Shown here in pieces: positions 1-64,000 of a stretch of DNA of 64,000 nt (its first letter is position 1; the number at the start of each line of letters is the position of its first letter). Below the pieces are notes generated by a model. That model ran no database searches and had not been told where the DNA came from. It saw only the letters and a program-made list of their open reading frames with translations. The DNA comes from an uncultured bacterium (GTDB lineage Bacteria; Zixibacteria; MSB-5A5; GN15; FEB-12). Position numbers and translations under genes: made by a program. Location: assembly GCA_965372795.1 (NCBI GenBank), contig CBDVDR010000002.1:248256-312255 (forward strand), given 5' to 3'.

Positions 1-1
1 T

Positions 2-61
2 ACTTATGAAGTCCCCAGATTCAGCTGGAATAAAGACGATCCGCCAGAGGTGATAAAGTGA
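2..61 (+). CDS. nuoC: NADH-quinone oxidoreductase subunit C, 3' end only (partial)
   Basis: Frame 2 reads TYEVPRFSWNKDDPPEVIK*; its TGA (59-61) overlaps the nuoD ATG; identity is inferred from gene order. Confidence 0.6.
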   Translation, partial: TYEVPRFSWNKDDPPEVIK

Positions 62-1230
62 TGGATAGAAAAGAAGTCACTTTAAACATGGGACCTCAGC
101 ACCCGTCAACTCACGGTGTGCTGCGAGTAGTCCTTACACTTGACGGTGAGAAAGTTGTCAGAGCTGAGCCGGTTGTCGGATATCTGCATACCGGTATTGA
201 GAAAACAATGGAAAGCAAGCTATACTACCATGCTTTACCATGTACTGACCGGATGGATTATTTAGCTCCGATGTCCAATAATTTAGGCTTCTGTCTGGCT
301 GTTGAAAAACTGATGGATATTGAAGTGCCTGAAAAAGTGAAATGGGCACGAGTGATTTTAGCTGAACTGACAAGAATTAAATCACATCTGGTTTGGTTGG
401 GAACTCACGCCCTTGATCTCGGGGCAATGTCAATGCTTCTTTATACTTTCCGTGAACGGGAATCAATCGTTGATGTTTACGAAGCCTGTGGCGGTCAGAG
501 GATGATGACCAGTTATATTAGAATTGGCGGGCTGGCACATGAACTTCCGGTTGATTTTGATAAAAAAGTAAAACAGGTATTGAAACAGATTCCTGAAGGC
601 TTGGCTGATTACGAAAAACTGTTAACAGGTAATGAGATTTTTATTCAACGTACTAAAAATGTTGCAATAATTTCCAAAGAAGACGCTATAAATTATTCGC
701 TTACCGGTCCGATGCTTCGAGGCAGCGGTGTGAATTATGATCTTAGAAAAGCCAACCCTTATAGCGGTTATGAAAATTTTGATTTTGATGTCCCGCTTGG
801 AAAAAACGGCGACGCCTGGGATCGTTATAAAATTCGTCTTGAAGAGATTCGTCAATCTTTACGGATTATTAAACAAGGCTTGGACGGCATGCCGGATGGT
901 CCTTATCGGGCTCATGTTCCGGGTGTGGTTCTTCCGCCTAAAGAAGATATTCTATATAAAATGGAATCAATGATTTTCCATTTTAAAATTATTACTGAAG
1001 GATTCAAACCTCCGGTTGGTTCGGTATATATGCCAATCGAATCGCCCAAAGGGGAGCTTGGATTCCAAATATCGTCAGATGGCACTAATAAACCACATCG
1101 GGTAAGAGTTCGTCCGCCAAGTTTTATCAATTTGGCATCACTGGCCAAATTAGTTGAAGGACGGATGTTCTCGGATGTTGTTTGTGCTATTGGAACCGTT
1201 GATATTGTATTAGGAGAAGTTGACCGATGA
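61..1230 (+). CDS. nuoD: NADH-quinone oxidoreductase subunit D
   Basis: NMGPQHPSTHGVLR, GYLH, ESPKGELG and C-terminal DIVLGEVDR; ATG at 61 preferred over GTG at 58. Confidence 0.97.
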   Translation: MDRKEVTLNMGPQHPSTHGVLRVVLTLDGEKVVRAEPVVGYLHTGIEKTMESKLYYHALPCTDRMDYLAPMSNNLGFCLAVEKLMDIEVPEKVKWARVILAELTRIKSHLVWLGTHALDLGAMSMLLYTFRERESIVDVYEACGGQRMMTSYIRIGGLAHELPVDFDKKVKQVLKQIPEGLADYEKLLTGNEIFIQRTKNVAIISKEDAINYSLTGPMLRGSGVNYDLRKANPYSGYENFDFDVPLGKNGDAWDRYKIRLEEIRQSLRIIKQGLDGMPDGPYRAHVPGVVLPPKEDILYKMESMIFHFKIITEGFKPPVGSVYMPIESPKGELGFQISSDGTNKPHRVRVRPPSFINLASLAKLVEGRMFSDVVCAIGTVDIVLGEVDR

Positions 1231-1703
1231 TTCTGAATGAAGAATCAATAAAACGAATAAAAGAAAAAGCCGCTCGCTATCCGACTAAAAAGTCAGCGAT
1301 ATTACCGGCTATTACGATTGCCTATCGTCAGATTGGGCATCTTGATGATGAGATATATATTGAGTTGAGTAAAGTTATTGATGTTCCGGCGGTTGATATT
1401 GCCGAAGCAGCAACTTTTTATACAATGTTCCCCAAAAAACCAACCGGTAAATATCTTTTGCAGGTTTGCAATAATATTTCATGTGCCTTAGTTGGGTCGG
1501 ATTCATTAGTCGGCTATCTTGAAGATAAACTAAATATTAAAAAAGGTGAGACTACCGAAGACGGACTGTTTACTTTAATAACGGTTGAATGTCTCGGTTC
1601 ATGTGCAACCGCACCGATGGTACAGGTTAATCATGATTTTGAAGAAAATCTTAACCGTGAAAAACTTGATAAAGTAATTGATGATTTGAGGGCTAAAGCC
1701 TGA
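1227..1703 (+). CDS. nuoE: NADH-quinone oxidoreductase subunit E
   Basis: ATFYTMF and CNNISC...CLGSC [2Fe-2S] motif; ATGA overlap with nuoD. Confidence 0.96.
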   Translation: MILNEESIKRIKEKAARYPTKKSAILPAITIAYRQIGHLDDEIYIELSKVIDVPAVDIAEAATFYTMFPKKPTGKYLLQVCNNISCALVGSDSLVGYLEDKLNIKKGETTEDGLFTLITVECLGSCATAPMVQVNHDFEENLNREKLDKVIDDLRAKA

Positions 1704-3037
1704 TGTTTTATTCACCGGTTAAAACAAACGCTGCTGAAGTAGCTAAGAGTGATAGACTGCATCTGTTCAAGTTTGTAGAAGATCCTAAACAGCCGGACAT
1801 AGAAACCTTCATCGAGCACGGCGGCTATAAAGCCTGGGGAAAAGTGCTAAAAGAAATGAATCCCCAGCAGGTTATTGATGAAGTTAAAAATTCCGGACTG
1901 CGAGGGAGAGGCGGAGCCGGATTTCCAACCGGAATGAAATGGAATTTTGTCCCCAAAGACTCTACCAAACCGAGATACTTGTGTTGCAATGCCGATGAAT
2001 CTGAACCGGGAACCTGCAAAGACAGAGTTTTAATGGAACGCGACCCTCATGCGGTTATCGAGGGCATGGCTATCGCATCCTATGCTATCGGCTGTCATCT
2101 AATGTTTATTTATATTCGCGGTGAATTTAATCATTGCCGGGAACAGATGGAAAAAGCAATGGAAGAAGCGTATGCAAAGGGAATTCTTGGTAAAAATATT
2201 TATGGAACCGGATATGATCTTGAAATGATCGTTCATACCGGGGGCGGGGCATATATTTGCGGTGAAGAAACTTCTATGCTGAATTCAATAGAAGGACACC
2301 GGGGAATGTCACGTATTCGTCCGCCATTTCCGGCGGTTGAAGGACTTTATGCCTGTCCGACAATTGTAAATAATGTCGAATCTTTAGTATCATGTTCCCA
2401 TATTATAAACCGTGGAGCAGAGTGGTATAAAACTCTCGGAACCGAAAAATCATCCGGTTCAAAATTGTTTTCACTTTCAGGACACGTTAAACAACCCGGT
2501 AACTTTGAAGTTGAGCTTGGTTTTTCATTAAAGAAATTGATAATGGATCCTGAGTATGGCGGCGGTATTCTGGGTGATAAAAAATTAAAAGGTGTTATCC
2601 CGGGTGGCGCATCAACACCGTTTCTGACTCCTGAAACATATGATGTCAATCTTGACTATGAAGCCCTGACAGAAGTTGATTCGATGCTTGGTTCGGGAGC
2701 AATTATTGTTTTCCACGAGGACACTTGCATTGTCTGGATTATCCAACGCCTGATACATTTTTTCCGCCACGAATCATGCGGGAAATGCACCCCTTGTCGT
2801 GAGGGAACAGGCTGGCTTGAAAGTATGATTAATCGCATTGAAGCCGGACAGGGAAAACCGGGTGATATTGAAAAGATAGATGATATTTGTGGTAATATTC
2901 TTGGTCGTACTGTCTGTCCTTTAGGAGATGCGGCGGTAATGCCGATTCAGTCAACGATCAGATTATTCCGGGATGAATGGCAGTATCATATTGATCATGG
3001 TAAATGTAAAGTTAAAACGGAATTTCCGTTTAGTTAA
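1703..3037 (+). CDS. nuoF: NADH-quinone oxidoreductase subunit F
   Basis: GLRGRGGAGF, NADESEPGTCKDR, YICGEETS and ESCGKCTPCREG. Confidence 0.97.
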   Translation: MFYSPVKTNAAEVAKSDRLHLFKFVEDPKQPDIETFIEHGGYKAWGKVLKEMNPQQVIDEVKNSGLRGRGGAGFPTGMKWNFVPKDSTKPRYLCCNADESEPGTCKDRVLMERDPHAVIEGMAIASYAIGCHLMFIYIRGEFNHCREQMEKAMEEAYAKGILGKNIYGTGYDLEMIVHTGGGAYICGEETSMLNSIEGHRGMSRIRPPFPAVEGLYACPTIVNNVESLVSCSHIINRGAEWYKTLGTEKSSGSKLFSLSGHVKQPGNFEVELGFSLKKLIMDPEYGGGILGDKKLKGVIPGGASTPFLTPETYDVNLDYEALTEVDSMLGSGAIIVFHEDTCIVWIIQRLIHFFRHESCGKCTPCREGTGWLESMINRIEAGQGKPGDIEKIDDICGNILGRTVCPLGDAAVMPIQSTIRLFRDEWQYHIDHGKCKVKTEFPFS

Positions 3038-3043
3038 AAATAT

Positions 3044-5605
3044 ATGACTCAGGAAGCAAAAGAAAAGAAAGAGATTTCGGTGCCTACGGTAACATTGACA
3101 ATTAATGGCAGAGAGATAACAGTCCCCAAAGGTACTACTGTTCTTGAAGCCTCACTTCAAAACGGGATTCATATCCCAACTTTTTGCTGGCATCCAAAGT
3201 TAAAGTCAGTCGGTTCCTGCCGGATGTGTTATGTTGAGATTGAAAAGATGCGTAATCTTATGGTCTCTTGCGCTACCGAAGCAACCAACGGCATGATTGT
3301 CCATACTGAGTCTGAAAAAGTTCTCCAGGGACGCAAAGCTGTAATCGAATTTATCCTTGCCAACCATCCTCTTGATTGTCCGACCTGTGACAAAGGCGGG
3401 GAGTGTGATCTTCAGAACCAAACTTTTGAACATGGCTACGATGATTCCCGTTTTGATTTTAGAAAACACCGTTTTGTAGATGAAAAAACAAATTCAACTT
3501 TTGATGATCTTAAAATCGGTCCTGAACTAGTTCTGAACCGCAATCGCTGTATCCTTTGTTATAAATGCGTCCGCGCCAATAAAGAGGCTTTCAACGAATA
3601 TGATTTGGGTGCGTATGAACGCGGGAATATTACTGAAATCCATGCGGCTCCGGGACAAGCGGTCGATAATCCGTTCTCCGGTAATCTTGCTGAGATTTGT
3701 CCGGTTGGGGCTTTAACAAATTCGGATTGGCGTTATAAAATCAGAGTCTGGTTAACCCAGACCGTTGATGGTATTTGTAATTTCTCAAGTTCTGGCACGA
3801 ACTTAAAGTATTATAAAGAAGGCCATCAGAATAAAATCTTTAGAGTCATGTCAAATCCCAAAGATGCTATTGATGACGGTTGGATTAACGATATTACCCG
3901 GTATGGATACCAAATTGTAAATTCTGCTGATCGCTTGAAAAAGCCTTTGATTAAAAAAGAAGGCAAACAGGTTGAAGTATCCTGGGATGAAGCGATTGAA
4001 GTTATTTATAAACGATTAACAGAAATTAAAGATAAGATGGGTTCGGTCTGTATTGGGGGACTAGCCTCTCCGAATCTTGATAACGCTTCTTTATATTCAT
4101 TTAATAAGTTCTTCCGTAAAGTTCTCAATTCCAATAATGTTGATTTCAGAACTCACTACCGCATGTTGCCGGCAGATGAAAATTCGATCTTCTCAAGTTT
4201 AAGTTCACAAAACTTTTCAATTGCAGATATTGATGATTCTGATGTTATCGTAACCTTTGGATCTGATCTGATTCGTGAACATCAAAATGAGTATTTAAGA
4301 ATTATCAAAGCAAAACAGTTTGGCAATGCTCGGGTTTATTCGATAAATCCTTATGCGATGAAATCGGCTGATGTTGCCAATTTAGAATTGATCTATAAAC
4401 CGGGGTTTGATGAACAGGTAATAAACGGTATCTGTCTTTCAGCAATTGAAGACAATCTGGTTGATTCATCAAAAGCCTCTGAGTTAAAAAATAATATTAC
4501 GCCTAATAATTTAAATGAAATTTCTGAACTCTGCGGAGTGTCGGTGAATGATTTTAAAATAATTGCCAAGGCTCTTTCAGAAGGAATGAAAATTACTTTT
4601 ATAATCGGTGAACTGATCGTTCGTTCTCGGGAGCGGGAAGCTATTTCTACGGCAGTATCTAATTTAAATTATCTGTTTGATTTGAATAATAAAGGACAGG
4701 TTGCGGTTCTGGCTCGCTATGCCAATACTAAAGGTGCTGAAAAATTAGGTTTGTTGCCTCATCCTCATGCTGCTATCAAAAAAGAACTGGAATCTTCATT
4801 TGATTGTTATCCTCAATGTGAGGCTCATAACACTGACAGCATGCTGGCTTTGATGAAAAAGGAAGAGATTAGCGGTCTTGTTATTATGGGTTCAAATCCA
4901 ATGATGTTATATCCTGACCGTGAATTTGTCAAAGAAGGATTAGGGAAACTTGATTTCCTTGTCGTGTGTGATCTGTTTGATTCTGAAACAACCGAGCTTG
5001 CTGATGTGGTTCTTCCGCTTTCAAGTTGGGCAGAGTATGAAGGCGACTATGTGAATCTTGAAGGAAAAGTACAGACTTCAGGCAAAGCTATCAAACCGAT
5101 TGGTGATGCAAAACCCGGTTATGATATTATAAAAATGATGGCTGATAAATATGAAACATCAATTTTTGATTCTGATGATGATATGCAGACAGAAATAGAT
5201 CAATTGTTGAAAATTGACAGCTTCATGAAATTACCTCAGGGGATAAGTGAAGTCAAAGTTGCTGAAGAAAAAATTGACGAAGGTTTTGATATTCCACTTT
5301 TTGTGAATGATGATCCACATCATAGCGGCCACTGGACTGAAAAATCACCTTCTTTAATGAATTTTGCGGGCGAGGCGTATCTGGAACTTGCTCCTGAAAT
5401 GGCAGAAAAATATAATCTGAACGAGGGCGACCCCGTCAGAGTTGAATCACCGGTAAGTAAAATTATTGTACCGGTCAAAATTTCAGAACATCTTGAAAAT
5501 GATGTTGTCCTGTTACCAAGGAATTTCTCATCAACTCATGTAACTTCATTGATGATGAGAAAAAAACGAGTCGACCGAGTAAAGCTTAGCCGGGTGGATG
5601 ATTAA
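3044..5605 (+). CDS. nuoG: NADH-quinone oxidoreductase subunit G
   Basis: N1b (FCWH..GSCRMC..SC), N5 (HPLDCPTCDKGGEC) and N4 (CILCYKC..C) motifs, plus a molybdopterin-oxidoreductase-like C-terminus. Confidence 0.95.
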   Translation: MTQEAKEKKEISVPTVTLTINGREITVPKGTTVLEASLQNGIHIPTFCWHPKLKSVGSCRMCYVEIEKMRNLMVSCATEATNGMIVHTESEKVLQGRKAVIEFILANHPLDCPTCDKGGECDLQNQTFEHGYDDSRFDFRKHRFVDEKTNSTFDDLKIGPELVLNRNRCILCYKCVRANKEAFNEYDLGAYERGNITEIHAAPGQAVDNPFSGNLAEICPVGALTNSDWRYKIRVWLTQTVDGICNFSSSGTNLKYYKEGHQNKIFRVMSNPKDAIDDGWINDITRYGYQIVNSADRLKKPLIKKEGKQVEVSWDEAIEVIYKRLTEIKDKMGSVCIGGLASPNLDNASLYSFNKFFRKVLNSNNVDFRTHYRMLPADENSIFSSLSSQNFSIADIDDSDVIVTFGSDLIREHQNEYLRIIKAKQFGNARVYSINPYAMKSADVANLELIYKPGFDEQVINGICLSAIEDNLVDSSKASELKNNITPNNLNEISELCGVSVNDFKIIAKALSEGMKITFIIGELIVRSREREAISTAVSNLNYLFDLNNKGQVAVLARYANTKGAEKLGLLPHPHAAIKKELESSFDCYPQCEAHNTDSMLALMKKEEISGLVIMGSNPMMLYPDREFVKEGLGKLDFLVVCDLFDSETTELADVVLPLSSWAEYEGDYVNLEGKVQTSGKAIKPIGDAKPGYDIIKMMADKYETSIFDSDDDMQTEIDQLLKIDSFMKLPQGISEVKVAEEKIDEGFDIPLFVNDDPHHSGHWTEKSPSLMNFAGEAYLELAPEMAEKYNLNEGDPVRVESPVSKIIVPVKISEHLENDVVLLPRNFSSTHVTSLMMRKKRVDRVKLSRVDD

Positions 5606-5608
5606 GTT

Positions 5609-6610
5609 ATGTTAGAGATGATGGTCATAGCCTTTATAAAGGTAGCCTTAGTCGTTGTTGCAGTTCTCACTGGTTGTGCTTATTCGACCTGGCTCGAAAG
5701 AAAAGTTCTGGCGCGTCTTCAGCATCGGATGGGACCAACTTATGCCGGACCTTATGGGTTGATGCAGCCGATAGCGGATGGTTTAAAGTTAATCTTTAAA
5801 GAAGATATCGTTCCGAACAATGCCGAGAGAGTAACTTTTGCTCTGGCGCCGATGATATCATTTATTCCAGCTTTGCTGACTTTTGCAGTTGTTCCGTTTG
5901 GCGCTGATACTGTTATCTTTGGCCATGAAGTCAAAATGGTGCTGTCTGATTTGAATATTGGTGTTCTCTTTGTCTTTGCAGTAACATCACTCGGTATTTA
6001 CGGTATCGTTCTGGCCGGCTGGTCATCCGGTTCAAAATATTCCTTAATGGGCGGATTGCGATCATCAGCACAAATGATTTCTTATGAAGTCAGCTACGGA
6101 TTATCAATTATTGGAATTATCTTAATAGCAAATACATTGTCGTTACGTGAACTTGTCGACATGCAGGCCTCGGATTCGATCTGGTTTTTCAGTAACTGGT
6201 TTATCTGGAAACAACCCTTAGGATTTTTACTTTACCTGGTCTGTGCTGTTGCCGAAACCAACCGCGCCCCATTTGATCTGCCCGAGGCAGAGTCGGAACT
6301 GGTCGCCGGTTATCACACCGAATATTCATCAATGCGATTCAGTATGTTCTTTATCAGTGAATATGCAAATATGATTGCTGTCGCAGCGGTTGGCGTAACT
6401 CTGTTCTTCGGTGGTTGGCATGGTCCGTATCTGCCGTCGATACTCTGGTTTGTAATTAAGGTTTTCTGTTGTATGTTCTTCTTTATATGGTTAAGAGCAA
6501 CGTTCCCTCGTTTGCGCTATGACCAGCTAATGAATTTTGGATGGAAAGTTTTGTTCCCGCTTGCCCTGCTGAACACCATGGTGACAGCTGCCTGGGTAAT
6601 GTGGGAATAG
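5609..6610 (+). CDS. nuoH: NADH-quinone oxidoreductase subunit H
   Basis: GLMQPIADGLKL and ETNRAPFDLPEAESELVAGYHTEYS. Confidence 0.97.
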   Translation: MLEMMVIAFIKVALVVVAVLTGCAYSTWLERKVLARLQHRMGPTYAGPYGLMQPIADGLKLIFKEDIVPNNAERVTFALAPMISFIPALLTFAVVPFGADTVIFGHEVKMVLSDLNIGVLFVFAVTSLGIYGIVLAGWSSGSKYSLMGGLRSSAQMISYEVSYGLSIIGIILIANTLSLRELVDMQASDSIWFFSNWFIWKQPLGFLLYLVCAVAETNRAPFDLPEAESELVAGYHTEYSSMRFSMFFISEYANMIAVAAVGVTLFFGGWHGPYLPSILWFVIKVFCCMFFFIWLRATFPRLRYDQLMNFGWKVLFPLALLNTMVTAAWVMWE

Positions 6611-6632
6611 GATAAAGTGAGGCAGTAAGAGA

Positions 6633-7136
6633 ATGAAAGAAGTAATTAAAGCAATTGGCAATGTTTTTATAAATATGCCGATTGGTATGGCAACAACTTT
6701 TAAGCATATGTTTAAAAAGCCAATTACTCTTGATTACCCAAAGAAGAAAAAACCGATGTCTCCCCGGTATCGCGGTCGTCATTATCTCGAGCGTTATGAT
6801 GATGGTTCCGAGCGGTGTGTCTGTTGTGGTTTATGTGCCTCTGCCTGTCCGGCTGATGCGATTTATATGGAGCCGGAGGAGAATGAAAAAGGGGAGAGAA
6901 AAGCTAAGATTTATGAAATAAATCTTCTGCGTTGTATCTACTGTGGATTATGTGAAGAAGCCTGTCCTGAAGAAGCAATCTTTCTGGGTCAGGATTATGA
7001 ATTTGCTGATTCCACACGCGATGCTTTTATTTGGAAAAAAGAACAAATGCTGGTTAAGCATCCAAGAAAAGAAAATCCTCTTAAAAAAATATATCGTCGT
7101 ATAAGAAAAGTTTATGGAGTCCCGGATAGAAACTAA
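6633..7136 (+). CDS. nuoI: NADH-quinone oxidoreductase subunit I
   Basis: RYRGRH and two CxxCxxCxxxCP motifs. Confidence 0.96.
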   Translation: MKEVIKAIGNVFINMPIGMATTFKHMFKKPITLDYPKKKKPMSPRYRGRHYLERYDDGSERCVCCGLCASACPADAIYMEPEENEKGERKAKIYEINLLRCIYCGLCEEACPEEAIFLGQDYEFADSTRDAFIWKKEQMLVKHPRKENPLKKIYRRIRKVYGVPDRN

Positions 7137-7717
7137 TGAATTTAGATATTATTATATTTGTGATCTCTGCTGTTGTAGCTGTCTTTGGAGCTACAATGAT
7201 GATCTTTCAGCGTAACCCGATAGCATCGGTTTTATACCTGATTGTATCCTTAGTTGCCCAAGCGGTTTTATATGTACAGCTCGGCGCCCTGTTTATGGGG
7301 GCGATGCTGATTATTGTATATGCCGGTGCAATTATGGTTTTATTCTTGTTTGTAATAATGATGCTGAATCTCAGGGGTGGGGAAGACCTCGGAGAATCAT
7401 CACCGCCAATTAGTAGATTTACTAAATATGTTGTTTCATTACTAATCTTTTTTGAGATGGTATTTATTATTCGAAATGGTTTTTTATCAAATGCTTTTGC
7501 ACCCGGAATGATGCAGGAAGCGACAACCGATTTTGGAACAGTGGAACCAATCGCAACATTATTATTTACACGATATCTATATCCGTTTGAATTAACCTCA
7601 ATTCTGTTACTGGCTGCTATTGTCGGCGCCGTTGTGCTGGCCAAGCGCGAATCTGCCGAGGAGCTTCAAACGAGTATTGATGAACAGACCGAAGTTAATA
7701 AAGAGGAACAAAAATAA
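7136..7717 (+). CDS. nuoJ: NADH-quinone oxidoreductase subunit J
   Basis: VYAGAIMVLFLFVIM and YLYPFELTSILLL. Confidence 0.95.
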   Translation: MNLDIIIFVISAVVAVFGATMMIFQRNPIASVLYLIVSLVAQAVLYVQLGALFMGAMLIIVYAGAIMVLFLFVIMMLNLRGGEDLGESSPPISRFTKYVVSLLIFFEMVFIIRNGFLSNAFAPGMMQEATTDFGTVEPIATLLFTRYLYPFELTSILLLAAIVGAVVLAKRESAEELQTSIDEQTEVNKEEQK

Positions 7718-7719
7718 TT

Positions 7720-8022
7720 ATGGTTCCTATCTCTGCATATTTAATTGTGGCAGTTGCCTTGTTTGGAATTGGTGCTCTGGGTGTATTGATTTCAAGAAAC
7801 ATCATTATCATGATGATGTCGGTCGAGTTGATGCTCAATGCTGCTAATCTGGTTTTAATCGCATTTTCAAAAGTTATGAATATTATGGATGGTCATGCCA
7901 TCGTGTTTTTGGTTTTAACAGTTGCCGCTGCTGAGGCTGCGGTTGGTTTGGCGATGGTTATTCTGTTGTTCAGAAATCGGGATACTATAAATATTGACCG
8001 CTTCAATATATTGAAATGGTAA
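7720..8022 (+). CDS. nuoK: NADH-quinone oxidoreductase subunit K
   Basis: SVELMLNAANL and VAAAEAAVGLA. Confidence 0.96.
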   Translation: MVPISAYLIVAVALFGIGALGVLISRNIIIMMMSVELMLNAANLVLIAFSKVMNIMDGHAIVFLVLTVAAAEAAVGLAMVILLFRNRDTINIDRFNILKW

Positions 8023-8035
8023 GGTGAAAATAAAT

Positions 8036-9973
8036 ATGGCTGATTACTTGTATTTAATACCTCTTTTTCCGCTGATCGGATTTATGATCAACGGACTGTT
8101 ACTTGGGAAAATCCCACGTACTTTAAGCGGTATAATTGCATCAGGATCTGTCGGGCTATCATTTATTGTTGCCTTGATGTTGTTTTTTGATTTAAAAGCT
8201 CTTCCAACTGATTCAAGAGTTATTGAACAGGTTTTATTTACCTGGATAAATTCCGGTACGTTCCATGTCAGTTTCGGATTCCTTTTGGATCCGCTTTCTT
8301 CAATCATGATATTAGTTGTCACCGGTGTTGGATTTTTAATTCATGTTTATTCAATCGGCTATATGGCTCATGAGCCGGGGTATGGTCGATATTTTACATA
8401 TTTGAATTTGTTTACCTTTTCCATGCTGATTCTGGTGCTGGCTGATAATTTCCTGCTCCTTTTTGTAGGGTGGGAAGGGGTTGGACTTTGTTCTTATCTC
8501 TTAATCGGCTTTTGGTTCGAGAAAAAATCAGCCTCAGATGCCGGTAAAAAAGCTTTCATTGTTAACCGTATTGGTGATTTCGGGTTTTTGCTGGGAATGT
8601 TTTTGATTTTCTGGAATGTGGGCACACTCAATTTCAGAGAAGTTGTCGAACTTTCACCAACAATATTTACAGTCGGCAGCGGTTTGATTACAGGAATTTG
8701 TCTGCTTCTATTTTTAGGTGCGACCGGTAAATCGGCACAAATACCTTTGTTTGTCTGGCTGCCGGATGCTATGGAAGGACCGACACCCGTATCAGCATTA
8801 ATTCATGCGGCAACGATGGTAACAGCCGGTGTTTATATGATTGTCAGAACCAATGTCCTGTTTATAATGGCTCCCGATGCTATGATGACGGTTGCAATCA
8901 TTGGTGCTACCACAGCCATATTTGCGGCAACAATCGGGTTAGCGCAAAATGATATTAAACGAGTTTTGGCTTACTCAACTGTTAGCCAATTAGGATATAT
9001 GTTCCTTGCCTGTGGTGTCGCCGCATTCTCTGCCGGTATTTTTCATCTGATGACTCATGCCTTCTTTAAAGCGTTATTATTCCTCGGATCCGGCTCGGTT
9101 ATTCATGCTATGTCGGATGAGCAGGATATGCGTAAAATGGGCGGATTAAAAAAATATATTCCGGTTACATATTGGACCTTTATAATTGCCACGCTGGCAA
9201 TATCAGGAATTCCCGGTCTGTCAGGATTTTTCTCAAAGGATGAAATTCTCTGGAAATCATTCTCATCTCAATACGGTCACCCGATCTTCTGGGTGCTCGG
9301 ATTTATTACTGCCGGATTAACTGCTTTCTATATGTTCCGACTGGTCTATATGACTTTCCACGGGAAAGAACGAATGGATGATACAACTCGTAAAAATATC
9401 CATGAATCTCCCAAAACAATGACAGTCCCATTGATTGTCCTGGCAGTCTTATCAGTTATTGGTGGCTGGGTAGGCATCCCGCATATCTTTGGAGTGACAA
9501 ATTATTTTGAACACTGGTTGGAACCGGTAGTAGCTTCCAGTTCTCAAATCGCTGCGACACAAGCTTTGTTAGCCTCGTCAGCAGATACCACAACGGAATG
9601 GGGACTAATGGCGGCATCGGTGGCTTTGGTTTTAGCAGCAATATTTATGGCAAGGCTTTTCTACAGCAAAAAACCGGAACTGGCTACAGCTTTCCAATCC
9701 AAACTTACAGGTGTACATAAAGTATTGTTGAATAAATATTATGTTGATGAGCTCTATGGGGCAGTAATAATACGACCAATTGTTTATTTCTCGCTGTTTT
9801 TATGGAAAGTATTCGATGTTGTAATCATTGATGGTTTCTTAAATGGAATGGCTACGCTTTATAACGATGTCTCAGAAACTTTTAGACAGGGACAAACCGG
9901 AAGATTGAGAAGTTATGCTACTCTGTTTGCTTTTGGAGTTGTTATTCTGGTCGCAATCTTTTTGATGGATTAA
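8036..9973 (+). CDS. nuoL: NADH-quinone oxidoreductase subunit L
   Basis: GKSAQIPLFVWLPDAMEGPTPVSALIHAATMV and HAFFKALLF; ATG at 8036 follows AAGGTG (alternative GTG at 8024). Confidence 0.97.
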   Translation: MADYLYLIPLFPLIGFMINGLLLGKIPRTLSGIIASGSVGLSFIVALMLFFDLKALPTDSRVIEQVLFTWINSGTFHVSFGFLLDPLSSIMILVVTGVGFLIHVYSIGYMAHEPGYGRYFTYLNLFTFSMLILVLADNFLLLFVGWEGVGLCSYLLIGFWFEKKSASDAGKKAFIVNRIGDFGFLLGMFLIFWNVGTLNFREVVELSPTIFTVGSGLITGICLLLFLGATGKSAQIPLFVWLPDAMEGPTPVSALIHAATMVTAGVYMIVRTNVLFIMAPDAMMTVAIIGATTAIFAATIGLAQNDIKRVLAYSTVSQLGYMFLACGVAAFSAGIFHLMTHAFFKALLFLGSGSVIHAMSDEQDMRKMGGLKKYIPVTYWTFIIATLAISGIPGLSGFFSKDEILWKSFSSQYGHPIFWVLGFITAGLTAFYMFRLVYMTFHGKERMDDTTRKNIHESPKTMTVPLIVLAVLSVIGGWVGIPHIFGVTNYFEHWLEPVVASSSQIAATQALLASSADTTTEWGLMAASVALVLAAIFMARLFYSKKPELATAFQSKLTGVHKVLLNKYYVDELYGAVIIRPIVYFSLFLWKVFDVVIIDGFLNGMATLYNDVSETFRQGQTGRLRSYATLFAFGVVILVAIFLMD

Positions 9974-9976
9974 GTA

Positions 9977-11557
9977 ATGGAATCACAGATACTGACATTA
10001 GTGACATTTTTCCCGCTCCTTGGGTGCCTTCTTTTATTACTGGTACCTAACGAACGGCATGATACAATTAAATCGGTTAGTCTCATAATTGCATTTATTA
10101 CAATGCTATTTTCATTCATGTTATATGTCATGTTTGAACCGCTTGCTAATGGGATGCAGTTTGAAGTAAATATTCCCTGGATAACAACATTCGGAATTAA
10201 TTATCATATGGGGATTGATGGAATCTCCTTACTGTTGATAGTCCTGACTTCAATTCTAACGGTGTTGTGTATCCTTGCTTCCTGGAATTCAATCACATCC
10301 GGTGTTAAGGGTTACTATATTTCAATGCTTCTTTTAACAACCGGGATGATCGGTGTTTTTTGTACTTTGGATCTGTTCCTGTTCTATATCTTCTGGGAAG
10401 TGATGCTGATCCCGATGTATTTCATTATTGGAATCTGGGGTGGTGTCAGAAGAATTTATGCTGCAATAAAATTTGTTTTGTTCACCATGTTTGGATCGCT
10501 ACTGATGCTTGTGGCGATTATATATGTTCTATTTGAATACCAAAAATATGCCGGTGCCTATACATTTGACATGCTAAAAATTATTGAGATGCCTATCGGC
10601 TCTCAGGCTCAAATGTGGTTGTTCGGAGCTTTTGCCTTAGCCTTCGCAATCAAAGTTCCACTATTCCCATTCCATACCTGGCTTCCGGATGCTCACGTTC
10701 AGGCTCCAACTGCAGGTTCGGTAATTCTTGCCGGGGTTCTGCTTAAGATGGGTACTTATGGATTTATCCGAATCTGTATGCCAATGTTCCCGGAAGCGAC
10801 AATGGTCTATCTGCCATATATCAGTGTCCTTTCTGTAATAGCAATAATTTACGGGGCTTTGGTCGCCATGGTTCAGAAGGATGTTAAATCGTTAGTTGCC
10901 TTCTCATCGGTTTCACATATGGGCTTTGTGATGCTTGGTCTGTTTGCCTTAAACTTACAGGGACTTCAAGGTTCAGTTTTGCAGATGATTAACCACGGTG
11001 TTTCAACGGGTGCCTTATTCTTATTGGTTGGCATGATCTATGAGCGTAGGCATACGCGGATGATTGATGAGTTTGGCGGACTTGCTAAAGTTATGCCGGT
11101 ATTCTCAACGATTTTCCTGATTGTCACCTTGTCATCCATCGGACTGCCGTTAACCAACGGTTTTGTCGGTGAGTTTTTGATTTTACTGGGTGTCTTTAAA
11201 TCAAATATGGTTTATGCTATTATAGCAACGAGCGGTGTTATTTTATCAGCTTGTTATATGCTTTGGATGTATCAGCGGGTTATTTTTGGAAAGATTACCA
11301 ATAAAGCCAATGAAGTATTAAAAGATCTCAATTGGCGTGAAAAAATTATTATGATTCCGTTGTTAATCTTAATTTTTTGGATCGGCGTTTATCCAAAACC
11401 GCTTTTGGATCGGATTGAACCGGCAGTTAAAAATGTGTTACAACAAATGGGATCAGCACGTACTGTAGATGTAAAAGATACCTTAGAATATAAAGATAGA
11501 TATTCCACCCGGGCAGAAGTTATACAATTGACTTATAGTGAAAGAGGTGTGAATTAA
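9977..11557 (+). CDS. nuoM: NADH-quinone oxidoreductase subunit M
   Basis: IKVPLFPFHTWLPDAHVQAP and LLKMGTYG. Confidence 0.97.
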   Translation: MESQILTLVTFFPLLGCLLLLLVPNERHDTIKSVSLIIAFITMLFSFMLYVMFEPLANGMQFEVNIPWITTFGINYHMGIDGISLLLIVLTSILTVLCILASWNSITSGVKGYYISMLLLTTGMIGVFCTLDLFLFYIFWEVMLIPMYFIIGIWGGVRRIYAAIKFVLFTMFGSLLMLVAIIYVLFEYQKYAGAYTFDMLKIIEMPIGSQAQMWLFGAFALAFAIKVPLFPFHTWLPDAHVQAPTAGSVILAGVLLKMGTYGFIRICMPMFPEATMVYLPYISVLSVIAIIYGALVAMVQKDVKSLVAFSSVSHMGFVMLGLFALNLQGLQGSVLQMINHGVSTGALFLLVGMIYERRHTRMIDEFGGLAKVMPVFSTIFLIVTLSSIGLPLTNGFVGEFLILLGVFKSNMVYAIIATSGVILSACYMLWMYQRVIFGKITNKANEVLKDLNWREKIIMIPLLILIFWIGVYPKPLLDRIEPAVKNVLQQMGSARTVDVKDTLEYKDRYSTRAEVIQLTYSERGVN

Positions 11558-11778
11558 TGTCCACTGTAACTATTTATACAAAAGAAGGCTGCCCATATTG
11601 TGCGGCAGCGAAGAAGCACTACAATGATAGTGGTATCGATTTTAAAGAAATTGATGTCCATAAAACAGATGGTGCTCAGGAAGATTTATTAAAGTTGACC
11701 GGAGGAGAGAGAATCGTCCCGGTTATTGTGGAAAAGGACGAAGTCAAATTAGGCTTCGGTGGTGGTTGAGGCTTTTAA
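11557..11778 (+). CDS. Glutaredoxin-like protein, probable selenoprotein (UXX-star type, ends GFGGG-U-GF*)
   Basis: CPYC active site and VPVI cis-Pro motif; in-frame TGA at 11767-11769 followed by GGC TTT TAA and a SECIS-like hairpin; TAATG coupling to nuoM. Without recoding the ORF ends at 11769. Confidence 0.8.
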
Positions 11779-11783
11779 CCTAA

Positions 11784-11800
11784 GTGCAACGGGTTTGCAT
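11784..11800 (+). promoter_or_regulatory. Candidate bacterial SECIS element
   Basis: Stem GTGCAA/TTGCAT with loop CGGGT; the loop starts 21 nt after the UGA and has G at loop position 2. Confidence 0.65.
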
Positions 11801-11814
11801 ATGATGGATTTTTT

Positions 11815-13263
11815 ATGATAGATTTTACTTCAGCATCAATTGATTTTTCTTTGATAGGACCAGAGATTTCCCTGTTGGTAGCGGCTTTTATTATTTTGCT
11901 GATCGGTGTCAATGACCGCCTGGCAAAGTATTCCTCTACTATCGGACTTATCGGCTTAGCGGTTGCTATTTATCTTGGAATAAATCAATGGGGGCATCAA
12001 CAATCAGGATTCTTTGGAATGGTTACCTGCGATAATTTTGGGGTTGCTTTCAAAGTCATTCTGGCTTCCACCTCAATGCTGGTTGTGTTACTGGCTACTG
12101 ACTACCTTAAAATCAAAGGGATCAATCGTCCCGAGTTTTATGCTCTGTTGAATATTTCCACAATGGGAATGATGGTCATGGCTAACTCGACCGACCTGAT
12201 CGTTATGTTCCTCGGCTTGGAAATAATGTCTGTTCCGCTTTATGTTATGGCGGCATTCTCAAGAAGATCACTCGAATCAAACGAAGCAGGCATAAAATAT
12301 TTGATCATGGGAGCGTTTGCTTCTGCCTTTTTATTGCTGGGAATAGCCTTTCTTTTTGGGGCATCGGGAACGACCGATTTACGAAGAATTGTAACCGATT
12401 ACCACTATATTTTAGCAAATTATAAACTCTATTTTTATGCCGGAGTCTCTTTGGTTTTGGTCGGCTTTGGTTTTAAAATCGGTGTGGTTCCGTTCCATAG
12501 CTGGATTCCTGATGTATATCAAGGCGCCCCGACTCCGATAACAGCATTCTTTTCTGTGGTTCCCAAAGCTGCGGCGTTTGCAGTTATGTTAAGAATTTTC
12601 AGTTTCGGATTTGCCTTCCTGGATATTTTAACCCCGGTCTTCTGGGGTTTAGCAGTTATCACAATGGTTGTAGGTAACGTTCTTGCCTTAAGGCAGAGCA
12701 ATATAAAAAGGATGCTGGCTTATTCATCAATTGCTCATGCCGGTTATGTCCTGGTAGCGTTCACCGTAGGTGGCACTGAATCTGTTTCGGCAGCGATGTT
12801 CTATGTGGTTGGCTATTCGATGTTCAACCTTGGAGCCTTTGCAATTGTTACCCTAATGGAGACAAGGATCGGCTGTAAAGCTGATTTTAGTGAACTGGTT
12901 GGATTCGGCAAAAGTAATCCTTATCTTGCTGTTATCCTTGCTTTGTTTATGTTTGCTCTGTCAGGTTTTCCGCCGACAGTCGGATTCATTGGTAAATTCT
13001 ATATATTTTCTGCTGCTATTAAACAAGGATTCATCCTCTTATCAGTTATCGGTGTCATGAATTCTTTTATATCTGTTTATTATTATCTCAGGGTAATCAA
13101 GGTCAGCTTCTTTGAAGATGGTGAATCGTCACTTAAGCCGGTGACTGTCTCTGCGTCGATGATGGTGGTTTTGGTTGTTACTATTGTTGGAACTTTGGGG
13201 CTCGGCTTATTCCCACAGCGTTTAATTGAAATATCAAAAACTGCATTATTTGCTTTTATATAA
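11815..13263 (+). CDS. nuoN: NADH-quinone oxidoreductase subunit N
   Basis: GFKIGVVPFHSWIPDVYQGAP, KRMLAYSSIAHAGY and GFIGKF. Confidence 0.97.
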   Translation: MIDFTSASIDFSLIGPEISLLVAAFIILLIGVNDRLAKYSSTIGLIGLAVAIYLGINQWGHQQSGFFGMVTCDNFGVAFKVILASTSMLVVLLATDYLKIKGINRPEFYALLNISTMGMMVMANSTDLIVMFLGLEIMSVPLYVMAAFSRRSLESNEAGIKYLIMGAFASAFLLLGIAFLFGASGTTDLRRIVTDYHYILANYKLYFYAGVSLVLVGFGFKIGVVPFHSWIPDVYQGAPTPITAFFSVVPKAAAFAVMLRIFSFGFAFLDILTPVFWGLAVITMVVGNVLALRQSNIKRMLAYSSIAHAGYVLVAFTVGGTESVSAAMFYVVGYSMFNLGAFAIVTLMETRIGCKADFSELVGFGKSNPYLAVILALFMFALSGFPPTVGFIGKFYIFSAAIKQGFILLSVIGVMNSFISVYYYLRVIKVSFFEDGESSLKPVTVSASMMVVLVVTIVGTLGLGLFPQRLIEISKTALFAFI

Positions 13264-13268
13264 AAATT

Positions 13269-16001
13269 CTAATTAACATACCAGAAAGAACAGGGCTCAT
13301 CACCATTGTTAAACATATACTCGACAAAAAAGGTGATATCGGAAATGTCAATAAATTCAGAACAGTTGACATCGCCGGATTGATAAGGATCAGGTACCGG
13401 ACCGTTATCAAAAAGATAAGTTACCAATGATGTCAGATCAGATATTCCAATCTCTTCATCATCATTGAGATCACCCGATTGTACCCACATACCAAGCGTA
13501 CTGGTGAACTTAATAGAACTTTCATCACTGACGATATGTTCAGGTATGTCACCATTGTCAAAATAACTATATGCTTCGCAATCTATAGCTGATAGTCCAA
13601 TAAGTACCGATTGTTCAAGACTGCTGCTACCTATGTTTTGATATTGAAAAAGAATCCCTTTGTCTTTTGTTAATATTATTTCAAAATTCAGGGTCGAATC
13701 ACCGTACTGATTGAAATTAGTAGGGCGATACCATTCAATAACCATTGTATCCGATTTTTTCCAAATATAAAGTCCCGCATCGGCTACTAAATTTGTATCA
13801 AAAACAAGATCGCTCCAATACGCTGAAATAAATGAATTAAACGGCGCACCGGGAAGATCAAAGTTCCCGTAGTAGCCATTTGAATTGACATTTGCGTCTG
13901 TAAACGATATTCCGCCGTTGACACCGATGTAAACCTGTGTAAAAATTTGTCCATAGAATTCAAAATCAAAAGATGTTGTAATCGGACCGGCCGAGCCATC
14001 ATCCAGGGGATTTCCGCCGGATGAATTATAAAAGGTACTAAAGGGGATTTTAAATCCGTTATCTTTAGCAGACATCCAATTATAAGTTGGACCATCCGGT
14101 TCTGTTGATAATACTCCTCGATAAGTAGTATCGTAGCAGGGGACTTGTAAAAAAGTTAAAACTGAAAATTCAGAATCCAGATTTCCAACCTGCCCCCAGG
14201 CAATATCTATCGAGCCTTTGTAAGACTCAATACGGTCACCTAAAACAGAAGCGTCAAGGGTAACTTCGATTAGAAACGAATCAGCTTGATTGACAATTCC
14301 TGAGGTTGGGAACACTGTCAACCAATCAGGGGATACCGCTTTGTCAATTGAATCAAGGGCAGTGATAGCAAAATCATAAGGTAAAGAATTGGACCGGTTT
14401 TTTATCCAAAGATCAAATACGGCAGAATTGCCTTCATCTAACACGGTATCGATTACTAATATATCAGTATAAATTGAAGGAGGAGGAACAGCAGCCGGAA
14501 TAGCAGCCAGTAAATTTGGTCGCGGTCCAATATGCTTGGAGACATCTCCAAGCTGAGCTGTTCCGGTTGCCACAAGATAATCTCTGATTAAATCAGAAGT
14601 AAGCGGGACACCATAAGCCGCCTTGTAGTAGCCCTGTAAACAAGCGGCAGTACCGGTAATAATCGGCGAGGCAGAAGAAGTTCCGCCAAAACTGTTGGTA
14701 TAATATTGATTTTCATCACCACCACCGTCAAAAAGAGCACCATAGCCAGTGGTGTAAACTCCCGAGCCATAACCCTGAAGATTTACCCGTTCACCATAAT
14801 TTGAAAAACCATGTTTTTGTAAATTTGACGATGAAGCTGCCGGGTATCCGGCACCTACGATAATTGCATGTGAGTTGCGATAGGTGGTATCGAACAGATC
14901 ACCATAGAGGGCGGGGTCATCATAATTTTCACCGCCATTGCCACCTGCTTCAATTACAACAATACCGTGTGCCCAGGCATAAAGAATCGCATCATAATTT
15001 GCCTGCCAGTATTCCATGCAGACATATCCAAGCTGATCACTTCTGGTTTGGAAATTATAATGAGGTCCCGGGGCATGAAGCTCGATTAAAATTAAATCAC
15101 CCTGAACCAAATTTTCTGTAGCTGTAATAAGGGCTTCAGAAGTAGCCATAGTCCCGATAGAAATCATCCCTATATCTGAGCCGGGACAAATTCCAGTGAC
15201 GCCATAGCCATTATCTCCGGCAATCATTACTCCAATAACTGCAGTCCCATGATTGCGCCAACTGGGATCGTTAATCATCGTTCCTGCAATCAATCCGTTG
15301 GCTGCTTTGTCAAGGTCTTCATGAGTCGTCTGCCAACCACCTTCAATATCTATAATTTTAACGCCTGTGCCGTCGCCTCCCGGTAAAGTATTGGCATAAT
15401 CAGCATCAACTCCAGCCGGAGCGGCTTCACGATAATCCTGATTTGGTTGATAATCCGGGGTCGTGGGTGAAATATCATCAGCCAGCTCTGGCATCGGTTC
15501 AAAATAAGCAATTTCAACGTACTCAAGAGCGTTCAAATCATTAATCAAATTTTCCGCTTCCAAAGCATTTGAAATTTCAATTTTATAATAGCTATTTAAA
15601 TCAGCCAGTTGCTGGCGGCTTCGTGCTTCAAGAACTTCTTTCTTACGATCCAGTTTTTCTTCGGAGAAACCGGTAAAGAGTCTTCTGAAACTTGAATTAT
15701 AATGGAATCTCAATTTCTCATCAGCCTGATTTACATTAAAACCTGCTTTTGAGATTAATTTATCAGCTCGTTTTCGAACCTTGTAATCATCTTTGAATTT
15801 AACAATAACTCCGGAAATATTTGTCCCGGAAGGTACGATAGTTTTGTTTGGTTTAATTGCAGCTTGTCGCGGTTTGAGAACTTTTCCATTTTTGATCAGA
15901 TCTGTTTTTTTAGCAGAATCAACAGTGAGGGGTAAGATAAAAAGAACAGTAAAAATGCCAATAAGAGTAAAAATTTTCCAATTTTTAAGACGAGGCGTCA
16001 T
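13269..16001 (-). CDS. Secreted S8 (subtilisin-like) serine peptidase with C-terminal dockerin-like domain
   Basis: Signal peptide; IIDIE, NHGTAV and GGTSSASP catalytic motifs; C-terminal GDLNDDEEIGISDLTSLVTYLF...GDVNC; GGAGG RBS supports ATG at 16001 rather than 16058. Confidence 0.88.
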   Translation of the reverse strand: MTPRLKNWKIFTLIGIFTVLFILPLTVDSAKKTDLIKNGKVLKPRQAAIKPNKTIVPSGTNISGVIVKFKDDYKVRKRADKLISKAGFNVNQADEKLRFHYNSSFRRLFTGFSEEKLDRKKEVLEARSRQQLADLNSYYKIEISNALEAENLINDLNALEYVEIAYFEPMPELADDISPTTPDYQPNQDYREAAPAGVDADYANTLPGGDGTGVKIIDIEGGWQTTHEDLDKAANGLIAGTMINDPSWRNHGTAVIGVMIAGDNGYGVTGICPGSDIGMISIGTMATSEALITATENLVQGDLILIELHAPGPHYNFQTRSDQLGYVCMEYWQANYDAILYAWAHGIVVIEAGGNGGENYDDPALYGDLFDTTYRNSHAIIVGAGYPAASSSNLQKHGFSNYGERVNLQGYGSGVYTTGYGALFDGGGDENQYYTNSFGGTSSASPIITGTAACLQGYYKAAYGVPLTSDLIRDYLVATGTAQLGDVSKHIGPRPNLLAAIPAAVPPPSIYTDILVIDTVLDEGNSAVFDLWIKNRSNSLPYDFAITALDSIDKAVSPDWLTVFPTSGIVNQADSFLIEVTLDASVLGDRIESYKGSIDIAWGQVGNLDSEFSVLTFLQVPCYDTTYRGVLSTEPDGPTYNWMSAKDNGFKIPFSTFYNSSGGNPLDDGSAGPITTSFDFEFYGQIFTQVYIGVNGGISFTDANVNSNGYYGNFDLPGAPFNSFISAYWSDLVFDTNLVADAGLYIWKKSDTMVIEWYRPTNFNQYGDSTLNFEIILTKDKGILFQYQNIGSSSLEQSVLIGLSAIDCEAYSYFDNGDIPEHIVSDESSIKFTSTLGMWVQSGDLNDDEEIGISDLTSLVTYLFDNGPVPDPYQSGDVNCSEFIDISDITFFVEYMFNNGDEPCSFWYVN

Positions 16002-16148
16002 TATTCCTCCATGCTTGTTTACGTCTAATTTTCTAACAGCAGTAAATGATTGGATCAAATAGTTCGTACGATCCCAATATAGCTACAATCTCATGTTTGT
16101 CAATTAGTTACTATTATGACTATCGGCAAGATGAGTAGAGGAATGTAC

Positions 16149-17549
16149 TTAAATTTTAGATAAGCGGTTTTTACCATTAATCTTAGGAATTTTTAATGGA
16201 TATTTACCTGAAAAACAACTGGTACAAAACGATGTATTTGGCAGCGATGGCATTGAAACCATTCCTTCAATCGAGAGATAACGGAGAGAATCCACTTTTA
16301 AATATTTCTCAATCTTTTCAACTGAAGTATTTGCAGCAATCAACTCTTCCCGAGTCGGCATATCTACTCCAAAGAAACAGGGCGAGATAATCGGTGGTGA
16401 TGATATTCTGAAATGAATCTCTTTAGCACCTGCTTCCCGAATTAATTTAACCAGTTTTTTGGCTGTTGTTCCACGGACAATGGAGTCATCAACTACAATA
16501 ACTCGGCGACCTTCAAGGACACCTTTTACGGGATTAAATTTAACTTTTACATCTAAATCCCTGATTTTTTGATTAGGGTCGATAAAGGTTCTGCCCACAT
16601 AATGATTGCGGATTAAGCCGATTTCAAATCGGATACCCGACTCTTCAGAATAACCCAAAGTGGCAGTATTGGCTGAATCTGGAATACCGATTACAATATC
16701 AGCATCGACCGGATGTTCTTTGGCAAGTAATCGACCAAGGCGACGACGCACTTTATCGACATTCTCACCAAACACTTTTGAGTCTGGTCTGGCAAAATAA
16801 ATATATTCGAAAATACAAGACTGGAGTTTCGTTTTTTTCATTGGAAAATATGATTTCAGCCCCTTATCAGAGATTTCTAAAACTTCACCGGGTTCTACAT
16901 CTCTAACATACTTTGCACCGATAATATCAAAGGCACAAGTCTCTGAAGCTACAATCCAGGAATTTCTAAATTTACCAAGTGCAAGAGGTCGGAAGCCATA
17001 GGAATCACGAGCTGCTATAATTGAATTGTCAGTTAGAAATAGAAAAGAGAAGGCACCCTTTAAGTTTGAGAGAGTTGAGCAAATCTGTTCAATTCTATTC
17101 TTCCTTCGCGATTGGGCAATAAGGTGGAGGACTATCTCGGTATCGGAAGTAGTTTGAAATATAGCGCCTTTTGCATCAAGTTTGATTCTTAATTCGTGTG
17201 AATTAGTCAGGTTTCCATTATGACAGATGGCCAATGGTTTTGAGCGATTTGTTATAATGAAGGGCTGAATATTTATAAGCGAAGATGCTCCGGTGGTGCT
17301 GTAGCGAGTATGGCCGATGGAGTTTCTTCCGGTTAATTTTTTTATCTTTTGGGGGTCGGAAAAAACCTGAGGGACTTCACCCATTCCTTTATGTAGTTTA
17401 AATAAACCATTGTCGGATGTAACGATACCGGCGGATTCATGTCCTCGATGTTGGAGTGAGTATAGTCCAAAATAAGTTAATTCAGCTGCTTTGGTGTGAT
17501 TGAAAATTCCAACAACGCCACATTCATCATTGATAATTGGCTCTAACAT
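16149..17549 (-). CDS. purF: Amidophosphoribosyltransferase (propeptide / Fe-S type)
   Basis: DE-CG propeptide junction, QHRG, GHTRYST, VVDDSIVRGTT and Fe-S cysteines (CIFEYIY, PCFFG, CTSC). Confidence 0.97.
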   Translation of the reverse strand: MLEPIINDECGVVGIFNHTKAAELTYFGLYSLQHRGHESAGIVTSDNGLFKLHKGMGEVPQVFSDPQKIKKLTGRNSIGHTRYSTTGASSLINIQPFIITNRSKPLAICHNGNLTNSHELRIKLDAKGAIFQTTSDTEIVLHLIAQSRRKNRIEQICSTLSNLKGAFSFLFLTDNSIIAARDSYGFRPLALGKFRNSWIVASETCAFDIIGAKYVRDVEPGEVLEISDKGLKSYFPMKKTKLQSCIFEYIYFARPDSKVFGENVDKVRRRLGRLLAKEHPVDADIVIGIPDSANTATLGYSEESGIRFEIGLIRNHYVGRTFIDPNQKIRDLDVKVKFNPVKGVLEGRRVIVVDDSIVRGTTAKKLVKLIREAGAKEIHFRISSPPIISPCFFGVDMPTREELIAANTSVEKIEKYLKVDSLRYLSIEGMVSMPSLPNTSFCTSCFSGKYPLKIPKINGKNRLSKI

Positions 17550-17816
17550 TGTTCTAAGTCGCCTCCTTGTATCTTAGAAAAAACTCAATCTATGCCTCTT
17601 GGTGTTAAATGTCAATTGCTTTATGAATGGCTTTTTTGCAAAATAATATGCAGAGAGTTGCATTAACAGTTATTTGAAAAATGTTGTTCAAAAAATGAAC
17701 AGAGAAAAGACTGGAATAAAGCCTGTTTATTCGCTATTTTAGGGATGCATCTCAAAATTTACTGCAGAAGAATGGATTCTTCCCAAAGGGCATTGCATTT
17801 GCTCAAAGAGAGATTG

Positions 17817-18593
17817 ATGAGTACTGAAAACCAAAAATTTAACCGCTTTGAAATATTGAGCCATCTTGCCATTGATGGGGCTCAAGGCAAGGATATCAAA
17901 GAGATTGCCGATATGGCTCTTGCCTGGGCATCTGACTATGTGGGATTAACTGCTGCCTCATTATATCTCTGGGATGATAAATCCGAAGTTACAATGTCAG
18001 TCGAATTTTCAAATTCTGATTCTTCAAGGAAATATCTCAATGAGCTTGAAGAAGACTTGTTTCGGAAGCTTCGAAAAGAGGTTTCTCTGTCTTCAGCGTA
18101 TATGAGTTTTGATGGGGATCCGGAATATCATTCTTTTACTCTTCCTTTAAAATATGGAAATAAAAAATTTGGAGCCATTATTGGTTTGCAGGAAGGTAAA
18201 CGAACTTTATTAATTGAGGAACTTTTTCTGGAGTCGATGACTGCAATTATCGGTTTAAGTTACGCTATTCAAGTCGTTGATGCAAAGGCTGATACGCATA
18301 AGTCGGAAATTAACAGAGAGAGAACTCAGGCAATTATAGAGACGGCAATTACTATCAATCATGAGATCAATAATCCATTAACTGCGATTCTTGGAAATAT
18401 TCAACTGCTTTTAATGGATGAAGATAAGCTTTCTAAAGAGCTAAAAGGGAAACTTGAGATTGTCGAAGAATCGGCTCTTAAAATAAAAGATGTTGTTCAG
18501 AAGTTATTAAAGCTTACCAGCCCCAGATCAGTAGAGTATGCTAACGGCACAAATATGATTGATCTTAATGGTGATGAAGACAGCGATAAGTAG
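17817..18593 (+). CDS. GAF-like plus HisKA (DHp) protein lacking an HATPase domain
   Basis: INHEINNPLTAILG H-box near the C-terminus; the protein ends without N/G1/F/G2 boxes; start uncertain (ORF opens at 17745). Confidence 0.75.
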   Translation: MSTENQKFNRFEILSHLAIDGAQGKDIKEIADMALAWASDYVGLTAASLYLWDDKSEVTMSVEFSNSDSSRKYLNELEEDLFRKLRKEVSLSSAYMSFDGDPEYHSFTLPLKYGNKKFGAIIGLQEGKRTLLIEELFLESMTAIIGLSYAIQVVDAKADTHKSEINRERTQAIIETAITINHEINNPLTAILGNIQLLLMDEDKLSKELKGKLEIVEESALKIKDVVQKLLKLTSPRSVEYANGTNMIDLNGDEDSDK

Positions 18594-18597
18594 CTGT

Positions 18598-19374
18598 TTA
18601 TTGATTCAAATACAACCAATCCAATAGAATTTTCATTGCATCGGTACTGTTATTTATTATCGTCGTACCGTGATCTTTGCCGTCGAAAATTTCTAATCCG
18701 ATTCTTTTCTTGTCTAAAGAACTTAACTTTCGAGATGATTCAGCTGAATAGCTGTCATCTTCTGCTGAGAAAATAAGAACTTTTCCCGTAAATTCAGCCA
18801 ATGATTTTTGAGGAATCAATCCTCGATAATTTTCACCGGGGGAGAGCATGACAACTTTTTTAGTTCCGGGGATTATCGCACCCGCCATAACTGAAGAGTT
18901 GGCTCCAATCGAGGCGTCGATTATTATAATATTGGCTTGGTCAATATTGTAAGTAGTGTCTGATAGAAAATTGGTGACGACCTCTTTAATATCATCAGGG
19001 ATTAGTACGAAATCATCTTCGCTCATATTTTTAAAACTAAAGGTTTTATCTCCGGCTTTTGTTGATTTTCCATGTCCTCTCAAATCAAGGGAGAGGATAT
19101 ATGGCACAGGTTTATTTTCCAATTTATTCCGTTTATAAAGGGCATTCACAAATGGATCATAGCTTTCGTGGGTATGTCCCATCATTGGCAATAGAACATA
19201 TAAGGGGGCTTTTAAATTTTTGGAATCCGATGACACCCAGCCGAAAATCTCAAGACCATCGGGAAGTTTATAACTAATTTCTTCGGTTTGATATTGTTCG
19301 ATTATCGAGGCATTTACAATAAGAATTCCTATCAATAACAGAAATATTATAAATACAGATACAACTTTGTACAT
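18598..19374 (-). CDS. Exported alpha/beta hydrolase
   Basis: Signal or anchor helix; DLRGHG, ASIG nucleophile elbow, EDD and DHGT. Confidence 0.85.
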   Translation of the reverse strand: MYKVVSVFIIFLLLIGILIVNASIIEQYQTEEISYKLPDGLEIFGWVSSDSKNLKAPLYVLLPMMGHTHESYDPFVNALYKRNKLENKPVPYILSLDLRGHGKSTKAGDKTFSFKNMSEDDFVLIPDDIKEVVTNFLSDTTYNIDQANIIIIDASIGANSSVMAGAIIPGTKKVVMLSPGENYRGLIPQKSLAEFTGKVLIFSAEDDSYSAESSRKLSSLDKKRIGLEIFDGKDHGTTIINNSTDAMKILLDWLYLNQ

Positions 19375-19467
19375 CTAACCAAACCCTCAAAGTTACAAGA
19401 TTCAACCGAAGAATACTTTAGGTTAAAAGCGTAATCAACAAAAACAGGGTAGAGAACATGTAGAAAT

Positions 19468-19498
19468 AAAAAAAAGCAGTCACACTGTGACTGCTTTT
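19468..19498. terminator. Intrinsic terminator downstream of the 19518-20243 gene
   Basis: AAAAGCAGTCAC-ACT-GTGACTGCTTTT perfect hairpin with A/T tracts on both sides. Confidence 0.85.
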
Positions 19499-19517
19499 GA
19501 CAATTTTGGAATTAAAA

Positions 19518-20243
19518 TTAGATATATTTGTTTTGAAATTGAATCAGGAGTTTGCTGAGGGTCTTAGCGTGTTCTTTATATAGAGCCATCTCCTCATTGT
19601 CGCAGCATTCTTTCATTAAAAGAGCAGTCTCTTTTATAGCCTTAAATTCAATAATGAGGGCATCTTTCTGTTCTTTCAGTTCATCAGGAATCGATGCTTC
19701 GTTCAGGAACTTGACTTTTGCTGCCAAAGTTTCAGTAGAACCAATAATGCCATCTTTGTTATCAATCGGAAGATGTGATTCAAGAATCAGATTCAGGGTT
19801 ATCACAATTCCGCTTATTTCCGGATAATGAACCGGCAGGACCGAGGAGGCGGTCATTTCGAAAGCATCATGAAGGTCCGGCATTAGTTTATAGGCTAATT
19901 CCCGGTCATTATTTTTGCAAGCCAGCGCAAATTGCTCAACCAGAACTTTGAATTGTTTCCTTAGTTCAAGGAATGTTTTCGTTCTTGTCTCGGTTTTTAA
20001 ATCAGGTTTCATTTCGGCGATGCCGATAAATTTTTTGGCAAACAAAGGTCCGGCGGCAAGCAAGGCTTCAAAATCTTTATTGGGCCAGGCCTTGTGCCAG
20101 ACGGGAGCCATTATTTCATGAAATTCACCAAAGGCGTTATGTCCTTTTTTTGCAGCGATATCAGCCGGACAGCCACTTTCCTGGGCAAAGATACTCCCTG
20201 CCAATAAAGATGCGATAATCAATAGAATCACGATCTTTTTCAT
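19518..20243 (-). CDS. Exported helical hypothetical protein, His-containing
   Basis: Signal peptide MKKIVILL...AQE; FHEIMAPVWH and LHDAF; 241 aa ORF with RBS. Confidence 0.7.
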   Translation of the reverse strand: MKKIVILLIIASLLAGSIFAQESGCPADIAAKKGHNAFGEFHEIMAPVWHKAWPNKDFEALLAAGPLFAKKFIGIAEMKPDLKTETRTKTFLELRKQFKVLVEQFALACKNNDRELAYKLMPDLHDAFEMTASSVLPVHYPEISGIVITLNLILESHLPIDNKDGIIGSTETLAAKVKFLNEASIPDELKEQKDALIIEFKAIKETALLMKECCDNEEMALYKEHAKTLSKLLIQFQNKYI

Positions 20244-20273
20244 TTTTCCCTCTCTTGTATCGAATGAATATAA

Positions 20274-21422
20274 TTAGATTACATTTGTTTCATCAACAAG
20301 AACACCCTCAGCAAACCGATTGGGTGATAAAGCCGAGATGTCTATCGTAGGCTTTTGGCCACTTATAATCTCAGCTGTAATCAATCCGGCTGCCGGAGCC
20401 TGCATAAATCCATGTCCTGAAAAACCAACCACATGAAACATACCTTTAATGACCGGTTCCCAGCCTATTATAGCATGATGGTCAGGGGTTGTTTCATAGA
20501 GTCCTGCCCATTGATTCGCGATTTCCGCAGTTTCAAGGAGAGGCATTCTATCAAGAGCTTTTTCAAGAATTGCATCGGTATAGTCAGGATCAATTGAAAT
20601 ATCGAATGATGGTTGAACTGTTTTATCAGCCCATCCAAGCAACATACCTTTTGATTCTTTATGGAAATAAAGTCCCGATTTGACATCCACCACCATCGGG
20701 AAATCCGGTTTTACAAAATCCAGTTCTCCGGTAGTAACGATTTGTCTGCGGATCGGATCAACTTTGAGATCTGCGCCAACCATTTTGCCTATTAATCCAG
20801 CTTGAGGTCCGGCACAATTGACAACCAGCTTGGTCGCTATAGTTCCCTTTGATGTTTGAACTTCAGTGATCGTCTCACCATTAGTGGCAATGCCGGTTAC
20901 TTCAGTATCATATTCAATATCAGCGCCATTTTTTCTGGCTGCTTTTTCGTATCCGCTAAGAAATTCATAAGGATCGCCTAAACCATCATCAGGGCAGAAG
21001 GTCGCTAATTTTATATTATCAAGGCTTATATGGGGTGCGTATTGAGCAATTTCGTCTACTGAGAGAAGTTTTACATTTAAACCAAGTGATTTTTGCAGCT
21101 CGTATGAATTTTTGAAAGCATCAATATGCTTTTCATCTTCCAGAATGAACATATAACCAACCTGATCAAAAAGAGCCTTGAAACCGGTATCTTCTTCAAA
21201 TTTACAGAATAATTTTTCAGATAACATCGACAATTCAATATTCACCCGGCTGGTAAACTGGGCTCTGATTCCTCCGGCAGCTTTGGCTGTGGCACCGCTT
21301 CCGGGGACAGGTTCTTTTTCAATTAAGGTCACATGACCCAAATTCTGCTTGGAAAGGTAGAAGGCTGCTGCCATGCCGATAATGCCGCCGCCAATTATAA
21401 CAATATCTGCTTGTGAACGCAT
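20274..21422 (-). CDS. FAD-dependent oxidoreductase (sarcosine oxidase beta / D-amino acid oxidase family)
   Basis: IIGGGIIG, AAGGIRAQF, WAGLYETTPD and GFSGHGFMQAPA. Confidence 0.9.
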   Translation of the reverse strand: MRSQADIVIIGGGIIGMAAAFYLSKQNLGHVTLIEKEPVPGSGATAKAAGGIRAQFTSRVNIELSMLSEKLFCKFEEDTGFKALFDQVGYMFILEDEKHIDAFKNSYELQKSLGLNVKLLSVDEIAQYAPHISLDNIKLATFCPDDGLGDPYEFLSGYEKAARKNGADIEYDTEVTGIATNGETITEVQTSKGTIATKLVVNCAGPQAGLIGKMVGADLKVDPIRRQIVTTGELDFVKPDFPMVVDVKSGLYFHKESKGMLLGWADKTVQPSFDISIDPDYTDAILEKALDRMPLLETAEIANQWAGLYETTPDHHAIIGWEPVIKGMFHVVGFSGHGFMQAPAAGLITAEIISGQKPTIDISALSPNRFAEGVLVDETNVI

Positions 21423-21446
21423 AAACTCCTCTTAAACATCCAATTA

Positions 21447-21464
21447 AAATGAATTATTTCACAA
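21447..21464. promoter_or_regulatory. Rex-like operator candidate
   Basis: AAATGAA-TTAT-TTCACAA versus consensus TTGTGAA-N4-TTCACAA; lies upstream of the FAD oxidoreductase. Confidence 0.4.
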
Positions 21465-21611
21465 AAAGTTAAGGAAAAGTCTGGGAAAAATCAAGATGAT
21501 TCATTAAATTCGAGTCCCGAAGTTTTACCGAAGAATATACAGGTTTTTAGATATTTGAAGGAAAAGTTTAATCTTGAATGAAAGATTAAAAACGAATAGT
21601 ATTACAGAATA

Positions 21612-23363
21612 ATGAATTATAAACTAATTAATAAATTATATAAGAAATTCAGTTTATCGGGTTCAAATGTCCTGATTATTCTGGCAATAATTGTCGGCTT
21701 AGCTACGGCGTTTGGGGCAATGGGATTTATAGCCTTAATTAGTTATTTCAATGATCTCTTCTTCGGATTAACAGATCAACTTCTTACAGATTCAATCGGT
21801 GATAGAGGATTCAAATACTGGCTCCCGCTTATTCCGATGCTGGGTGGTTTAATAGTCGGTCCGATTATTTATAAATTTGCATCTGAAGCAAAAGGGCATG
21901 GGGTTCCGGAAGTCATGAACTCAGTCGCCCGAATGGGGGGGATAATTCGTCCCAGAGTTGCTGTTGTAAAAACGGTTGCATCTGCAATCTGTATCGGGTC
22001 AGGAGGGTCGGCAGGACGCGAGGGACCAATTGTTCAAATTGGCTCGGCTATCGGATCAACCATCGGGCAGATGTTTCGCATGTCCAGTGATCGGGTAAAA
22101 ATACTGGTTGGATGCGGAGCTGCTGCCGGAATTGCATCGGTCTTTAATGCACCTATTGCCGGCGTTATTTTTTCCTTAGAAATTATTTTAGGCGATTTTG
22201 CGATTAAAACATTCTCGCCTGTAATCTTATCCTCAGTTGTTGCATCGGTTGTAACAAGAACTTTCATGGGTGACCATCCGGCATTTTCGGTCCCGGAATA
22301 CTCTTTGATCTCGGCCTGGGAAATTCCATTATATGTCGCTATGGGAGGAATGTTGGGTGGTTTAGGCGTAACCTTTACCAGAACATTGGAGTTTTTCGAA
22401 GACGTTTTTGAAAAAATTAAAATGCACCCGATGTTGAAACCGGCCTTAGGCGGTTTACTAATGGGTAGCATTGCAATTTTTTACCCTCAGATTTTAGCTG
22501 ATGGATACGAAACCATCAAACTAACTCTGTATGGCAGTATTACAATAGGGTTGCTCTTATTGCTTATCGTTCTGAAAATGATTGCAACTTCGCTAACTTT
22601 GGGGTCAGGTAATTCCGGCGGTATTTTTGCGCCATCATTGTTTATGGGAGCGGTTGCCGGAGGAGCTTATGGATTTGTAGTGAACTATTTATTTCCGGAA
22701 GTCACCGCCACGCCGGGAGCCTATGCTTTGGTTGGCATGGCTGGCATGGTTGCCGCAACGACCCATGCCCCGATTACAGCTCTTTTAATTATATTTGAGA
22801 TGACTTCTGATTATCGAATTATTTTGCCTTTGATGGTTACAGTTGTTTTTGCTGCCTTAGCTGCCGGGAAGCTGTTCAAGCATTCTATATATACCGTAAA
22901 ACTGGCCAGGCGAGGGATTGATATTAAAGGCGGTAAAGATCTGAATGTTTTAAGGTCGCATAAAGTATTAGAAATAATGGATCGCAGTTTTGAAACGATC
23001 CCGGCTGCGATGCCTTTGGCAAAGATACTACACACCATTGAGCATACTAAGGAAACTTATTTTGTCGTTGTTAACAAACAGGGCATGATGAAGGGCGTTC
23101 TATCATTTCAGGATATTCGATCACTTTTAAGCCAGCATACTCTTGATTATCTGGTGATTGCCCAGGATGTTGTAAAAGAGGAAACGGTTTCTGTAACAGG
23201 CGATAATACTTTAGAAGATGCCTATCAACTTTTCGGCTTAAGGGATTTAAAACTTCTGCCTGTGGTTGAGCATGAAAATTCTTCCAAAATTATAGGGGTT
23301 ATCCGGCGGGACGATTTGATGAATTATTATAATCGACGGCTATTGGATACTTTGCATCATTAA
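21612..23363 (+). CDS. ClC family chloride channel/antiporter with tandem CBS domains
   Basis: GHGVPE, GREGP, GIFAP and SIY; C-terminal CBS pair. Confidence 0.93.
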   Translation: MNYKLINKLYKKFSLSGSNVLIILAIIVGLATAFGAMGFIALISYFNDLFFGLTDQLLTDSIGDRGFKYWLPLIPMLGGLIVGPIIYKFASEAKGHGVPEVMNSVARMGGIIRPRVAVVKTVASAICIGSGGSAGREGPIVQIGSAIGSTIGQMFRMSSDRVKILVGCGAAAGIASVFNAPIAGVIFSLEIILGDFAIKTFSPVILSSVVASVVTRTFMGDHPAFSVPEYSLISAWEIPLYVAMGGMLGGLGVTFTRTLEFFEDVFEKIKMHPMLKPALGGLLMGSIAIFYPQILADGYETIKLTLYGSITIGLLLLLIVLKMIATSLTLGSGNSGGIFAPSLFMGAVAGGAYGFVVNYLFPEVTATPGAYALVGMAGMVAATTHAPITALLIIFEMTSDYRIILPLMVTVVFAALAAGKLFKHSIYTVKLARRGIDIKGGKDLNVLRSHKVLEIMDRSFETIPAAMPLAKILHTIEHTKETYFVVVNKQGMMKGVLSFQDIRSLLSQHTLDYLVIAQDVVKEETVSVTGDNTLEDAYQLFGLRDLKLLPVVEHENSSKIIGVIRRDDLMNYYNRRLLDTLHH

Positions 23364-23364
23364 T

Positions 23365-25182
23365 TTATTTCTGAACAATTATATCTTCACTTGCTCGTGG
23401 TTGAAATCTTGGCAGTTTAATTTTAAAACAAGTGCCTTGCCCCAAGGTTGTGTCGACTGAAATATTACCATGATGTTGTGATGCTATTTTTTTGGCATTA
23501 AAAAGACCAAGACCATTTCCTTTTTTCTTAGTAGAAAAATGAAGCAGGTATATTTTGTGGAGCAGCTCTTCTGAAATTCCGACACCATTATCACAAATTT
23601 CAATAATAATTTCTTCAGTTTTAGAATCAACATCAGAGTAAATAGTAATCTGTTGATTATAACTTTGCTGATTTGCATCATTAGAAATTGCTTTTTCCTG
23701 AACGGCATCAGCAGCATTTTCTAAAAGGATAATTAGCAATTGTTTGATTTGGGAAACATCCATCTCAAGATTAGGTATATCCTGATTGATGTCTATCGTA
23801 AAATGTATTTGTTTAAAACGACTCTGGTTTTTTAATGAAAACAGAGTGTCCTCAATAAGACGTTTTACATCAAAACTAATAAATTCAGTTTCTGGCTGAG
23901 AAAGATCAGCCAGGGAACTTACATACATCTGTAATTTTAAGAGACTGTCATTCACAGCCCGGGTATTGAATTTAGCCTTTTCAAATTCTTCATTATCAAT
24001 ATGTCGGGATAAGAGTGACATATTATTTGAAAGGACCGTCAGGAAATTATTTAATTTATGACCCATGCTATTTGTCAGATCAGATCTTTCAGCCAGCTTC
24101 TCAGACAATATGACATACTTCTCGGTGATCGTTTTTTCGGTGACATCCTCTATGAAAATTATCAAGCCTTTGCCATATTCCGTAAAATCAATCACCGGCG
24201 TTAATTTTAGAGAAAGGACTTTTTCCATATAACCGGTATCATGGAAATATCTTGGCTCTTCAAAAGTTTCATAACTTGTAAGGCTTGAAGTTATCATGTA
24301 TTGCCATTGAGTTTTTTCCTTCTCAGGGAATATCTCAAATAGATTATTGATGTTTTTATTTTTTATGTTCTCAAAATTTATATCGAGAATTTCCATTGCC
24401 GATCGGTTGATGTCGATTATATCTGCTTTGTTATCAATAACAATTAAACCGATTGGTGCTTTTTCAAAAACTGTTTTGAAGGGAGAGGAGTCAGAGAGCT
24501 TGCCCTTTGAGATTTTTTCTGATTTGAAAAGAGAAATTACGAATTGAATTAAATTATTTAGAAGCGAATTTACAATTTGGGATTGTTCGACAGAACTTAG
24601 TTTTGTTTCATAATAAATTACATATCTATGATTATTAAGATCAAGAGGAATAAAGAAATGATAAATGAATTTTTCAGTAAGTATTACGTCATCGTCTATA
24701 ATAGAAGTATCTACTTCCGATTGAGTATGTGTTATCTCTGTTTTTTTCTCAAAGACTTTTTTGCATAAAGCTTTCACAGTATGGGGCAAACTAGCCGTAG
24801 CGGTTCCTTCAGGGTAGTTATATAATGCCTGTAACGAGGGTTCATTGTTTGACATTAGGGTAAAGGCTGCGCATTTATCGGCATCAATTAATGAAGCACT
24901 TTGATTTACAACAAATCCGATTAAACTTTCAATGCTTATTTTCTGGGATGATTTTATTAGCAGATCAATGATGAGTTTTTGTAAAGAATTAGAAATTGTA
25001 TAATTTTCAGGATAGTTCTGAAGTTTCTCAGCTTCACTATAACAATTATCTGAAAATATATTTAACTCGTTTAGATCGCTAATATTATTTGAATTATGAT
25101 CATTGGTGGTTGAATTATTTTGGGAAAGGTTTGCGTCAAAGGGTGAATAATCAGTCCCTGTTTTATTTGAATTTGAAAGCAA
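23365..25182 (-). CDS. GAF/PAS sensor histidine kinase (atypical H-box HKLNN)
   Basis: PAS (FEKAPIGLIVID), N-box LLENAADA, DNGVGI, FSTK and GNGLGL; TTG start at 25182 after AAGGAG (ORF opens at 25212). Confidence 0.85.
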   Translation of the reverse strand: MLSNSNKTGTDYSPFDANLSQNNSTTNDHNSNNISDLNELNIFSDNCYSEAEKLQNYPENYTISNSLQKLIIDLLIKSSQKISIESLIGFVVNQSASLIDADKCAAFTLMSNNEPSLQALYNYPEGTATASLPHTVKALCKKVFEKKTEITHTQSEVDTSIIDDDVILTEKFIYHFFIPLDLNNHRYVIYYETKLSSVEQSQIVNSLLNNLIQFVISLFKSEKISKGKLSDSSPFKTVFEKAPIGLIVIDNKADIIDINRSAMEILDINFENIKNKNINNLFEIFPEKEKTQWQYMITSSLTSYETFEEPRYFHDTGYMEKVLSLKLTPVIDFTEYGKGLIIFIEDVTEKTITEKYVILSEKLAERSDLTNSMGHKLNNFLTVLSNNMSLLSRHIDNEEFEKAKFNTRAVNDSLLKLQMYVSSLADLSQPETEFISFDVKRLIEDTLFSLKNQSRFKQIHFTIDINQDIPNLEMDVSQIKQLLIILLENAADAVQEKAISNDANQQSYNQQITIYSDVDSKTEEIIIEICDNGVGISEELLHKIYLLHFSTKKKGNGLGLFNAKKIASQHHGNISVDTTLGQGTCFKIKLPRFQPRASEDIIVQK

Positions 25183-25281
25183 GAATACTCCTTTAATAAA
25201 GCCAATATACAAGATATAGCACTACCTTTCATATATCGGAAGAAGTAGCTAAAAGATAACTAACTAAGTGAAAACAGACAA

Positions 25282-25926
25282 TTAATCTTGAGGTTCAGTG
25301 AAAGAACTGTCCAAATCCGTCATTCTGAAAGGACGACTTTTTATCTGGTACTCGGTTCGGCCATAGCTGGAAAATTCCAGAAACCTGTTGAAAAGGTATT
25401 TTAATGCAGAATTATTTTCTGTCGGTTTATTTGAGGCATTACCTACCAATACAGCACTAAGGCAGTCTATGTCTACTTCAAGTTCATACCGGTTTTCGGG
25501 ATCAATTATTTTCTCAGGCAGGATATAAATATAAATTGAATCGTTCAAATAACGATGTAATTGAGCTGGTGAAATAACGGTTCTTTCAGTTGAATTTTCA
25601 GCATCGCTTGTGATTATAACGAAATTCTGAGTTAAGATTCGGTATTTGATATCTACAAAAAAATCTGTCTTTGCAATATTCTCTGTCCCGAATAATTTTT
25701 TTGGGCGATTTAGATTTACGTGTAGAAAAATTGAGAAGTCGATTCCGTCCTTGAGATTTTCAAGGATATTACTGTTTATAAAAGATGCGAGGTCTATCCA
25801 CACAGCCAGGCTGTCATTAATCTTAGCCAGGTCATAGTCGATATCAACATTTTCCCGGGCAGTAACTGTTTGTCCGGGAAAAGATAATAGTAGGGAAAAT
25901 ATAAATATAGAAAATTTAATTTTCAT
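25282..25926 (-). CDS. Exported protein, DUF4390-like
   Basis: Signal peptide; ILENLKDGIDF and IKYRILTQNF pattern; next to an NtrY/NtrX-like pair. Confidence 0.55.
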   Translation of the reverse strand: MKIKFSIFIFSLLLSFPGQTVTARENVDIDYDLAKINDSLAVWIDLASFINSNILENLKDGIDFSIFLHVNLNRPKKLFGTENIAKTDFFVDIKYRILTQNFVIITSDAENSTERTVISPAQLHRYLNDSIYIYILPEKIIDPENRYELEVDIDCLSAVLVGNASNKPTENNSALKYLFNRFLEFSSYGRTEYQIKSRPFRMTDLDSSFTEPQD

Positions 25927-25931
25927 TTGTG

Positions 25932-27692
25932 TTAAAAGTTATGAGTTAACCTCACTAAAACTTTTGGGTCATCATTCGGATCGCTGTCGAGCCGTTTTGC
26001 AAGAGTGATTTTAAAATCATCGCCGATATAAAAACCGACACCCAAATTATTTCTGATTTCCTGGGCATCAGAAAGAGATTCATCATTGGCTATCTTGCCG
26101 ATATCCCAGAAAATAGAAGTTGCAATATCTATACGGGGGAATTCTACCCGATACTCAGCATTTCCCATCCAGAATTCAGTTCCCATAAACTCTTTATGAT
26201 GAAAACCGCGTAAAGTTCCTAAACCTCCAAGATAAAACCGTTTGTACATCGGTAAATATCCTTCACTGGAACCATAGGCTCCCGAAAGAATCAACATTGC
26301 CCGCCGATTGATCTTTTGGAATCTGGTTAATGATACCGAATATCTTTTATAGTCAAAATCGGAATTTAAATCAGGGTGCGACCATTCATATTTTGATTTC
26401 AGATGCCAGGCGGAGTTATCAAAAATAAAATCATCATTGGTCGTTTTATAATCGAGTTTGAAGGACAAGGTTGCAATATCGGTTGTATCGATTTCAGCAA
26501 TCGAATTTAAACGAAAAGTTTCTTCGACTGAATGAAAGTTCTTATCAAAGTTTTTGCTTCTGCCAAACACCGCCCACAATCCCCGGGTACTTTCAATAAA
26601 ATTTGTTTTTTCTATACGATAACGTGATTCAAGGGTAAGATTGCCAAATGGTTTTACCCGGAGATACGCCGTACCGCCTTCGCCTTCATAATAATCTTTA
26701 AAATCTTCTGCAGCAAAGATTGCAAAGGCAGTATTCTCATCATCCTGTAAAAGATGATCATCTTCAGAAGCCAACCTGCGATAAAGTTCTCCGCCAACGG
26801 CGATTGGGAGAGATGTTGAAAGCACCTGTTCAAATCCAAAGAAATATCTCCAGCGATCAGATGCAAAACCATAACCGCCTTTTGCCCACAAAGAGGGGAG
26901 AGTCGAGTCGACATCGTTATACTTTAGCGATGAATAAATTGCTAAACCATCAACTTTGTTATAGGTCATATCGAATCCGGTAGATATATCATTATCCCGG
27001 CGTTGAAACCGGTGGGTTCTGCGCGATTTTTGTTTTTTACCTGAGTAGACACCACCGTAAAGGGAAGCATCATTAGCAACATCTATGCGACTCTTGATAG
27101 TTGAAACATCACCGCGAACCACAGCATCGGAACCGATATAAATTTCACCCAAGAGAGAAATGACTTCTTTGTTTACTTCACCGTAAACTTCAATATCACC
27201 GGTAATTGAAAGGACAAACCCGCGAATAAACTCATCCTCTTCAACTACCAAAGGTCCGTCAAATTGGAATAAATTTCCTCTTCTGAAGCGGGAAGAATTA
27301 TTGCCGGATGATTTAGTTTTATAAAACATGATTGAAAAGGCATCTGTTTCACCGTCGATATAAATATCAGAAATATCTCTATAAGCAATTTCATCCGATC
27401 CTATGGCGATGTGGTTTTTATGAAAAGTTAGATTATCACCAATTTTCAGATAATCATCAGTTCTTTTTAACTCACCTTTAGGGATATATGATTCGTTTTC
27501 AGTTTCCCCTAAAAAAGTAGTTACAATTATTTCCTCGTCATCAATCTGAATTTCAAAAAGAACGTCCTGTTTTTTTTGCCTTTTAAAATCTTTGTATTCA
27601 ATGGCATTAACAAATCCGCCGCAAAACAGAAGAGCAATAAATGTTATAATCAGTTTACTCATAATACTCCATATTTTTTGATGCTTACTCAT
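25932..27692 (-). CDS. Omp85/BamA-TamA family outer-membrane beta-barrel with bactofilin-like N-terminal repeats
   Basis: YNKVDG barrel start, FYLGGLGTLRGF lid motif, NAEYR and terminal Phe; GDIEVYGEV...VVRGDV repeats. Confidence 0.75.
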   Translation of the reverse strand: MSKHQKIWSIMSKLIITFIALLFCGGFVNAIEYKDFKRQKKQDVLFEIQIDDEEIIVTTFLGETENESYIPKGELKRTDDYLKIGDNLTFHKNHIAIGSDEIAYRDISDIYIDGETDAFSIMFYKTKSSGNNSSRFRRGNLFQFDGPLVVEEDEFIRGFVLSITGDIEVYGEVNKEVISLLGEIYIGSDAVVRGDVSTIKSRIDVANDASLYGGVYSGKKQKSRRTHRFQRRDNDISTGFDMTYNKVDGLAIYSSLKYNDVDSTLPSLWAKGGYGFASDRWRYFFGFEQVLSTSLPIAVGGELYRRLASEDDHLLQDDENTAFAIFAAEDFKDYYEGEGGTAYLRVKPFGNLTLESRYRIEKTNFIESTRGLWAVFGRSKNFDKNFHSVEETFRLNSIAEIDTTDIATLSFKLDYKTTNDDFIFDNSAWHLKSKYEWSHPDLNSDFDYKRYSVSLTRFQKINRRAMLILSGAYGSSEGYLPMYKRFYLGGLGTLRGFHHKEFMGTEFWMGNAEYRVEFPRIDIATSIFWDIGKIANDESLSDAQEIRNNLGVGFYIGDDFKITLAKRLDSDPNDDPKVLVRLTHNF

Positions 27693-27722
27693 GTTAAACC
27701 TCCACTTTTTATTTTACTATAT

Positions 27723-27739
27723 AACAAAAGCTGTGCCAA
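27723..27739 (-). promoter_or_regulatory. Sigma54 (-24/-12) promoter candidate for the Omp85-DUF4390 genes
   Basis: TTGGCAC-AGCTT-TTGTT (GG-N10-GT); the predicted start near 27712 leaves room for the GGAGG RBS before ATG 27692. Confidence 0.6.
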
Positions 27740-27818
27740 CTAAGTAAGCTCGTAAATAGTAACAAGTTAAGTATGCGTCAAGTTTGTAACTGTGTTGCTT
27801 ATACACACCCATGAACGA

Positions 27819-29165
27819 TTAATGTTCATCTTTTTTGATTCCTAATTCTTTGATCTTACGTGATAAATTGGCTCGGTCAATCTTAAGCACCACAGCAGTT
27901 TTGGAAATATTCCCATCACATTCATTTAAAGTTATTTGAATAATCTGCTTTTCAAATTGAGACATTTTATCACTGAGTGATTTGTTCTCCATTGAACCTG
28001 ACTCTACAATATCTTCTGATAAAATAGAACGAATTTGATTAATACTCACAGTTTTGCCATTGAGTATAATTGTCAGTCTTTCGATTATATTTTTCAATTG
28101 GCGAATGTTGCCGGGATAGTCAAGAGTTGTTAAATAGGCAAGAGCATCGGGTGTTAATTTTGTGTTTGAAGCCGGATCGTATCTTTTTAAAAATGATCCT
28201 GCCAACAGAGGCACATCATCAAGACGGTTGCGAAGGGGGGGAACCTCAATCGATAGTACCGATATCCGGTAATAAAGGTCTTCCCGGAAAGTGGATTCTC
28301 TAATCATTTGGCTTAAGTTTCGATTGGTAGCACATAAAATTCGAACATCAGTTTTTACTGTGGACTCAGACCCCAGCGGTTCAACTTCTCCGGTCTCAAG
28401 CACCCTTAAAAGTTTCGCCTGACATTCAAATGGTAAATCACCGATCTCATCAAGGAAAAGAGTTCCGCCATCTGCCATAACAAATTTACCCGGATAATCT
28501 TTGATCGCACCGGTATAGGCTCCTTTTCTATGACCGAAAAGTTCCGATTCAAAAAGGGTTGGAGGAATCCCCGGACAATTTACTTTTACAAATGGTTTCC
28601 CGCGCCGTTTACTTTCAAGGTATAATCTTGTTGCCACCAGCTCTTTGCCGGTTCCGTTTTCACCCTCTATTAAAACCGTCGAATCAGTCGGCGCCGACTG
28701 CCGGATCGTTTTTATCAGTTGCTTTACAGCTTTGCTTTGGCCAATAATTTGTGAGTTTTCATCAATATCAGAGAGCGACAAATTTTGCTGATGATTAGCA
28801 TTGACCAGCATCATCGCAACTTTGACCGATGAAATCAATTTTTCAGGAGGTACCGGTTTTTCAAGATAATCAATAGCTCCCAGACTGACAGCTTCTAAAG
28901 CGGTGGAGATATCTGATTGCCCTGAGATCACTAAGACCAGGGGAGCTTGCGATTCATTCTCAAGCTGTTTCAAAAAATCAATCCCGGATTCACCCGGCAA
29001 ATTCAAATCAAGTAAAACCAAATCAAAATCAGTCTGACTATTTTTCAGCAATGCCGCATCTATCGTATCGGCAATATCGCATTTATAACCCTGATCAGTT
29101 AACAGTGAGGAAAATGCCAGCGTAATGTTTTTTTCATCATCAACTATTAGGATTCTATTAGGCAT
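27819..29165 (-). CDS. Sigma54-dependent response regulator (NtrX/NtrC family)
   Basis: REC (VDDE, LLDL), GENGTGKE, ESELFGH, GAYTGA, LFLDEIG and a C-terminal Fis HTH. Confidence 0.95.
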   Translation of the reverse strand: MPNRILIVDDEKNITLAFSSLLTDQGYKCDIADTIDAALLKNSQTDFDLVLLDLNLPGESGIDFLKQLENESQAPLVLVISGQSDISTALEAVSLGAIDYLEKPVPPEKLISSVKVAMMLVNANHQQNLSLSDIDENSQIIGQSKAVKQLIKTIRQSAPTDSTVLIEGENGTGKELVATRLYLESKRRGKPFVKVNCPGIPPTLFESELFGHRKGAYTGAIKDYPGKFVMADGGTLFLDEIGDLPFECQAKLLRVLETGEVEPLGSESTVKTDVRILCATNRNLSQMIRESTFREDLYYRISVLSIEVPPLRNRLDDVPLLAGSFLKRYDPASNTKLTPDALAYLTTLDYPGNIRQLKNIIERLTIILNGKTVSINQIRSILSEDIVESGSMENKSLSDKMSQFEKQIIQITLNECDGNISKTAVVLKIDRANLSRKIKELGIKKDEH

Positions 29166-29168
29166 GAT

Positions 29169-30590
29169 TTAGTTTTGCGGTAAAATTATTGTTACCGTTG
29201 TTCCTTTATCAACTTGTGAAGAAATTTTCACCTGACCGTTTAATTCATTTACTACTTTTTCAACCATCGCCAGACCCAGTCCGGTTCCTTCTTTACGGGT
29301 AGTAAAATATGGCATCCGGGCTGTTTTTAGTGTGTCCGATGACATCCCGCAACCCTGATCGGAAACATCAATTCTGATTTCGTCTGTTGACTGTCTCAGA
29401 GAAATCTCTATTTTATTCCCCGGCGAAGTAGCTTCAATAGCATTCTTTAACAAATTGTGAATGACCTCGCGAAAATAAGTTATATCAATATCAGCGTCTA
29501 CATTGCTCTCTGGAAGGTTTAACAAAAACTGATATTCGGACAATTGTTCTTTATATAAATCTGATAATGATTTAATCAATTCGTTTAGATTGGTTTTTTC
29601 AAGTTTGGGCGGGGGAAGCTTCGCCAGTTGCGAAAATCTATCTGCAAGTTCCTTTAGATGTTTTATCTCTTCAGAAGCCGCAGTTAAGGAATCTTTATAT
29701 AATTCGTAATTACCTTTATCCTTTAAAGATTTTTCAATTTGGTACAAAGATATTATAATCGGCTGCAAAGGATTTTTAAGTTCGTGTGCAAAACGTCTTG
29801 CAATATTCCGCCAGGCGGCAACTCGTTCGGTTTGAGAAAGGCGAATCGTCGTTGACTCAAGTTTGGAAGCCATGGTATTAAAAGAATCAATCAATGATTG
29901 AATTTCTCCCGATGATGATGATTCGACCCGATGGTCAAAATCACCATCAGCAATTCGTGATGAGGCCACACTCAGGGCGTTGATCGGTTCGGAGAGATTT
30001 GAGGCAATCTTTTTTGAGAAGAAATAGGCCAGCACCAGAGTTGAGCTGATTAGGAAAATAAATATTACAGCAATAAATGTTATATAGGTAACCTTTAGCT
30101 GTGAATTGGATTTTGTAATTGATCGATTAATCTGAAAGGAATTCTGAAGATCAATAAACCTTTGGTCGTGAACATAACCGCCCCAGATTTTTGCTGAATC
30201 ACTTTTAATTACCGCATATTGAATAATGACCGAATCAAAATTAAAAAACCCACCTTCAACATCATTAGATTTTAAAATCAGGTTTTTAATTTTGGAAGTT
30301 TTGATTGACGGGTGAATTTTTAAGATGTCAATTGAATCGTTCTTTTGAATTATGCAAAAATCAAGATTCGTCAGGGAATGGTCTTCATATGTCAGCTTCG
30401 TTTGAATTTGATCAAATATAAATTGATTATAATATTCAGTTACGTCTTCAACCGGAAAATCTGTTTTATCGCTGATAATTTCGCTGGTTTCTAAAATCAG
30501 GTAATATCCTGCTATGGCAAGCAGCACTGATGGAATCAAAGAAAATAATAGAAATAACTTAAAAAGCTTTTTCCCGAATAATGAAATCAT
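29169..30590 (-). CDS. HAMP-domain sensor histidine kinase (NtrY-like)
   Basis: Two TM helices, HAMP, AAWRNIARRFAHELKNPL and GTGLGL. Confidence 0.92.
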   Translation of the reverse strand: MISLFGKKLFKLFLLFSLIPSVLLAIAGYYLILETSEIISDKTDFPVEDVTEYYNQFIFDQIQTKLTYEDHSLTNLDFCIIQKNDSIDILKIHPSIKTSKIKNLILKSNDVEGGFFNFDSVIIQYAVIKSDSAKIWGGYVHDQRFIDLQNSFQINRSITKSNSQLKVTYITFIAVIFIFLISSTLVLAYFFSKKIASNLSEPINALSVASSRIADGDFDHRVESSSSGEIQSLIDSFNTMASKLESTTIRLSQTERVAAWRNIARRFAHELKNPLQPIIISLYQIEKSLKDKGNYELYKDSLTAASEEIKHLKELADRFSQLAKLPPPKLEKTNLNELIKSLSDLYKEQLSEYQFLLNLPESNVDADIDITYFREVIHNLLKNAIEATSPGNKIEISLRQSTDEIRIDVSDQGCGMSSDTLKTARMPYFTTRKEGTGLGLAMVEKVVNELNGQVKISSQVDKGTTVTIILPQN

Positions 30591-31159
30591 TATTTACCAC
30601 GGTATAAACGATTATAATCACTCATAGCATGAATATGCGACTCAAAAGCAATTTTGTCCGGTAGATCATCAAGATGAAAATATTTTACCTCAAGAGCATC
30701 ATCACAAGCTTTTAGCTCTCCGCCAATTCTATTGGCAAGATATAAAATCAACAAAGCGTTCACGCGGGGATCATCATTTCCAGAATATATTTCAAATAGG
30801 GAAGTAATCTCAATATCAAGATTTGTCTCTTCCTTTAATTCACGAACGCAGGTTTCAGTTGGATGTTCATGCCATTCCATAAACCCTGCCGGAATACACC
30901 ACCAGTTAATTTTTGGAGGATGGGCTCTTTTCACAAGCAGGATTTTATGATCCTCAACAATAATTGCTCCCGCAGCAGGAACCGGATTTTGATAAAAAAT
31001 AAAATCACAGCCATCGGCTCCACATGCCATTCGGTTGACCCCATCATGAAATATTTCATTGAGATCATTGCCGCACCGCGGGCAAATTTTATAGCCGCAA
31101 TGATTATCTTTCCGTTTGAATAGTGTATCAGCGTCGAAATTATTAAAATTTTCAGTCAT
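30590..31159 (-). CDS. NUDIX hydrolase with N-terminal zinc ribbon
   Basis: CPRCG...CGADGC and Nudix box GFMEWHEHPTETCVRELKEETNL. Confidence 0.92.
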   Translation of the reverse strand: MTENFNNFDADTLFKRKDNHCGYKICPRCGNDLNEIFHDGVNRMACGADGCDFIFYQNPVPAAGAIIVEDHKILLVKRAHPPKINWWCIPAGFMEWHEHPTETCVRELKEETNLDIEITSLFEIYSGNDDPRVNALLILYLANRIGGELKACDDALEVKYFHLDDLPDKIAFESHIHAMSDYNRLYRGK

Positions 31160-31160
31160 T

Positions 31161-33410
31161 CTAACCTATGCCATTATTCATTTTAAGGGCTATTATTGTA
31201 GTATCATCTCGGGGTGGATCGGTCGGGTCATAGGCTCTGACATCAGAGAGAATATTATCAACCAGTTCTCCCGGGGGAAGATTACGGTTTTGATTAAGAA
31301 ATTTATGAATCCGCTCTTCGGTATATTCTTCTTCAGCCTCGTTCATAGCTTCGGAGAGTCCGTCAGTGAAGAGGAAAAGTAAATCATCTGAGTTCAATAC
31401 AATCTTGTCTGACTCATATTCCATCCCGGGCAGAGCGCCTATAATTGCGCCGCCGGTTTTCAGCAGTTCTATAGATCCATCAGACCTGACCAGCACCGGG
31501 TAATTATGACCGGCATTGGAATAATGGAACTCATTCGTCTTGGTGTTGATCTCACCATAAAAGAGAGTGACATATTTTTCCGATGAAGTCGAATTGACCA
31601 TTTGCTGGTTAACATTTTTAAGCATCGTTACAATTGAATTTCCATTATTTATTTCACTGCGGATAATTGCCTGAATCAAGGCTATCATCAAAGCAGCGGG
31701 CATGCCTTTGCCGGAAGCATCAGCGATCAAGACTCCAATTCGATCTTCGGAAATATGTATGAAATCATAAAAATCTCCCCCGATGGTACGAGATGGAGTC
31801 GAGTGAACTGATATTTTAGAACAATCCAATGTGGGCGGGGAAGAGGGAATTAAATCAAGCTGAATCTGTCTCGCCATTGAAACTTCTTCTTGAAGACGGA
31901 TTCTCTCAAGAGAGTCACTGTATAATCGGGCATTTGTTAACGCCGATACCATCTGATTCGAAAGAACCCCCAGTAAATTCATGTCTTCTGAGGAATATCT
32001 GTAACCGGTTAACTTATTAGTTAAGGCCAGGAAACCAAGAAGATGTTTCGAGTCTTTCATTGGCAGGATTAAGCGAATGTTTTTCTCTTGAAGAATTTCT
32101 GCCAATTCTGAACCATCACTATAAATAGACAGGGTTGAATAGTCTGTTGGCTTGTCGAGTAAATTGATTCCCCTTAACATCAGATCGTCACGTTTAATAA
32201 CTTTTCTTCTGGTTATGTCTTCTGATGGTAAAACGGCATACTCATTTACTTCATCATCAAACAACACAAAATAAACTCGCTCAACCAAAAGAGATACTTT
32301 CAGAGTCTCTTCAATCGTTTGCTGGAGCTGTTTGGAATTAAACTGTGAGATTACTTGGCGAGAGAACCGTTCCAAAACATTTCTATGATCGGTTCGAGCC
32401 CTGATAAATAGAGATTTTATGAAATTATCGATCCAGTTATTGATTGGTTGAAATAGAAGAAGAATAAATATAATAAAAGCATAGCTTATTAATTCTGCCT
32501 GATTTCCAAATAGGGGCGTTAAAAACTTTTTAGATTGAACTACTAATAATATATAAGTGCCAACCAGTATTGCAGAAGTAATTGTATATACAAAAGATTG
32601 TCTGAAAACCAAGCGTACATCGAGGAACTGGTGTCTGATAGTTGCAAAGATAAAAAATCCCGATCCGATGAACATGGCAAGAATCATCAAAATTTCTGCA
32701 TACTCGTTTGGAATTCGGTAAGAAATTACATTTCTGCCAAGTTGTGCAATTATAAATAATCCCAGACCAATTCTTGTTCCCCAAAGAACAACTTTGGTCT
32801 GTGATAATAAGCGCGGATTGGTGATACATGTTTTCCCTGATTCAAGAAAGTATATCCCAACAGATACATAAAACAGATTTAAAATGCCAAAGATTTTCAA
32901 ATGATATGAATGAACCGTACTTATCAATAAAAACAGCCACGAAAATAGTTTTGAGATTGGTTTCAAAATAAGAGCTGAAAAGTTTTCGTTATCAGGCTGG
33001 ACACTCAATGAAGTTAAAAAATTAGTTAGCTGATCGAAGGTTAACATTAATAATAAATGAAGGACTGCCGGAATAAAAACCAAATAGAGTAAGCGGGGAT
33101 GTTTGAATTGTTTGAAACGGTCAACCGGATAAATCCAGGAAAATACCAGCAGGAAGGGGAAGAAAAATTCCCATAGATAAAAGAGATTGTACATGGCAGT
33201 ATTTTCAAAATTGCTCATGACAACTGAAGATTGATCCAAGACCGTACCCAATGCCATAAATATTGGACCAATACCGGCAAAACAAAGCATAGCTCCGGTA
33301 ATTCGATTCAAACGACTTGAAAAATTATCTCTGGTCAGGGTAATGGCCAGAAATATCATGAAGCCGCCGGACAAAAAGTATAGTATTGTTTTTATCAATT
33401 CAAAATTCAT
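31161..33410 (-). CDS. Membrane-bound GAF-SpoIIE (PP2C, RsbU-like) phosphatase
   Basis: Multi-TM N-terminus, GAF, GGDFYD, ADASGKG, FTDGLSE and DDTT. Confidence 0.92.
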   Translation of the reverse strand: MNFELIKTILYFLSGGFMIFLAITLTRDNFSSRLNRITGAMLCFAGIGPIFMALGTVLDQSSVVMSNFENTAMYNLFYLWEFFFPFLLVFSWIYPVDRFKQFKHPRLLYLVFIPAVLHLLLMLTFDQLTNFLTSLSVQPDNENFSALILKPISKLFSWLFLLISTVHSYHLKIFGILNLFYVSVGIYFLESGKTCITNPRLLSQTKVVLWGTRIGLGLFIIAQLGRNVISYRIPNEYAEILMILAMFIGSGFFIFATIRHQFLDVRLVFRQSFVYTITSAILVGTYILLVVQSKKFLTPLFGNQAELISYAFIIFILLLFQPINNWIDNFIKSLFIRARTDHRNVLERFSRQVISQFNSKQLQQTIEETLKVSLLVERVYFVLFDDEVNEYAVLPSEDITRRKVIKRDDLMLRGINLLDKPTDYSTLSIYSDGSELAEILQEKNIRLILPMKDSKHLLGFLALTNKLTGYRYSSEDMNLLGVLSNQMVSALTNARLYSDSLERIRLQEEVSMARQIQLDLIPSSPPTLDCSKISVHSTPSRTIGGDFYDFIHISEDRIGVLIADASGKGMPAALMIALIQAIIRSEINNGNSIVTMLKNVNQQMVNSTSSEKYVTLFYGEINTKTNEFHYSNAGHNYPVLVRSDGSIELLKTGGAIIGALPGMEYESDKIVLNSDDLLFLFTDGLSEAMNEAEEEYTEERIHKFLNQNRNLPPGELVDNILSDVRAYDPTDPPRDDTTIIALKMNNGIG

Positions 33411-33435
33411 TGATCAAACCAGAAAGGGTGATTGT

Positions 33436-33855
33436 TTAGATAGCTTTTTGGATAGTTATTATTGTTCCATCGTCAGTTGAATTAAATTCAACTTCATCCA
33501 TAAGCGATTTAACGATGAAGATACCTCTGCCGACCTCTTTCAAAAGATTTTCATCAGCAATAGGGTCTTCAATATTTTCAGGATTAAATCCTTTTCCGTT
33601 ATCTCTAACCGAGATTTTGACATAACCGGATTTATTTCCGATTTCTACCAGAACATTACTTTCGATGTCGGATTTATTTCCATGACGCATGGCATTGTTA
33701 ACCAACTCTGACACAGATATTGCAATATCTGCAATTACTGATTCATCTGCGCCATAGCCTCGTAGAATGCCTTCAATGAAAACATCGACGTCATTTAAAT
33801 ACTCCGGATCAGAAGGTACTGAAATTGTATTGCCTGAAATAACAGGTTTTTTCAT
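33436..33855 (-). CDS. rsbW: Anti-sigma factor serine kinase (RsbW family)
   Basis: SELVNNAMRHGN, VRDNGKGF and GRGIFIV. Confidence 0.88.
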   Translation of the reverse strand: MKKPVISGNTISVPSDPEYLNDVDVFIEGILRGYGADESVIADIAISVSELVNNAMRHGNKSDIESNVLVEIGNKSGYVKISVRDNGKGFNPENIEDPIADENLLKEVGRGIFIVKSLMDEVEFNSTDDGTIITIQKAI

Positions 33856-33869
33856 TCTTAGCTGCTCCT

Positions 33870-33898
33870 AAAAAACAGGCAGGCTTTTTAGTCCTGCC
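33870..33898 (-). terminator. Possible internal terminator/attenuator between rsbV and rsbW
   Basis: Minus strand GGCAGG-ACTAAAAAG-CCTGCC-TG-TTTTTT. Confidence 0.45.
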
Positions 33899-33926
33899 GA
33901 ATTATGTAATTATCAAAGTTACTATT

Positions 33927-34262
33927 TTAAAAAGATTTTATGGCATTTTCTATCGTATCATGAGTTTCAAAAACCTTATTAAGTTTCGTAATTGTCAAAA
34001 GTGATTGGATTTTATCTGTTACGTTGGCTAATTTCAATTCACCTGAATTATTTTTCAAGGTTGTATAACTTGAAATAAGAATACCAAGTCCGGTAGAGTT
34101 CATCCATTCCACTTTTCCCAAATCGATAATAATTTTAGTCATATCTCTTTCGATATATTCATGAAGTTTATCATGAAGTAGGGTGGCATCAGGTCCGCCC
34201 ATTATCTTGCCTTTTGGCTCAAGAATGACAATTCCATCCTGTTCCCGGTCGGTTAATCTCAT
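33927..34262 (-). CDS. rsbV: STAS anti-sigma factor antagonist (RsbV/SpoIIAA family)
   Basis: IDLGKVEWMNSTGLG phospho-Ser motif; 111 aa. Confidence 0.9.
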   Translation of the reverse strand: MRLTDREQDGIVILEPKGKIMGGPDATLLHDKLHEYIERDMTKIIIDLGKVEWMNSTGLGILISSYTTLKNNSGELKLANVTDKIQSLLTITKLNKVFETHDTIENAIKSF

Positions 34263-34493
34263 ATTTTGTTAAACCTCCACAAGGTTGTGATATTAGTTAT
34301 TACGTCTATTATACATAACTGTTCCCGAGTAAATTTGGATCACTATTAAGTTAATAAAATAACTCAATAGAATTCAATATTTAATACGACTTATTTACCT
34401 AAGTTGTTAATTAGCTTAATATTGGGATAAGTGTCAAGTTTTTTCCTTGACACTTTAGGCTCTAAAATTGAATGGATTTATTTGTCTGATTTA

Positions 34494-34931
34494 TTAAATT
34501 GCAATCTTGTTGGTCTTGCCATCGATTGGTTTATACTGTAAGGCTTTTGTCGGACAGAAATGAGCACAAACCGGATCACCCCCACAAAGGTCACATTTGA
34601 CCACTTGTTCATTTTGATCATCAATAATTGAGCAGCCAAACGGACAAGCCGCCACGCAAGCCATGCAATTAACACACATTTCTCTGTTTAATTCGATTGC
34701 GCCTGTAACTGGATTCCGCTTAAGGGCATTTACCAAACATGATTTCACACAGGCAGCATCATCGCATTGCAAGCAGGTTACTGGCACCCATAATTCTTTG
34801 TGACCGGTTTCAAGCGGATAGATACGGCTTTTGCCGGGTTTGCCGTTTTCTGAGTGAGTAAAGGCACAGGCTAATTCACAAGTTCGGCAACCGGTGCAAA
34901 CATCAGGATTTATTATAAAACTGGCTTTCAT
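34494..34931 (-). CDS. 4x[4Fe-4S] electron-transfer protein (CooF/HydN/DmsB-like)
   Basis: CTGCRTCELAC, CLQCDDAACVKSC, CVNCMACVAAC and CDLCGGDPVCAHFC; ATGA overlap with the upstream gene. Confidence 0.9.
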   Translation of the reverse strand: MKASFIINPDVCTGCRTCELACAFTHSENGKPGKSRIYPLETGHKELWVPVTCLQCDDAACVKSCLVNALKRNPVTGAIELNREMCVNCMACVAACPFGCSIIDDQNEQVVKCDLCGGDPVCAHFCPTKALQYKPIDGKTNKIAI

Positions 34932-35704
34932 GATCTTGCCTCTCTTGTCCATACGGCTATTTTCCCCATATCTTTTGCTGTCTGTTTTCGGTGACAGTCA
35001 TCACAAACTTCAAAATATTCAGCCGGAATATCTCTGTTTTTTGCCAGATAGTCGGCAAATTCTTTGGTAATCGTTTTCTTCCCGCAGGTTTTACAAACAA
35101 TTAGTTCGAATTTCTTATTCCAAATAATTCGAGAATCACCTTTGTCTTCAAATTCAATAAAATTTGTCGGGCAATTTAAAGCACAGCTCAAACATCCGGT
35201 GCAATCAGGAGGAGCCTCATTAAGGGGAGGGGCAACCGTTTTCCCATGACCACGACCAACCAGTGAGATAGCATGAAAGCCCATTTGATCACATATTCGT
35301 GTACAAATTCCACATAAAGTACAATTATCACCATCGGGAATAGTTTCGAAACTTGTTTCTGTAACGCCGTACTCTTCAGCCAGTTCTTTGATCTCAGGCG
35401 AATTCGGATGACGGGCAACGTACAGATCGAGAATCGTCTTGCGCATCTGATTGACTTTAGGCGTATGAGTGCTGACAATTAAATCAGCTTCAACGGGGTA
35501 GAGGCATGAAGTTACATGTTTTGTCCAGCCATCCCAGTCTTTTTTTGTGATCTCGACCATGCAAAGACGGCAGGCTCCGTATGGTTCCACAGCGTCATGC
35601 TGACAAAGAGCAGGAACATCAATGCCTTCTCTTCTGAGAACCTTGAGAAGCATCTCGCCTTCTTCGGCGTGAAAAATCTTACCATTTATAGTTATTCGAA
35701 CCAT
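34928..35704 (-). CDS. [2Fe-2S]/2x[4Fe-4S] protein, NuoG/HydA N-terminal-like, with no catalytic domain
   Basis: LCQH..GACRLC..TSC, CTLCGICTRIC, CTGCLSCALNC and C-terminal CKTC...CDDC; 258 aa. Confidence 0.88.
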   Translation of the reverse strand: MVRITINGKIFHAEEGEMLLKVLRREGIDVPALCQHDAVEPYGACRLCMVEITKKDWDGWTKHVTSCLYPVEADLIVSTHTPKVNQMRKTILDLYVARHPNSPEIKELAEEYGVTETSFETIPDGDNCTLCGICTRICDQMGFHAISLVGRGHGKTVAPPLNEAPPDCTGCLSCALNCPTNFIEFEDKGDSRIIWNKKFELIVCKTCGKKTITKEFADYLAKNRDIPAEYFEVCDDCHRKQTAKDMGKIAVWTREARS

Positions 35705-35713
35705 TCAAAACTC

Positions 35714-37567
35714 CTAATTAATTTCGATCGCATCAAAGTTGCAAACCGCAAAACAAGCTCCGCATTGAGTACATAAATTCTGATCTATGACATGCAGTTC
35801 TTTTTTATTACCGGTAATCGCATCAACAGCACAGACCGGTTTACAAGCGGTACAGCCATTACAATTATCCAAGATTTCATAAGTTACCAAATCCCGACAA
35901 ACACCAGCCGGGCATTTTTTATCTTTTATATGAGTAAGATATTCATCTTTGAAATAGCGAAGAGTACTCATAATAGGGTTCGGACCGGATTTACCTAAGC
36001 CACACAATGATCCAAGAATTATATTTTCAGAGAGTTGTTCAATTTTATCCAAATCTTCAACTTCGCCGCGACCTTCACAAATTTTGGTCGTTAATTTCAA
36101 CAGTTGGAACAAACCTTCACGACAGGGAACACATTTACCGCATGATTCCGAAACTAAAAATTCCAGAAAATATTTAGCGACATCAACCATACAGGTACGG
36201 TCGTCAAGTACAATCATGCCACCGGAACCCATCATTGAGCCGGCATCGGTCAATGTATCAAAATCTACCGGTAAATCTAATTTGTCAGCCGGAAGACAGC
36301 CACCCGATGGTCCACCGGTTTGCACCGCTTTGAACGGACGACCATCTATTATGCCGCCACCTATATCATAAATTATTTCACGCAAAGTGATACCCATTGG
36401 AACTTCAATCAAACCGGTATTTCTAACTTTCCCTACTAATGAAAATACTTTTGTGCCGCTGCTTTTAGGAGTACCTATTTTTTTATACCAGTCAGCCCCT
36501 TTGTCAATTATTATGGGGACATTAACCAAAGTTTCAACATTATTCAAAACAGTTGGTTGGTCATAAAGACCTTTGACTACTGATCTGACATATTTAGCTC
36601 TTGGTTCACCTATTTCACCGGCAACCGATTTCATCAGAGCCGAAGATTCACCACAAACAAAAGCTCCGGCGCCTCGGGCAATCTTGATTGAAAATGAAAA
36701 AGCAGTTTTTAAGATATTGTCGCCTAACAAGCCAAATTTCTCACAATCAATTATGGCTTTTTCAAGGTGGGTTACTGCCAGAGGGTATTCCTCTCTTACA
36801 TAAATATAACCTTGTTTGGCACCGATAGCATAAGCAGCAATCATCATACCTTCTAAAACAGCATGCGGATCACCTTCCATAATACTCCGGTCCATGAATG
36901 CCCCGGGATCGCCTTCGTCACCATTACAAATCACATAATGTGATTCAGCTTCAATATCTTTACAAATTTTCCATTTTCTGCCGGCCGAGAAACCACCGCC
37001 GCCTCTTCCACGCAATCCGGAATCGGTGATCTCTTTAACAACTTCGTCCTGAGACATTTTGGTGAGAGCTTTAGTCAGTCCTTTATAGCCACCGACGGCT
37101 ATATATTCTTCAATGCTATGAGCAGATATTTTACCGAGATTTTTCAATGCGATACGTTTTTGATGTTTGAAAAAAGAAATGTCGTTGTAGTTGGCTATTT
37201 TTTCATTGTTAACCGGATTGGTGAAAAGTAATTTTTCAATGATTTCATCTTTTTTGATCGATTTTTCAATGATTTCTTCAATATCTTTAGTTTTTACTTT
37301 AGAATAAAAAGTTCCTTCCGGTTCAATAACAACCAGTGGACCTTGCTCGCAGAAACCATGGCAACCGGTTTCTTTAAGAGCTTCAACAGTAAATCCTTTA
37401 ATCTTATGCTTTTTCAAGTTATCCCGGAAACTATCAACCAGATTTAACGCACCATTGGCAATGCATCCGGTACCACAACACACCATAATTTTTTTGGGAA
37501 ATTGGTCTTGTTGGGTGAGATACTCTTTCCGCCTTTTATTCAATTCTTTAGGATTAGCAATATACAT
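35714..37567 (-). CDS. NADH/FMN-binding subunit, HydB/BfuB-type (NuoF homologue with extra Fe-S domains)
   Basis: N-terminal CCGTGC..GCHGFC, GLRGRGGGGF, DEGDPGAFMDR, SCGKCVPCREG, HIKDKKCPAGVC and C-terminal 2x[4Fe-4S]. Confidence 0.92.
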   Translation of the reverse strand: MYIANPKELNKRRKEYLTQQDQFPKKIMVCCGTGCIANGALNLVDSFRDNLKKHKIKGFTVEALKETGCHGFCEQGPLVVIEPEGTFYSKVKTKDIEEIIEKSIKKDEIIEKLLFTNPVNNEKIANYNDISFFKHQKRIALKNLGKISAHSIEEYIAVGGYKGLTKALTKMSQDEVVKEITDSGLRGRGGGGFSAGRKWKICKDIEAESHYVICNGDEGDPGAFMDRSIMEGDPHAVLEGMMIAAYAIGAKQGYIYVREEYPLAVTHLEKAIIDCEKFGLLGDNILKTAFSFSIKIARGAGAFVCGESSALMKSVAGEIGEPRAKYVRSVVKGLYDQPTVLNNVETLVNVPIIIDKGADWYKKIGTPKSSGTKVFSLVGKVRNTGLIEVPMGITLREIIYDIGGGIIDGRPFKAVQTGGPSGGCLPADKLDLPVDFDTLTDAGSMMGSGGMIVLDDRTCMVDVAKYFLEFLVSESCGKCVPCREGLFQLLKLTTKICEGRGEVEDLDKIEQLSENIILGSLCGLGKSGPNPIMSTLRYFKDEYLTHIKDKKCPAGVCRDLVTYEILDNCNGCTACKPVCAVDAITGNKKELHVIDQNLCTQCGACFAVCNFDAIEIN

Positions 37568-37568
37568 A

Positions 37569-38024
37569 CTATTTAGCCCTTAATAGTTTCTTAACATTAC
37601 TGACTTTAACCGACCCATGATATTTTTCATTGGTCATAACCACCGGCGCCATAGCGCAAGCTCCTACACAGGCAACCACTTCGATTGTATATTTTTTATC
37701 TTCGCTTGTTTCACCTGCTTTTATCTTGAGGGTAGATTCTAATTGATCCTGAATAAGTTTAGCTCCTCGAATATGACAGGCGGTGCCGATACAGATTTTA
37801 ATAACTGTCTCGCCACGTTCGTTTAAACTGAAAGAATTATAAAAAGTGGAGATTGAAAAAACTTTACTCAATGGAATATCGAGTACTTTTGATGTTTCCG
37901 TTAGAGCTTCACAGGGGAGATACTGATATTCTTTTTGAATATCCTGAAGAATCGCAATTAAAGATTCCTGTGATTTGGGATAACGGTCAAAAATTTCAGG
38001 GAGTTTACTGAAATCGTGGTTCAT
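37569..38024 (-). CDS. [2Fe-2S] subunit, HydC/BfuC-type (NuoE homologue)
   Basis: STFYNSF and CIGTAC...CVGAC. Confidence 0.92.
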   Translation of the reverse strand: MNHDFSKLPEIFDRYPKSQESLIAILQDIQKEYQYLPCEALTETSKVLDIPLSKVFSISTFYNSFSLNERGETVIKICIGTACHIRGAKLIQDQLESTLKIKAGETSEDKKYTIEVVACVGACAMAPVVMTNEKYHGSVKVSNVKKLLRAK

Positions 38025-38587
38025 ACTTTTTCCTTCTGAGCCAATGCCTTCTGAGCAAATTTATATCCATCTTTAAAAACAGTAAGGTTCATTTTTAAGA
38101 ATTCTTCTTTATTCCCTAATTTTTCTTTAATCGTTTTAATCATTGTCTCCTGCTTAACAATTTTATATGCAAAAGTAAACGCACCCAGAACGGCAAGGTT
38201 CGAAGCTTTGGGGTTGCCCTCTTTTAAAGCCATCTCATTTGCAGGAATCACGATTTGAGTGATGTCATCCCGTTCTGACTTAACATTGATAAGCGAACCA
38301 TTTATAATCAAAGTTCCACCCGGTTTTACTTTTGATTCAAATTTATCAAACGAAGGACGATTAAAAACACATATACACTGCGGATTATTAATAATCGGCG
38401 ATCCGATTAATGCATCAGAAATTACAACCGTACAATAAGCGGTACCGCCACGCATCTCAGGACCATAAGACGGAATCCAGGCAACCTGTTTACCTTCTTT
38501 AATTCCGGCGTAGGCGAGAAGCTGTCCGGCTGTCATTATCCCTTGTCCGCCGAATCCGGCGAATGTTACCTCAAGCTGACTCACCAT
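38021..38587 (-). CDS. 2-oxoacid:ferredoxin oxidoreductase gamma subunit
   Basis: FAGFGGQG and PSYGPEMRGGTA; ATG at 38587 follows GGAGG. Confidence 0.93.
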   Translation of the reverse strand: MVSQLEVTFAGFGGQGIMTAGQLLAYAGIKEGKQVAWIPSYGPEMRGGTAYCTVVISDALIGSPIINNPQCICVFNRPSFDKFESKVKPGGTLIINGSLINVKSERDDITQIVIPANEMALKEGNPKASNLAVLGAFTFAYKIVKQETMIKTIKEKLGNKEEFLKMNLTVFKDGYKFAQKALAQKEKV

Positions 38588-39347
38588 TGACCTCCGTATC
38601 ATCCGGTTTTTTAAATAATTTTAGCGGGAAGAATTTTAAGAGATTCTTCTCAAGCCACGCTGTTGATTCGTTGGGCGATAAGCCCCAGTTGGTCGGGCAA
38701 GTCGAAATAACTTCTACTAATGAAAAACAGCGACCTTCCTGCTGGTAAGTAAAAGCTCTTTTGATTGCTTTTTTTGCTTTAATAATATGTTGCGGGTCAT
38801 GGACTGAAACTCTTTCAATGTAAGCATCAGTGCCTAAGGTGGCCAGCATCTCAGACATCCGTAATGGTTGTCCGGTTGAAACCGAATCACGCCCGGTTGG
38901 ACAGGTTGTTGTTATCTGTCCGGGAAGGGTTGTCGGTGATTGCTGTCCGCCGGTCATGCCGTAAATCGCATTATTAACAAAAATTGTTGTAAATTTTTCA
39001 CCCCGGTTGGCAGCATGAATTATTTCACTGGTGCCTATTGAAGCTAAATCACCGTCACCCTGATAAGTAAACACAGTCATGTCCGGGTTTAACCGTTTAA
39101 ATCCGGTTGCCAGAGCAGGGGCGCGTCCATGAGGGGCTTCTAAGAAATCGCAGTTAAAATAATTATAAGCCAGAACCGAACATCCAACCGGTGCAACTCC
39201 GACTGTATTCTCACGGACGCCTAATTCATCAAGTGTCTCAGCCACCATGCGATGAATTGTTCCATGAGTACATCCGGGGCAATAGTGAGTGACGTTTTCA
39301 GTCATCGACTCCGGTCGGGCAAAAATTGTATCTGTGTTATTTGCCAT
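38571..39347 (-). CDS. 2-oxoacid:ferredoxin oxidoreductase beta (TPP-binding) subunit, VOR type
   Basis: YCPGCTHG, YQGDGD, NNAIYGMTGGQ and STCPTNW. Confidence 0.94.
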   Translation of the reverse strand: MANNTDTIFARPESMTENVTHYCPGCTHGTIHRMVAETLDELGVRENTVGVAPVGCSVLAYNYFNCDFLEAPHGRAPALATGFKRLNPDMTVFTYQGDGDLASIGTSEIIHAANRGEKFTTIFVNNAIYGMTGGQQSPTTLPGQITTTCPTGRDSVSTGQPLRMSEMLATLGTDAYIERVSVHDPQHIIKAKKAIKRAFTYQQEGRCFSLVEVISTCPTNWGLSPNESTAWLEKNLLKFFPLKLFKKPDDTEVNGESA

Positions 39348-39355
39348 AAATTGCC

Positions 39356-40453
39356 TCAGTTTTTCTTTCCGGTTTTTTTGGATGATTTATTATTTTTAAC
39401 AAGCTTGTATATTTGTTCCTTAACTTCTTCAGGTGCCGGAACGATTCCACCGGTACGGCCAAAGAAGGAATGAGGTTTGGTATCTTTGTTCGTCAACTCA
39501 ACATCTTCAAACATCTGAGCCGTACTCATCTCAATTGTCAAGATTGCTTTAATGTTACTTTTCTTAATCTCTTTGATCAAACCCTTCTCAGGATATGGGA
39601 ACAAAGTAACCGGACGGAAGAGACCGACCGAAATGCCTTCATCGTTTAATTCATCAATCGCAGTTTGGCAGATTCGTGCCATTGTCCCGTAAGCAATGAT
39701 TAAAACTTTATTTTTAGGAGATATATTATACAATTCTTGGCGACACTCATTCTTTTTCATCGCCTGATATTTTTCATATAGAACCCAGCTGTTTTTCTCA
39801 AGTAACGCCGGATCTAAAAAGAGAGATTTGATAACTTGAGGTTTTCTTCCTTTGGCTCCGGTTACAGCCCATTTTTTTTCCGGAAGATCAGGTTCTTCAT
39901 ATTTGTCAGGAAACTCAACCGCTTCCATCATCTGGCCAATCATGCCATCGCCAATCATCATGACCGGATTCAAATATTTATCAGCCAGATGGAAGGCAAG
40001 CATCATCAGGTCGACTGCTTCCTGAATCGTAGCCGGTGCTAACACCAGTAGTCGGTAATCGCCGTGACCTCCGCCTTTGGTAGCCTGAAAATAATCTGAT
40101 TGAGCCGGTAAAATTCCGCCCAGTCCCGGACCGCCACGCATGATATTAACAAAAACAGCTGGAAGCTGCGCACCGGCCATATAAGAAATTGTTTCCTGCA
40201 TCAAAGAGATTCCCGGACTGGATGAGGTCGTAAAAACCCGTTTTCCCGTTGATGCGGCTCCGAATATCATATTCCCGACAGCGATTTCGCTTTCACCTTG
40301 CAGAAAAACACCACCGACTTCGGGCATTCGTCGGGCAAGATACTCGGCAACTTCAGTCTGAGGAGTAATCGGGTAACAAAAATATGCTTCGGCACCGGCT
40401 TTTAGAGCCGCCTCTGCAATTGCTTCATTACCTTTCATTAATATTTTTGCCAT
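39356..40453 (-). CDS. vorB: 2-oxoacid:ferredoxin oxidoreductase alpha subunit (3-methyl-2-oxobutanoate dehydrogenase VorB type)
   Basis: MKGNEAIAEAA, YPITPQ, TSSSPGISL and RGGPGLG...TKGGGHGDY. Confidence 0.9.
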   Translation of the reverse strand: MAKILMKGNEAIAEAALKAGAEAYFCYPITPQTEVAEYLARRMPEVGGVFLQGESEIAVGNMIFGAASTGKRVFTTSSSPGISLMQETISYMAGAQLPAVFVNIMRGGPGLGGILPAQSDYFQATKGGGHGDYRLLVLAPATIQEAVDLMMLAFHLADKYLNPVMMIGDGMIGQMMEAVEFPDKYEEPDLPEKKWAVTGAKGRKPQVIKSLFLDPALLEKNSWVLYEKYQAMKKNECRQELYNISPKNKVLIIAYGTMARICQTAIDELNDEGISVGLFRPVTLFPYPEKGLIKEIKKSNIKAILTIEMSTAQMFEDVELTNKDTKPHSFFGRTGGIVPAPEEVKEQIYKLVKNNKSSKKTGKKN

Positions 40454-40468
40454 CAATACTTCCTTTTT

Positions 40469-40702
40469 TTAATAATCAAACAGAGCGAACACAGTTCCAT
40501 GAGTGTATACTTCAATAGCACAATCAGGACAGGTGATCGCACAGATCCGACAGCCGATACAACCGGTAGGTTCGTGCATTCTGGCATAAAAGTAACCTTT
40601 GACTGTAATCTCTTTTGACATGGATAGAATGCCTTGCGGACATGCTTTAACGCAAAGTTCGCATCCTTTACAATGATTCTTATCTATCTTAACACCAGGC
40701 AT
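40469..40702 (-). CDS. 2x[4Fe-4S] ferredoxin-like delta subunit
   Basis: CKGCELCVKACP and CIGCRICAITCPD. Confidence 0.93.
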   Translation of the reverse strand: MPGVKIDKNHCKGCELCVKACPQGILSMSKEITVKGYFYARMHEPTGCIGCRICAITCPDCAIEVYTHGTVFALFDY

Positions 40703-40721
40703 ACTTTTCCTTAATTTATTG

Positions 40722-41459
40722 TTACTCTGGTTTTTTTGTTTCCCAAGGTTTTAATAATAAGCGATCAAGGGGGAGAATAGGGGAGTCCAAATCAATCTGT
40801 TCAATAATCTCTCTTAAGCCGCTTGTAAATATTAATGGTAACTTGGTCTTATCACAAGTTTCGATGGCGAGTTTATAGCCATCAATAATTGTTTTTTCGT
40901 CTGTGTTTTCCATCAAGTGAGTGTTTGAAATCAAACCGGTAAATTTTAGTCGTGATGAGGATTCGATATCTTCGATCATTTTGATCGACCCGATGACATC
41001 GGAAGTAAATGGTCGGTTTGCATTTAATACCAGATACATATCATAGTCGATTGTAATAAAGGCATCTTGTAAAGAACTAAGAACTCTCGCTCCGGCATCA
41101 TCGCCGCCAACATCAAGAATCAATTTTCCTTCATTGCGTTCAATCGCCCCTTTGATTTCTGGAAGTACAATTGGCAAATCAGCATAAAACTGTCCGCCTT
41201 CGGGGACCAATGATTTAATTCCCAATTTAGTGAGAGTTTCAATGGCTTCACGGGAACGAAAGTAAGGGTTGATAATATCAAGGTCAGCAATGGCAACAGG
41301 ATCAGTTTGAGATTGGACTAAATGCCTGGCAAGATTAACCGAAACCTCGGATTTGCCACTGCCATATCCACCAACGATAATTATTGTGTTTCCGGTAAGA
41401 ACCGGCAATTTTACCTTACTCAAAACTGTTCCTAACATATTTATTGCAAAAACCATCAA
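40722..41459 (-). CDS. P-loop ATPase of the family often found upstream of vor operons
   Basis: GGYGSGKSE, DLDIINPYFRSRE and LDVGGD; the real start may be TTG at 41423. Confidence 0.82.
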   Translation of the reverse strand: MMVFAINMLGTVLSKVKLPVLTGNTIIIVGGYGSGKSEVSVNLARHLVQSQTDPVAIADLDIINPYFRSREAIETLTKLGIKSLVPEGGQFYADLPIVLPEIKGAIERNEGKLILDVGGDDAGARVLSSLQDAFITIDYDMYLVLNANRPFTSDVIGSIKMIEDIESSSRLKFTGLISNTHLMENTDEKTIIDGYKLAIETCDKTKLPLIFTSGLREIIEQIDLDSPILPLDRLLLKPWETKKPE

Positions 41460-41548
41460 TTATTTCAGAAATCAGGACAATTAAGTATCAAAACAGAATA
41501 TTATTTTAACGGACGAAATAAAACTAAAATAAAACTAAAGTCAACCCC

Positions 41549-41566
41549 TTGTGAAAAAAATAACGA
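41549..41566. promoter_or_regulatory. Rex-like operator candidate upstream of the vor/bfu operon
   Basis: TTGTGAA-AAAA-ATAACGA, next to a minus-strand TTGACT -35-like hexamer (41539-41544). Confidence 0.45.
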
Positions 41567-41653
41567 TATTTATCGAATTGACTCTTGAAATTTTCTCATA
41601 TATATTTCAGAAGTTAATTAAATATAGTAAATTACAAGATTAAAGGATGATTA

Positions 41654-42475
41654 TTGATGAATATTTGGTTTAGGCAAGTTCACATATTTCTTGGAAAGAG
41701 ATTGTTTTTAACCCTGATTCTGATATCTGCTATATTTATCAGTTGCGGGCAAAAAGATACAGCTCCAAAAGAAAATATTACTTCTATAGATGAAGTAACC
41801 GAAGGTTATCAAAATTGGTTAAATTACACGTATGAAAATGTAGTTATCCGATACCCCGAAGATTTAGCGTTCAAGGATCAACTGTATCCAATCATTACCG
41901 GATTCATAAAATACCGAAAGCAAGTTTGTGATTTGTTTCAAATAAACTACCCGACCGACACCGTTACCATCTATTATCATAACGGCTTTAAGCAGCTTGA
42001 AGAACTTACCGGGTCGATGTATCCAACGGTGGATAGTAATAATATTTATTATTCGATGCCTTACAATTTGGGTGCGCCTATGATGGATTATCTCCTGACC
42101 CTTTGGCACCCGGAGGGCACCCGTCATAAATTTTTAAAAGAAGGTATTATGACGATGTTTGATTTCTCGGGACAGGATTACCATGGGATGACGCTCAATT
42201 ATCGTGATGATGACAAACTTGTTTCGCTGACTTATTTATCTGAAGATACTACCATCAATGTTTATGCCGAAAAATATTTCTCTGCTGAAGCGGCATCATT
42301 TATTGCCTTCGTGATTGATACTTATGGAATGGTTGGACTGGAAAAATTATATGTTTCCAAACAACCGTTTGATAAAGCTGTTTTTGGACTTTTTAAAATT
42401 AAATCACCGCAACTTCAGGAACGATGGTTAAAATTTGCGGAAGAAATGTATTATAGACAACTTAATAATAAATAA
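41654..42475 (+). CDS. Lipoprotein, remotely peptidase MA-like
   Basis: Lipobox IFISC; FLKEG and YFSAEAASFIAFVIDTYG pattern; no HEXXH. Confidence 0.6.
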   Translation: MMNIWFRQVHIFLGKRLFLTLILISAIFISCGQKDTAPKENITSIDEVTEGYQNWLNYTYENVVIRYPEDLAFKDQLYPIITGFIKYRKQVCDLFQINYPTDTVTIYYHNGFKQLEELTGSMYPTVDSNNIYYSMPYNLGAPMMDYLLTLWHPEGTRHKFLKEGIMTMFDFSGQDYHGMTLNYRDDDKLVSLTYLSEDTTINVYAEKYFSAEAASFIAFVIDTYGMVGLEKLYVSKQPFDKAVFGLFKIKSPQLQERWLKFAEEMYYRQLNNK

Positions 42476-42492
42476 AGAAGATGAGGTTATAA

Positions 42493-43254
42493 ATGTCTGA
42501 AAATTGGAAAACGGCGATAACCGATATTGGTCCTAATAAAATTCGGGTCAAAGGCTACGATATTGCTGATGTCATGGATAAACTAACTTATGCCGAAGCT
42601 GTTTACCTGATTCTAAAAGGGGAGATACCCACAAAAGCTGAGGCGGCTATGATGAATGCTGTCTTAGTGTCATCAATCGACCATGGCGCCTCACCTCCGT
42701 CTGTTCTTGGCACGCGCACAGTTATGTCTGGGGGAAATTCATTAAACGCTGCTATTGCCGGAGGAATTCTGGTTATCGGTGATACCCATGGCGGTGCGAT
42801 AGAAAAATCTGCCAAAATTATGCAGGAATGGGCAGCCAAAGAGGGTGAACCAAATGCTATCGCATCCGAATTAGTTGATTACTTGAAAGAGAACAAAATA
42901 CGGATGCCTGGATTTGGCCATCGTCTTCATACTGTTGATCCGAGAACGGGTAAATTATTTGAAATCGCCGAAAAAAATGGTTTCAAAGGAAAACATATCG
43001 AGCTTTGTAAAGCGATTGAGAAAACTCTCGAAACTAAACTCGGCAAGAAACTTCCCATTAATGTTGATGGTGCCATTGCCGCAGTAATCTCTGACATGGG
43101 CTTTGACTGGAGACTGGGCAAAGGGTTTTTCATTATTTCAAGAGTACCCGGACTGATTGCTCATGCGATTGAGGAGAAAAAACGGGAACGACCGATGCGG
43201 AAACTCGGACCGATGCCTTATGACTATGACGGTCCTGACGACCGGGAGATATAG
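42493..43254 (+). CDS. Citryl-CoA lyase / short citrate synthase family protein
   Basis: IDHG, HGGA, PGFGHR and INVDGA; 253 aa. Confidence 0.88.
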   Translation: MSENWKTAITDIGPNKIRVKGYDIADVMDKLTYAEAVYLILKGEIPTKAEAAMMNAVLVSSIDHGASPPSVLGTRTVMSGGNSLNAAIAGGILVIGDTHGGAIEKSAKIMQEWAAKEGEPNAIASELVDYLKENKIRMPGFGHRLHTVDPRTGKLFEIAEKNGFKGKHIELCKAIEKTLETKLGKKLPINVDGAIAAVISDMGFDWRLGKGFFIISRVPGLIAHAIEEKKRERPMRKLGPMPYDYDGPDDREI

Positions 43255-43265
43255 AATATTCTACC

Positions 43266-43299
43266 AAAGCCTCTTAGTTAAATGAGAGGCTTTTTTTTT
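43266..43299 (+). terminator. Intrinsic terminator
   Basis: AAAGCCTCT...AGAGGCTTT followed by a T tract. Confidence 0.85.
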
Positions 43300-43300
43300 C

Positions 43301-43481
43301 GTAGGGCAGAGCTCACCGAGACCTGCCAATAAAACACACACTGTGTCTGTCATTGCGAGCGCCTGTCCGCCTAGGCGGGAAGCGCGGCAATCTCATTTTT
43401 TTTTATGTTCTGTTAGGTCTTGATTTGCCAACGGTTCGCCATGGCGAATGACCCGACAGCATTTCTCATGAGTAGGTCAAG
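43301..43481. repeat. Cluster of REP-like palindromes (left boundary of the island)
   Basis: GTAG-GGCAG..CTGCC at 43301; GTCATTGCGAGCG..AAGCGCGGCAATCTC at 43349-43394; element 43403-43459 is an inverted copy of 49034-49083; truncated GTAGGTCAAG at 43472. Confidence 0.85.
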
Positions 43482-43495
43482 TTGTGGGAAATTTA

Positions 43496-45739
43496 TCAGT
43501 CCGAAAAGACATCGTTAATTTTGTCAGCTTCGTAATCAAGAAAATCTCTTCTATTCTCTGAGATTGAACGCTTTACAGCACTTAAAACTTGTTCCTCAGT
43601 CCAATCTTTATCAATATTATTCTCAATTTTTTTTATCGCAGAATTAGGAACCCCATACTCATTTAAAATCATCAAGTTTGGCTGAATAAAATCGTTTTCA
43701 ATTTGACTAGCATAAAAAGAGTATTCTCCTGCATTCAAGTTATTTAATGTTGCTACATGTTTTTGAAGTTTATTTATTGTTTGAATCCATTTGGGAATTT
43801 TATATCCAAACCAGTGCTTCATAGCCTGAAGTGCAAAACGTATCGCGTCATCATAAATCTCTTCATCAGTGTAGGATTTATATCTTGATAGAGTTTGAAA
43901 GTAAGAGTTCTGAGCTCTAATTAAATATTGAATACTTTTATACCTTCCATAATCAGAAGTAATTTTTACTATTTGCTTCACTGTATAAGGGCTAGTACTT
44001 TCCCCTGGTTTTAATAAATTATTCCAAGCCAATAATATCAAATATGCAAGTTGATGATAAGTTGGCATACCTTGCCACAGTATTAGATCAGATTTTCTTA
44101 GCATATCTACTTTAAGAATTTCAAGAATTTTCTGTTGTCCCGTTACAAGCAATCCATTTTTTTTAATTATTTCTTTTTCCACATCAGGGATTGAAAGAAT
44201 ATTTAGATAATCACTGCTATTTTTATCTATTATTTCATCACTGTTTAAATGTATTAAAACTTCGGAGGTTACAGGATTTTGTTCAAAAAATGGAATATCA
44301 ATAATCACATCTCCCTTTTCTGGAGGTGAATTGAAGTTGTATATTTTCCCAACATAGTGAATCATCATTCGTCCTGAACGGCCTCTAATATTGGCATAAT
44401 CAAAATAATCTATTTTTTGCTTACCCTTTTTTGAATCAAAATAAACAATATTTTTTGCGCTTGTATTTACTCCTTCAATGATTGTTGAAGTACAAAATAG
44501 ATATTTCAGCTTTTGATTATTAAAATAACTGATAATAGTAGATGTCATATGTTTTGGTAATGCACCATCATGAACTCCAATACCTAATTTCAAACAATCA
44601 ACAATACTCCATTTTTTGGATATATTTTCTGTTATCCATTCTATAATATTTAAGTTTTCATTCTCTTTAATATCTTTTGTCTGTAAAAAAACAGTAAACT
44701 TCTTTGCCATCTTTCTTGCTCTTTCAGGAGAAGAGCAATAAATCATTGTTTGTTCTTTTTTTAAATCCAATAAAAGATTAAATAAAACATTGTCTCGATA
44801 AATTATAGCATCTTTGTACCCTTTCTTGGCATGATGACTTGCATTGTCAAAAACTTCTTTATGTTGTTCATAAATGTCAATTATCTGATTATCCACTAGT
44901 GAATAATTTGTTATTATAAAGTACGCATCATATTTCTCTGCAAAACCCTTTGATATACCATCTATATTTGGACCAAGAAGGTAAAATTGAGAGTTTTGTG
45001 ATATTAGGAAATGGAAGGCATTATTCAAAACATCAGATCTTTCATCATCACGTTTTGCACTTAATTTATAAAACTCATCAATAACAAAAAAATCAATACT
45101 TGGTAAATCTTTGTATTCCATAACACGTTCAGCAGTCAGCAAAAAAAGATTCCGCTTTATACTTGATGCTTTTTGAGTTGTTCTAACTATGATTTTATAA
45201 TCATTCCTGTATCGCTTTAGTTTTTTTCGGGTTTCATCAAGTAGTGCAAGAGTTGGTTGAATAACAACTATATTGTTAAATCTTTTACTGGCTACTAAAT
45301 CTTCAATCAATAAACTTTTACCAAAACTTGTAGGTGCACTTACAATGACATTTTTTCCAGCATTTAAAAGGTTCGCCAATTCTTTCTGTTCTTCATGAAA
45401 ATATGTATCCCTTAAATATTCAGAAGAATGATAAACTTTTCTTATATGTTGAGGTGTACAGAAATTGTAACTGTCTTTAAGTATTAATTTTTCAGTATAG
45501 GGATAAAAACCGGCGCTTTCAACCAAATCACTCCATATATGGAAATGTACTTCTGGTAATTTATACCAGTTATCTAAAACATTTATTACTAATCTTCTGC
45601 CCCACATATTTTTTTCTTCATCATCACTGTAGAGCAATTTACTACACAATTTTAATAAGTAAAAACTACTAGAATCAGGAATATTTGTTGCTGACTTGAT
45701 TCTATCAATATATTTTTGATAATAATTAGGCATCATCAA
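43496..45739 (-). CDS. hamB: Hachiman antiphage helicase HamB (Ski2-like SF2)
   Basis: APTSFGKS, DEFYK, STIIEGVN and NIRGRSGR; overlaps the upstream DUF1837 gene; AT-rich. Confidence 0.85.
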   Translation of the reverse strand: MMMPNYYQKYIDRIKSATNIPDSSSFYLLKLCSKLLYSDDEEKNMWGRRLVINVLDNWYKLPEVHFHIWSDLVESAGFYPYTEKLILKDSYNFCTPQHIRKVYHSSEYLRDTYFHEEQKELANLLNAGKNVIVSAPTSFGKSLLIEDLVASKRFNNIVVIQPTLALLDETRKKLKRYRNDYKIIVRTTQKASSIKRNLFLLTAERVMEYKDLPSIDFFVIDEFYKLSAKRDDERSDVLNNAFHFLISQNSQFYLLGPNIDGISKGFAEKYDAYFIITNYSLVDNQIIDIYEQHKEVFDNASHHAKKGYKDAIIYRDNVLFNLLLDLKKEQTMIYCSSPERARKMAKKFTVFLQTKDIKENENLNIIEWITENISKKWSIVDCLKLGIGVHDGALPKHMTSTIISYFNNQKLKYLFCTSTIIEGVNTSAKNIVYFDSKKGKQKIDYFDYANIRGRSGRMMIHYVGKIYNFNSPPEKGDVIIDIPFFEQNPVTSEVLIHLNSDEIIDKNSSDYLNILSIPDVEKEIIKKNGLLVTGQQKILEILKVDMLRKSDLILWQGMPTYHQLAYLILLAWNNLLKPGESTSPYTVKQIVKITSDYGRYKSIQYLIRAQNSYFQTLSRYKSYTDEEIYDDAIRFALQAMKHWFGYKIPKWIQTINKLQKHVATLNNLNAGEYSFYASQIENDFIQPNLMILNEYGVPNSAIKKIENNIDKDWTEEQVLSAVKRSISENRRDFLDYEADKINDVFSD

Positions 45740-46604
45740 TAGCTCTTAAATTTTCAATTTTTTTATTCATTCTCACAACTAATTCATCTTTGCATTTAAT
45801 AGGAAATAATAGCAAAATAATATTTAAATGTGTTTTTAATGGATGATCATTATTTTCGTCAAAATGTTCCTTTAAACTTCTAACTTCCTTTTCATAAGCA
45901 TTAATAAATTCTTCTGTCTCCTTTTCAAAATCGGTAAAATTGTCGCTTGTAAACGTACAAAGAAGTGGGATTGTTATAGAATCCAACACATCTGTCATTT
46001 TAGTACTATCATGCATTAAATTTAACCAATATTCCTTCTCTGGAATTTCTGAACAAACCTTAACCTTCTTGCTAATAAGTGCAAATTCACTATTTAAATA
46101 ATCACCGAGAATATGTTTTTTTATGTCTGTAATTAATTCTGAAACACCTATTTTCCCGTCTTTGTATAGTTTAGATTCTCCAAGCCATAGAGTTTTTTTT
46201 GCGGTTTGAATGTGTACTGCATCAAAACCATGGACCGGAATACCTCTATTGTCTTTAAAATATAATTTTGAAAGAAGAGGTATTGTATTATGAAAATCAC
46301 GCAATAACAGATGTAGGATCAACTCCCCAATGTCTCCACCCTTTTTATCAACGCGAATTGATTTAGCGGCTTCACATAGTTTTTCTATTATCCCTGTTTG
46401 GTCTACAGTTACGCCTTGATGAAAACCAAATGCAAACTCCGGTATCACTTCTTGTAATAGCTTTATAAATGGTTTCCATCTATATTCATATTTTCCATTA
46501 TCTGGATTTATATCAAAACCAACAAAATAAGTACAAAAATCAGATTCAGAAATATGTTCTTTGATAACTTTGAAAGCATCATAATTTTTTACTTCTTTTG
46601 TCAT
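45726..46604 (-). CDS. hamA: Hachiman antiphage protein HamA (DUF1837 nuclease)
   Basis: GELILHLLLR, HGFDAVH and LWLGESKLY PD-(D/E)xK-type motifs; directly upstream of the helicase. Confidence 0.85.
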   Translation of the reverse strand: MTKEVKNYDAFKVIKEHISESDFCTYFVGFDINPDNGKYEYRWKPFIKLLQEVIPEFAFGFHQGVTVDQTGIIEKLCEAAKSIRVDKKGGDIGELILHLLLRDFHNTIPLLSKLYFKDNRGIPVHGFDAVHIQTAKKTLWLGESKLYKDGKIGVSELITDIKKHILGDYLNSEFALISKKVKVCSEIPEKEYWLNLMHDSTKMTDVLDSITIPLLCTFTSDNFTDFEKETEEFINAYEKEVRSLKEHFDENNDHPLKTHLNIILLLFPIKCKDELVVRMNKKIENLRAIDDA

Positions 46605-46812
46605 TTGTGATCACACCCAGATATTTTCACGTTTATTTGTAATCTAAATGATATTTAATGTAAAATCCCTGCGTAATGGTCATCTACTTATCCTCTTTAA
46701 AGAATTATTCTCCATCATCAAGTTAACAAACTCAACAATGTTTGTAAACTATTTAATCCCCCTCACTTTCCACACAACTTCACTGGTGATTACTGATCCG
46801 CACCCAATTAAT

Positions 46813-47637
46813 ATGAGACACTATACAAAAAAACAAAAGCTGGCGAACCAACGGAACGCCAAAAAATCCACCGGGCCAAAGACGCCCGAGGGTAAAGCAA
46901 AATCATCGCAAAATGCGATCAAACACGGCCTCTATGCCAAATCGGTCATCATCCGCTCGCCCAACTACAACGAAGACCGCAACGAGTACGACCAACTCGC
47001 CCAATCACTCTTTGAAGAACTAAAACCCGCAACCCATTTCCAGGAAACCCTGGTCATCAAAATCATCAACTGCCTCTGGCGAAGCCAAAGGCTCATCATT
47101 GCCGAAACCGCCAAAATTTCCGACCAAATTAACACCGCTGTAAAATGGCACGATCCAAAATATGGCGATAACAAACTTAACAACGAAATCGGTATCAAAC
47201 AGATACCAAACGAAAACTTCAGCAAAAACCTGATGCGCTATGAAATGCGTCTCGACAAACAGCTTAGCCGTACCTATGAACTCCTGAAACAACTCCAGAA
47301 AACATCCAAACCAAAAAGTAAATCTAAAAGTGAGGAAACGAACCCATTTAACAATCCTAGGGCAGTCCGCCAAGGCGGATGCGATCCTGCCATCTTAGGG
47401 AAAAACACACGAAGTGTGTCCCCGAGACCTGCCAAATCAAACACCCCTTATGCGCCAGAGATAAACACACGAAGTGTGCCCATCCCTGATATAATACCCG
47501 ATCATGACAAAAAACCTGAAGATGTGACAGATGCACAAATCGTCCGTGATCTGATCAAACTTTCTAAACTATGTGACATGGAAATTCTGACCCCGACACC
47601 TTTGGAAAAACTCAACACGATTTCAAAAAACAAGTAA
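46813..47637 (+). CDS. Hypothetical protein of the STGPKTPEGK..NA.KHGL family with a repeat-derived tail
   Basis: ANQRNAKKSTGPKTPEGKAKSSQNAIKHGL and LMRYEMRLDKQL; C-rich sense strand; start probably ATG at 46813 (ORF opens at 46648). Confidence 0.75.
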   Translation: MRHYTKKQKLANQRNAKKSTGPKTPEGKAKSSQNAIKHGLYAKSVIIRSPNYNEDRNEYDQLAQSLFEELKPATHFQETLVIKIINCLWRSQRLIIAETAKISDQINTAVKWHDPKYGDNKLNNEIGIKQIPNENFSKNLMRYEMRLDKQLSRTYELLKQLQKTSKPKSKSKSEETNPFNNPRAVRQGGCDPAILGKNTRSVSPRPAKSNTPYAPEINTRSVPIPDIIPDHDKKPEDVTDAQIVRDLIKLSKLCDMEILTPTPLEKLNTISKNK

Positions 47638-47663
47638 AACCAAAAAGTGAGGAAACGAACCCA
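47326..47663 (+). repeat. 21-bp perfect direct repeat AAAAGTGAGGAAACGAACCCA (47326-47346 and 47643-47663)
   Basis: Direct comparison of the two copies. Confidence 0.9.
47357..47478. repeat. REP-like palindromes inside the coding tail
   Basis: TAGGGCAG-TCCGCCAAGGCGGA-..CTGCCA; AAACACACGAAGTGTG at 47403 and 47463; CCGAGACCTGCCAA shared with 43316. Confidence 0.8.
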
Positions 47664-47722
47664 AATCCTTGTTATAATGAACACCATAAAGAGATACAAG
47701 GGAAATTCGAATAAAGCTATTC

Positions 47723-47791
47723 GTAGGGCAGAACCCTTTAGTGGTTCTGCCATTCCGTCAGTTGGGCATCCGCCTTGGCGGACTGACCTAC
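47723..47791. repeat. Inverted pair of GTAG-type REPs (REPIN-like)
   Basis: GTAG-GGCAGAACC-CTTTAGT-GGTTCTGCC on + and GTAGGTCAG-TCCGCCAAGGCGGA-TGCCCAAC on -. Confidence 0.8.
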
Positions 47792-47797
47792 TAAATA

Positions 47798-48808
47798 TTA
47801 ATCACACAGGTGGCAATCGAACGGTGGTAGTCCGCTACTGAACATATAATCCACAAAGTAAGTGATATCAGAGATGCTTTGCTCACAATTGCCGTCAAAA
47901 TCCGATTCATAGAAACAAGGTGGTGGTGGTCCTCCGGTAAACATAAAATCAACATAATAGGTCAGATCTGAGATATTCACGGTGCCATCATGGTTGGCAT
48001 CTCCGGGAACCTGACAACAGGTGAGGTTAGGTGTAAAAGCTACCACATCAGGAGCCGCCGCAGACTTTGGAATCGTAGCCAGCAACATCGGGTAAAAAAC
48101 ATCTTGTCCCGCTGCATCTGGCTGCTTGGGACCAATACTTGCATCGGTGGTTTTAATACTATGATTCCCACCGGTTGGCACAGTCAACATTACGGTTCCC
48201 ACAGTAGACTTAGCGTTCGTGTTATATGTATAATTCCAGGAACTAAATATGAAACAAGCCACACCGGTATTATTATCTACCTTGCCGACTTTTGCCTGGT
48301 CAAACAGACTGAAAGGTGGATTTGGTGAAACCGTAACCGAGCTGATTGTTGGTATTGTAGTACCGTCGACTGTGAATTGTATAGGTATTACTGCTCCTTT
48401 GAGCGACATGGTACTCTTAAATTCGACCGTAACGAGGCATGATGTGCCAGTAAAGTTGTTTGGTTTGGTACTGATATTGGTGTTAGCAGTGACTGTCGGA
48501 ATCAATTTGGCTTTGGTAGGCGGGCAGGACATCCATCCAGTCCCTCCCGGCGGTACCATGTACAGATCGTGAATCATGAAGTGAATATCACGAATAGTGA
48601 TTAGTTCATAATCATCTACATCTGCCTGAGTAAAGTCCAAGGGTTTTGGTCCACCAAGAAACCACCAGTCGATAAGATAAGTCAGGTCGGCAACATCAAA
48701 TGTACTACTCCCATCCTGATCACCACAGATGGCAGTAACTGAAGATCCCGAAGCACTGATAATCAAAAACACGATCAGTAGCCCTTTCAAAATAGCACTT
48801 GAACGCAT
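47798..48808 (-). CDS. Secreted protein with N- and C-terminal dockerin-like domains and a central beta-rich (possibly cohesin-like) domain
   Basis: CGDQDGSSTFDVADLTYLIDWWFLGGP and CCQVPGDANHDGTVNISDLTYYVDFMFTGGPPPPC; signal peptide. Confidence 0.8.
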   Translation of the reverse strand: MRSSAILKGLLIVFLIISASGSSVTAICGDQDGSSTFDVADLTYLIDWWFLGGPKPLDFTQADVDDYELITIRDIHFMIHDLYMVPPGGTGWMSCPPTKAKLIPTVTANTNISTKPNNFTGTSCLVTVEFKSTMSLKGAVIPIQFTVDGTTIPTISSVTVSPNPPFSLFDQAKVGKVDNNTGVACFIFSSWNYTYNTNAKSTVGTVMLTVPTGGNHSIKTTDASIGPKQPDAAGQDVFYPMLLATIPKSAAAPDVVAFTPNLTCCQVPGDANHDGTVNISDLTYYVDFMFTGGPPPPCFYESDFDGNCEQSISDITYFVDYMFSSGLPPFDCHLCD

Positions 48809-48990
48809 ACTTCGCCCCTTTCCGATAGAAATATTTTAGATTGATGGAGTGAACAGTCTGCTGTAAAGCTTATTAGATTATCCCCTGTTACATGTCCAAA
48901 CTACACCATGAAAATCCGGTATGCAAGTACTATTTGTGGAGAAGTGTCTCTGCGATATGAGGAAATATTTGAGAGAGTTGTCTGTATAGA

Positions 48991-49083
48991 TCAGGTCTCC
49001 AAGAGAAGAGAGACCTGACCTACGGAAACGAAACTGTCGGGTCACAATTTGCCGTTGGCAAATCAAGACCCAACAGAACATAA
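48991..49083. repeat. REP-like cluster (right boundary of the island)
   Basis: Minus-strand GTAG-GTCAGGTCTC..GAGACCTGA hairpin and CTGTCGGGTC..ATTTGCC-GTT-GGCAAAT..GACCCAACAG hairpin; inverted copy of 43403-43481. Confidence 0.85.
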
Positions 49084-49115
49084 TAAAGAAAATTATATAT
49101 AGTTGTTGAACAACC

Positions 49116-49553
49116 TTAACCGACGTGTTCCGGTTGTTTGGGTTGGGGGTCGGACTCAGATGGTAATGCAGGCTGAGGTCGGTCCGGTGTTCCAAAAGCT
49201 AAAACACCAAGAGCAACAAAACCAACAAAAGGGACCAACACCAAAACTCCCCAATAAGCAGGATGTCCTGCTTTTTTGGCAGCTTCCGCCCAGAGTATTC
49301 CAAACATGATAATGTTGACGACCGGAACCAGCAGAGTCAAAAACCACCACCATTCCTTTTGTGCCATTTTTATCAGCAAGAATGTATTAACAATCGGGAT
49401 CCATGCCAACCAGGCGTTGTCCTCATCACCGGTTTTATAGGCGATTCGGTAAATTGAGTACGAGGTGTAAGCGTAAATTGCTATCAGTACCAACCATCCA
49501 AAGAAACCAAAGAATGATGCAACTGAACCGCCGTCATAAGCGTATTCGTTCAT
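49116..49553 (-). CDS. Membrane protein, DUF5684-like
   Basis: AWLAWIPIVN and WWWFLTLLVPVVN; about four TM segments; GGAGG RBS. Confidence 0.75.
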   Translation of the reverse strand: MNEYAYDGGSVASFFGFFGWLVLIAIYAYTSYSIYRIAYKTGDEDNAWLAWIPIVNTFLLIKMAQKEWWWFLTLLVPVVNIIMFGILWAEAAKKAGHPAYWGVLVLVPFVGFVALGVLAFGTPDRPQPALPSESDPQPKQPEHVG

Positions 49554-49762
49554 TTTCTCCTCCTTAAGGTAAGAAAAAAAATTGAGATTTTCGATGATGT
49601 ATAATATTTCTGAATTGTGCTTATAATTATCGGGAGTTTTCCGGTATTTATTAGAATATATGATTCAACGGGAGGGGAAATAAAGCGATATAAACCGATA
49701 AAATTCGAGGAAGCTGTTGAAACTCCTTGAATTAGAGCAGGTTTTGTCGTATTTTAGCCGGC

Positions 49763-50932
49763 ATGAAAATTATCAAAAATAAAATAGAACAAGCCTGTAA
49801 TCTTCTAAATGAGCTGTCAATTGATGCCTGGGTGATTTTTGTCAGAGAAACCCCGGTAATAACCGACCCGACCCTTGAGATGGTTGTCGGTTTTGAGGCA
49901 ACCTGGCAGTCGTTTTTTATCTATACCGCAAAAGGTGATAAAATAGCGATGGTTGGTGATTTGGATTCGGAAAACTTCAAATCATGCGGATATTTCACCG
50001 AAGTTATTACCTACAATGAGGGCGTCAAAGAAGATTTCCTGAAAGTTTTGAAGCGGTTGAATCCCGGGAAAATAGCGATCAATTATTCGATTGATGATGT
50101 GGTCGCCGACGGGTTGACTCATGGGATGTATTTGCAGTTGATGGATTATGTTAAAGGTACAGCCTTTGAGAATAGTTTTGTGTCCTCTGAAAAACTCGTA
50201 TCGACCCTGCGTTCGGTAAAACTAAGTGAAGAGGTGGACAGGATTTCTCAGTCGGCGAATCTTGCTGTTGAAGCCTGGGAGAAATCAGTTCCACAAATCC
50301 AAACCGGAATGACTGAAAAACAGGTAGCAAAAGTAATCGAAACCGAGATAGAAAAAACCGGTGGAGTGCTCTCGTTTGAAACAATTGTCAATGCCGGAGC
50401 CAAAACCAAACCGGGGCATGGCCGTCCGACTGATGCGGTTCTGGAAACAGGTGATTTACTTCATGTTGATTTTGGAATTAGGATTAACGGTTATTGTTCT
50501 GATTTACAAAGATTGATTTATTTTAAACGCCGGGATGAAAAAGCGGCTCCTGATACCTTGATTGATGCGTTTAACATGGTGTATGATATTATCACCGAAA
50601 CCGGCGATCTGTGTCGTCCGGGAATTAAAGGATTTGAAGTTGATGCCAAAGCGAGGGAGATGCTGACTGATAACGGGTATCCGGAATATCAACACGCCCT
50701 TGGACATCAGATCGGGAGATCGGTTCATGATGGGGGCGGAGTTATTGGTCCCAAGTGGGAACGATATGGAGCGACAACCAGTTTTATACTAAAAGAAAAT
50801 AACGTCACAACTTTAGAGTTGGAAATAATGCTTCCCGGAATCGGCTGTGTCGGACTTGAGGAAGATGTTTGCGTAACAAAAGATGGAGCCAAATTTTTAT
50901 GTCAAAGACAATCGGAATTAATAGTCAAATGA
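49763..50932 (+). CDS. Xaa-Pro peptidase, M24 family
   Basis: HVDFG, YCSDLQR, HALGHQIG, VHD, LELE and LEED metal ligands. Confidence 0.93.
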   Translation: MKIIKNKIEQACNLLNELSIDAWVIFVRETPVITDPTLEMVVGFEATWQSFFIYTAKGDKIAMVGDLDSENFKSCGYFTEVITYNEGVKEDFLKVLKRLNPGKIAINYSIDDVVADGLTHGMYLQLMDYVKGTAFENSFVSSEKLVSTLRSVKLSEEVDRISQSANLAVEAWEKSVPQIQTGMTEKQVAKVIETEIEKTGGVLSFETIVNAGAKTKPGHGRPTDAVLETGDLLHVDFGIRINGYCSDLQRLIYFKRRDEKAAPDTLIDAFNMVYDIITETGDLCRPGIKGFEVDAKAREMLTDNGYPEYQHALGHQIGRSVHDGGGVIGPKWERYGATTSFILKENNVTTLELEIMLPGIGCVGLEEDVCVTKDGAKFLCQRQSELIVK

Positions 50933-51759
50933 AAATATTAGGATCAGTTTTATTGGTGTTGGCGATGGTTTTTATCTCCTGTGCGCCTAAAAAAGTCACC
51001 GATGAACAAAAAGCAGACTGTCGTCCGAGTAATCTTCGGGTTGAGGCAGCCAATGAACAATTGACGGTTATGTGGGATATGGAATGTGAATCACTTTATG
51101 GTGGCTTCAATATTTATATCAGTGATGAACCTTTAGCAGAGAAATATCCGAATGGCATTCCTGAGTCGATTGAGCCGCACAACACCTCGCTGTTTAAAGG
51201 TGATACCGATCCGTTTGATAAGGTTGAACATTATGAGGCGAAGTATTTGAAGAATGGTCAAATTTATTATGTTTCGGCTTGTGTGGTTTTTCCGGATATG
51301 ACAACCTCGGTGATGACTAATGAAGTGAAAGCGGTTTGCGGTCCGAGAGGCGAGATAGAACTATCATTGAGATATAAGTCTGATCGTGACGGGTATTCAT
51401 TTGAAAAAGATAATTTTGTTCGGGCGGATAATATTGATAATGATTTATATTTCTTTTCCAAAGACGGAAAAGATTATTTGAATTCACCGGTCAGACTTGA
51501 TGGGTTTTTGAAAAAGAATCTACTGGCAAAATTACCGTTTAAGGGCAGTTTTGAGGAAGTGAAAGCTAAAGTTTTAAGCGCTAATATTTCTCCTGATCTG
51601 GATAAACTTGAAATTAAAAAAGGGGATTGGGTTCAGTTGGTAACGCCGGACAATAAATTTGCGCTGATTAATGTAATTGATATCAGCGGTACAGGTAATA
51701 AGCGGGTCGTGAAACTGTATTTTGCCTATACCACAGTTGAGAATGAATTGATTTTTTGA
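50929..51759 (+). CDS. Lipoprotein with an FN3-like domain
   Basis: Lipobox VFISC; PSNL..W..GFNIY..LKNGQIYYV pattern; ATGA overlap supports a start at 50929. Confidence 0.7.
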   Translation: MKILGSVLLVLAMVFISCAPKKVTDEQKADCRPSNLRVEAANEQLTVMWDMECESLYGGFNIYISDEPLAEKYPNGIPESIEPHNTSLFKGDTDPFDKVEHYEAKYLKNGQIYYVSACVVFPDMTTSVMTNEVKAVCGPRGEIELSLRYKSDRDGYSFEKDNFVRADNIDNDLYFFSKDGKDYLNSPVRLDGFLKKNLLAKLPFKGSFEEVKAKVLSANISPDLDKLEIKKGDWVQLVTPDNKFALINVIDISGTGNKRVVKLYFAYTTVENELIF

Positions 51760-51927
51760 TTCAGCCTTAAAAAAGACCATTGTAATCTTTGAAGGAGTCA
51801 GCGGTTTTATATTTAGCTTGCTTTTATAAGTTATTATTGAAATCTTCCGATATATGACAAAATGATAAGACGTTAGTTTTGTCTGAAATTATAGTAATTT
51901 AATAGCAATAGATATAGGGGAGTAGTT

Positions 51928-52896
51928 TTGGAATTTCATAAAGATATTTTAAAAATTGATGCTGAAAAAGTCGCAGATGATCTTTCCAAGAAAATATTTA
52001 GCCAGATTCGTGATAAACTAAAAAAGAGCGGGGCTGTGATTGGTATCTCCGGCGGTATCGATTCATCGGTGGTGGCGGCTTTATGTGTAAAGGCGCTGGG
52101 TCCTGAGCGAGTGCTTGGAATAATGATGCCGGAAGGGGATTCATCACCGGATAGTAAAAGTTTTGCAGAAATTTTGGCTGATGGTTTGGGAATTAAAACA
52201 GTGCTTGAGGATATTACTGATGGTCTAAAGGGATTGGGCTGTTATGAAAAACGTGACGAAGCGATCAAAACTGTTTTCCCTGAATATGATGATAGTTATA
52301 AATCAAAAATAATTATTCCAAATAATATTTTAGAAAAGAGCAAGATTAATATCTTCGAGCTGGCGGTTGATACTCCCAACGGTGAAACAATTAGTAAGCG
52401 GATGACAACCTCGGCGTATTTGCAGATTGTTGCGGCGACAAATTATAAGCAGCGTTTAAGAATGACGACCCTATATTATCATGCTGATCGATTAAACTGG
52501 GGAGTAATCGGAACCGGTAATAAAGATGAACATGAACAGGGATTCTTTGTGAAGTATGGTGACGGCGGTGCTGATTTAAAACCATTGGCTCATCTGTTTA
52601 AAGTTCAGGTCTTCCAGTTAGCGGAAGCTCTGGGGATTCCCAAAGAAATTTATGAGAGAGTGCCGACTACCGATACCTATAGCTCGGAAGTTACTCAGGC
52701 AGAATTTTTCTTTGGACTTGATTTTTACAATATGGATATGATCTGGTACGCCATGGAAAATAATATTCCGGCTGAAAAAGTTGCCGAGGTTCTTGATCTG
52801 TCGGTGGAGCAGGTTAAAAATGGTTTTGCAAATATTCAGCGTAAGATTGTTGCGACCCATTATTTGAAAATGAACCCCCTTCATATTGATGAGTAA
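51928..52896 (+). CDS. nadE: NH3-dependent NAD(+) synthetase-like protein (asnB-associated subtype)
   Basis: GISGGIDSS, NYKQRLRM, GFFVKYGDGG and PTTD; no glutaminase domain; TTG start. Confidence 0.85.
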   Translation: MEFHKDILKIDAEKVADDLSKKIFSQIRDKLKKSGAVIGISGGIDSSVVAALCVKALGPERVLGIMMPEGDSSPDSKSFAEILADGLGIKTVLEDITDGLKGLGCYEKRDEAIKTVFPEYDDSYKSKIIIPNNILEKSKINIFELAVDTPNGETISKRMTTSAYLQIVAATNYKQRLRMTTLYYHADRLNWGVIGTGNKDEHEQGFFVKYGDGGADLKPLAHLFKVQVFQLAEALGIPKEIYERVPTTDTYSSEVTQAEFFFGLDFYNMDMIWYAMENNIPAEKVAEVLDLSVEQVKNGFANIQRKIVATHYLKMNPLHIDE

Positions 52897-52941
52897 GATA
52901 ATCTTGCAAACAGATAGATACTTCTTTATTCAGGATTTACG

Positions 52942-54930
52942 ATGTGCGGGATAGCCGGATATTTTCAATTAAATAATCCTCAAAAACCGGATACCGAATT
53001 AGTCCGCAAAATGGTGCAGATAATTAAGCACCGGGGACCGGATGAATTCGGTGCCTACTTTGACAATCGGTGTGTTTTGGGACAGGCAAGGTTGTCGATT
53101 ATTGATCTGTCTTCGGGGTCGCAGCCAATGACCAATGAAGATGGTACGATCTGGATTACTTATAATGGTGAGATTTACAATTATATCGAATTGCGGGAAG
53201 AGCTAATTGCCGCCGGGCATAAATTCAAAACCAAATGTGATACCGAAGTAATTATTCATGCTTACGAAGAATACGGGGTGGATTGTCTTAATAAATTTAA
53301 CGGACAGTTTGCTTTTGCTATTTATAATAAACGAAAAGAGAGACTGTTTGTAGCTCGTGACCGAGCCGGGATTCGACCGGTTTTTTATGCTTTGCACAAT
53401 GGGCGATTTTATTTTGCTTCAGAGATAAAATCGATTTTCTGTGACCCAAATATTCCCAGAAAATTAAATCTTCAGGGGTTAGATGAAATTTTTACCTGGT
53501 GGACAACAGCTCCGCCAAAGACGGTGTTTGAGGGGATTTCAGAACTTGAAGCCGGCACCTACCTTGAGATAGCAAAAGGGAAAGTAAATTCCAAAAGATA
53601 CTGGAATTATGAATATCCTACAGAGTTTGATCAAACCCGTTCAGTTGATTCCTGGGCGGAAGAGCTTCATGAATTATTGGTAGATTCGGTTCGGTTGCGT
53701 TTGCGCGCTGATGTTCCGGTCGGGGCATATTTATCGGGTGGACTTGATTCCTCGGTGACTACGGCTTTGATTAAAAAATTTACGAACAGCAAACTTGAAA
53801 CATTTTCAATCGCTTTTCATGATAAAGCTTATGATGAATCCGGCTACCAGAATCAAATGGCAGAATTTTTGGGTACGAACCATCATCAGGTTAAATGTTC
53901 CTACCATGATATTGCCGAAAATTTTCCAGATGTAATTTATCACACCGAAAAACCGATTGTAAGAACCGCCCCGACACCATTATTTATGCTTTCAAAATTG
54001 GTGAGGGAGAACAATTTCAAAGTTGTTCTAACAGGGGAGGGCGCTGATGAAATGTTTGGCGGGTACGATATTTTTAAGGAAACTCTGATAAGGAAATTCT
54101 GGGCAAAAGACCCTGATTCATCATGGCGGCCATCACTTTTGAAAAGACTATATCCAACTTTGCCGTTATCGGGAGCAAGAGCTAAATTTTATCTTGAGAC
54201 TTTTTATAAAGCCGGATTATCCAAGCTTAACGAATTTCATTTTTCTCATATACCAAGAATTAATACAACGACTAAGATAAAAGATTTGTTTTCCGATCAG
54301 GTGAAATCATCTTTGGAATCAACAAACTCGATAGATGCATTCGGGGAAAATTTACCTGATAATTATTTTAAATGGCATCATCTTTCAAGAGCGCAGTATT
54401 TGGAAGCAAAATCATTGTTGTCAGGCTATTTGCTATCTTCTCAGGGAGACAGGGTGTCAGCCGCTAATTCGGTTGAGGGAAGATTTCCATTTTTAGATCA
54501 TCGGGTAATGGAATTTTCAGCTAAAATTCCACCCTGGCATAAATTGCTGGGCTTGAATGAAAAGTTCATTTTAAAAAAAGCGATGAGAAAAGAACTACCC
54601 AAAGAGATCATCGGGCGGGTAAAACAGCCTTATATGGCTCCTGATTCGAATTGTTTTTTCCAGCAGAACCGACCGGATTATATCGAGGAACTTTTATCAG
54701 AAGCTAATATTAACGCGGCAGGGATTTTTAATTCTAAATATGTTGAGAAATTAAAAAATAAATGTACAAGGTTGGTTCATGCTCATTTATCTTTTAAGGA
54801 TAATATGTCATTTATAGGAGTACTATCAACGCAGCTTTTGGTCGATAAATTTATAAATAATTTTGATCCGCCGGTGGCATCGCCAATAGAAAATTACAAG
54901 ATTTGGCATGATGGAACTAAAGATGAATAA
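52942..54930 (+). CDS. asnB: Asparagine synthase (glutamine-hydrolysing) family amidotransferase
   Basis: MCGIAG, HRGPD, NGEIYN, LSGGLDSS, TGEGADE and RFPFLD. Confidence 0.93.
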   Translation: MCGIAGYFQLNNPQKPDTELVRKMVQIIKHRGPDEFGAYFDNRCVLGQARLSIIDLSSGSQPMTNEDGTIWITYNGEIYNYIELREELIAAGHKFKTKCDTEVIIHAYEEYGVDCLNKFNGQFAFAIYNKRKERLFVARDRAGIRPVFYALHNGRFYFASEIKSIFCDPNIPRKLNLQGLDEIFTWWTTAPPKTVFEGISELEAGTYLEIAKGKVNSKRYWNYEYPTEFDQTRSVDSWAEELHELLVDSVRLRLRADVPVGAYLSGGLDSSVTTALIKKFTNSKLETFSIAFHDKAYDESGYQNQMAEFLGTNHHQVKCSYHDIAENFPDVIYHTEKPIVRTAPTPLFMLSKLVRENNFKVVLTGEGADEMFGGYDIFKETLIRKFWAKDPDSSWRPSLLKRLYPTLPLSGARAKFYLETFYKAGLSKLNEFHFSHIPRINTTTKIKDLFSDQVKSSLESTNSIDAFGENLPDNYFKWHHLSRAQYLEAKSLLSGYLLSSQGDRVSAANSVEGRFPFLDHRVMEFSAKIPPWHKLLGLNEKFILKKAMRKELPKEIIGRVKQPYMAPDSNCFFQQNRPDYIEELLSEANINAAGIFNSKYVEKLKNKCTRLVHAHLSFKDNMSFIGVLSTQLLVDKFINNFDPPVASPIENYKIWHDGTKDE

Positions 54931-55001
54931 ATGTTGCTACTTGACGATATAATAGATAACTTTAATATCCAGACTTTAAATGTAGAGCTTGTGGAGGCAT
55001 T

Positions 55002-55247
55002 TTGGAGAAGCGCAATCAAATTAGAGAATTCATAGTAGAAAACTTTTTGCTCGGGCAAAAATCAGACGATTTTACCGACTCAGTCTCGTTATTAGATATC
55101 GGAATCATTGATTCCACCGGGATTCTTGAGTTAGTGGAATTTGTTGAGGGGAACTATTCGATTAAAATTGATGATCACGAGTTAGTCCCTGAAAACCTTG
55201 ATTCGGTTGATAACCTTGTGAATTTTATTCAGAAAAAATCTTCCTAA
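55002..55247 (+). CDS. Acyl/aminoacyl carrier protein
   Basis: GIIDSTG phosphopantetheine Ser and PENLDSV; GGAGG then TTG start. Confidence 0.9.
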   Translation: MEKRNQIREFIVENFLLGQKSDDFTDSVSLLDIGIIDSTGILELVEFVEGNYSIKIDDHELVPENLDSVDNLVNFIQKKSS

Positions 55248-55407
55248 CCAATATAAATTTAACGTTCATCCTTTAATTCGAATTCGTTATAAGGCAATTA
55301 GTTATGCCTTGACATTTTCGAATATTCTTTTATTTTCCAATTGAATACTAAACTAAATTAGGTTACAAATCGTTAGTATCTTATATGGTAAGCTCTGCAA
55401 ACCCCTC

Positions 55408-58400
55408 ATGCAGAGAACAGGATTTATGACGGGAAAAATTGTGAGAATAATTAGCTGGTTCACAGCATTATTTGTTGTGATGTTATTTGGTATATCTTCG
55501 GGGATTAAGGCTGAAACTCCCAAAGGGGCAGTACCCGGGAAATATATAGTAAAATTGAAATCCGGGGTCAAATCTCAGTTAATTGGTAATTCTCTTAGCT
55601 CCGGCAGTAAATTTAGAAAATCCACCAAATTAAAAATTAAGCCCGATTTAAAAGGGAGTAAATCCTGGGATAGATATTTTACCTATTATACCAGTGATAA
55701 GAATTTGTCTTTAGAGCAAATTATTGAAGAAATCGGAGCTGAGAATATTGAATTTATTGAGCAGGATCATTATATAGAATTTTTTGAATATCCCACCGAT
55801 TCATTATTCACCCACCAATGGTATTTAAATAATATAGGCCAGGAATATTACGGAATTCAAAGAGGTCCTGATATTTTTGATGATTCGCTGGTACTCAAAA
55901 CCGGAACACCGGGAAAAGATTTTAAACTAAACCAGTTTTATGAATCTCCTCCTGAGGATTCCACCAAAGTTGTGGTAGCGATAATTGATACCGGTGTTGA
56001 TACGAAACATCCGGAGCTGCAGGGAAGATTCTGGAAAAATCCTGATGAAATACCGGGTGATGGCATTGATAATGATCAAAATGGTTATATCGATGATACG
56101 CTGGGGTATGACGTCAGCGGTGATATTATAAATTTATTCAATCCGGTTGGTGATAATGATCCGATGGATGGCAATGGTCATGGAACTCATGTAGCAGGAA
56201 TAATTGCTGCCAATGCCAATGGGTTCGGGATTGTCGGGATTGCACCCTGGGTAGAGATTATGGCGATTAAAATACGCCCTAATATCAGCAACACTATTGC
56301 CGCAGAGGGAATTTTGTATGCAGTAAACTCGGGGGCTCAAATTATAAATATCAGCTGGGGCACGCCTTTTGTGTCGGGTATTCTTGAAGAAGCGATTGAG
56401 TTTGCGGTTAATAACGGAGTCTTGGTTTGTATCGCACCCGGTAACACCGGGACCAACGAACGATTTTTCCCGGCTGCTTATGATGATATTAATACGGTTA
56501 TAGTTGGTGCCGGAAATTCTGACGGGTTCATGACCAGTTTTTCAACCTATGGCGAACATATTGATATTATTGCTCCGGGGAAAGATATTCTATCTCTAAG
56601 AGCTGATACTCTGAATTTGTACGATATTGCAGATATTCCGGAAAACAATTATTTAAGAGTAATAGATTCATTTTATTTGCTTGCTGATGGCACCTCAATG
56701 GCGACTCCGGTTGTTTGCGGGGCGGCTGCGCTTTTATTATCATTTCGTCCAGATTTAACCCTTGAAGAACTAAGATTTTATCTTCTTAGCGGAGCGGTTG
56801 ATATAACCGATCCATGGGGAGATCATCAATATAACCTGGTTGGACCGGACACGATAACAGGACACGGTTATCTTAATATTTATGAATCATATCTGCGACT
56901 GATTTTTTCATCAGCCGGGAGTATTGATTTTGTCGAACCGGAGTTGAAAAAAAGGTATACAACCGGTGTGAATATTAAGATTGCTCCGGTCGGTATTTAT
57001 GCCGGAGGCTGGGAGCTTGAGTATATTTTCGGATATGATTCGGTTGGGTGGCTACCTTTAGCCAGTGGAATTTCGATTCCTTCGGATTCGATTATCTATT
57101 TCTTTGATGAATTAAATGTTAATGGCAATATCAAATTGCGATTAATTGATGATGGCGGGTCAATTGCTGAGACCTCATTTATGTATGTCAGAAACCGTAA
57201 GGTAGAGTTGATTACGCCGGTTAATGATCAGGAAGTAAAATTTAGTTTTGCTGTGATGGGGACAGGCTATGGCCCGGATTTTGATTCACTGCAATTATAT
57301 TATTATAAAATTATTGATGAGAATGAGTACGTTTTTTCATCCACCGGCGAACATTTTGATTCTGTACTGTACAACTGGGTAGCTTCAGGGGATAACACCG
57401 GCGATTTTATGATGGTTCTGGTTGGTTATTTTGGAAACAACAGTATAAAAGATTCAGCCGCTTTCAGGGTGACATCCGCTTTTGCTTCCGGATGGCCTCA
57501 AAGTTTTAATGGCAATACCGGTATAACTCCGGTTTGTGCTGACCTTGATAAAGATGGATTAAAAGAACTGATCATTACGACGAATGTTGGTTTGTTGATT
57601 TACAACGCTGACGGGAGCTTAAAAAATAAAGATGGTCAGACTTATTTAAGCGGAATTAATGTTATTTGTGTTCCGGCAGTATATGATATTGACCGGGACG
57701 GTCAGGATGAAATTATTTTGACGAGTGATACAACTCTTCATGTAATTAATCATGACGGCAGTTATGCGCCCGGATTCCCTGTTTATGCTAAAACGGGAAC
57801 AGCCTCCGGTGGTTACGGTTACCCGACCCCGATAGTAACGCAGCTTGGTATGGGTGAAGATTCAGCCATAGTATTTATTAATATTCTGGGACAATTATAT
57901 GCTTATCAATTTGATGGCGACCCTTATTTTTATTCATTAGAAGGTTTTTATGCTTCTGCGGGAGCCGGGGTAAGAAATGAAGCGGTTTATGTCGGGAAGA
58001 CACTTCCGTTTATCTCTTCATCCGACTTTAACGGCGATGGAATCAACGAAGTAGTGGCATCTTTCAGCTCAAATCATTTGGGTGGCATCAGCCTGTTTGA
58101 TGCGAGAACCGGTAATTCAACTTTTGATTTAGAATCGACTCTTTTACAACGGGTAGATAAAAGCAGCGGTATGACTTTGGCTGATTTAAATGGTGACGGA
58201 CTTCATGAAATTATCACAATCGGTTTTGATGATGAGTTTTTAAATGATGACTCGCTTAAAGTTCCGGTTCTTTGGATAAAGACAAATGGTGTTGAAGATT
58301 TAGCGGGCTGGCCGGTGGCGATGAATGATGTCCCTGAAAAAAATTGGATTCCATCAATTCCGGTTGCTGCGGATCTTGATCTGGATGGCATCCCTGAAAT

Positions 58401-59172
58401 TATGATATCATATTTTGGATTCGGTGAAGCTTATTTATATATATTTAAATCTGACGGCACCGCTTATCTGCCGGGTGGAGTTGCCAATGGGCAGGCATTT
58501 TTTGCCCCGGTAACTTTTGGTAATCCGACGGTTGCAGATGTGACCGGAGATAGTTATCCCGAAATATTATTAAGGTCCGGGAATTTACTGCCCGGTATGG
58601 GAACAGAAAAATTATATATTCTTGATTATCAGGCAAATTTATTACCTGATTTTCCAATAGAAACTCCGGCTTTGCCATTTCAGGTAATCTCAACCCAGTT
58701 TGCTCCGCTGGTTGATGATATTGACGGGGATGGGATGGTTGAAGTTGCGATGTACAGCAATGCCAATCAACTGCTGGTATGGGATTTTGATGCTGATTCA
58801 AGAGATGGTAAGAATATGGGGCGGTTTTTGATGGATAATTTGAATAGCGGGCAACTCCCGATTGAAATTATGCAAACGGCATCTGAAAAATATGAAATAA
58901 GTTTACCGGGTGAGTTTAGTCTGGGGGCAAATTATCCTAATCCATTTAATCCGGTGACAAAAATCTCATTCTCAATTCCATCAATGATGAAAGTTGAATT
59001 GGAAATATTCAATGTTCTTGGCCGCAAGGTTGAGTCGCTGGTTAATCAGGAATTGGACGAGGGAATATATAAGGTTGAATTTGATGGTTCCCAATATGCC
59101 TCGGGCGTGTATCTATATCGGCTAACTGCCGGAGATAAAAAAATCGTCAGAAAGATGGTGCTGTTAAAATGA
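55408..59172 (+). CDS. Secreted S8 peptidase with FG-GAP repeats and a T9SS-like/FlgD-Ig C-terminal domain
   Basis: IIDTG, GHGTHVAG and GTSMATP; many DLDxDG repeats; NYPNPFNP...SGVYLYRL..KMVLLK; start may be 55426. Confidence 0.9.
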   Translation: MQRTGFMTGKIVRIISWFTALFVVMLFGISSGIKAETPKGAVPGKYIVKLKSGVKSQLIGNSLSSGSKFRKSTKLKIKPDLKGSKSWDRYFTYYTSDKNLSLEQIIEEIGAENIEFIEQDHYIEFFEYPTDSLFTHQWYLNNIGQEYYGIQRGPDIFDDSLVLKTGTPGKDFKLNQFYESPPEDSTKVVVAIIDTGVDTKHPELQGRFWKNPDEIPGDGIDNDQNGYIDDTLGYDVSGDIINLFNPVGDNDPMDGNGHGTHVAGIIAANANGFGIVGIAPWVEIMAIKIRPNISNTIAAEGILYAVNSGAQIINISWGTPFVSGILEEAIEFAVNNGVLVCIAPGNTGTNERFFPAAYDDINTVIVGAGNSDGFMTSFSTYGEHIDIIAPGKDILSLRADTLNLYDIADIPENNYLRVIDSFYLLADGTSMATPVVCGAAALLLSFRPDLTLEELRFYLLSGAVDITDPWGDHQYNLVGPDTITGHGYLNIYESYLRLIFSSAGSIDFVEPELKKRYTTGVNIKIAPVGIYAGGWELEYIFGYDSVGWLPLASGISIPSDSIIYFFDELNVNGNIKLRLIDDGGSIAETSFMYVRNRKVELITPVNDQEVKFSFAVMGTGYGPDFDSLQLYYYKIIDENEYVFSSTGEHFDSVLYNWVASGDNTGDFMMVLVGYFGNNSIKDSAAFRVTSAFASGWPQSFNGNTGITPVCADLDKDGLKELIITTNVGLLIYNADGSLKNKDGQTYLSGINVICVPAVYDIDRDGQDEIILTSDTTLHVINHDGSYAPGFPVYAKTGTASGGYGYPTPIVTQLGMGEDSAIVFINILGQLYAYQFDGDPYFYSLEGFYASAGAGVRNEAVYVGKTLPFISSSDFNGDGINEVVASFSSNHLGGISLFDARTGNSTFDLESTLLQRVDKSSGMTLADLNGDGLHEIITIGFDDEFLNDDSLKVPVLWIKTNGVEDLAGWPVAMNDVPEKNWIPSIPVAADLDLDGIPEIMISYFGFGEAYLYIFKSDGTAYLPGGVANGQAFFAPVTFGNPTVADVTGDSYPEILLRSGNLLPGMGTEKLYILDYQANLLPDFPIETPALPFQVISTQFAPLVDDIDGDGMVEVAMYSNANQLLVWDFDADSRDGKNMGRFLMDNLNSGQLPIEIMQTASEKYEISLPGEFSLGANYPNPFNPVTKISFSIPSMMKVELEIFNVLGRKVESLVNQELDEGIYKVEFDGSQYASGVYLYRLTAGDKKIVRKMVLLK

Positions 59173-61352
59173 AACACAAATTAGCACATATCATCTTGCT
59201 GGCATTTTTATTAATTCCAATGGCGACGCCTGTCAATGCCGAAATAAGTTCACTTCCGGATTATTCTATTTTAGAAAATCGTTTTAAACATTTAGAAGTT
59301 TCCGGTAACTGTATAATTGGGATTTCGAGCCGTGCGGTTGTTGTTGCCGAGTATGATGATGTGACAAAAGTTTTTAAACAAACCGATCTTCAAATATTGA
59401 GTTCTTCTCCGGTCGATATTAAAATATTTGATCAATTGCTTACCGTTAAAACCGAATCGAACCAGATTGTACTTTATGATTTACATGCACTGCCATTGCT
59501 GGATTCAATCGGAGTGATTCAATTTGATCATGATTTTTATGATTATGTTTTGAACTCGAAAAATATATTTTTGACTAATTGGTTTGACGGGGTCTGGCAA
59601 TATTCTCATTCAAATTATAAAAATATTCAATTTGCCGATTCGACTATGAAGCCAATTTTGTCAACCCAGATTGATCTTGTTGGGGATACTCTTTTTATTC
59701 TTGATGAATATAACGGCATCATCCGTTATGATATATCACTGAATGATTTAAGCATGATGATAGATTATCTTTTTGTTCCTCTGAGAGTTTCTTCGTTTCA
59801 GTTATACGGCGATAAAATTATTCTCGCTCTGAATAGTTTTGATGTTCTATTTGGAGAGTTTGATCTCAATGAGGGAGTGATTGTTGATTCGATTATTGAT
59901 CTTCCTCATATAAAGAATATTTTTCAAACTGATACCCTTCTATTATTAGTCAGTGAGCGGGAAATAGAGTTAATACACAAGAATGATTACAGTCTTCGCG
60001 AAACTCTTGAGCTATCCGATGAATATGCAACCGGGGATGTTTTTACCTTAAATGACCATCAAAAACTGGCTCTGCCAAATATTTTTGGCGGCTTTACGCT
60101 CCATAATATAGATGATTTGAATACGCTTCCATTAACAACGGCGGGATTTGATCGTCCGGGTTTAATAACCGATCTTAATTTTTATAATGGTAAGTTATAT
60201 ACCGGCGGGGATGGTAATCCGATTGACGTATTCAAATTTGATACCCTTGGCAGCCCAATTTATGATTCCACAATTTCATCCGGTTTAAAAAATGTAGCCG
60301 GATTAGAATTTCTTAATGATAATCTTTACACCCTCTATTCACAACCGGGGATGATTGTCAAGTACTCATGGATTTTTGATCAAGGTCCGCCATACATTGA
60401 AGATTTTGAAGACTCGGTCGAGGTTGATCCGCTTGGTAATCCGGAATTTCATATTGTTGACCACAAATTTACTGACAGTTTGAGATATATTCTGATTGTC
60501 AAAGATTTCAGTATTGATGTTTTTACCCTTGATGATTCCGGTGCTATCGTTTATCGGGATAATTGGGGATTTACCGGAAGAATTGATGGATTCGAAGTCG
60601 AGAACAACAAACTGTTTGTAGTAACTAATAAACGATTATTATATACCGGAATAATTAACGAAGATTACACTCTGGATAAACCAGCGCCTATCTCTTTAGG
60701 GGCAACAGCCAATGAATTAAAAATTATTAATAATCGTCTTTATTTATTTTCGAACCAGGAGATGAATATATACGACTATTCTGCGATGCCCGAGCTGACC
60801 TTAGAAAAAACTATCCCGTTATCATTTCCGGTATGGGATGCTGTTAGACAGGGTGATAGTTTATACACCGTGAGTGAGGTTGGGCTGGGGGTTTTCGATT
60901 TAACGGCTCAGTATCCTATGCTGGTCGATAGTGGCGGCATCGGCGGTCGTCTTATTGATGTTGACGGCAATTTAATTGCTGTTTCAGTTGATTATGCTAT
61001 AGATTTTTATTTGATAAAATATCCAAATGGCGGTGTGCCAACATCGGTGCCATTTGCAGATGAAAACCTTCCGCAGATTTTCAGTTTGAGACAAAATTAC
61101 CCCAACCCCTTCAATGCCACGACTGTTTTGGAATTTTCAATTGAGCGAACGGCTCCGGTTGAGTTGGCGATTTATAATACGCTGGGTCAAAAAGTAGCAA
61201 CCTTGGTTGATGAACGAAAATCGCACGGGGAATATGCTTTACTCTGGGATGGTAAAAATGAAAATGGGCGTGATGTGGCGAGCGGCATATATCTTTATCG
61301 TTTGCAGGTTGGAAGCTCGGTCGTGTCGAAGAAAATGGTTCTGTTAAAGTAA
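59169..61352 (+). CDS. Secreted beta-propeller-like protein with a T9SS-like/FlgD-Ig C-terminal domain
   Basis: Signal peptide, beta-strand repeats and QNYPNPFN..WDG..ASGIYLYRL..KMVLLK; ATGA overlap. Confidence 0.8.
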   Translation: MKHKLAHIILLAFLLIPMATPVNAEISSLPDYSILENRFKHLEVSGNCIIGISSRAVVVAEYDDVTKVFKQTDLQILSSSPVDIKIFDQLLTVKTESNQIVLYDLHALPLLDSIGVIQFDHDFYDYVLNSKNIFLTNWFDGVWQYSHSNYKNIQFADSTMKPILSTQIDLVGDTLFILDEYNGIIRYDISLNDLSMMIDYLFVPLRVSSFQLYGDKIILALNSFDVLFGEFDLNEGVIVDSIIDLPHIKNIFQTDTLLLLVSEREIELIHKNDYSLRETLELSDEYATGDVFTLNDHQKLALPNIFGGFTLHNIDDLNTLPLTTAGFDRPGLITDLNFYNGKLYTGGDGNPIDVFKFDTLGSPIYDSTISSGLKNVAGLEFLNDNLYTLYSQPGMIVKYSWIFDQGPPYIEDFEDSVEVDPLGNPEFHIVDHKFTDSLRYILIVKDFSIDVFTLDDSGAIVYRDNWGFTGRIDGFEVENNKLFVVTNKRLLYTGIINEDYTLDKPAPISLGATANELKIINNRLYLFSNQEMNIYDYSAMPELTLEKTIPLSFPVWDAVRQGDSLYTVSEVGLGVFDLTAQYPMLVDSGGIGGRLIDVDGNLIAVSVDYAIDFYLIKYPNGGVPTSVPFADENLPQIFSLRQNYPNPFNATTVLEFSIERTAPVELAIYNTLGQKVATLVDERKSHGEYALLWDGKNENGRDVASGIYLYRLQVGSSVVSKKMVLLK

Positions 61353-61353
61353 A

Positions 61354-62421
61354 TTATTTTTTACGGTCTAAAGCTTCTTTTGCCTGATGGTATCTTTCTG
61401 ATATATCAATATCAGATTCATTCTGATTTATATTATCAATAGAATTAGATTTAAAAGATGGATAGTAACTGGTTGGATAATAGGTTGCCGTTAATATATG
61501 ATCCCAGGTCTCGGCATTTGCCGGAGGTAAATCAAGAGCTTCACCTTCCATCCTGAATTGATAAGTGCCGGCATTTTTAGAAAAAGTTCGGATAACATAG
61601 ATAGGGAAATAATTTATATCGGTGTTAACATATCCACTCAGTCCGGCAATGGTATAATAAGGGTAGATGCCGTTTCCACCCGGTTCTTCATCAATCTGAA
61701 TTCTGGCACGATTGGCATTAGTTGTCCCGCTTAATAAGAGATAGCATTTCCCTTGAACGACTATGTATCCATCTGCGGGAGTTCGAATGCTGACCGTTGT
61801 TAAATCAATCATGTATCCATGGGCGAGAGCTATCAGTTTGGTGCTTATACCATAGTTTAACCCGGCTTCATTTAAAATTTCATCACTATTGATTGCTGAA
61901 TCCGGCAAAACGAGAGCGCTGTCATCTGACCGTCCGGCTTGTATAATTATATCAGAAATGTTTTCATCGTTACTGTATAGAACTAATTTATGTTCATCTG
62001 AAAATGTTTTAATGGCTTGGTCATCATTTTGATCTATAACATTCAGCCCGCCTGAAGTTTTAGAAAAGGGAGAGGCTCCAAGTTGAATACGAGGAGATAT
62101 TATCTCAGAGTTAAAGATGACTTCAAGAAAGAGATTAAGGTTGTTCTCAAAAAGAGAATCGGGTATTTCAGTTGTCGAGCCAAGGAAGTGATTGAAATAA
62201 CCCTGATAGGTTGTAATTGAAGCAGTTTCAGTCCAAAGCTCATTACCTTCGACATTCGCATCGTACAGGAAAAAGTCAACCTGATGGATGTTATCAATAA
62301 TAGCATTTCCGGCTGAATCAAGCAGTCTGCCCTGATAGCTAATTGGGGGACCGGCACCGGAGGCTGCATTAATACATATCAGGAGAATAAAAAATAAATA
62401 TATAGAAATAATTCGTTTCAA
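61354..62421 (-). CDS. Secreted hypothetical protein
   Basis: Signal peptide; ISYQGRLLDSAG...GYFNHFLG...PRIQL N-terminal module; TTG start. Confidence 0.7.
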   Translation of the reverse strand: MKRIISIYLFFILLICINAASGAGPPISYQGRLLDSAGNAIIDNIHQVDFFLYDANVEGNELWTETASITTYQGYFNHFLGSTTEIPDSLFENNLNLFLEVIFNSEIISPRIQLGASPFSKTSGGLNVIDQNDDQAIKTFSDEHKLVLYSNDENISDIIIQAGRSDDSALVLPDSAINSDEILNEAGLNYGISTKLIALAHGYMIDLTTVSIRTPADGYIVVQGKCYLLLSGTTNANRARIQIDEEPGGNGIYPYYTIAGLSGYVNTDINYFPIYVIRTFSKNAGTYQFRMEGEALDLPPANAETWDHILTATYYPTSYYPSFKSNSIDNINQNESDIDISERYHQAKEALDRKK

Positions 62422-62640
62422 ACTTTGAGCCCTAATTTCAGGTTATCTTTAATATATCGGCAGTATGTTTTATATCTTTGATCGGTACAGAGTTACATTC
62501 TATTATTTAAACGAAAATATCGCTAATAATGTCAAAAAAGCAACTGGAAATTTAATCACTATTTATCCATAATGTTAATTTAACCTTGATAAATTGTGAT
62601 GGATATTCATATTGGTGGAAAATAATAAAAAAAGGAAATT

Positions 62641-63492
62641 ATGAAAATTGGATTTATAGGATTAGGAAGTCTGGGCTATGCAATCGCAAGTCGTTTAATC
62701 GAACAGGGAGAGAGCCTTTTTGTTTGGAATCGAACAGTTGGTAAATCTGAAGGATTAAAGGTTGAGATTGCAACATCGCCTAAAGAGGTCATTGATAAGA
62801 CACAGGTTGTTTGTCTTAATTTGTTTGACAGTGACGCTGTTCACTCGGTTATGAGTGGAGAGACGGGTTTACTTGCCGGAGATTGTAAGAATAAGGTTAT
62901 TCTTGATACTTCGACTAATCATTTTGAGGCTGTTGATGCTTTTCATCAGATGTTTGATGATGCCGGCGCGAAATATCTTGAGGCTCCGGTAATCGGAAGC
63001 GTCATACCGGCTCAAAACGGTAAATTAACTTCGATAGTAAGCGGGGATGAAGAACCGTATAATCAGGTTTTGCCCATAATTAATAAATACAGTGCCAATG
63101 TATTTTATCTTAAAGAAACAGGCTTAGCATCCAAAGCAAAAGTAATCAATAATATGGTGCTCGGAACTTTTATGGCAACCTTAGCCGAGTCTGTAGCTTT
63201 GGGGGAGAAGTCGGGTTTAAGTAAAAAACAAATTTTGGATATTCTCTCCGTCGGTGCTGGAAATTCCGGTGTCTTGAATGCGAAAAAAGATAAATTATTA
63301 AATGAAGATTTTAGTAATCATTTTTCATCAGCCTGTATTCATAAAGATTTAAAATATTTGCAGGAGTTAGCAAATACGCTCCAGACGCCACTTTATACCG
63401 GTGCATTGGTTAAAGAGCTATATGCCATGACATTTAAAGAAAAAGTTGATGAGCTTGATTTCTCGGGCATCTACAAAGTGTTGAAAGGGTAG
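62641..63492 (+). CDS. NAD(P)-dependent beta-hydroxyacid dehydrogenase (3-hydroxyisobutyrate dehydrogenase family)
   Basis: IGFIGLGSLG, EAPVIG, KVINN and KDL. Confidence 0.9.
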   Translation: MKIGFIGLGSLGYAIASRLIEQGESLFVWNRTVGKSEGLKVEIATSPKEVIDKTQVVCLNLFDSDAVHSVMSGETGLLAGDCKNKVILDTSTNHFEAVDAFHQMFDDAGAKYLEAPVIGSVIPAQNGKLTSIVSGDEEPYNQVLPIINKYSANVFYLKETGLASKAKVINNMVLGTFMATLAESVALGEKSGLSKKQILDILSVGAGNSGVLNAKKDKLLNEDFSNHFSSACIHKDLKYLQELANTLQTPLYTGALVKELYAMTFKEKVDELDFSGIYKVLKG

Positions 63493-63495
63493 TCG

Positions 63496-63828
63496 ATGGT
63501 TATTCAAATATTTGGAACCAAGAAATGTCGGGATACACAAAAAGCGATTCGATTCTTTAAGGAACGAAGTAAGAATTTTCAATTTGTGGATCTTCGGGAG
63601 AAGGGTGTCAGCCAGGGTGAGCTTAATAATATAAAACGATATGTTCCCCTTGCAGATTTAATTGATGTTGAGGGGAAAGAATATGAGAAACGGAATTTGA
63701 AATATCTTAAACATGATATTGAGGAGATGCTTTTGGAGTATCCGCTTTTATTCAAGACTCCTATTGTGCGAGGACAAAATGGTACTTCAGTAGGGTATCA
63801 AATTGATTTATGGAAAAAGTGGTTATAA
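63496..63828 (+). CDS. ArsC/Spx-like thioredoxin-fold protein
   Basis: IFGTKKCRDTQKA and LFKTPIVR. Confidence 0.85.
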   Translation: MVIQIFGTKKCRDTQKAIRFFKERSKNFQFVDLREKGVSQGELNNIKRYVPLADLIDVEGKEYEKRNLKYLKHDIEEMLLEYPLLFKTPIVRGQNGTSVGYQIDLWKKWL

Positions 63829-63856
63829 AAAAAGCCGGCTGTTAAGCCGGCTTAAA
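63826..63856. terminator. Terminator hairpin between convergent genes
   Basis: AAGCCGGCT-GTTA-AGCCGGCTT with an A tract on the left (T tract for the minus-strand gene). Confidence 0.85.
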
Positions 63857-63858
63857 TT

Positions 63859-63999
63859 TTACATGATAATTACAAGCTTACCGATTTGCACTTCACCCGT
63901 ATCAACATTTTCAACCGTCCAGTAATAAAGTCCTGAGACTGTCAACTGAGTGTTACGAGTAATCATATTCCACTCGGCATGATTGGCGGTCGGGTCAGT
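63859..63999 (-). CDS. 3' end of a secreted protein with a T9SS-like C-terminal domain (partial)
   Basis: Reads ..HAEWNMITRNTQLTVSGLYYWTVENVDTGEVQIGKLVIIM*; absent from the ORF track. Confidence 0.75.
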   Translation of the reverse strand, partial: TDPTANHAEWNMITRNTQLTVSGLYYWTVENVDTGEVQIGKLVIIM

Positions 64000-64000
64000 C

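Follow-up and report, generated by a model that had tools for sequence, protein, structure and literature searches.

We found that an operon for respiratory complex I in an uncultured bacterium of the phylum Zixibacteria carries an additional small gene, which we name grxU, between nuoM and nuoN, and that this gene is predicted to encode a selenoprotein. The operon lies in a stretch of 64,000 nucleotides of contig CBDVDR010000002.1; we refer to this whole stretch as the window. On balance, we think it probable that grxU encodes a glutaredoxin-like selenoprotein whose selenocysteine (Sec) and CPYC cysteines would form a redox relay serving complex I. The two parts of this proposal carry different weight: we are highly confident, from sequence comparison, that grxU is a real selenoprotein gene of the known, curated Uxx-star family, while a role of GrxU directed at complex I is a tentative proposal that could well prove right.

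The gene is an integral member of a 14-subunit (NuoEFG-containing) complex I operon (Table 1). The first-pass annotation of this DNA, made from the letters alone, had described a glutaredoxin-like CPYC open reading frame (ORF) coupled to nuoM by TAATG, and its coordinates were confirmed: the nuoM TAA (11555-11557) and the grxU ATG (11557-11559) share one base. The apparent stop at TGA 11767 is likewise followed in the sequence by GGC TTT TAA, as had been read. As a plain ORF, grxU would thus end at TGA 11767-11769 and span 11557-11769 (70 aa), while the read-through product begins with MSTV and has the C-terminus LGFGGG-U-G-F before the stop. From the TAA of grxU to the start of nuoN there are 36 nt. 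Since the start of grxU overlaps the stop of nuoM, and only a hairpin and ribosome-binding stretch precedes nuoN, GrxU is likely made together with the membrane-arm subunits.

Table 1. Genes and sequence features of the complex I operon, in window positions.
Feature	Position	Strand	Basis
nuoD	58-1230	+	NCBIfam match above curated cut-off
nuoE	1227-1703	+	NCBIfam match above curated cut-off
nuoF	1703-3037	+	NCBIfam match above curated cut-off
nuoG	3044-5605	+	NCBIfam match above curated cut-off
nuoH	5609-6610	+	NCBIfam, at least one equivalog cut-off passed
nuoI	6633-7136	+	NCBIfam, at least one equivalog cut-off passed
nuoJ	7136-7717	+	NCBIfam, at least one equivalog cut-off passed
nuoK	7720-8022	+	NCBIfam, at least one equivalog cut-off passed
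nuoL	8024-9973	+	NCBIfam match above curated cut-off
nuoM, 526 aa	9977-11557	+	TIGR01972, 641 bits (cut-off 263.8)
grxU (name given here), predicted selenoprotein gene, 73 codons and TAA	11557-11778	+	NF041212, 118.6 bits
CPYC redox motif, Cys12 and Cys15	11590-11601	+	Sequence
In-frame UGA, predicted selenocysteine 71	11767-11769	+	Conservation in relatives, Cys homologues, Sec machinery
Gly72 and Phe73 codons, then true stop TAA (GGC TTT TAA)	11770-11778	+	Sequence, relatives
SECIS-like hairpin, stem 11784-11789/11795-11800, loop CGGGU 11790-11794	11784-11800	+	Minimum-free-energy fold, covariation
nuoN, 482 aa, final operon gene	11815-13263	+	TIGR01770, 436 bits (cut-off 332.6)

Selenocysteine had been proposed for the UGA at 11767 from the letters, and the metagenome-assembled genome was found to contain all the machinery searched for: selA (513.6 bits), selB (323.6 bits), selD (389.3 bits) and tRNA-Sec (68.9 bits) score above their cut-offs, and selD itself has one in-frame TGA. 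Across the phylum, selB exceeds its cut-off in 257 of 285 Zixibacteria genomes. We then compared the 3′ ends of grxU genes. Among 96 non-redundant Zixibacteria loci, which stem from related metagenome-assembled genomes and whose counts overstate their independence, the first stop is TGA in all 96 and is separated from the second stop by exactly two codons in all 96, whereas the second stop can be TAA (56 loci), TAG (18) or TGA (22). The first codon after the TGA encodes Gly in 92/96 of these loci, with all four Gly codons in use, and the second encodes Phe, Ile or Tyr. The N-terminal motif is CPYC in 93 of the 96, with CPHC or CPFC in the other three. When we searched 41 relatives, 39 had a grxU match, with exactly one TGA in each best match, and in 14 loci where the profile alignment ended before the TGA, all 14 nonetheless had the pattern TGA-x-x-stop. 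In other phyla, TGA is the first stop and CPYC is present at 32 of 32 loci; the TGA is followed by two codons and a stop in 18 of these, and by 3-5 codons in the remaining 14.

Homologues thus have the UGA-x-x-stop ending that had been anticipated, or, in some distant relatives, a Cys-x-x ending in which the Cys aligns to U71 or lies one column off. In seven of eight homologues with the Cys-x-x ending, the N-terminal CxxC is replaced by CxxS/T, which fits the idea that the C-terminal residue acts as redox partner of the first Cys. An alternative genetic code was rejected, since eleven nuo genes are open in translation table 11 and TGA serves as the true second stop in 22 of the 96 relatives. 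UGA 11767 is therefore almost certainly decoded as selenocysteine by the organism's own SelA/SelB/SelD/tRNA-Sec system.

A SECIS element should lie shortly 3′ of the UGA and present a G (and U) in its apical loop, and a hairpin of this kind is found downstream of grxU. This hairpin (GTGCAA-CGGGT-TTGCAT), which the first reading had already pointed out, is the minimum-free-energy structure; it has 6 bp, including one G-U pair, 20 nt lie between the A of the UGA and its loop, and the 56-nt stretch that was folded has a free energy of -9.6 kcal/mol. Taken alone, the window's hairpin is at chance level (z = -0.08; 96 of 200 shuffles fold equally well or better), and Rfam yielded no relevant family, either in a permissive search of positions 11300-12100 or in a scan of the whole window at gathering thresholds. 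Since the single-sequence fold is not significant, the hairpin owes its significance solely to comparison with related loci. At all 30 of those folded, a hairpin is predicted at the equivalent place, and in a plain MAFFT alignment of these loci, RNAalifold and counts of base pairs identified compensatory (double) changes at all six stem pairs. In an alignment fitted to the structural model, and so biased towards it, 93.8% of the cells are paired and 46 cells have double changes, a result that 0 of 500 shuffles reached; at control positions to which the structure was slid, 21-58% are paired. The loop is GGUC in 14 of the 30 loci, and most others contain a G-U step. The distance from UGA to loop is 18-22 nt, within the range of 16-37 nt for bacterial SECIS elements (bSECISearch). 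A loop with G-U at a fixed distance from the UGA is also present in other phyla, whose Uxx-star genes are not followed by nuoN. Covariation thus supports the view of the hairpin as a SECIS element, and we propose that this structure, which takes up the greater part of the 36 nt between grxU and nuoN, directs Sec decoding.

The read-through product of 73 aa matches the NCBIfam model NF041212 over its full length (118.6 bits where 66 suffice, with positions 1-70 of the 70 in the profile aligned), and without the U-G-F extension it still scores 110.5 bits. This bears out the membership in the UXX-star group that the first-pass annotation had suggested. Its term 'hidden selenoprotein' was right as regards the selenoprotein, but not in the sense of an unknown one, because this model already names the family ('Uxx-star family glutaredoxin-like (seleno)protein'), which a passage of PMC13188914 credits to Haft & Tolstoy 2025, mSystems. 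GrxU scores marginally with UXX-star family 1 (NF041114; 77.1 bits with read-through and 71.3 without, cut-off 72), and lies below the cut-offs of family 2 (NF041211, 85.5 against 100), family 3 (NF047338, 77.7 against 97) and the HUGP/GUXX-star fusion (NF045501, 80.4 bits against 325). Family 1, or 'distant Grx-like protein 1', was first seen in ocean metagenomes and is tabulated in PMC13188914 (its ref. 61, Zhang & Gladyshev 2008). Its members are, like GrxU, small Grx-like proteins ending in U-x-x-stop, but that table gives them a UxxT motif and two Sec residues, where GrxU has CPYC and one Sec.

GrxU also matches the Pfam Glutaredoxin family (PF00462, 53 bits), and its AlphaFold2 model (pLDDT 89.8) is a confident glutaredoxin fold without the C-terminal helix: the model stops after the strand at 62-65, with no further helix. 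Among the glutaredoxin and NrdH structures that Foldseek matched to the model, with TM scores of 0.75-0.81, are 7c10 and 4tr0. Neither the sequence nor the model shows a membrane segment, and GrxU, being small and soluble, is thus predicted to be a cytoplasmic glutaredoxin-fold protein of 73 residues. A classical glutathione-dependent glutaredoxin was rejected, since GrxU reaches only 50.1 of the 90 bits required for Grx3 (TIGR02181) and has no last helix after the GG loop. In addition, a search of the 98.65%-complete genome with models for gshB (TIGR01380) and gshA (PF04262) found neither gene.

We next considered the genomic distribution of the arrangement. Of the 285 Zixibacteria genomes, 191 have a grxU score above the cut-off, and in the 96 non-redundant loci the gene is located between nuoM and nuoN wherever the contig permits. 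Both genes flank grxU in 30 of 30 loci and, in a larger set, in 45 of 48, the other three being cut by contig ends; in the comparison with other phyla, they do so in 45 of 47 Zixibacteria loci, with the remaining two cut by locus ends. The synteny proposed from this one operon is thus conserved in relatives, and so is its tight spacing: in 90 of 95 related loci, nuoM stops between -13 and +15 nt from the inferred grxU start, and the nuoN start follows the grxU stop by 29-51 nt in 86 of 92. The arrangement had been supposed not to be a standard feature of nuo operons, and we agree: among the genomes examined, only part of the phylum Zixibacteria has it. In five Zixibacteria genomes from families without grxU, nuoN directly follows nuoM, and some of their NuoM proteins are 57-69% identical to that of the window, so complex I of this type presumably works without grxU. 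The nuoM-nuoN spacers of nine operons without grxU contain no remnant of the gene (no match better than E = 0.04, and none of the matches in a spacer).

Like other NF041212 proteins, GrxU combines a full-length match to the model and a glutaredoxin fold with an N-terminal CxxC and a Sec that only two residues separate from the stop; the hairpin comes directly downstream. What sets its clade apart is the fixed position between nuoM and nuoN in Zixibacteria, as neither gene is within 3.5 kb of the Uxx-star gene in any of 33 loci outside the phylum. The neighbours in other phyla are instead heavy-metal P-type ATPases with HMA domains (directly upstream in locus L137, and in L167), rhodaneses (L137 and L162), 2Fe-2S proteins (L162 and L166), a DUF498 protein and thioredoxin. 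These unrelated neighbours indicate that being a complex I factor is not a trait of the Uxx-star family at large. A DUF498 gene adjoins the Uxx-star gene in two Anaerolineae loci; a link of DUF498 to the complex I assembly factor NDUFAF3 found no support in the literature searched, and the PDB relatives of DUF498 are Mth938, PH1505 and C11orf67. The searchable literature, which did not include Haft & Tolstoy 2025, makes no mention of a nuo-operon context for Uxx-star genes. The novelty therefore seems to be that, in much of Zixibacteria, grxU has a conserved, translationally coupled place within the operon for the 14-subunit complex I.

These features suggest how GrxU could work. The selenol would be carried, beside the CPYC motif, on a Gly-rich C-terminal tail that starts where a classical glutaredoxin enters its last helix. 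It could attack an oxidised target, such as a peroxide, a disulfide, or a cysteine that has been S-thiolated or sulfenylated. Cys12 and next Cys15 would resolve the selenenylsulfide so formed, and the CPYC disulfide would then be re-reduced by a thioredoxin-type system, so that GrxU would act as a glutathione-independent relay of three centres. Its most likely clients would be complex I's own cysteines, in repair, redox regulation or assembly. The first-pass annotation had raised the possibility of a redox, assembly or Fe-S accessory, a role that stays hypothetical. The link between grxU and complex I is purely one of gene order and translational coupling. A complex prediction for the window's NuoM and the 70-aa product, which lacks U-G-F, gave a score of 0.00 and neither supports nor opposes contact. 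NuoM Cys267 was dropped as a candidate client: it is invariant in 48 of 48 grxU-linked NuoM proteins, but two of nine NuoM proteins without a linked grxU have it too, and the membrane stretch around it is conserved. In the most specific form of the proposal, GrxU would serve the 14-subunit Zixibacteria complex I as a dedicated selenium-containing partner, whether as a supernumerary subunit or as a repair or assembly factor bound to the enzyme, made stoichiometrically with NuoM and NuoN through translational coupling, and its selenol and CPYC would keep or reset critical cysteines; from the sequence evidence at hand, we regard this form as doubtful.

Parts of the proposed relay have parallels in known systems. 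Mammalian thioredoxin reductase has a C-terminal Gly-Cys-Sec-Gly tail, and GrxU as proposed would resemble it in a near-C-terminal selenol that, on a flexible Gly-rich tail, passes electrons to and from a dithiol and meets the substrate. However, the two proteins are unrelated in fold and size, GrxU has no flavin and no Cys adjacent to the Sec in its tail, and its relay is inferred only. NDUFA2 (B8), a thioredoxin-fold supernumerary subunit in the peripheral arm of mitochondrial complex I, has no Sec but provides a precedent for a small thioredoxin-fold accessory of this enzyme, to which GrxU may be likened by analogy rather than by a demonstrated sequence relation. The proposed function has a precedent in mitochondrial glutaredoxin 2, also of glutaredoxin fold, which acts on complex I thiols (PMC2529008, PMC5773472) and has surface cysteines of the complex among its clients. 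That protein is glutathione-dependent, lacks Sec and is encoded elsewhere, whereas gshA and gshB were not found in the genome with grxU. A Sec-containing clostridial glutaredoxin (UxxC, in a passage of PMC13188914) shares with GrxU the fold and the use of selenocysteine, and 7c10 and 4tr0 are related structures; in it, however, Sec replaces the first active-site Cys, while GrxU keeps both cysteines and has its Sec at the C-terminus.

The same observations could be explained if GrxU were a genuine Uxx-star selenoprotein with general redox functions in the cytoplasm, placed in the nuo operon only for co-regulation with respiration (for instance, to cope with oxidants while the chain is active) and without specific contact with or action on complex I. 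The many unrelated contexts of Uxx-star genes in other phyla would fit such a protein, as would its small, soluble form without a membrane segment and the presumably functional operons of Zixibacteria in which nuoM and nuoN are adjacent. Co-regulation would less readily account for an identical position in 96 non-redundant loci, inside the operon between two membrane-subunit genes and mostly overlapping the nuoM stop. It also sits poorly with the facts that the one grxU copy found in this genome belongs to the 14-subunit operon and that the genome's second nuo operon, of 11 subunits, has no grxU. We therefore consider this explanation possible but somewhat unlikely.

A further explanation, which we judge quite improbable, is that Sec and the CPYC cysteines serve as ligands of a metal or cluster, which would make GrxU a carrier or chaperone (for Fe-S, Cu, or selenium or sulfur trafficking) that delivers the complex I cofactors or shields them. 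Complex I has many Fe-S clusters, and the neighbours in other phyla include the HMA heavy-metal P-type ATPases, rhodaneses and 2Fe-2S proteins. Work on glutaredoxin 2 and plant glutaredoxins, however, indicates that the proline of CPYC disfavours Fe-S binding, and this motif is present in nearly all Zixibacteria loci (93/96) and in all those from other phyla (32/32). Moreover, grxU adjoins membrane-arm genes, whose products have no metal centres, and the Cys-form homologues retain one N-terminal and one C-terminal Cys, the pattern of a redox pair. In favour of a metal function, a passage of PMC13188914 suggests that the Sec of the Uxx-star family may be a metal ligand.

Finally, it is hardly credible that the TGA is an ordinary stop and the hairpin an intergenic mRNA structure for processing, stability or coupling to nuoN, since, although the 70-aa glutaredoxin is a complete table 11 ORF that passes NF041212 and the window's hairpin is neither significant alone nor matched in Rfam, TGA comes first in all 128 loci whereas any of the three stop codons can serve as the second stop, synonymous variation preserves Gly-Phe/Ile/Tyr over exactly two more codons in every Zixibacteria locus, distant homologues have Cys at the U71 position, the NF041212 score improves with the extension (118.6 bits instead of 110.5), the genome has a complete Sec machinery, and the G-U loop keeps its distance from the UGA even where nuoN is not downstream.

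For annotation, the consequence is that standard gene callers end grxU at Gly70 and lose the predicted catalytic residue, here and likewise in at least 191 of the 285 Zixibacteria genomes searched. We know of no Uxx-star protein with a tested function, and a clade locked in a complex I operon offers the family its first concrete, testable client. Bacterial complex I is generally regarded as having 14 core subunits, with few accessory proteins known, and a conserved grxU in the nuoM-nuoN interval would contribute an element of redox maintenance or assembly to it. Should GrxU be only co-regulated, the gene would still stand as a clean selenoprotein annotation, well supported and with a compact SECIS. 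If the proposed role is true, the respiration of these sediment and groundwater bacteria would be at least partly selenium-dependent; and if GrxU were indeed a dedicated partner, it would be the first selenoprotein component of respiratory complex I, and selenium supply would be tied to respiration in a whole phylum.

Between nuoM and nuoN lies a short gene, grxU, whose 70-codon ORF continues past its TGA with GGC TTT TAA, so that the read-through product would end ...LGFGGG-U-G-F. Our re-reading of the window agrees with the layout from which the first-pass annotation had proposed a hidden selenoprotein, namely the overlap with nuoM, the CPYC motif, the TGA followed by GGC TTT TAA, and a hairpin (see the table). 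The 70-aa product scores 110.5 bits against the NCBIfam model NF041212, "Uxx-star family glutaredoxin-like (seleno)protein" (cut-off 66), and with read-through to 73 aa the score rises to 118.6 bits and the match spans profile positions 1-70 of 70. The cut-off of UXX-star family 1 is passed only with read-through (77.1 vs 72 bits), and the product is below the NCBIfam cut-offs of UXX-star families 2 and 3 and of the HUGP fusion. Pfam finds a glutaredoxin domain, and a confident AlphaFold2 model (27 relatives; pLDDT 89.8) has the glutaredoxin order strand-helix-strand-helix-strand-strand, with no helix after the last strand. Foldseek retrieves glutaredoxins and NrdH (TM 0.75-0.81), and by sequence the best matches of solved structure are of the Grx3 type.

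Coordinates of the features discussed, in the window unless another location is named
Feature	Location	Strand	Remark
nuoM	9977-11557		last base of its TAA is also the A of the ATG (11557) that opens the 70-codon ORF
CPYC motif of grxU	11590-11601	+	
TGA (predicted Sec71)	11767-11769	+	first stop of the 70-codon ORF
Hairpin stem GTGCAA / TTGCAT	11784-11789 / 11795-11800		loop CGGGT
nuoN	start 11815		
Peptidase_S8 (subtilase-family) protein, 929 aa	13269-16058	minus	converges on nuoN end
NuoF-like protein, 617 aa	34928-37567, with next gene	minus	Complex1_51K, NADH_4Fe-4S and 2Fe-2S thioredoxin-like domains
selD	same genome, contig 4, 204174-205094 (locus L011)		one in-frame TGA within 389-bit match
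Second nuo operon, 11-subunit type	same genome, contig 5, about 99076-107750, outside window (loci L190, L192, L193)		NuoD, L, M, N found
Excepted nuoM-nuoN junction	locus L186, 1-1700 (genome G246, contig 5)		about 1.2 kb, two ORFs of 197 and 189 aa
DUF498/Mth938-like gene, then Uxx-star gene directly	locus L158, 3106-3465 (Anaerolineae)		selB just ahead
DUF498/Mth938-like gene, then Uxx-star gene directly	locus L177, 88-552 (Anaerolineae)		

The genome (3.35 Mb, 69 contigs; the window is contig 2, 248256-312255), which is 98.65% complete and in which neither gshA nor gshB was detected, contains the genes that a selenoprotein presupposes: selA (513.6 bits), selB (323.6 bits), selD (389.3 bits) and tRNA-Sec (68.9 bits) are all over their cut-offs. 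On this basis the organism is predicted to be able to read UGA as Sec. Throughout the phylum, selB is over cut-off in 257 of 285 genomes. Because of the in-frame TGA in the selD match, the selenophosphate synthetase is itself likely to be a selenoprotein.

Conservation supports translation of the TGA of grxU. Used as query against 41 genomes, namely that of the window and those closest to it, the read-through protein has a match in 39, and the best match in each of these has exactly one TGA. The family model matched 223 of the 285 phylum genomes at E <= 0.001, with 191 over cut-off. Among the 150 matches listed, 14 lacked a visible stop; all 14 were fetched, and in each the alignment had ended ahead of a TGA in the pattern ...GG[GS]-TGA-two codons-stop. 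In all 96 Zixibacteria loci that remained after removal of duplicates, the first stop is TGA and exactly two codons separate it from the second stop, as the first-pass annotation had read here. The second stop varies (TAA 56, TAG 18, TGA 22), 92 loci have Gly at codon +1 (GGA 52, GGC 16, GGT 14, GGG 10), codon +2 encodes Phe (74), Ile (13) or Tyr (9), and 93 loci have CPYC at the active site. A constant first stop, a drifting second stop and two codons constrained at the protein level are the pattern of a Sec codon and not of a terminator. We consider it very probable that grxU is a real selenoprotein.

Cys-form homologues also occur, among distant matches. Among 1.84 billion cluster representatives, 840 matched at E <= 0.001. 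Of the 21 that were fetched for comparison, eight end in Cys plus two residues, with the Cys in the U71 alignment column (five) or one column off (three); in one fetched homologue the tail after the Cys is longer, and in another the Cys is the last residue. The N-terminal site of the C-x-x-ending homologues (P0015, P0032, P0033, P0118, P0090, P0060 and P0084) is mostly CxxS or CxxT, which replaces CxxC in seven of the eight. This replacement suggests a redox pair made up of the first active-site Cys and the C-terminal Cys or Sec. Two further proteins, P0014 (139 aa) and P0016 (202 aa), have an extra N-terminal domain fused to a Uxx-star-like domain; since they are called as ending in ...GGG, a Sec codon has probably cut these calls short as well.

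The window hairpin is the minimum-free-energy structure; taken alone, it is no better than shuffles (z = -0.08 for a 56-nt stretch, -0.41 for 91 nt), and searches of region 11300-12100 and of the whole window found no relevant Rfam family. A hairpin is predicted just past the second stop in 30/30 loci of our first set, with the loop 18-22 nt from the UGA. On a plain MAFFT alignment, RNAalifold predicts a 6-bp helix in which both sides have changed in some sequences for all six pairs. Covariance-model re-alignment, which leans towards structure as the MAFFT result does not, leaves 93.8% of 178 cells paired, with double changes in 46 cells and a covariation score of 0.709 vs 0.285 in shuffles (0/500 reach 0.709); sliding the stem partners by 1-3 columns gives 21-58% pairing. 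In the E. coli fdhF SECIS, the G and U of a GGUC-type loop are presented to SelB. The grxU loops resemble that element as generally described: GGUC is found in 14/30 loci, and most others have G then U at the second and third loop positions. Hairpins of the same kind lie 3′ of the UGA in Uxx-star members of other phyla, which have no nuoN downstream; the hairpin is thus tied to the UGA rather than to nuoN.

The window operon reads in one direction (nuoD, E, F, G, H, I, J, K, L, M, grxU, nuoN) with short or overlapping junctions; nuoA-C are presumably upstream of the window start, and the convergent subtilase gene marks the operon's end at nuoN. The nuoM-grxU-nuoN order described by the first-pass annotation holds in relatives: these flanks were found in 30/30 loci of the first set, in 45/48 loci (the other three being cut by contig ends), and in 45/47 Zixibacteria loci of a species-wide scan with one genome per species (the other two being cut by locus ends). 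The nuoM stop lies at -13 to +15 nt from the inferred grxU start in 90/95 loci, and the spacer to nuoN, 29-51 nt in 86/92 loci, just fits the hairpin and a ribosome-binding site. From its place in the operon, grxU must be expected to be co-expressed with complex I. In the second nuo operon of the genome, which has no NuoF nearby, about 90 nt separate nuoM from nuoN and contain no glutaredoxin gene. Elsewhere in the window, the NuoF-like gene is followed by one for a 258-aa 2Fe-2S/4Fe-4S protein, the pair forming a soluble NADH-linked module separate from the nuo operon; the ORF of the 258-aa protein has KPVL and two stops after its TGA, with no sign of Sec there.

As a gene, grxU is of a known kind, since the Uxx-star family is already curated and, in the sections consulted, reviewed (PMC13188914). 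What seems new is its place inside the complex I operon: the accessible parts of the literature on UXX-star, on Zixibacteria selenocysteine or complex I, and on glutaredoxin-nuoM-nuoN described no nuo operon with a selenoprotein or glutaredoxin gene in it, and the primary family paper (Haft & Tolstoy 2025) may bear on this.

Our proposal for its function builds on the glutaredoxin fold, the CPYC site, and a Gly-rich tail with Sec as its third-last residue. The glutathione site of classical glutaredoxins, beside the active-site cysteine, is lined by the GG loop that comes after the final strand. Since the grxU chain stops at this point with G-G-G-U-G-F, the Sec71 selenol should reach Cys12. Sec71 would meet an oxidised target, Cys12 would resolve the selenenylsulfide, Cys15 would close a disulfide, and a thioredoxin-type reductase would reset the CPYC disulfide. 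The protein would in effect be a glutaredoxin with a built-in selenol replacing glutathione, comparable in action to the Sec-bearing tail of mammalian thioredoxin reductase. Its position makes complex I cysteines the most likely clients; the nearest precedent, as far as the consulted parts of the sources go, is mitochondrial Grx2 with the glutathionylated cysteines of the 75-kDa subunit (PMC2529008, PMC5773472). That grxU serves complex I specifically is a real possibility, held tentatively; that it is merely co-regulated with the complex I operon seems rather unlikely, and that its product instead binds a metal or cluster is improbable.

The link of grxU to complex I is confined in its distribution. 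The Uxx-star model has no match in the Zixibacteria families f16 (0/10 genomes), f17 (0/14) and f19 (0/3), all with selB, and only weak, generic glutaredoxin matches in f14 and f20. In five genomes of gene-lacking families, nuoM adjoins nuoN in both nuo operons, one operon excepted, and no grxU remnant was found in these operons, which include ones with NuoM 57-69% identical to that of the window. The two-ORF stretch in the excepted operon occupies the position that grxU has elsewhere, but is a different insertion. The nuoM-grxU-nuoN locus also appears in public MAGs labelled Ignavibacteriales, Calditrichota or 'FCB group' (L103, L109, L111, L116-L118, L122 and others); these labels seem off, as the locus is identical and L103 spans the same DNA as L027, which belongs to a genome (G017) placed in the window's family. 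Outside the phylum, nuoM and nuoN are absent within 3.5 kb of 33 Uxx-star loci (Thermoleophilia, Chloroflexota, Eremiobacterota, Acidobacteriota, Syntrophomonas, Thermincola). The neighbours in the 15 of these that were inspected include heavy-metal P-type ATPases (2), rhodaneses (2), 2Fe-2S proteins (2), a DUF498/Mth938-like gene directly upstream (2), thioredoxin (1) and selB (1). The DUF498/Mth938-like protein has PDB relatives 2cyj and 1ihn, and its Pfam family presumably includes the complex I assembly factor NDUFAF3. With such differing neighbours the Uxx-star family is versatile, and the complex I context is, judging by these loci, a speciality of one large Zixibacteria clade.
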